Source: a virus
Lineage: Duplodnaviria > Heunggongvirae > Uroviricota > Caudoviricetes
Direction: 5' to 3' (one strand)
Virus record (IMG/VR): IMGVR_UViG_2660238408_000005
Length of the DNA: 6,055 nt
Translations under genes and position numbers: made by a program
Shown: positions 1 through 6,055 of the stretch, piece by piece
Layout of the letters: each line of letters begins with the position of its first letter
Numbering within the stretch: position 1 is the stretch's first letter
The notes under the pieces: model-generated
Seen by the model: only the letters and a program-made list of their open reading frames with translations
Database searches by the model: none
Told to the model about the DNA's origin: nothing

Positions 1-95
1 CATTGGAGCACCTGTGTTGTTCTGAGGTGAGCATATCACCTCTGTTCAGGTGGCCAAATTCAGTGTGCCACTTCAGACATTCTGAGGTGACAGCG

Positions 96-974
96 ATGAT
101 GACGTTTAACCTGCGTGAACAACAAAAAAGACTACAGGCGCGAATGGATGAGTTACGGGCAGAGATTGCATTTGCTCAGAAGGGCGAAAAGCCATGGCCT
201 TATCGTTCCTGCCTGATGCGTGAAGGTCGCGGATATTGCGAAAAACATGGCGAATATCACACGCATATACTGGTGTGGAGCGATCGTAATGGCGAGGACA
301 GAGAAGAAATTTCATGCTGCCCTGACTGCTTAATCGCTGAGGCCAACGATTTGACCATGGAGCTGTCGTCCATCAAGGCGGAAGAGCTGACTGATAACGC
401 CGGAATTGCCCTGCGTTTTCGGGACTGCGAGTTTGATAATTATCTGGAGGTTAATCCTGGCGCAGCCAGAAATCTTGCGGCCTGTCGCCGCTATGCGGAG
501 AACTGGCCAGATATGCTGGAGAACGGTACCAGTCTTGTTATGACCGGCAGTTGTGGTACCGGAAAAAATCATCTGGCTGTGGCTATGGCAAAACACATCA
601 TCCGTAACTATCTGGCCAGTGTGGAGATCACCGACGTGATGCGCCTTACCCGTGCTGTGAAAAATTGCTGGCGGAATGACAGCGAAAAAACAGCGGATGA
701 AGTTATTGAGCGTTATGCGTCAATGGATTTGCTGATCATCGACGAAGTTGGCGTTCAGTTTGGCAGCGCGGCTGAAATGGCTATTTTGCAGGAAATTATC
801 AACGCCAGGTACGAAAGTATCTTGCCCACCATTCTGATCAGTAACCTCTCACCGGAAGAGTTGTGGGCGTTCATCAGTCCCCGAATTGCCGACAGGATCA
901 CAGACGGGGGACGCAACTGGTTGTCGTTTAACTGGCCCAGTTACCGTTCTCGTATCAGAGGTGTGGCTGCATGA
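96..974 (+). CDS. DnaC-like replication protein / helicase loader (AAA+ ATPase) with a Cys/His-rich N-terminal region
   Basis: Walker A GSCGTGKNHLA, Walker B LLIIDEVG, and C-terminal WLSFNWPSYRSR matching the DnaC C-terminal motif (FNWDSYRSR, from memory). N-terminal segment CEKHGEYHTH...CCPDC looks like a metal-binding motif. Start chosen at ATG 96, which has SD GAGGTGA at 84-90 with a 5-nt spacer; the ORF track begins at TTG 3, which I regard as a spurious extension. Stop overlaps the next gene start (ATGA at 971-974). Confidence 0.85.
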   Translation: MMTFNLREQQKRLQARMDELRAEIAFAQKGEKPWPYRSCLMREGRGYCEKHGEYHTHILVWSDRNGEDREEISCCPDCLIAEANDLTMELSSIKAEELTDNAGIALRFRDCEFDNYLEVNPGAARNLAACRRYAENWPDMLENGTSLVMTGSCGTGKNHLAVAMAKHIIRNYLASVEITDVMRLTRAVKNCWRNDSEKTADEVIERYASMDLLIIDEVGVQFGSAAEMAILQEIINARYESILPTILISNLSPEELWAFISPRIADRITDGGRNWLSFNWPSYRSRIRGVAA

Positions 975-2362
975 CAACTCCAGTATGGCGTAACGATGAC
1001 CTTGAAGGCGCTGTCATCGGCGCGTTCTTTCTGCGCGGAGCAGATCCTGAAGTGATGGATATTCTGGCCACACTGCCAGCGGACGTTTTTTCTGTACGAG
1101 CGTATCAGGATATCTATACAGGCATCTGCAGACAGGCCCGTGTTTCAGGAGTGATTGACCCCGTGCTGTTGTGTAATGAGATGCCGGAACTTGCCCCGGT
1201 GATTACTGATACCGGGCGTAAAACCTGGGTGAAGTCTTCACTGGAGCACTATGTTGCAGCGTTGCGGCGCAATGCCGCACTGCGCGATGCAGAAAAAACA
1301 CTGAATGAGGCGCTGCAGAAATTACGTGATGCGCATACCTGTGAAGCAGCTGAAGATGCCCTGAAGGATGCGCAGAACATGATGGTCACACTGTCGACAG
1401 GAAAGGGCGTCATTCAGCCGGTACATATTGATGATGTGCTTCCGGAAGTGGTTGAGCGTGTTGAATGCCGGAATCAGGGGCTGGAGAAATCCAGGACGTT
1501 GATGACCGGTATTGATGAACTGGACGCAAAAACAGGCGGTATGGAGCCCGGAGACCTGGTATTCATTGCCGCCCGTCCTTCGATGGGGAAAACCGAACTT
1601 GCGCTGGACATCATCGACAAGGTGACTGAGCAGGGGCATGGTGTGCTTCTGTTCACCATGGAGATGGCGAACATCCAGATTGGTGAACGTATGGTGTCTG
1701 CGGCTGGAGGGATGCCAGTATCACGCCTGAAATCTGTGGCTCACTTTGAAGATGAAGACTGGACGCGTTTCTCACAAGGGGTGGGGCGGATGACCGGGCG
1801 CAATATCTGGATGGTGGACCAGGCGAACCTGGCCATTGATGAGATATGCGCAACAACGAAACACCACCTGATTAAATATCCGGAAACGGCGCTGGTGGTG
1901 GTTGATTATCTCGGGCTGATAAAAACCCGAACCACGGGGCGTCATGACCTTGCCGTGGGTGAAATCTCAAAGGGGCTTAAAGGCCTGGCAAAATCCGGTG
2001 GTTTTCCGTTGATTGCGCTGAGCCAGCTCTCCCGCGGTGTGGAGTCCAGACCCAATAAACGTCCCATGAACTCAGACCTGAAAAATTCCGGAGAAATAGA
2101 GGCGGATGCAGACATCATTCTGATGCTTTACAGGGATGAAGTGTACAACCCGGATACGCAGGCCAGGGGCATCGCAGAAATCAATATCACGAAACAACGT
2201 AACGGTTCTCTGGGAACGATTTACCGGCGTTTTTATAACGGACATTTTCTGCCTGTGGACCAGGAAAGTGCACGGGTGCTTTCCACTCCCATGAAGCCCG
2301 GCAATCCGCGCAGATACAGTAATAAACGAACTGACAGCAGTAAGATGGAGCGTTTCTTTTGA
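971..2362 (+). CDS. DnaB-family replicative DNA helicase (phage-encoded)
   Basis: 463 aa. Walker A GDLVFIAARPSMGKTELA, Walker B-like VVVDYLGLI, and ALSQLSR...RPMNSDLKNSGEIEADADIILMLYRDEVY, which parallels E. coli DnaB motifs (SQLNR, DADLIMFIYRDEVY, from memory). Has a DnaB-like N-terminal domain. Translationally coupled to the upstream loader gene. Confidence 0.9.
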   Translation: MTTPVWRNDDLEGAVIGAFFLRGADPEVMDILATLPADVFSVRAYQDIYTGICRQARVSGVIDPVLLCNEMPELAPVITDTGRKTWVKSSLEHYVAALRRNAALRDAEKTLNEALQKLRDAHTCEAAEDALKDAQNMMVTLSTGKGVIQPVHIDDVLPEVVERVECRNQGLEKSRTLMTGIDELDAKTGGMEPGDLVFIAARPSMGKTELALDIIDKVTEQGHGVLLFTMEMANIQIGERMVSAAGGMPVSRLKSVAHFEDEDWTRFSQGVGRMTGRNIWMVDQANLAIDEICATTKHHLIKYPETALVVVDYLGLIKTRTTGRHDLAVGEISKGLKGLAKSGGFPLIALSQLSRGVESRPNKRPMNSDLKNSGEIEADADIILMLYRDEVYNPDTQARGIAEINITKQRNGSLGTIYRRFYNGHFLPVDQESARVLSTPMKPGNPRRYSNKRTDSSKMERFF

Positions 2363-2616
2363 ACAACCAGACAATGACTTTTACCCCTGAACAATTGCGT
2401 AAACACGCGCAGGAAATGCTGCGTCATGCTGAACAACTCGAAAAAACGGGCATAACAAAAGATGCTATCCGTAAAGATATGGTACCCGCGCTTCGGGAAC
2501 TGATGCAGGCGAAGCATCGCGCACAGAAAGCAGTAGATGAGCTGGTGGACTGTGTGGCAGAGCTGGAAACCAGAGTCGGAAAGTTTGAAAAACTGGTGCA
2601 GGAGGCGCTGCGCTGA
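2359..2616 (+). CDS. Hypothetical small protein, predicted all-helical / coiled-coil, nin-region position
   Basis: 85-aa ORF with TTG start at 2359 overlapping the helicase stop (TTGA), GGAG at 2347-2350 with an 8-nt spacer. Alternative ATG at 2374 (80 aa) has no SD. Charged, helical composition (EQLEK...RELMQAKHRAQKAVDELVD). No family recognised. Confidence 0.5.
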   Translation: MNNQTMTFTPEQLRKHAQEMLRHAEQLEKTGITKDAIRKDMVPALRELMQAKHRAQKAVDELVDCVAELETRVGKFEKLVQEALR

Positions 2617-2710
2617 TGCGCCATGAGTTTGTTTTGCCCTGGCTTGTGCGCGATCATTATGTCCCTGGTGGAAAGCCCGGGATAAAAATCACCGAACCGG
2701 AGAGTATTTG

Positions 2711-2911
2711 ATGAGCGTCAAAATTCAAACGATACCGGAACTGCTTATCCAGACACGAGGTAATATGACCGAAGTTTCACGAATGCTGAACTGTAATCGC
2801 GCCACGGTAAGAAAATATGCTGAAGATAAAGAGGGCAAAGGGCACGCCATTGTTGATGGTGTTCTGATTGTTCATCGTGGATGGGACAGGGGTAAAGACA
2901 GTGATGCGTGA
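2711..2911 (+). CDS. ninH: NinH-like small DNA-binding protein
   Basis: 66 aa starting at ATG 2711, SD GGAGAG at 2699-2704. Shares the pattern IP.LL...GN.TEV.R.L.C.R.TVRKY..DK.GK.HAIV..VL.VHRGW with lambda NinH as recalled from memory. Sits immediately upstream of Q, as in lambda. The ORF track start at 2708 is TTG. Confidence 0.7.
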
Positions 2912-3284
2912 TATTCAGCAGGTTCTTGAGCGCTGGGGCGCGTGGGTGGCTAATAATCATGAGGATGTGACCTGGTCGTCCATTGCTGCCGGTTTTAAGG
3001 GATTAATCCCTTCAAAAGTAAAATCCCGCCCGCAATGCTGTGACGATGACGCGATGGTTATATGTGGGTGTATGGCCCGCCTTAACCGGAACAACAACGA
3101 TCTACATGACTTGCTGGTTGACTACTACGTGTTTGGGATGACATTCATGACGCTGGCGCGGAAGCATGGATGCTCAGATGGTTATATAGGAAAGAAGCTA
3201 CAAAAAGCCGAGGGGGTGGTGGAAGGAATGTTGATGATGTTGGGTGTCCGGTTAGAAATGGACAAATATATTGAACATCCCTGA
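2904..3284 (+). CDS. Q: Late-gene antitermination protein Q, phage 21 / QuuD type
   Basis: 126 aa from ATG 2904: [34 protein letters not shown]...[16 protein letters not shown]...[15 protein letters not shown]. This is near-collinear with E. coli DLP12 QuuD / Q21-family antiterminators as recalled. The ORF track start at 2868 adds 12 residues and would overlap ninH more deeply; ATG 2904 overlaps the ninH stop by 8 nt. Confidence 0.8.
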
Positions 3285-3311
3285 TGGTAAGGGGCGACTT
3301 TCTAGAAAATA

Positions 3312-3327
3312 TTTTACGTACGTAAAA
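3312..3327. promoter_or_regulatory. Perfect 16-bp palindrome TTTTACGTACGTAAAA in the Q-terminator intergenic region; candidate operator or Q-binding / late-promoter element
   Basis: The sequence is its own reverse complement. An overlapping AAAATATTTT palindrome lies at 3306-3315. It sits where lambdoid phages carry the late promoter PR' and qut. Function is inferred, not demonstrated. Confidence 0.3.
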
Positions 3328-3340
3328 AACGGGATATTCT
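3313..3340 (+). promoter_or_regulatory. Candidate late promoter (PR'-like): -35 TTTACG (3313-3318), 16-nt spacer, -10 TATTCT (3335-3340)
   Basis: Hexamer matches to sigma70 consensus are weak to moderate. Position is right for PR' (downstream of Q, upstream of terminator). Alternative hexamer choices exist. Confidence 0.2.
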
Positions 3341-3370
3341 GTTAAGAGTGGTTGCTTCGCCACACAGCTT

Positions 3371-3397
3371 AAACCCGCCTCCGGGCGGGTTTTTTAT
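3371..3397 (+). terminator. Rho-independent terminator, candidate tR'
   Basis: Stem CCCGCC (3374-3379), loop TCCG, stem GGCGGG (3384-3389), followed by TTTTTT (3390-3395). The 5' AAA could extend the stem by pairing with the T tract. Confidence 0.7.
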
Positions 3398-3445
3398 GCC
3401 TGAAAAACGGTACAGGACGTTAAACACGCTGGTGGTCAGATGAGT

Positions 3446-3474
3446 TTGCAGATGTGATGACATATGGTTATTAT
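3446..3474 (+). promoter_or_regulatory. Candidate sigma70 promoter for the downstream tRNA: -35 TTGCAG (3446-3451), 17-nt spacer, -10 TATTAT (3469-3474)
   Basis: The predicted transcription start is about 3481-3482, a few nt upstream of the tRNA 5' end at 3484. Hexamers read directly from the sequence. Confidence 0.35.
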
Positions 3475-3483
3475 TCTGCCTCC

Positions 3484-3559
3484 GGCCCTTTAGCTCAGTT
3501 GGNNNNNNNNNNNNNNNNNNNNNNNNNNNNNNNNNNNNNNNNNNNNNNNNNNNNNNNNN
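3484..3559 (+). tRNA. tRNA gene, 5' end only visible (3484-3502); remainder is masked, so isotype is undetermined and the 3' coordinate is an estimate
   Basis: GGCCCTT-T-A-GCTC-AGTTGG gives a 7-nt acceptor arm, U8, A9, D-stem GCTC and the canonical D-loop AGTTGG. This resembles the 5' end of enterobacterial tRNAs such as Ile/Thr/Lys (from memory). tRNA genes between Q and the lysis genes are typical of lambdoid and Stx-type prophages. Confidence 0.5.
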
Positions 3560-3917
3560 NNNNNNNNNNNNNNNNNNNNNNNNNNNNNNNNNNNNNNNNN
3601 NNNNNNNNNNNNNNNNNNNNNNNNNNNNNNNNNNNNNNNNNNNNNNNNNNNNNNNNNNNNNNNNNNNNNNNNNNNNNNNNNNNNNNNNNNNNNNNNNNNN
3701 NNNNNNNNNNNNNNNNNNNNNNNNNNNNNNNNNNNNNNNNNNNNNNNNNNNNNNNNNNNNNNNNNNNNNNNNNNNNNNNNNNNNNNNNNNNNNNNNNNNN
3801 NNNNNNNNNNNNNNNNNNNNNNNNNNNNNNNNNNNNNNNNNNNNNNNNNNNNNNNNNNNNNNNNNNNNNNNNNNNNNNNNNNNNNNNNNNNNNNNNNNNN
3901 NNNNNNNNNNNNNNNNN
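3503..3917. other. Masked / undetermined sequence (415 N)
   Basis: A run of N directly visible in the sequence. Nothing inside can be annotated. It is flanked 5' by the tRNA start and 3' by a T7 tract. Confidence 1.
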
Positions 3918-4136
3918 CTTTTTTTGCAAAATTGCTGTGCAGAAATACTAACCTTCGGGCGTGCGATCATTCATAAGCACTCTGCTTTTATTCCGATTAA
4001 CTGTGGGTGGTTTGTTGGATAGAGTGCTTTCCTTACTGTATATATCGTTTCGCCCGCTTTTGCGTTTTTTTCTTTTCAAATCCCTTTCATTTCTCAGTGT
4101 AAAACTACGCCATCCGTTATTTGCGGAGGTGAGGCT

Positions 4137-4352
4137 ATGAAATCCATGGACAAAATTTCAACGGGCATTGCCTACGGCACCTCCGCCGGCAGTGCCGGCT
4201 ACTGGTTTTTGCAGTGGTTGGATCAGGTCAGGCCATCACAGTGGGCTGCGATTGGTGTGCTGGGAAGTCTGCTTCTGGGGCTTCTGACTTATCTGACGAA
4301 TCTGTATTTCAAAATAAGAGAAGACAAGCGTAAGGCTGCACGGGGAGAGTAA
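4137..4352 (+). CDS. S: Class II holin (pinholin), phage 21 S21 type, with dual-start motif
   Basis: 71 aa beginning [31 protein letters not shown]...[36 protein letters not shown], essentially collinear with phage 21 S21 as recalled. Two TMDs (a Gly/Ala-rich SAR-like TMD1, then TMD2) and a charged C-tail. Met1-Lys2-Ser3-Met4 gives the antiholin/holin dual start (ATG 4137 and 4146). Strong SD GGAGGT at 4125-4130. Confidence 0.9.
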
Positions 4353-4355
4353 ATA

Positions 4356-4985
4356 ATGAAGCATGAAGAAATGAATCAGCGATTCAATCACCTGGAAAAT
4401 GAAATCACTGAGCTTAATAAAAAATTGTCGGCGTTGGTGAGTTCTGAAGATGAAAACAAACGCCGCGATGAGCATTATGCGGCGATTTACGATTACTGCC
4501 ACAAAGTCGCTCACGAGACTTTTATGAAGTTTTTGCAGGAAAAGTTTTTACCGGCCGCATTGTCAGAAAAAGAGGCGGCTTACCTGCGGCCTGAGTACGT
4601 CATTACGGTTAACAGTGCCGGAGAGGAAGAGCATAAAAGTGATTTTATTGCGTCTGCACCGGATAAAGACCAGGAACCCCATCGGCCTTTCAGGGTTTCC
4701 TGTGAAGAGGGTGAGTTCGTCGTTTATGAGAACGGAAAACCTGTCCGGGCATCGCATCATCACTGCCTGAAAATTATTAATCTCGCTATCAGATGCCTGA
4801 AAGACGAAAACACCAGAGTTATGAAACGCATTGGCCGTTGCATGGGGTATTTGCAGGTGGCGGCAGAGATTGAAGCACTTGCCAGTGGTGCAGACATGGA
4901 TGCTGCGGTGCGGGAGGCTCTTCTTCGTGATTTCAATACTCCCCCTTTAAGAAAGAGCCTGATGACTGGATCCAGCCGGGGCTGA
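4356..4985 (+). CDS. Hypothetical 209-aa soluble protein of unknown function inserted inside the lysis cassette (moron candidate)
   Basis: ATG 4356 lies 3 nt after the holin stop, with GGAG at 4344-4347 (8-nt spacer). Long open frame with no TM segment or signal peptide evident. Acidic, coiled-coil-like N-terminus (NQRFNHLENEITELNKKLSALVSSEDENKRRDEH), several Cys/His (HHHC, CxxxxxxxxC). First half is visibly AT-rich relative to its neighbours. No family recognised by eye. Confidence 0.6.
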   Translation: MKHEEMNQRFNHLENEITELNKKLSALVSSEDENKRRDEHYAAIYDYCHKVAHETFMKFLQEKFLPAALSEKEAAYLRPEYVITVNSAGEEEHKSDFIASAPDKDQEPHRPFRVSCEEGEFVVYENGKPVRASHHHCLKIINLAIRCLKDENTRVMKRIGRCMGYLQVAAEIEALASGADMDAAVREALLRDFNTPPLRKSLMTGSSRG

Positions 4986-5050
4986 CTTATCTTAAAAGGC
5001 GTATATAAGTTGGCTCGTTATTTGTTGCCGATAAATCCTGATAAATATCC

Positions 5051-5584
5051 ATGAGCGCAAAAATCAAATACGGCCTGTCGGCTGCTGTTCTGGCGCTGAT
5101 TGCCGCAGGCGCGTCTGCTCCCCAGATACTTGACCAGTTTCTGAACGAAAAAGAGGGTAATCACACAACGGCATACCGTGATGGTTCTGGCATATGGACC
5201 ATCTGTCGTGGTGCCACAATGGTGGATGGTAAGCCTGTCATACCGGGAATGAAGCTGTCGAAGGAAAAATGTGACCAGGTTAACGCTATTGAACGTGATA
5301 AGGCGCTGGCATGGGTGGAGCGCAATATTAAAGTACCTCTGACCGAACCCCAGAAAGCGGGTATAGCGTCATTTTGCCCCTATAACATTGGCCCCGGTAA
5401 GTGTTTCCCGTCGACGTTTTATAAGCGGCTGAATGCCGGTGATCGTAAGGGCGCATGCGAGGCGATTCGCTGGTGGATAAAAGATGTTGGGCGCGATTGC
5501 CGCATACGTTCAAATAACTGCTATGGACAGGTTATTCGTCGTGACCAGGAAAGCGCATTAGCCTGTTGGGGGATAGATCAATGA
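5051..5584 (+). CDS. R: SAR endolysin (T4-lysozyme-like / GH24 muramidase, R21 type)
   Basis: 177 aa. N-terminal weakly hydrophobic Gly/Ala-rich signal-anchor-release segment [21 protein letters not shown]. Catalytic triad at E35, D44, T50 in [24 protein letters not shown], the same spacing as the E-8-D-5-T triad of phage lysozymes, with numbering identical to R21 as recalled. No clear SD upstream. Confidence 0.9.
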
Positions 5585-5985
5585 GCAGAGTCACCGCGAT
5601 TATCTCCGCTCTGGTTATCTGCATCATCGTCTGCCTGTCATGGGCTGTTAATCATTACCGTGATAACGCCATTACCTACAAAGAGCAGCGCGACAAAAAC
5701 GCCGGAGAACTGAAGCTGGCGAACGCAACCATTACTGACATGCAGCAGCGCCAGCGTGATGCTGATGCACTCGATGCTAAATACACGAAGGAGTTAGCTG
5801 ATGCGAAAGCTGAAAATGATGCTCTTCGGCGCAAGCTTGATAATGGTGGTCGGGTGCTCGTCAAAGGAAAATGCCCTGTGCCATCCTCAGCCGAAACCTC
5901 CAGCGCCTCCGGCATGGGCAATGATGCCACCGTCGAACTCTCTCCAGTTGCTGGACGAAACGTTCTCGGTATCCGGGACGGGTGA
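5581..5985 (+). CDS. Rz: Rz-like i-spanin (inner-membrane spanin subunit)
   Basis: ATG 5581 overlaps the endolysin stop (ATGA). N-terminal [21 protein letters not shown] plus a coiled-coil region. The first ~85 aa are near-identical to lambda Rz as recalled ([34 protein letters not shown]...[19 protein letters not shown]); the C-terminal portion diverges and is shorter. The ORF track start at 5566 is an upstream extension. Confidence 0.85.
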
Positions 5986-5995
5986 GGTAGCCTGA
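5801..5995 (+). CDS. Rz1: Rz1-like o-spanin (outer-membrane lipoprotein), overlapping Rz in the +1 frame
   Basis: 64 aa. Signal peptide [19 protein letters not shown] with lipobox VVGC, and proline-rich mature part ([16 protein letters not shown]) resembling lambda Rz1 (..VVGC.SK...PPPPPAW.MQPP, from memory). SD GAAGGAG at 5787-5793 with a 7-nt spacer. Ends 10 nt past the Rz stop. Confidence 0.8.
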
Positions 5996-6046
5996 GTTTA
6001 ACGGACACTCCTTCCTGAAATAGAATGGCATCAGAAGGAGCTAATA

Positions 6047-6055
6047 ATGAGCAGA
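6047..6055 (+). CDS. Start of next late-region gene (truncated by window end; product unknown)
   Basis: ATG at 6047 preceded by GAAGGAG at 6034-6040 (6-nt spacer). Only 3 codons are visible (MSR). Confidence 0.3.

Follow-up and report, generated by a model that had tools for sequence, protein, structure and literature searches.

The 31-codon ORF located between an 85-aa gene and ninH in a lambdoid prophage of E. coli is very probably, as judged from sequence comparison, a relic of rusA, which in phages encodes a Holliday-junction resolvase and which here lost its internal codons by an in-frame deletion. Codons 1–9 correspond to the rusA 5' end, codons 10–31 and the stop to the rusA 3' end, and about 88–93 internal codons are missing. 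The analysis was carried out on a stretch of 6,055 bp (hereafter, the window) representing the early-right and lysis part of the prophage (Table 1), and its segment 2300–2960 matches E. coli O121 strain 201805972 at 100% identity. In this identical record, PGAP calls the helicase, the 85-aa protein with TTG as its start codon, ninH and Q, and leaves 2617–2710 unannotated, in agreement with the original prediction that the ORF is unlisted. The overlooked small gene which this prediction implied was not borne out, since the flank alignments and the RusA profile point to an in-frame internal-deletion remnant of rusA.

Table 1. Features of the window (6,055 bp of a lambdoid E. coli prophage, covering its early-right and lysis part).
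Feature	Position	Strand	Remarks
DnaC/IstB-like ATPase	to 974	+	
DnaB-like replicative helicase	971–2362	+	Pfam DnaB_C, E 3e-72; PGAP 'replicative DNA helicase'
85-aa gene	2359–2616	+	probable start TTG 2359; stop TGA 2614–2616; PHROG 2565
31-codon ORF encoding MRHEFVLPWLVRDHYVPGGKPGIKITEPESI (probable rusA relic)	2616–2711	+	ATG 2616; stop TGA 2709–2711
Approximate deletion/recombination junction	2639–2645		inside the probable relic; ..TTGCC/CTGGC/TTGTGCGCG..
GGAG, putative Shine-Dalgarno of ninH	2699–2702	+	in the kept rusA 3' end, 8 nt upstream of ATG 2711
ninH	2711–2911	+	Pfam PF06322 Phage_NinH, E 3.6e-26; PGAP 'protein ninH'
Antiterminator Q	2904–3284	+	Pfam Phage_antitermQ PF06530, E 4e-54; PGAP
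Masked tRNA cluster, holin, 209-aa ORF, endolysin, Rz and Rz1, in this order	further 3' of Q	+	

Homology of the 31-codon ORF to both ends of rusA

A RusA profile HMM, built from 11 distinct RusA proteins of the fetched loci, aligned residues 1–9 of the peptide with HMM positions 1–9 and residues 10–28 with positions 98–116 of 123, in a collinear manner and with an E-value of 5e-7 in a one-sequence search. On the left side, window positions 357–2638 are shared at 99.6% identity with an IMG/VR prophage (L060), which then carries a full-length 124-aa rusA opening from the same TGATG, the product of which matches NCBIfam RusA (E 7.8e-23). Likewise, the 85-aa gene of E. coli 14EC017 is followed, via the same TGATG, by a 119-aa annotated RusA beginning MRHEFILPY. 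When the segment 2300–2960 was submitted to megablast, homology to phiP27, to Stx1a phages and to about 165 E. coli genomes ended at 2620 or 2638, and the gene following the 85-aa gene under those matches was annotated 'antiterminator Q' or 'RusA'. On the right side, a sensitive blastn of 2616–2800 showed that the window corresponds, from 2661 or 2679 onward, to the rusA 3' end and ninH of HK97, HK022, mEp235 and about 940 E. coli genomes, under features annotated 'RusA' and 'ninH'.

The last 22 codons and the stop of the relic align with rusA 3' ends without gap, in frame and to the same stop. This is illustrated by the comparison with locus L125, in which LVRDHYVPGGKPGIKITEPESI stands against IVRGLPVPGGRLGIKITELECA, each followed by the stop (48/69 nt, 14/22 aa); the corresponding value for locus L004 is 46/69 nt. 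The full-length rusA of L125 combines both end types, with an MRHEF... start and a ...VPGGRLGIKITELECA end. The two ends of the ORF are hence homologous to rusA, in frame and syntenic between the 85-aa gene and ninH. The boundaries are shared as well: L060 and a further locus (L002) have the same TGATG upstream, where the 85-aa gene ends, and HK97-type phages have the same downstream overlap between rusA stop and ninH start.

Homology to the rusA 5' end linked to the 85-aa gene ends at 2638 and the register of the rusA 3' end (IVRG... vs LVRD...) is recovered from 2643, the breakpoint being only approximate because no exact full-length parent was found. Indeed, a back-translated pattern for DHYVPGGKPGIKIT retrieved from IMG/VR only 16 identical deletion alleles and no full-length parent, and a ninH-based locus search in the same database returned the same clones, one distant locus and two loci in which ninG lies upstream, with no parent among them. 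Against a rusA origin it may be said that the nearest rusA 3' ends share only about 70% nucleotide identity with the relic over 69 nt, and that at otherwise conserved positions the relic does not follow the RusA consensus (VRG to VRD, GGRLG to GGKPG), which could reflect decay or simply a divergent parent. Scans of the 31-aa peptide against Pfam, PHROGs and NCBIfam gave no matches, and tblastn of the peptide against phages gave weak matches only (E about 1–8). The weak matches listed sit under rusA or Holliday-junction-resolvase features, which is suggestive and alone not significant; the organism tally of this search also contains Gordonia and Enterococcus phages, probably as chance matches.

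Loss of resolvase function

RusA activity depends critically on D70, D72, K76 and D90/D91 (PMC1636454). The equivalents of these residues in the RusA of L060 are D69, D71, K75 and D89/D90 (RRDLDNILK at 67–75, DD at 89–90), all of them in the block missing from the relic. As all catalytic residues belong to the deleted block, the relic peptide cannot be a resolvase. It also lacks the full-length fold of about 120 aa from end to end, only HMM positions 1–9 and 98–116 of 123 being represented. The likeness to the RusA family (Pfam PF05866; E. coli DLP12 and phage 82 RusA; HK97 gp67) is thus confined to the first 9 and last 22 codons, whereas the internal part of the enzymes, including the Mg2+-binding and catalytic residues, is absent, so that the ORF is pseudogene-like and not a member enzyme.

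Distribution of the relic

The relic was found in 9 of 5,426 complete E. coli genomes (at least 99% identity), in 16 IMG/VR contigs, base-identical over at least 140 nt, and as the same allele in two retrieved GTDB genomes; a related-locus search with a narrower alignment led to 5 genome loci. Among the copies found there is zero sequence variation, and this identity of every copy points to one recent event. Across the 80 IMG/VR loci carrying the 85-aa gene, the next gene was directly Q in 39, a full-length rusA in 25 (fused to the following gene in 2 of them) and the relic in 16. Conservation of the 31-codon frame in homologous regions, by which the original prediction proposed to be judged, therefore fails, as these relatives have full-length rusA or Q directly. 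Since the frame is present as one allele only and is not conserved as such, the 31-codon ORF is not a conserved gene.

In the two loci with a fused gene (L115 and L118), the rusA downstream of the 85-aa gene is apparently joined in frame to the next gene. The resulting ORF (MLHEFVLPYPP...QSVAKVD) has 319 aa and reflects either a lost stop codon or a genuine fusion. A further arrangement was observed in a second prophage remnant (positions 2453–3000 of L125 and L126, from Shigella flexneri SFBU1023 and E. coli ECMA0423), in which only the 3' half of the 85-aa gene is kept (residues 40–85), fused to a leader that equals the first 16 residues of a minus-strand ORF (5861–6031) starting downstream of Rz/Rz1. 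After the truncated gene comes a full-length rusA with GIKITELECA at its end, and the whole looks like a prophage rearrangement.

Overlapping gene boundaries and translation signals

All five junctions, read directly from the sequence, consist of stop/start overlaps. The DnaC-like stop and the helicase start share ATGA (971–974), the helicase stop (TGA 2360–2362) and the 85-aa start (TTG 2359) share TTGA (2359–2362), the relic is bounded by TGATG on both sides (2614–2618 with the 85-aa stop, 2709–2713 with the ninH start), and the ninH stop and Q start overlap by 8 nt (ATGCGTGA, 2904–2911). The coordinates and the overlap predicted for every junction from helicase to Q were all correct, and the proposed chain of overlapping ORFs was supported. 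The overlaps are not due to chance but are inherited gene boundaries, shared with relatives, and the chain is probably translationally coupled. According to PMC8022706, which cites Kroger & Hobom (1982; 'chain of interlinked genes') and Cheng et al. (1995), all lambdoid phages have nin genes in tight packing and with overlaps of the ATGA type.

The last codons of the 85-aa gene contain AGGAGG (2600–2605), which lies 10 nt before ATG 2616 and constitutes the Shine-Dalgarno of the 31-codon ORF. This motif is found at the same place in 78 of the 80 loci of relatives, whether rusA or Q comes next. As ninH has its own putative Shine-Dalgarno (Table 1), coupling to the relic may not matter for its translation.

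A minimal nin-like region

The order on the plus strand (DnaC-like, DnaB-like, 85-aa gene, relic, ninH, Q) corresponds to the position of a lambdoid nin region, and the NinH profile (PF06322) was matched with 91.3 bits, above the gathering cutoff of 29.8. As in lambdoid nin regions, small packed genes with ATGA/TGATG overlaps lie between the replication genes and Q, with ninH directly before Q. Here, however, the region is much reduced and lacks ren, ninA-G, ninX/Y/Z and roi. The minimal nin-like region that had been proposed is thus supported, with nothing but the 85-aa gene, ninH and the relic of rusA standing between helicase and Q. The accompanying statement that the lambda ren/ninB-ninG set is absent holds in so far as no homologues occur between helicase and Q; it has to be qualified in that the rusA relic stays, rusA occupying the ninG slot in HK97-type phages. 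A close arrangement is that of the early-right region of phiP27 and Stx1a-converting phages (phiP27 L19 helicase, L20 hypothetical, L21 Q), in which the helicase and the 85-aa gene (L20 homologue) share about 90% DNA identity with the window up to the TGATG (2614–2620). In phiP27, Q directly follows the 85-aa gene, whereas in the window the rusA relic and ninH are found between them.

Several other observations were made in the window. For the DnaC/IstB-like gene (3–974), the mechanical ORF list starts at TTG 3 and PGAP at ATG 96 (identical record L001, 1297–2175, offset 1201). The tRNA cluster that follows Q is N-masked (3503–3917), and its 5' edge, which is unmasked (3484–3502, GGCCCTTTAGCTCAGTTGG), corresponds to the start of a tRNA; tRNA-Ile, -Arg, -Thr and -Gly are annotated at this cluster in the E. 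coli record identical over 2300–2960. About 90 nt downstream of Q, a GC-rich hairpin with a T-run (3374–3396, AAACCCGCCTCCGGGCGGGTTTTTT), not listed by a simple terminator scan, looks like the intrinsic terminator of a Q-modified late leader (tR'-like). A promoter/terminator scan of 2200–3500 gave sites no more numerous than in shuffled controls. The 209-aa ORF between holin and endolysin (4356–4985) matches PHROG 1085, without known function (E 1e-73). In E. coli O121 201805972 (L001, 5573–6741), the lysis cassette is disrupted, with an IS911 immediately behind the holin gene, whereas the holin–209-aa–R–Rz cassette of the window is intact.

Proposed origin and alternative explanations

The ancestor would have carried the helicase, the 85-aa gene, rusA, ninH and Q in this order, with a stop/start overlap at each boundary. 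A single event would have cut rusA codons ~10 to ~97–100 (roughly 270 bp) in frame, leaving 9 N-terminal and 22 C-terminal codons; this event would have been a deletion within the gene or else a crossover in which two rusA alleles were misaligned. The AGGAGG, the ATG within TGATG, the stop within the TGATG shared with ninH and the GGAG of ninH would all have been kept from rusA. Ribosomes on the early-right transcript may then translate these 31 codons before they reach ninH and Q, with the relic acting at most as a passive translated spacer. Indeed, because the rusA Shine-Dalgarno, the ATG and both TGATG overlaps were kept, the relic is probably still translated, as a passive bridge to ninH/Q. 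The in-frame outcome has a 1-in-3 chance expectation and is thus not evidence of selection.

With regard to the type of event, it is possible, though somewhat less than probable, that the relic is a module-joining scar, produced by an out-of-register, frame-keeping crossover that joined the 5' end of a 'helicase-85aa-rusA' phage to the 3' end of a 'rusA-ninH-Q' phage and thereby imported ninH-Q. Several data are consistent with such an import: on the left, the 99.6% identity to L060-type prophages goes no further than 2638; ninH-Q is without close relative outside the clonal group, the best match being 83.5% (L004), followed by values of 74–76%; and rusA alleles linked to the 85-aa gene mostly end in ..GVKIYEITGDNDGA, the end of the relic resembling the ninH-linked ..GIKITELE... 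However, L125 carries a full-length rusA in which a start of the 85aa-linked type is combined with a GIKITELE-type end, and given this allele with both end types, a single-gene parent with a simple deletion is equally possible.

Two readings that dispense with a rusA remnant were also weighed. The strong Shine-Dalgarno AGGAGG, the ATG, the overlaps on both sides and the fact that the deletion is in frame would fit a real, selected small-protein gene missed by the pipelines, for example a micropeptide that has a function of its own, or a piece of RusA interfering with a resolvase. Yet the Shine-Dalgarno, the ATG and the overlaps are all inherited from rusA, a single invariant allele exists (the 9 E. 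coli genomes and the 16 identical IMG/VR contigs), relatives carry full-length rusA or no gene at this site, and the peptide has neither a family match nor any diversity on which selection could be shown, which makes such a gene hardly credible. The least credible explanation is that the 85-aa gene and ninH are separated by a non-coding spacer which contains an open frame by chance: the short length (31 codons), the absence of a PGAP call and the lack of a family match would be expected from it, but both ends are homologous to rusA ends, in frame and in register, and the start and stop coincide with those of the rusA of relatives.

The 85-aa gene and its product

The prediction that the 85-aa ORF is coding was supported by a pN/pS of 0.07 and by the location of 56 of 83 variable sites at third codon positions (37 distinct alleles): it is a real gene under strong purifying selection. 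That its product has no recognised family was supported in so far as curated families are concerned, Pfam and NCBIfam giving no match above threshold; PHROG 2565, a family without known function, was matched (E 2.7e-32, 113 bits). The protein covers the C-terminal ~80 positions of the profiles of both PHROG 2565 and PHROG 2539 (E 1.4e-17 for the latter). Some members of these families reach 170–265 aa and possess an additional domain at the N-terminus and, in certain cases, an insert rich in Cys, whereas the 85-aa protein would be a bare helical hairpin. This predicted fold comes from an AlphaFold2 model with helices at 10–29 and 34–84 (pLDDT 83.5). A profile search and a Foldseek fold search against the PDB gave nothing significant, and Pfam scans of the longer homologues returned sub-threshold coiled-coil noise only. 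A HMMER search of 1.84 billion cluster representatives retrieved only 33 relatives at E ≤ 1e-3; in a 24-sequence alignment, K39, P43 and D64 are invariant.

The gene probably starts at TTG 2359 and hence overlaps the helicase stop, an alternative in-frame ATG being present at 2374. The TTG start is supported by two relatives devoid of an ATG at 2374, by changes that are mostly synonymous in the 15 nt between TTG and ATG, and by homologues of 68% and 65% identity that have I or V at that residue and an N-terminus of the same length. Antisense ORFs (2424–2657 and 2233–2517) were considered and rejected, protein-level homologues, gene boundaries and annotation favouring the plus-strand gene. The 77-aa antisense ORF at 2424–2657 (minus strand) shows a pN/pS of 0.117, compared with 0.070 for the sense frame; this low value arises because wobble positions are shared with the 85-aa frame, and is an expected artefact and not gene evidence.

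In E. coli loci, the 85-aa gene constantly overlaps the end of the replication module, at the place that ren occupies in lambda. A prophage of Klebsiella spallanzanii carries a 69%-identical homologue, which lies after a different 312-aa ORF and before a 298-aa ORF and overlaps both. It has been considered, as a rather unlikely proposal, that the 85-aa protein is a replication accessory factor (a modulator of the DnaB-type helicase or its loader) or a ren-like anti-exclusion factor, the relic being kept for ribosome flow to ninH/Q.

Significance

The overlap chain is the normal architecture of lambdoid nin regions, a minimal nin region (helicase, small ORF, Q) is already known from phiP27, and gene remnants are commonplace at mosaic junctions, so that nothing new is brought beyond a small annotation point. 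The biological weight of the relic is small and its main value lies in annotation. A well-formed ORF, with a Shine-Dalgarno, an ATG and two overlaps, can be a deletion scar, and coupling signals alone are hence not evidence of a gene in mosaic prophages. The 85-aa PHROG 2565 protein, for its part, is to be flagged as a small, uncharacterised and clearly selected phage gene at the replication/nin boundary. For the prophage lineage itself, the relic means that its own Holliday-junction resolvase has been lost.

Follow-up and report, generated by a model that had tools for sequence, protein, structure and literature searches.

The window analysed here is a 6,055-nucleotide stretch of DNA from a Caudoviricetes virus (IMG/VR record IMGVR_UViG_2660238408_000005). 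Between the stop codon of its Q gene and a strong terminator it carries a perfect 16-bp palindrome, which raises the question of what this element does and which protein, if any, reads it. In lambdoid prophages the pR'/Q/tR' cassette switches on the lysis and late genes, and in Shiga-toxin phages the toxin genes as well. An initial annotation, made from the letters alone, had proposed this architecture for the window, with the palindrome as either a Q-binding element or an operator for another dimeric regulator. The architecture is supported by our analysis, since the upstream gene belongs to the Q21 family and the interval that follows it shares homology with pR' of H-19B, 933W and Sakai Sp5; the positions of all sequence features proposed in that annotation were also confirmed.

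We consider it likely that the locus is a lambdoid prophage late-control cassette in which the palindrome is the Q-binding element for two head-to-head Q protomers. This explanation draws on homology, a transferred start site, conservation, covariation and fold prediction, and its physical binding, 2:1 stoichiometry, pause site and hand-over of Q to the polymerase from an inverted protomer pair are the parts that we infer. The cassette itself is known, textbook biology; the dyad architecture and the specificity rule appear to be new and seemingly undescribed. A full-text literature search for the palindrome sequence, the 933W Q binding site and dyad symmetry returned nothing relevant, a mention in Plunkett 1999 or Neely and Friedman 1998 being possible.

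Identity of the cassette and its Q protein

Homology identifies the interval at 3285-3397 as the pR'/qut/tR' cassette belonging to an antiterminator of the Q21 family (QuuD/H-19B/933W type), that is, the late-gene switch of a lambda-like E. coli prophage, with a promoter, a predicted Q docking site and a stop signal. The same 28 bp (TTTACG...TATCAT) are given as a putative late promoter in GenBank annotations. About 73% of complete E. coli genomes had the conserved promoter-terminator module, the Stx1, Stx2a and DLP12 promoters being among its members.

The Q gene (2904-3284, plus strand; stop codon TGA at 3282-3284) encodes 126 amino acids. The protein matched Pfam PF06530 over its whole length (E = 4e-54), the RefSeq entry for the identical gene reads "antiterminator Q family protein", and a PDB sequence search matched it to Q21. 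The top PDB matches of its AlphaFold2 model were likewise Q21 (6P1B/6P18, TM 0.58-0.62), followed by ECF sigma region 4, and the sigma-R4-like fold was modelled with a pLDDT of 83-94 across residues 50-115. The predicted helix-turn-helix is encoded at 3144-3239 (plus strand), with a helix at residues 81-88, a turn and a recognition helix at residues 92-112; codon 93, whose residue covaries with the centre of the palindrome, is GGT at 3180-3182. The matches listed by the protein homologue search were all close relatives (78-99% identical), and more distant Q classes were found by tblastn on phage records and IMG/VR.

Promoter, start site and leader

Homology places a sigma-70 promoter downstream of Q, its hexamers and start block aligning to pR' of Sp5, 933W and Ss-VASD. 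The -35 hexamer TTTACG (3313-3318, plus strand), which is the left half of the palindrome, agrees with the 933W and Ss-VASD GenBank annotations and fits the mapped Sp5 start. It is separated by a 16-bp spacer from the -10 hexamer TATTCT (3335-3340, plus strand), which ends 7 nt ahead of the transferred start. T-12, A-11 and T-7 were each conserved in 100% of homologues; given that T-7 and the TA at -12/-11 were required in selecting the module, the fit to the mapped start is the sole independent evidence. A consensus scanner missed pR' (8 of 12 hexamer matches against a cut-off of 9), which reflects a limit of the scanner and is not counter-evidence. Upstream, an A/T-rich stretch at 3299-3311 with two overlapping 10-bp A/T palindromes is a weak candidate for an UP-like element; homologues have an A-rich run from -45 to -36, in which -39 is A in 92%, and little other conservation.

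The pR' start of Sakai Sp5 has been mapped by dRNA-seq (PMC7547250). Together, the position of the RNase E site GU|AUU (+173) and the length of the RNA (258 nt) put the Sp5 +1 at L034 746, the A of TAAG-A-GTGG, and from this we infer a start at A3347 in the window, the transfer having been checked against the +173 RNase E motif. The start lies within an invariant block, TGTTAAGAGTG (3340-3350, plus strand; -7 to +4), an uncertain candidate for a sigma-dependent pause element or Q-loading determinant. This block is common to classes A, B and C as TG-N-TAA-N-A-N-TG, a pattern that also anchored the search and whose invariance is in part built in. Its invariant TAAGAGT at -4 to +3 resembles the phage 21 pause element TAAGCTG at +2 to +8, and no convincing -10-like pause element was seen downstream of +1 in the window. 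The TACATT found at +7 to +12 in Stx phages is replaced by TGCTTC in the window, and these positions were unconserved among class-A leaders. In the 933W record, "qut" is located at +8 to +15.

A possible 5' leader hairpin (3348-3363, plus strand), pairing +2 to +6 with +13 to +17, is suggested by the minimum-free-energy fold; over 36 distinct leaders 86.7% of its cells were paired, with one covarying pair (GC 16 / AU 13). A divergent minus-strand promoter sharing the -35 was considered and rejected, its candidate -10, TAGAAA, being window-specific and unconserved as read by eye.

Terminator and downstream genes

As the initial annotation had proposed, the palindrome is followed by a strong terminator with a GC stem and six T's. 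This intrinsic terminator, tR' (3371-3395, plus strand), has a 9-bp stem formed by AAACCCGCC and GGCGGGTTT (3371-3379 with 3384-3392), a 4-nt loop (TCCG) and a T-run at 3390-3395 (U6 in the RNA). Its RNA folds at -17.0 kcal/mol (z = -5.05), none of 200 shuffles being as stable, and the homologous hairpin in 933W is annotated as a possible rho-independent terminator; phage 21 offers a further parallel. The consensus scanner missed tR' because three of the T's sit in the stem and the tail rule fails, again a limit of the scanner and not counter-evidence. When the complete window was scanned against Rfam at E <= 1, no known RNA family was recovered; the only three matches were sub-threshold, and each was to the minus strand of the terminator hairpin. 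The transcript from A3347 would be 48-49 nt, in agreement with the roughly 50 nt first estimated, and matches phage 21, where tR' lies at +3 to +50.

The first genes after tR' are tRNAs, with a promoter TTTGCA-18-TATTAT found by promoter scan at 3445-3474 and the cluster starting at about 3484 (the feature spans 3445-3502, plus strand). The rest of the cluster is masked as N up to 3917; an identical E. coli prophage has tRNA-Ile, Arg, Thr and Gly at this site, and the homologous tRNA promoter in 933W is annotated "pT". The late (lysis) genes under the cassette occupy 4137-5985 on the plus strand and, from Pfam and the RefSeq annotation of the identical prophage, comprise an S21-type holin (4137-4352, PF04971), an unknown ORF (4356-4985), a lysozyme (5051-5584, PF00959) and an Rz-like gene (5566-5985).

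The palindrome and its conservation

A palindrome scan bore out the perfect 16-bp palindrome, TTTTACGTACGTAAAA, at 3312-3327. The sequence is its own reverse complement and does not extend further (A at 3311, A at 3328). It spans -35 to -20 of pR', with an invariant core at 3313-3326 (-34 to -21) and its centre at -27.5. The initial estimate that such a palindrome is expected well under once in 6 kb was right: first-order Markov simulations run on the unmasked window gave 0.087 perfect 16-bp palindromes per window. Another perfect palindrome of 16 bp, AAGGGATTAATCCCTT, occurs at 2997-3012 within the Q coding sequence, and chance statistics alone are therefore not decisive; it is conservation that separates the two. 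As a regulatory site, AAGGGATTAATCCCTT was rejected, synonymous changes breaking the palindrome in homologues.

By contrast with that second palindrome, 35 of 36 distinct promoters, from eight genera (Escherichia, Pantoea, Trabulsiella, Citrobacter, Xenorhabdus, Proteus, Providencia and Morganella), had an exact copy of the 14-bp core TTTACG-[TA|AT]-CGTAAA, and wherever the offset was measured the core lay 27 nt ahead of the last base of the -10. Positions adjoining the core were only 35-65% conserved. The initial annotation had let its reading stand or fall with the presence of the palindrome in homologous Q-terminator intervals, and there it is the most conserved block. In IMG/VR, 112 of 120 occurrences were in pR' context, with one site per stretch returned. 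Since the left half-site doubles as the -35 hexamer, sigma accounts for some of its conservation. TA-centre variants, which carry GTAC, make up about 60% of distinct promoters; GATC is thus not needed, and Dam methylation was rejected as the purpose of the centre.

The palindrome was at most 150 nt from Q in 25 of 31 species-level Q loci, and in other loci the element was 0.8-2.8 kb away from Q. In PA-2 it lies beyond a porin gene, on the pR' side, and DLP12-type loci have the same porin insertion after Q. Judged by these positions, the element moves with the promoter and not with the Q stop codon.

Covariation with the recognition helix of Q

The two-base centre of the palindrome was found to follow residue 93 of Q. 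Gly93 occurred with centre TA in 123 loci and Thr93 with centre AT in 59, giving concordance in 182 of 182 loci with none discordant, and the concordance persisted where 0.8-2.8 kb of inserted, unrelated genes part Q from the promoter. The set contained 47 distinct helix/flank combinations, and at least 12 residue-93/centre switches were seen on a tree of 65 distinct Qs. A change from GGN to ACN at codon 93 needs two substitutions. Because of this, and because codon 93 is often only about 150 bp from the palindrome, the covariation probably represents two old alleles shuffled by recombination, and some of the concordance could be due to linkage. No correlation was seen between the palindrome-flanking base and Q residue 94.

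A second line of evidence comes from Qs with an I-R recognition helix, whose half-sites read TGCG-N2/3-CGCA in the same register. In phage Stx2_12E129_yecE, a TGCG/CGCA element is combined with a class-A leader and terminator, and the element therefore follows the Q helix and not the leader. The subsites were inverted in classes A, B and C. Taken together, conservation and covariation indicate that the palindrome is a Q-binding element of two inverted 7-bp half-sites, TTTACG(T/A), read by two Q protomers. That the Q element of the whole QuuD/H-19B/933W branch is a perfect inverted repeat for a two-fold-symmetric Q pair, with a one-residue code (Gly93 with TTTACGT, Thr93 with TTTACGA, an Arg helix with TGCG), is a broader proposal that we favour somewhat over its negation.

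In the mechanism that we propose, sigma-70 RNA polymerase would start at pR' (-35 at 3313-3318, -10 at 3335-3340, +1 at about 3347) and, without Q, terminate about 48 nt on, at tR' (3371-3395). Two Q protomers, inverted and head-to-head, would bind the palindrome (-35 to -20), each reading one 7-bp half-site TTTACG(T/A) via its sigma-R4-like helix-turn-helix. The innermost base pair would be set by residue 93, which lies where the recognition helix makes its first turn, Gly going with T.A and Thr with A.T. From the palindrome Q may engage the polymerase soon after promoter exit, and the Q-modified polymerase would resist tR', allowing expression of the tRNA, lysis and late genes.

This reading would provide a concrete, testable definition of the docking site for a very common Q type. 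If the residue-93 code is true, Shiga-toxin and other enterobacterial prophages would fall into late-promoter incompatibility groups, and if residue 93 sets the specificity for the centre, trans-activation between the late operons of co-resident prophages, including stx, would become predictable. If two Q protomers do bind an inverted repeat, the phage 21 loading complex would not be the sole route of a Q21-family protein to RNA polymerase.

Alternative explanations

The operator reading, in which some other dimeric regulator of host or phage origin occludes pR' over the -35 and spacer while Q reads elsewhere, is disfavoured by the perfect covariation between the centre and Q residue 93 (182/182 loci), and we regard it as unlikely. 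Perfect dyads centred near -27.5 are typical of repressor operators, the Q site of phage 21 consists of direct repeats with no dyad, and a small helix-turn-helix protein, NinH, has its gene just ahead of the window Q; yet the half-sites switch with the recognition-helix class of Q, each stretch returned had one copy, always at pR', and no other gene is constantly linked to it. NinH as the binder was rejected, class-B loci having no ninH beside Q and phage 21 only a ninH fragment. An equally improbable possibility is that the element has a promoter function only, the left half serving as the -35 and the right half as a spacer or DNA-shape feature, with Q acting via the transcribed region. TTTACG does occupy the right place for a -35, the sequence around +1 forms an invariant block as well, and the 933W qut is annotated in the initial transcribed region (+8 to +15). 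However, -26 to -21 are 98-100% conserved though sigma-70 does not read the spacer there, class B and C promoters keep the dyad TGCG..CGCA, which is a poor -35, and the +7 to +12 positions of class-A leaders are unconserved; covariation with a Q residue would also be unexpected for a pure promoter element.

It is very unlikely that the covariation is entirely a linkage artefact, with two ancient haplotypes co-inherited and the symmetry maintained by palindrome-templated mutation rather than by Q. Most loci have codon 93 some 130-150 bp away from the palindrome, and the two substitutions needed for the Gly-to-Thr change favour allele shuffling over co-mutation arising anew each time. Mutation can also correct quasi-palindromes, through the established process of template switching. 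Against linkage, concordance also persists when 0.8-2.8 kb of unrelated genes intervene and through at least 12 switches on the Q tree, the genomes concerned being highly mosaic in other respects, and linkage explains neither the 12 outer positions that are invariant over eight genera nor the symmetric half-sites of classes B and C. An RNA hairpin in the Q mRNA, acting as a terminator, stabiliser or processing site, would suit the position of the palindrome in the 3' UTR or 3' end of early-promoter Q transcripts. We rejected it as extremely improbable: as RNA the palindrome is unstructured (-2.4 kcal/mol, z = -0.32, with 74 of 200 shuffles folding as well), no U-tract follows it, and the element follows pR', not Q, where genes are inserted after Q.

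Comparison with related systems

Phage 21 is the only structurally solved relative (6P18/6P19/6P1A, 6JNX). Its Q21 is of the same family (PF06530) as the window Q and has the sigma-R4-like fold that is also predicted for the latter, although over residues 8-85 the two proteins are no more than about 33-35% identical; the window Q is 36 amino acids shorter and has a predicted canonical short-turn helix-turn-helix, whereas Q21 has a helix-turn[loop]helix. Both loci have the order Q, promoter, leader of about 50 nt with intrinsic terminator, tRNA genes and S21-type holin. The phage 21 element, TGAGCA-AA-TGAGCA, is composed of direct repeats (PMC6606751). Subsite size is equal, with two 6-bp subsites whose starts are 8 bp apart in both phages (TTTACG 3313-3318 and CGTAAA 3321-3326 in the window), and both elements lie just upstream of, or overlap, the core promoter. 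Orientation differs, as the subsites in the window (TTTACG-TA-CGTAAA) are inverted, and so does location: the phage 21 element is at -25 to -12, between -35 and -10, while that of the window is at -34 to -21 and includes the -35, with the palindrome 9 bp further upstream of +1. A TAAG-type motif is found near +1 in both, that of the window 5-6 nt further upstream than the phage 21 TAAGCTG. In phage 21 the two Q protomers contact different parts of the polymerase. An inverted protomer pair cannot exactly reproduce the phage 21 loading geometry.

The cassettes of H-19B, 933W, Sp5 and K-12 DLP12 (QuuD) are direct homologues of that in the window. The window Q is about 85% identical to the Qs of Stx phages and 86% to QuuD, and the palindrome core, the -10 position, the start-site block and a homologous first hairpin are shared. 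Q-dependent read-through was reportedly shown for H-19B by Neely and Friedman in 1998. The Stx phages differ from the window in combining T93 with a GATC centre, where the window has G93 and a GTAC centre, and in having a longer Q (144 amino acids) whose end is overlapped by the palindrome. They also have a further 200 nt and a second terminator, giving the 258-nt StxS RNA, whereas in the window the tRNA promoter comes directly next. The match of StxS-L to the window is confined to nt 1-48 of the RNA (3347-3395), and the Hfq-binding part in the 3' 74-85 nt of StxS, with the rpoS seed and the second terminator, was absent from the window in this alignment.

The pR' of lambda follows the same logic, with a constitutive late promoter, a Q site in the promoter region, a terminator and the late genes; its leader is 194 nt. 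However, lambda Q belongs to an unrelated protein family, and lambda has no dyad element of the kind seen in the window. Perfect inverted repeats over the -35 region, read by identical helix-turn-helix subunits, are known from sites of phage late-gene activators and from repressor operators, the Mu C/Mor sites and lambdoid operators being examples. Those proteins act at initiation, whereas the protein linked to the site in the window is an antiterminator, the site is centred at -27.5 and its half-sites are only 8 bp apart.

Prophage context and the Q gene

The window comes from a lambdoid prophage of E. coli, and the chromosome of strain CFSAN029787 is 100% identical across the region studied here. 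On the + strand, this region is preceded by genes for a DnaC-like loader, a DnaB-like helicase, a small ORF, NinH and Q (2904-3284), and is followed by a tRNA cluster, an S21-type holin, an unknown 209-aa ORF, lysozyme and Rz. Along its whole length, Q matched Pfam family PF06530 (E = 4e-54). Phage 21 Q is a member of this family, and both lambda Q and phage 82 Q fall outside it. QuuD (NCBI name), the DLP12 antiterminator of E. coli K-12, is 86% identical to the window Q. The tRNA cluster is masked as N at 3503-3917 (415 N), where the identical E. coli prophage L002 has tRNA-Ile, Arg, Thr and Gly; the masked stretch exceeds the corresponding L002 sequence by 50 nt, and the source of the window is therefore slightly different there. 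The 209-aa ORF (4356-4985), located between the holin and lysozyme genes and labelled hypothetical protein in RefSeq, had no Pfam match and is an unexplained passenger within the lysis cassette.

Late promoter, leader and terminator

The interval after Q is homologous to the same region in H-19B, 933W, Sakai Sp5 and many other Stx phages. The initial annotation had read it as a late promoter (pR'), Q-binding element and terminator (tR'), and direct homology to pR'-tR' of H-19B, 933W and DLP12 supports this reading; judged by sequence, the cassette is of a well-known kind. GenBank records of 933W and Ss-VASD label TTTACGATCGTAAAAATCTGCATATCAT as putative late promoter pR' and the next hairpin as a possible terminator. 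According to Sy et al. (PMC7547250), the pR' start of Sp5 was mapped by dRNA-seq to 258 nt upstream of the 3' end of StxS, the pR'-tR' small RNA of Stx phages, and RNase E cuts within GU|AUU at +173 of this transcript. In the Sakai Sp5 locus (L034), the RNase E motif spans 917-921 and the second terminator has the end of its U-run at 1003; each of these positions puts +1 at 746, the A of GATAAG-A-GTGG. Transferred to the window (+ strand), the start corresponds to 3347, the -10 to TATTCT at 3335-3340 and the -35 to TTTACG at 3313-3318, with a 16-bp spacer. A simple promoter/terminator scanner called neither pR' nor tR', owing to its rules.

The terminator described initially as strong deserves that name: tR' (3371-3395) has a 9-bp stem, a 4-nt loop and U6 (-17.0 kcal/mol, z = -5.05), and the leader ends at its U-run at about +44 to +49. 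The predicted fold of the leader comprises this terminator and a small 5' hairpin (+2 to +17), for which comparative support is modest. The alignment with the window covers no more than the first 48 nt of StxS-L; therefore, this prophage is without the StxS small-RNA part, and tR' leads straight to the tRNA promoter. The module that starts with the palindrome core described below and reaches to the terminator U-run (3313-3394) was present in 3955 of 5426 complete E. coli genomes. The homologous segment in Sp5 (L034 770-795, homologous to window 3371-3395) contains the first hairpin of the Stx phage, followed by U7, at +25 to +50; this hairpin is weaker than that of the window (-12.6 vs -17.0 kcal/mol). 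The published pR' transcript, StxS-L, is given in the searched text of PMC7547250 as 258 nt, ending at the second terminator, and that text contains no mention of a ~50-nt RNA in Stx phages.

A conserved palindrome overlapping the -35 element

Both the sequence and a palindrome scan confirmed that TTTTACGTACGTAAAA (3312-3327; -35 to -20 relative to the transferred +1) is a perfect 16-bp palindrome. Such palindromes are as rare as had been claimed (0.087 perfect 16-mers per simulated window on average), and yet the window contains two. The other, AAGGGATTAATCCCTT at 2997-3012, is inside the Q coding sequence (codons K-G-L-I-P) and is broken by synonymous differences in most homologues, and thus looks like a by-product of coding. 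It serves as an internal control, because chance palindromes evidently occur here and it is conservation that sets 3312-3327 apart. As RNA, the latter forms no meaningful structure in a fold computation. Directly upstream, at 3299-3315, are two overlapping 10-bp A/T palindromes, TTTCTAGAAA and AAAATATTTT; homologues have an A-rich run at the equivalent position, without these sequences, and the stretch may be a UP-like element.

Conservation was assessed in loci gathered via the Q protein, not the palindrome, from one genome per species and IMG/VR viral contigs. TTTACG-[TA|AT]-CGTAAA was found within 150 nt of Q in 25 of 31 species-level loci, from Escherichia, Pantoea, Trabulsiella, Citrobacter, Xenorhabdus, Proteus, Providencia and Morganella. 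The loci that depart from this pattern are either accounted for or instructive: in DLP12-type loci the nmpC porin gene and IS5 are inserted after Q, and in phage PA-2 the palindrome and promoter are located on the far side of lc, the equivalent of nmpC. In a set anchored only on the -10 and start-site block, which yielded 36 distinct promoters, the exact 14-mer was present in 35 and had a single mismatch in the other; where the offset was measured, it was always 27 nt before the last -10 base. Conservation is 100% at -34 to -29 and at -26 to -22 and 98% at -21, whereas neighbouring positions reach only 35-65%. The palindrome is kept in homologous Q-terminator intervals, a point on which the initial annotation had made its reading depend. 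Of 120 occurrences in an exact IMG/VR scan for TTTACGTACGTAAA, 112 were in a pR' context, each stretch returned having a single site; it is therefore not a dispersed operator.

Covariation with Q

At its centre the palindrome has either TA or AT and never another dinucleotide, so that the element always stays a perfect palindrome, and the choice tracks a single Q residue, position 93 in C90-S91-D92-[G/T]93. All 123 loci with G93 had a TA centre and all 59 with T93 had an AT centre; no locus was discordant. Because 90 of the 123 G93 loci were picked solely by their TA palindrome, they serve as a prediction test. In an AlphaFold2 model of Q (pLDDT 83-94 over residues 50-115), a helix-turn-helix is predicted, with helices 81-88 and 92-112 joined by a turn of three residues, and residue 93 falls in the opening turn of its second helix; structurally, the model came closest to Q21 and next to the -35-binding domain of ECF sigma factors.

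The rule holds from palindromes overlapping the Q stop codon to one 2845 nt away behind inserted genes, over at least 12 state changes in a tree of 65 distinct Q proteins, and over 47 distinct helix/flank combinations. Since a G-to-T change at codon 93 needs two nucleotide substitutions, the many switches are probably the result of two old alleles being shuffled by recombination rather than of repeated new co-mutation. Part of the concordance stems from linkage, as codon 93 usually lies about 150 bp from the palindrome; however, cases separated by 0.8-2.8 kb, together with the divergent Q classes, speak for additional selection on matched pairs.

These divergent Qs (classes B and C) are about 40-49% identical to the window Q, which we assign to class A, and have an I-R type recognition helix. 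Their elements are TGCG-NN-CGCA in class B (Moellerella-type) and TGCG-GTC-CGCA in class C (Stx2_12E129_yecE, APSE-6), a symmetric change relative to class A (left A to G, right T to C). The register of the right half-site is the same in all three classes, and the left half-site of class C is shifted by 1 bp by its 3-bp centre. The Stx2a phage Stx2_12E129_yecE (L319 1082-1190) has a mosaic late promoter: its dyad, TGCGGTCCGCA, is of class C and fits the Q of this phage, and it is joined to a start block, leader and terminator of class A that differ little from those of the window; therefore, the element follows the Q helix and not the downstream module. No other constantly linked gene was found that could encode the binder, and class-B loci are without ninH beside Q.

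Predicted mode of Q binding

On the simplest reading, in which we infer all binding from sequence, the palindrome would be the Q-binding element. Within the accessible literature, three features of this predicted element appear to be new: in this branch of Q it would be a perfect dyad, it would overlap the -35 hexamer, and its centre would obey a one-residue rule in Q. Two identical Q protomers may bind head-to-head, each reading TTTACG and the innermost base. Such an arrangement would account for the invariance of both halves, for a centre that must stay symmetric, and for a double DNA change accompanying a single Q residue change.

The phage 21 element, TGAGCA-AA-TGAGCA, has the same overall size (6 + 2 + 6 bp), but its subsites are direct whereas the half-sites of the window are inverted. 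The window element is 9 bp further upstream of +1, although measured from the TAAGAGT block the offset is only 3-4 bp. This invariant block (-4 to +3), a candidate pause element, resembles the phage 21 pause element TAAGCTG. The short-leader layout of the window agrees with that of phage 21, whose careful genome annotation gives a start site, a pause element at +2 to +8 and a terminator at +3 to +50, followed by tRNA genes and the S21 holin. Inverted protomers cannot repeat the two sets of polymerase contacts of phage 21, and loading geometry must therefore differ if the head-to-head model is right. The 1999 GenBank record of 933W (L198, AF125520) marks qut at ACATTGCC (L198 1208-1215; leader +8 to +15), a sequence not conserved among class-A leaders; hence this label probably does not mark the Q-binding element.

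Duplicated elements and inserted genes

Some class-B phages contain two copies of the whole element (TGCG-NN-CGCA, -10 and start block), 160 nt to 1 kb apart, at about 1893-1940 and 2871-2918 in locus L033 and about 1896-1945 and 2058-2107 in locus L123; a single late region may thus have two promoters that respond to Q. In addition, accessory genes were observed between Q and pR', including the porins nmpC and lc (opposite strand), IS5 and others, with a total length of 0.8-2.8 kb (L009 1885-2700, phage PA-2 (L036) 1-700 and several IMG/VR loci). The junction between the Q stop codon and pR' appears to be a preferred site for accessory-gene insertion.

Follow-up and report, generated by a model that had tools for sequence, protein, structure and literature searches.

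Four-tRNA array very probably concealed by a masked run between the antiterminator Q and holin genes of a lambdoid prophage remnant

The masked run in the 6,055-nt stretch of DNA analysed here (the window) very probably conceals the tRNA-Ile2-Arg-Thr-Gly array and structured tail of a lambdoid prophage remnant of the Shigella flexneri/E. coli type, an array that would supply tRNAs for A-ending codons. A scan of the full window found a sole run of 415 N at 3503-3917, which leaves 5,640 visible bases (3,502 to the left and 2,138 to the right). The hidden content is not readable in the window and was deduced from unmasked relatives. The features of the window are as follows.

96-974: DnaC-like loader (Pfam)
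971-2362: DnaB (Pfam)
2711-2911: NinH (Pfam)
2904-3284, plus strand: late antiterminator Q (PF06530 Phage_antitermQ, E 4e-54, full length; RefSeq antiterminator Q family in locus L001)
3371-3395, plus strand: tR'-like putative intrinsic terminator, AAACCCGCC-TCCG-GGCGGGTTT followed by a T6 run, 87 nt past the Q stop codon
3446-3474, plus strand: candidate sigma-70-type promoter, TTGCAG-17-TATTAT (-35 at 3446-3451, -10 at 3469-3474), from a scan and conservation
3484-3502, plus strand: visible 5' end of tRNA-Ile2, 19 nt, GGCCCTTTAGCTCAGTTGG (anticodon CAU, ileZ/ileX type, by identity to relatives)
3503-3917, plus strand: N-run, presumed to cover the last 58 nt of tRNA-Ile2, then the Arg, Thr and Gly tRNAs and a 73-nt tail
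3918-3976, plus strand: loop of inverted repeat I1 (with a T7 run at 3919-3925) and its right arm GCGATCATTCATAA at 3963-3976; the left arm is masked
4137-4352, plus strand: class II (P21-type) holin (PF04971, E 5.5e-35; RefSeq annotation in L001)
4356-4985: 209-aa ORF between holin and lysozyme, without a Pfam domain (PHROG 1085, unknown function, E 1e-73)
5051-5584: lysozyme (Pfam)
5581-5985: Rz (Pfam, profile positions 1-104 of 126 only)

Q (2904-3284), the tR'-like hairpin (3371-3395), the tRNA start (3484) and the holin gene (4137) follow one another on the plus strand, and the Pfam assignments of Q and of the P21 holin place the masked block in the Q-to-lysis interval, where the first-pass annotation had put it. 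The 209-aa ORF occupies the spot held by YdfR in Qin-type cassettes. At the right end, Rz is truncated by an IS600-like end (5983-6055) that genomes carry in as many as 43 copies; positions 1-74 are the inverted end of another IS3-family element, which we take to be IS911-like (OrfA start). The window is thus an IS-bounded prophage remnant of a kind typical of Shigella. A megablast search with positions 3100-3502, from the 3' part of Q to the tRNA 5' end, returned no match among deposited phages, indicating that the Q/pR' region, unlike the tRNA array, is not represented among them.

The 19 nt in front of the mask correspond to the acceptor 5' strand, U8/A9, the D-stem 5' strand and the D-loop of a tRNA, and the conserved 12-mer covering U8-A9 and the D-arm, TAGCTCAGTTGG, has one copy in the window against 0.01 expected by chance. 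ARAGORN reported zero tRNAs in the window itself, because only these first 19 nt of the gene are readable and its remainder is masked. The identical 19 nt begin a 77-nt tRNA gene in L001, in the viral contig L033, in L056 from S. flexneri SFBU1023 and in others (ARAGORN; PGAP 'tRNA-Ile'), and they open an Rfam RF00005 tRNA of 70.5 bits in every unmasked relative, in agreement with the earlier reading that a tRNA 5' end enters the block.

An exact 39-nt pattern for the left junction was found in 52 IMG/VR viral contigs and at four loci in S. flexneri SFBU1023 and E. coli ECMA0423. ARAGORN found precisely the set Met/Ile2(cat)-Arg(tct)-Thr(tgt)-Gly(tcc) in 45 of the 55 copies of the junction; most of the remaining copies are interrupted by an IS or by the end of the contig. 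Complete blocks are identical in 18 of the first 22 compared. L033 is 100% identical to the window over the 3,502 and 2,138 flanking bases and has a block of 365 nt; the same block is present in L056, where the left flank is 100% and the right flank 99.4% identical to the window. In nine complete E. coli genomes with the left flank at 100% identity, RefSeq annotates tRNA-Ile, tRNA-Arg, tRNA-Thr and tRNA-Gly directly 3' of it. In the relatives, the first gene is followed by tRNA-Arg(UCU) of 77 nt, tRNA-Thr(UGU) of 76 nt and tRNA-Gly(UCC) of 75 nt, separated by spacers of 1, 2 and 3 nt, and then by the 73-nt tail, which holds a hairpin (I2) and the left arm of I1. The scores of the Arg, Thr and Gly genes against RF00005 are 56.4, 69.8 and 64.9 bits, all four genes exceeding the gathering score of 29, and each of the four encodes its CCA end. 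A search of the tail and holin leader against Rfam at a permissive E-value gave no credible family besides the four tRNAs. The comparison of Q-S intervals with ARAGORN and Rfam on unmasked sequence, which the first-pass annotation had proposed as a check, therefore shows the cloverleaf continuing from the equivalent of position 3484, and its estimate of one to a few tRNAs becomes four in the relatives. We infer that the block of the window holds the same four-tRNA sequence.

The identity of the first gene requires comment, since ARAGORN leaves it as Met/Ile2. Its anticodon in the relatives is CAT, PGAP calls it tRNA-Ile, and a host gene annotated as tRNA-Ile matches it at 92% identity. The acceptor stem GGCCCTT/AAGGGCC provides the pairs C4-G69 and C5-G68, and both C4 and C5 are already visible among the 19 nt of the window. 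These two pairs are determinants of the Ile2-type acceptor stem. The gene is accordingly classified, from its sequence, as tRNA-Ile2 (CAU) and not as tRNA-Met.

The length of the N-run does not agree with that of the relatives. Among 27 unmasked loci with both flanks, the interval hidden in the window measures 365 nt in 25 and 363 nt in two; the 365-nt form is present in two complete Shigella/E. coli chromosomes and in one viral contig identical to the visible bases of the window. The Q protein led to seven complete genomes; both flanks are retained in six, each with 365 nt between them. The N-run exceeds this common form by 50 nt and is longer than the interval of any relative. A gapped pattern for a 400-430-nt version (left anchor-N{400,430}-right anchor) had zero matches in viral and metagenome contigs, full-length BLAST matches to the joined flanks in E. 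coli genomes have the 365-nt spacing only, and no N's occur in any locus retrieved from the genome collection or by way of the Q protein. The length of the N-run should therefore not be read as a true length, and 415 nt is probably not that of the block. It may reflect a deliberate mask that does not preserve length, a scaffold gap of estimated size or a private 50-nt insertion; the first two are far more likely, because the flanking bases are identical at 5,640 of 5,640 positions.

It is unlikely that the hidden sequence differs from the 365-nt block because the N-run is a real assembly or scaffold gap, or because the source has a private 50-nt insertion. Besides the discrepancy between 415 and 365 nt, such a reading is favoured by the IS ends that bound the window, as in a short-read scaffold, by the occurrence of the Q protein mostly on 5-10 kb contigs (3,168 blocks), and by the draft contig L071, which stops about 380 nt past Q, within the array. 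The array is also repeated within genomes and has 75-76 nt in common with host thrU/glyT, and such repeats break assemblies. However, two array copies within one genome agree completely between window position 3436 and block position 293, whereas the mask spans 3503 to block position 365; since these borders differ, the N-run does not resemble a gap left by repeat collapse. The missing 400-430-nt version and the 365 nt carried by loci that match the window at every visible base also argue against it, and the documentation of the presented sequence says that certain stretches were masked on purpose. Even for a gap, the best estimate of the content would be the same. Thus, the first-pass concern that the N-run might be an assembly gap of uncertain true length is borne out as regards length, given the mismatch with the relatives, but leaves the estimate of the content unchanged.

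The same position is occupied by stx in Stx phages, and in phage Nil2 the tRNA genes are followed by stx2AB, so that the block could in principle hide a toxin or other protein-coding cargo, stx-like or moron. We consider this extremely improbable. A block of 365-415 nt is too short; all 27 relatives with both flanks have only tRNAs and the 73-nt non-coding tail there, and complete genomes that keep the holin gene have no ORF or annotated CDS between Q and holin. The protein-cargo reading is effectively refuted by these relatives, which carry tRNAs and no stx, consistent with the earlier remark that the block is too short for stxAB.

Two candidate signals lie between Q and the array. The TATTAT hexamer of the candidate promoter ends 9 nt upstream of the tRNA 5' end; the promoter scanner matched the site at 9 of 12 positions in a TTTGCA-18 register. 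Taken by itself, the site is not above chance (one found against 0.7 expected). TTGCAG, TATTAT and the 17-nt spacing are nevertheless the same in the window, Nil2 and PhiR47_1, and their retention amid divergent spacer and upstream sequences supports a dedicated sigma-70 promoter for the tRNA array, as the first-pass annotation had found plausible. Further upstream, the hairpin at 3371-3395 folds at -17 kcal/mol (z -3.6), and Nil2 has an annotated tR' late terminator at the matching relative position. This hairpin is probably a late terminator overridden by Q, although the consensus terminator scanner made no call on it.

The region behind the array gave a different picture from the one first proposed. 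The T7 run at 3919-3925 had been regarded as the tail of an intrinsic terminator with a masked stem, and this is contradicted by the unmasked sequence, in which the T-run has no hairpin directly in front of it. The closest one upstream, I2 with an 11-bp stem, ends 22 nt short of the run, and the preceding 31 nt fold at -2.8 kcal/mol (z +0.43), no better than shuffled sequences. The run is one of two T7 runs in an intergenic region of 43% GC. A terminator scan of the unmasked sequence found no site at the T7 run; the same scan missed the tR'-like hairpin, so that the rejection relies on the folds and on the geometry of the repeats. The T7 run lies directly 3' of the left arm of I1, and hence inside its loop: I1 is a perfect 14-nt inverted repeat, TTATGAATGATCGC ... 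GCGATCATTCATAA, whose arms in L033 (12327-12340 and 12386-12399) are 45 nt apart and 100% complementary. Two perfect inverted repeats are thus found between tRNA-Gly and the holin gene, with 11-nt arms within L033 12274-12319 and 14-nt arms within 12327-12399. The 143-nt stretch with I2 and I1 folds at -48.2 kcal/mol (z -3.76). I1 and I2 travel as one module with the array and the holin leader and match no Rfam family, and in an attempt at covariation analysis the relatives were nearly identical in this region. The predicted folds suggest that it may form, at the boundary between tRNA precursor and lysis mRNA, a structure for processing or stabilisation. Closer to the holin gene, positions 4052-4071 of the window (CCCGCTTTTGCGTTTTTTT) are a degraded version of a clean hairpin and T-run, CCCGCTTTTGCGGGTTTTT, found at the same place in PhiR47_1.

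Comparison of the individual genes points to a dual origin of the cassette. The Gly gene matches E. coli K-12 glyT at all 75 positions, and the Thr gene matches thrU at 74 of 76, both differences being in the D-loop. The other two resemble genes of the Stx2 phage Nil2: Ile2 matches ileZ at 74 of 77 positions, and Arg matches argN at 64 of 77 and shares its unusual C1-G72 scaffold. Given the host identity of Gly and Thr and the phage likeness of Ile2 and Arg, the cassette is, as judged from these alignments, a mosaic of phage-lineage and host-captured tRNA genes. Many Stx2 phages match its first two genes at about 90% identity over 155 nt. The ileZ-argN-argO cluster of Nil2 (AJ413274; also in phage 2851) is alike in the order Q, tR', tRNAs and in the promoter hexamers, whereas its second gene has the anticodon UCG in place of UCU, argO is missing here, and the thrU-like and glyT-like genes and then the lysis cassette follow where Nil2 has stx. 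In the literature collection searched, the names ileZ/argN/argO gave no account. The host thrU-tyrU-glyT-thrT-tufB operon has Thr and Gly in the same order as the phage array, in which tyrU, the 116-nt spacer and thrT are absent and the Thr and Gly genes are 3 nt apart.

The closest arrays in deposited phages are those of PhiR47_1 (PV340566), vB_EcoM-606R7 and vB_EcoS-689R5, which contain four tRNA genes and are about 95% identical over 394 nt. They have the same gene order, spacing, 73-nt tail and holin leader, and identical Gly genes; they differ in the Q gene upstream, in a Thr D-loop that matches the host exactly, and in the second gene, annotated as tRNA-Lys (UUU), which departs at 12 of 77 positions from the one described here. 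The order in PhiR47_1 is Q, four tRNAs, holin S, YdfR, R and Rz, and arrays of this type are found in about 520 of 5,426 complete E. coli genomes. The C1-G72 scaffold thus occurs with the anticodons UCU (L033 12035-12111), UCG (Nil2, L061 1578-1654) and UUU, annotated as Lys (PhiR47_1, L059 3078-3154), the Lys form of the second gene being the common one in E. coli genomes. Identical arrays are annotated in RefSeq genomes, and the four-tRNA cassette is in this sense already known. Tandem tRNA genes downstream of Q were also described in SfI, Sf6, ST64T, PS3 and P21, at the same position and with the same proposed role, the gene set there being Asn and Thr only; SfI likewise has a tRNA-Thr(UGU) and a matching bias toward ACA, and its account cites an ileX-like gene adjoining stx2 (PMC3636060).

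Several variants of the array were observed. Two copies per genome are present in L033, at 2899 and 11937, about 9 kb apart, and also in S. flexneri CP182556.1 (L056/L057); in such pairs, identity begins at window position 3436, extends slightly beyond the Gly gene and then gives way to divergence. In the chromosomes of SFBU1023 and ECMA0423, one nucleotide of the Thr acceptor stem is missing from the second copy (L057/L058). In L021, L035 and L054, the IS end corresponding to window positions 1-74 is inserted in the T-arm of Gly and truncates the array. The fourth gene of L023, annotated tRNA-Val(TAC), was considered as an anticodon switch and rejected: this glyT-type copy has a substituted base in the anticodon loop, lacks 1 nt of the acceptor strand and shows other mismatches, and is therefore a decaying pseudogene. 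The fourth gene of E. coli H89 and H90 is likewise annotated tRNA-Val(TAC). In L048 (IMGVR_UViG_2698536408_000009), an Ile-Arg-Thr array changes over, inside the Gly gene, to a 444-nt stretch with 100% identity to host glyT-thrT-tufB, a junction explained either by prophage-chromosome recombination through 75-nt identity or by an assembly chimera. This seamless passage suggests that the chimera of phage-lineage (ileZ/argN) and tufB-operon (thrU, glyT) genes may be an active substrate for prophage-chromosome recombination via 75-76-nt perfect identity; we regard this proposal, or its counterpart that the extra 50 nt are a private insertion, as quite unlikely.

The four codons read by the array, AUA, AGA, ACA and GGA, all end in A, and the host tRNAs for each of them are encoded by one or two gene copies. 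Codon usage was compared with a baseline of 9,280 codons from 31 host core genes only. On this baseline, AGA is enriched 3.4-fold in the window genes (p 9e-4) and 2.25-fold in the intact relative PhiR47_1 (p 3e-4); AUA is enriched 2.1-fold (p 0.017) and 1.4-fold, respectively; ACA 1.5-fold (not significant) and 1.8-fold (p 5e-5); and GGA 1.4-fold and 1.0-fold, neither being significant. The lysozyme gene (5051-5584), located about 1.1 kb downstream of the tRNA-Ile2 gene, has seven AUA among 176 codons, about seven times the rate of host core genes. Extra supply of low-copy tRNAs for A-ending codons is the most likely function, and it is the one usually given for tRNA genes at this site. Under this proposal, the array would most likely be transcribed from its own candidate sigma-70 promoter, TTGCAG-17-TATTAT, and, by a second route, Q-modified RNA polymerase would read through tR' during lytic growth. 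Host RNase P and 3' processing enzymes would cut the transcript into four mature tRNAs, of which tRNA-Ile2(CAU) is predicted to read AUA after lysidine modification. The array may thus top up tRNAs that the host encodes once or twice (ileX/ileY, argU-type function, thrU, glyT), and the extra copies would raise the decoding of A-ending codons, which phage and horizontally acquired genes use more than core genes do. For the copy in the window, an IS-bounded remnant with a truncated Rz, any benefit in lytic growth is moot.

Since GGA is not significantly enriched, codon demand does not explain the Gly gene. In other phages it is established that phage-borne tRNAs can escape defences directed at tRNA, and the array might instead be chiefly a counter-defence reserve that replaces tRNAs cleaved by anticodon nucleases of the host or of competitors, or depleted in infection. 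Such a role could account for an exact glyT copy for an unenriched codon and for an argN-type scaffold that is unlike host Arg tRNAs and is found with the anticodons TCG, TCT and TTT. However, such nucleases would cleave Gly and Thr, which copy host genes exactly or nearly so, just as they would the host tRNAs: their anticodon loops are unchanged relative to the host, the two Thr differences being in the D-loop. The window and the examined loci showed no tRNA nuclease gene, and the enrichment of AGA, AUA and ACA suits the simpler codon-supply account. A chiefly counter-defensive array is thus very unlikely, and codon supply is retained as the preferred function.

Taken together, the masked block can be reconstructed from relatives with high confidence as a familiar prophage tRNA cassette, neither a toxin nor a new element. 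The cassette combines phage-lineage tRNAs with near-exact copies of single-copy host genes, and its four tRNAs for A-ending codons fit an old proposal, that temperate phages supplement scarce tRNAs to serve AT-richer, horizontally acquired genes.

What the first reader, a model, noticed from the sequence alone, without database searches (positions are those of the whole stretch)
4356..4985. Unrecognised 209-aa gene wedged between pinholin and SAR endolysin
In phage 21-type cassettes the holin is normally followed directly by the endolysin. Here a 630-nt ORF is inserted with tight coupling to the holin (3-nt gap, its own SD) and is followed by a 65-nt AT-rich spacer before an endolysin that lacks an SD. 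The protein looks soluble, has a coiled-coil-like acidic N-terminus and Cys/His clusters, and matches no family I recognise. Its first half is more AT-rich than its neighbours, which suggests a horizontally acquired moron. Candidate roles are lysis-timing regulator, superinfection-exclusion or abortive-infection factor, or prophage-expressed host-modulating cargo. Small ORFs at this position occur in some E. coli prophages (ydfR in Qin, from memory), but that protein is about half this size.
Basis: partly seen in the sequence, partly recalled or inferred. Interest (0 to 1): 0.78.

Follow-up and report, generated by a model that had tools for sequence, protein, structure and literature searches.

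The report
Headless, frameshifted YdfR-family prophage gene
The 209-codon gene between the holin and the endolysin is real, but it is one variant of a catalogued, functionally unstudied E. coli/Salmonella prophage gene family that commonly fills this spot, and this copy lacks the family's N-terminal domain and has lost its conserved C-terminal tail to a one-base deletion.

Summary
A 630-nt ORF (4356-4985, +) sits 3 nt after an S21-type pinholin, behind a GGGGAG inside the holin's last codons. It lies 65 nt before an SD-less SAR endolysin.

The interpretation needs correcting.
- The holin-endolysin gap is a common, recombination-prone slot. It was occupied in 47 of 74 cassettes with the most similar holins, usually by ydfR (DUF1327).
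- The ORF belongs to PHROG 1085 (E = 1e-73). It matches the coiled-coil, linker and C-domain of long "YdfR family" proteins (82% identity to a 333-aa one) but lacks the DUF1327 head.
- The three-part architecture is shared with a divergent Salmonella branch, so it is probably ancestral.
- The family is small (39 clusters among 1.84 billion representatives) but not rare: C-domain DNA is in 787 of 5426 complete E. coli genomes.
- The C-domain is under purifying selection (dN/dS 0.24).
- This allele has a 1-nt deletion that replaces the conserved 21-residue tail with 12 unrelated residues.

No Pfam, defence-system or structural relative was found, and there is no own promoter or terminator and no foreign GC3. 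Function remains unknown. My best guess is a cytoplasmic late-phase accessory protein that works with the RNase E-binding DUF1327 heads. Interest is moderate to low.

The parts
4137..4352 (+). S21-type class II pinholin, 71 aa, with Met1/Met4 dual start
   Evidence: PF04971, E = 5.5e-35. phrog_9876 and phrog_20, both holin. RefSeq annotates 'class II holin family protein' in the 99.8% identical prophage.
4342..4349 (+). SD-like GGGGAGAG inside the last holin codons. It serves the slot gene and implies translational coupling.
   Evidence: Read from the sequence. The same GGGGAG(A/T)T(A/G)(A/G) plus 3-6 nt plus ATG junction occurs in every occupied slot type.
4356..4985 (+). The 209-aa ORF: a headless, tail-frameshifted member of the long YdfR family (PHROG 1085)
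   Evidence: ORF listing. phrog_1085, E = 1.2e-73, matching profile positions 117-288 of 296. Homologs. RefSeq WP_001300760.1 'hypothetical protein'.
4356..4550 (+). Module B (aa 1-65): helical hairpin / coiled coil. It is shared with DUF1327+B proteins and with proteins that carry a different C-domain.
   Evidence: Alignments. AF2 helices 3-27 and 31-63 with pLDDT about 75-80. dN/dS 0.45. phrog_2091, E = 5.8e-13. P0118 and P0146.
4551..4676 (+). Acidic, variable, disordered linker (aa 66-107)
   Evidence: pLDDT below 50 for residues 78-107. dN/dS about 1.3 with indels between alleles. pI 4.45.
4677..4943 (+). Conserved C-domain (aa 108-196): three beta-strands plus three helices, with the motif MKRIGRCMGYLQVAAEIEA
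4941..4945 (+). C5 run: the site of the 1-nt deletion (CC[G/A]CCC became CCCCC) that frameshifts the last codons
   Evidence: DNA alignment against five other alleles. Allele table.
4943..5008 (+). Ancestral C-terminal tail, now in the -1 frame: PFKKEPDDWIQPGLTYLKRRI*. It begins with CCCTTTA (4943-4949), which the current frame reads as the X XXY YYZ heptamer C CCT TTA.
   Evidence: Translations. The tail is identical to that of P0004. The motif is conserved in the Salmonella branch.
5009..5050 (+). True intergenic leader of the endolysin. It has no SD and contains the conserved GATAAATCCTGATAAATATCC (5030-5050).
   Evidence: The same leader precedes the endolysin ATG in nearly all occupied-slot types, whatever the slot gene.
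5051..5584 (+). R21-like SAR endolysin, 177 aa
   Evidence: PF00959, E = 5.4e-24. phrog_7 endolysin. The Gly/Ala-rich N-terminal segment is read from the sequence.
5581..5985 (+). Rz i-spanin. Its start overlaps the endolysin stop (ATGA).
   Evidence: PF03245, E = 2.4e-23. phrog_13. RefSeq start in L005.
5801..5995 (+). Rz1 o-spanin in the +1 frame of Rz, with lipobox LIMVVGC
   Evidence: ORF translation. Rz1 is annotated in related cassettes.

Best explanation
**What it is (confidence about 0.9).** The ORF is a real gene of an E. coli lambdoid prophage. It occupies a recombination-prone slot between the S21-type pinholin and the SAR endolysin, which in most related cassettes holds a ydfR-family gene.

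The family's full architecture has four parts:
- A: a DUF1327 head.
- B: a coiled-coil hairpin.
- An acidic disordered linker.
- C: a small alpha/beta domain ending in the motif DNPPFK.xP..W..PG..YLK.R.

The window gene is a headless B-linker-C version with its own start codon. A 1-nt deletion at 4941-4945 replaces the conserved 21-residue tail with 12 unrelated residues.

**How it is expressed (inferred, about 0.7).** It has no promoter or terminator of its own. It is transcribed with the lysis genes from the Q-dependent late promoter and translated by coupling to the holin. The product is a soluble cytoplasmic protein of 24 kDa made late in lytic growth.

**What it does (inferred, about 0.3).** It is not part of the core lysis machinery. 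It is probably an accessory host-takeover factor that works together with DUF1327 heads. Head and body occur both fused and as adjacent separate genes. The head of YdfR has been reported to bind the catalytic half of RNase E and to co-purify RNA. The B hairpin would oligomerise or connect, and the C-domain plus tail would bind a still unknown partner.

Having lost both head and tail, this allele is probably weakened, or depends on heads supplied by other prophages.
For: **Identity and context**
- The prophage is 99.8% identical to one in E. coli CFSAN029787. Its gene order is Q, four tRNAs, holin, this gene, lysozyme, Rz.
- phrog_1085 match, E = 1.2e-73, to profile positions 117-288 of 296.

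**Modular architecture**
- Slot genes of 104, 169, 213, 268 and 333 aa share modules with the ORF.
- E. coli long forms align collinearly with the Salmonella branch across head, coiled coil and C-domain (hhalign probability 99.9%, E = 3.3e-34).
- A Salmonella head matches DUF1327 weakly (E = 0.0044).

**Slot occupancy**
- 47 of 74 cassettes are occupied.
- Left and right junctions are conserved across occupancy types.

**Selection**
- dN/dS is 0.24 (C), 0.45 (B) and 1.28 (linker).

**Frameshift**
- Shown: **Expression**
- No promoter or terminator above chance.
- No transmembrane segment.

**Head-body link**
- Fused A-B-C proteins exist: P0004, P0073, P0090.
- In L007 a B+C gene is followed by a separate DUF1327 gene scoring 35.4 bits against a 25-bit cut-off.
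- YdfR residues 1-72 bind RNase E 1-597 in two-hybrid and pull-down assays, and RNA co-purifies (PMC13232886).
- DUF1327 DNA is present in 4352 of 5426 complete E. coli genomes, with up to 10 copies per genome.

**Dispensable for lysis**
- 27 of 74 related cassettes have no slot gene.
- Salmonella members lie upstream of the holin.
Against: - No experiment or homology gives a function for modules B or C.
- The RNase E link rests on one study of the head alone. In that study YdfR overproduction changed few transcripts, and the window gene lacks the head.
- The structure model is only moderately confident (mean pLDDT 66), so a missed fold relationship is possible. The AlphaFold-database library could not be searched.
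- Fusion and fission of adjacent genes in a mosaic region could reflect recombination accidents and not functional linkage.
- Late-operon expression is inferred from gene order and consensus scans, not measured.
Confidence: 0.5

Rival explanations
1. Decaying allele. The window copy is a gene on its way to becoming a pseudogene. It has lost the DUF1327 head and the conserved C-terminal motif and no longer does anything useful.
For: - The 1-nt deletion removes a tail that is conserved from E. coli to Salmonella.
- An independent 1-nt deletion in the same short C-run exists in a 268-aa allele, giving a 260-aa protein.
- Another copy is annotated 'frameshifted', and a 108-aa truncated copy exists.
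- In total 16 of 85 C-domain loci have a broken tail or are truncated.
Against: - The headless B+C architecture is itself widespread, has its own coupled start codon, and is under purifying selection.
- 196 of 209 codons are intact.
- The allele is established: 14 IMG/VR loci, 7 complete genomes, and clusters of 181 and 101 member sequences.
- The tail is short and predicted to be disordered, so its loss may alter the activity without abolishing it.
Confidence: 0.25
2. Lysis-timing regulator. The protein modulates pinholin triggering or SAR-endolysin production or release. It would act directly, or through its position, because it takes the holin-coupled translation site and leaves the endolysin with an SD-less leader.
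For: - The gene starts 3 nt after the holin stop, with the SD inside the holin.
- In occupied cassettes the endolysin always has the conserved SD-less leader. In unoccupied cassettes the endolysin start overlaps the holin stop behind GAGAGGTGA.
- The gene is always found in or next to the lysis cassette.
Against: - The protein is cytoplasmic and has no membrane segment, whereas the pinholin and the SAR endolysin act in the membrane and periplasm.
- Salmonella homologs lie upstream of the holin and are separated from it by a reverse-strand gene.
- 27 of 74 related cassettes lack any slot gene.
- The fused head binds RNase E, which is not a lysis protein.
Confidence: 0.15
3. Prophage-expressed cargo (a moron). 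The gene is a superinfection-exclusion, abortive-infection or host-modulating factor made in the lysogen.
For: - The Q-to-lysis region is a known place for cargo. Toxin-antitoxin pairs lie next to the Salmonella homologs and downstream of Rz in the E. coli prophage.
- The slot content is highly mosaic.
Against: - No PADLOC match.
- No promoter or terminator above chance.
- Same strand as the late operon and translationally coupled within it.
- GC3 is the same as in the neighbouring genes.
Confidence: 0.07
4. Recoding. The deletion is compensated by -1 ribosomal frameshifting at C CCU UUA (4943-4949). The gene would then make both a 209-aa protein and a 216-aa protein (the in-frame -1 product) carrying the ancestral tail.
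For: - The current frame reads a canonical X XXY YYZ heptamer.
- A -1 slip there gives exactly ...NTPPFKKEPDDWIQPGLTYLKRRI*, which is the family consensus.
- The out-of-frame tail is still identical in amino acids to that of P0004.
Against: - The heptamer is an automatic by-product of deleting one base just upstream of an in-frame CCC TTT A.
- The downstream RNA folds no better than shuffled sequence (z = -0.49).
- The nearest upstream SD-like GGGAGG (4912-4917) ends 25 nt before the heptamer, too far to stimulate slipping by the known dnaX-type rule (my reading of the sequence plus general knowledge).
- The second frameshifted allele reads G CCT TTA, which is not canonical.
- The allele is too young for conservation of the tail to be informative.
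Confidence: 0.05

Closest known systems
Long 'YdfR family' proteins of E. coli prophages (for example the 333-aa P0004 cluster and Stx2-converting phage 86 gp05, YP_794052.1, 268 aa)
   Same: - Same slot, directly after the S21-type holin.
- 82% identity over 94% of the ORF to P0004.
- Same coiled coil, linker and C-domain.
- The ORF's out-of-frame tail is identical to the P0004 tail.
   Different: - The window protein lacks the N-terminal DUF1327 domain that gives these proteins their name.
- It has a frameshifted C-terminus.
YdfR of the Qin prophage (P76160; Pfam DUF1327, PF07041)
   Same: - Same genomic slot between holin and endolysin.
- Same holin-coupled start.
- Its domain is fused to B+C modules in the long forms.
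   Different: - There is no sequence similarity to the window ORF, which corresponds only to the parts that YdfR (103 aa) lacks.
- The reported RNase E and RNA binding maps to YdfR residues 1-72 (PMC13232886), so it cannot be transferred directly.
PHROG phrog_1085 (unknown function)
   Same: Strong profile match (E = 1.2e-73, 249 bits) over the whole ORF.
   Different: The ORF covers only profile positions 117-288 of 296. The first 116 positions (the head) and the last 8 are not matched.
Phage 21 lysis cassette (S21 pinholin, R21 SAR endolysin, Rz/Rz1)
   Same: Holin, endolysin and spanin families, the dual-start holin, and the gene order.
   Different: - In phage 21 itself, and in 27 of 74 sampled relatives, S abuts R (for phage 21 itself this is from memory).
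- Here a slot gene intervenes, and the endolysin has a conserved SD-less leader.
Lambdoid morons (for example bor, lom, stx)
   Same: An accessory gene that is not needed for the core phage functions, in the variable Q-to-lysis region.
   Different: No promoter or terminator of its own, and no compositional difference. It reads as part of the late operon.

Membership tests
Pfam DUF1327 / YdfR family (PF07041) | Presence of the DUF1327 domain | tested here: not met
   No PF07041 hit at E up to 0.1 for the ORF. Slot proteins of 104, 169 and 268 aa hit it at E = 1e-34 to 1e-45.
Pfam DUF1327 / YdfR family (PF07041) | Homology to the C-terminal extension of long-form YdfR family proteins | tested here: met
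   82% identity over 94% of the ORF to the 333-aa P0004, which NCBI names 'YdfR family protein'.
Pfam DUF1327 / YdfR family (PF07041) | Position directly downstream of an S21-type holin with a coupled start | tested here: met
   3-nt gap with GGGGAG inside the holin. The same junction occurs in DUF1327-only cassettes.
PHROG phrog_1085 | Significant match to the family profile | tested here: met
   E = 1.2e-73, 249.1 bits, residues 1-209 against profile positions 117-288 of 296.
Moron (autonomous prophage cargo gene) | Own promoter and terminator flanking the gene | tested here: not met
   One promoter-like site, on the minus strand, and one terminator-like site inside the holin. Both counts are at or below the shuffle expectation. 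This is a consensus scan only, so the result is suggestive.
Moron (autonomous prophage cargo gene) | Base composition different from the neighbouring genes | tested here: not met
   GC3 is 0.495 for the ORF, 0.500 for the endolysin and 0.583 for the holin. The AT-rich module B has GC3 0.492.
Moron (autonomous prophage cargo gene) | Expression in the lysogen | not testable with these tools
   Needs transcript or protein data from uninduced lysogens.
Known anti-phage defence systems (PADLOC-DB 2.0) | Match to any defence-protein model | tested here: not met
   No family at E up to 1.
Phage 21-type lysis cassette | S21 pinholin, SAR endolysin and Rz/Rz1 in that order | tested here: met
   PF04971, PF00959 and PF03245 hits, plus an overlapping lipoprotein ORF.
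Phage 21-type lysis cassette | Endolysin start abutting the holin stop | tested here: not met
   The interval is 698 nt here. It is -1 nt in 27 of 74 related cassettes.
Programmed -1 ribosomal frameshift site | X XXY YYZ heptamer in the zero frame | tested here: met
   C CCT TTA at 4943-4949.
Programmed -1 ribosomal frameshift site | Stimulatory downstream RNA structure | tested here: not met
   Minimum free energy -16.2 kcal/mol against a shuffle mean of -14.8, z = -0.49.
Programmed -1 ribosomal frameshift site | Conservation of the two-frame arrangement among relatives | tested here: not met
   All other allele groups encode the tail in frame. The only other shifted allele has a non-canonical heptamer.
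Programmed -1 ribosomal frameshift site | Detectable frameshift product | not testable with these tools
   Needs a reporter assay or mass spectrometry.

The most novel reading that the evidence does not exclude
The long YdfR family may be a modular phage system aimed at host RNA decay. The DUF1327 head docks on the catalytic half of RNase E. Module B is a coiled-coil connector. The C-domain, with its conserved C-terminal peptide, is an effector of a previously unseen fold.

Headless B+C proteins like this one would then work in trans, pairing through module B with heads (A or A+B proteins) encoded by other prophages in the same cell. This would be a form of cooperation between prophages.

A smaller additional possibility is that -1 slippage at C CCU UUA restores the lost tail in a fraction of the molecules.
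Probability: 0.12. Interest if true: 0.65.

Novelty: new variant of a known kind. Interest (0 to 1): 0.33.

Why it matters
C-domain DNA of this family is present in about one in seven complete E. coli genomes (787 of 5426). DUF1327 heads are present in four of five, many of them in Shiga-toxin phages. The genes sit inside the cassette that times lysis and toxin release, yet I found no paper in the held library that describes the slot gene.

This analysis does three things:
- It shows that the many differently sized "hypothetical" and "YdfR family" genes in this slot are built from three recombining modules.
- It links the bodies to a head recently reported to bind RNase E.
- It suggests concrete experiments.

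For this particular window the result is mostly a clarification. The gene is an ordinary and partly damaged member of a catalogued family. It is not a new insertion.

Tried and rejected
- **Family libraries.** Pfam, NCBIfam and PADLOC scans of the ORF gave nothing above noise.
- **Solved structures by sequence.** A profile of 70 sequences gave nothing (best E = 0.41).
- **First AlphaFold run.** An 18-sequence, E. coli-only alignment gave mean pLDDT 45, which is unusable.
- **Second AlphaFold run.** A 70-sequence E. coli plus Salmonella alignment headed by the intact relative P0002 gave mean pLDDT 66, with about 80 in the C-domain.
- **Fold searches on the second model.**
  - Foldseek against PDB: best E = 1.5.
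  - Foldseek against BFVD: best E = 0.011 with TM 0.15.
  - The afdb50 library was not available.
- **Metal-binding idea.** Rejected, because the Cys and His residues are not conserved across the family.
- **Foreign-origin idea.** Rejected on GC3.
- **Own promoter or terminator.** Not found.
- **Frameshift-stimulating RNA structure.** Not found.
- **Literature.** Searches for DUF1327/YdfR, the heptamer and Stx-phage lysis cassettes found only the RNase E interaction study of YdfR. Nothing was found on the slot gene's B and C modules.
Full report
**1. The observation**

The window carries a forward ORF at 4356-4985 (ATG to TGA, 209 aa).
- It starts 3 nt after the stop of a 71-aa holin (4137-4352). 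GGGGAGAG (4342-4349) lies inside the holin's last codons.
- It ends 65 nt before the ATG (5051) of a 177-aa lysozyme that has no SD.
- The flanks are an S21-type class II holin (PF04971, E = 5.5e-35; Met1/Met4 dual start), a phage lysozyme with a Gly/Ala-rich SAR-like N-terminus (PF00959, E = 5.4e-24), and Rz with an overlapping Rz1.
- Upstream lie DnaC-like and DnaB replication genes, ninH, an antiterminator Q, and a run of N.

The window is 99.8% identical over the ORF to prophages in several complete E. coli genomes. In one of them (CFSAN029787) the order is Q, four tRNA genes, holin, this gene (RefSeq "hypothetical protein", WP_001300760.1), lysozyme, Rz, then a ParD/ParE pair.

**2. It is a real gene with relatives**

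Pfam, NCBIfam and PADLOC give nothing for the protein. PHROGs gives a strong match to phrog_1085, of unknown function (E = 1.2e-73). The match covers only profile positions 117-288 of 296.

A search of 5.8 billion proteins finds 132 relatives, all from E. coli or Shigella. Many are longer (268-333 aa), carry an N-terminal DUF1327 domain, and are named "YdfR family protein" by NCBI. The closest of these, P0004 (333 aa), is 82% identical over 94% of the ORF.

An exhaustive profile search of 1.84 billion cluster representatives finds only 39 clusters. These include a divergent branch that a second search shows to be Salmonella enterica prophage proteins, all annotated as hypothetical.

**3. Modular anatomy**

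Alignments show four parts:
- A: the DUF1327 head, about 80-100 aa, absent from the window.
- B: a coiled-coil segment, window aa 1-65.
- A variable acidic linker, aa 66-107.
- C: a conserved domain, aa 108-196, followed in all other allele groups by the tail PPFKK.P..W..PG..YLK.RI.

Slot genes in annotated phages are A alone (104 aa, "YdfR family"), A+B (169 aa), B+C (213 aa) and A+linker+C (268 aa; Stx2 phage 86 gp05).

A profile-profile comparison aligns the E. coli long forms with the Salmonella branch collinearly over head, coiled coil and C-domain (probability 99.9%, E = 3.3e-34). One Salmonella head also gives a weak DUF1327 hit (E = 0.0044). The A-B-C architecture is therefore probably ancestral, and the window gene is a headless derivative.

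Module B also occurs joined to an unrelated C-terminal domain (P0118, P0146), as expected for a connector module.

In E. coli 2015C-3121 a B+C gene is followed by a separate 75-aa DUF1327 gene (35.4 bits against a cut-off of 25). Head and body thus occur both fused and split, which argues that they function together.

**4. The slot**

I fetched 80 IMG/VR loci with the holins most similar to the window's and 80 loci encoding the C-domain. I then measured the holin-to-endolysin interval in each.

Among 74 usable holin-selected cassettes:
- 27 have the endolysin start abutting the holin stop.
- 45 carry a DUF1327-only gene.
- 2 carry A+B.

This sample is biased towards close holin relatives, so the proportions are indicative only. 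Even so, an occupied slot is the majority state and not an oddity.

All occupied types share two junctions:
- Left: GGGGAG inside the holin end, then 3-6 nt, then ATG.
- Right: in nearly all types, the SD-less leader GATAAATCCTGATAAATATCC directly before the endolysin ATG (window 5030-5050).

Unoccupied cassettes have a different holin end (GAGAGGTGAATAATG) with the endolysin start overlapping the stop. The slot gene is therefore exchanged between conserved flanks.

In Salmonella the homologs lie in the same late region but upstream of the holin. They come after Q and toxin-antitoxin pairs and are followed by a small reverse-strand gene.

**5. Is it a moron?**

Promoter-like and terminator-like sites around the ORF do not exceed the shuffle expectation.

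The first third is AT-rich (GC 0.39). Its GC3 (0.49) equals that of the rest of the ORF and of the endolysin (0.50). The bias therefore comes from the Lys/Glu/Asn-rich coiled coil.

Nothing marks the gene as an autonomous or compositionally foreign insertion.

**6. Selection and integrity**

Pairwise Nei-Gojobori dN/dS over 46 distinct alleles gives medians of 0.24 for the C-domain, 0.45 for module B and 1.28 for the linker. These are pairwise values in a recombining family and not a phylogenetic test. They still show constraint on B and C.

The window allele itself is damaged.
- Compared with five other alleles it lacks one base in the run CC[G/A]CCC (now CCCCC, 4941-4945).
- The protein therefore ends in LRKSLMTGSSRG.
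- The -1 frame from 4943 reads PFKKEPDDWIQPGLTYLKRRI*, identical to the P0004 tail.
- That tail is conserved in the Salmonella branch.

This allele is not a sequencing error. It occurs in 14 of 85 C-domain loci, in 7 complete genomes at 99% identity or more, and in clusters of 181 and 101 member sequences.

Other broken copies exist:
- A second, independent one-base deletion in the same short C-run (ACGCCC became ACGCC) shortens a 268-aa allele to 260 aa.
- One copy is annotated "frameshifted".
- One copy is truncated to 108 aa.

**7. Structure**

With E. coli sequences alone AlphaFold gave an unusable model (mean pLDDT 45). With 70 E. coli and Salmonella sequences, headed by the intact close relative P0002, it gave mean pLDDT 66:
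- a helical hairpin (residues 3-63, pLDDT about 75-80);
- a disordered linker (78-107);
- a three-strand, three-helix C-domain (113-193, pLDDT about 80);
- a low-confidence tail.

The protein has no hydrophobic segment.

**8. What it most likely does**

*Shown:* the gene's identity, architecture, position, conservation and damage.

*Inferred:* the gene is transcribed from the Q-dependent late promoter and translated by coupling to the holin. It would then yield a cytoplasmic protein late in lytic growth.

*Function:* the only experimental lead for the family concerns the head. YdfR of Qin (residues 1-72) binds RNase E 1-597 in two-hybrid and pull-down assays and co-purifies RNA, although its overproduction changes few transcripts (PMC13232886).

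Heads and bodies are fused or adjacent in many phages, and DUF1327 DNA is present in 4352 of 5426 complete E. coli genomes. My best guess, at about 0.3, is therefore that B+C is the partner-binding or effector half of a late-phase host-takeover factor that acts with DUF1327 heads.

The rivals are:
- a decaying allele (0.25);
- a lysis-timing regulator (0.15), which fits the coupling but not the cytoplasmic location, the Salmonella position or the frequent absence of the gene;
- lysogen-expressed defence or cargo (0.07);
- recoding at the C CCT TTA heptamer created by the deletion (0.05). There is no stimulatory structure (z = -0.49) and no conservation of the arrangement.

**9. Comparison and verdict**

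The gene is a member of PHROG 1085. It is homologous to the body of long "YdfR family" proteins, but it fails the defining test for DUF1327/YdfR membership because the domain is absent.

It is not a new insertion into a normally compact cassette. It is one of several interchangeable occupants of a known variable slot, in a headless and tail-frameshifted form.

Papers on Stx-phage lysis regions do not mention the slot gene, so the family is catalogued but unstudied. C-domain DNA occurs in 787 of 5426 complete E. coli genomes, which gives the family some general interest. The window copy itself is ordinary.

Scores: interest 0.33; novelty, new variant of a known kind.

Noticed in passing
window 3500-3917: The run of N corresponds to four tRNA genes (Ile, Arg, Thr, Gly) between Q and the holin in the 99.8% identical CFSAN029787 prophage (L005 4679-4989). 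A similar cluster (Met, Lys, Thr, Gly) is found in phage PhiR47_1.
   Followed up: partly
window 5030-5050; same element in most L008-L167 loci: A conserved SD-less leader, GATAAATCCTGATAAATATCC, contains a direct repeat of GATAAAT. It directly precedes the SAR-endolysin ATG in nearly all cassettes with an occupied slot. Cassettes without a slot gene instead have the endolysin start overlapping the holin stop behind GAGAGGTGA. How the endolysin is translated from this leader is unexplained.
   Followed up: partly
L001 3154-3468 (-), L002 2993-3307 (-), L007 2902-3189 (-), L168 3881-4141 (-), L170 3807-4124 (-): Long YdfR-family genes in E. coli Stx phages and in Salmonella prophages are often followed by a convergent reverse-strand gene of 86-105 aa with no Pfam match. 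It may be a partner gene. It is absent from the window.
   Followed up: partly
IMG/VR locus with the 260-aa allele; window 4941-4945: Two independent one-base deletions hit the same short C-run before TTTAAG in different alleles (CC[G/A]CCC became CCCCC; ACGCCC became ACGCC). Both shift into the same frame and stop at the corresponding TGA codon (window 4983-4985). This could be a mutational hot spot or selection for loss of the tail.
   Followed up: partly
P0118 (178 aa) and P0146 (201 aa): Module B (the coiled coil) is also found fused to a different, unrelated C-terminal domain (...HSFGGFHE...GPFFLKVER). Module B therefore behaves as a shared connector that is joined to alternative domains.
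   Followed up: no
L007 2001-2897 (E. coli 2015C-3121): A headless B+C gene (213 aa) is followed by a separate 75-aa DUF1327 gene in the same slot. This is a split version of the fused A-B-C proteins.
   Followed up: yes
L005 7334-7868; window 6047-6055; L168 1136-1838; L170 2127-2781: Toxin-antitoxin pairs flank the lysis region. ParD/ParE lies just after Rz in the E. coli prophage, and the window ends at its start. ParE/HTH and HicA/HicB lie between Q and the YdfR-like gene in Salmonella.
   Followed up: no
window 2359-2616 (+): An 85-aa helical ORF lies between the DnaB-like helicase gene and ninH. It has no family match above noise and is annotated as hypothetical in RefSeq.
   Followed up: no
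P0130 (3748 aa): A giant protein matched the linker region of the profile in 26 separate stretches. This is probably a low-complexity or repeat artefact.
   Followed up: no
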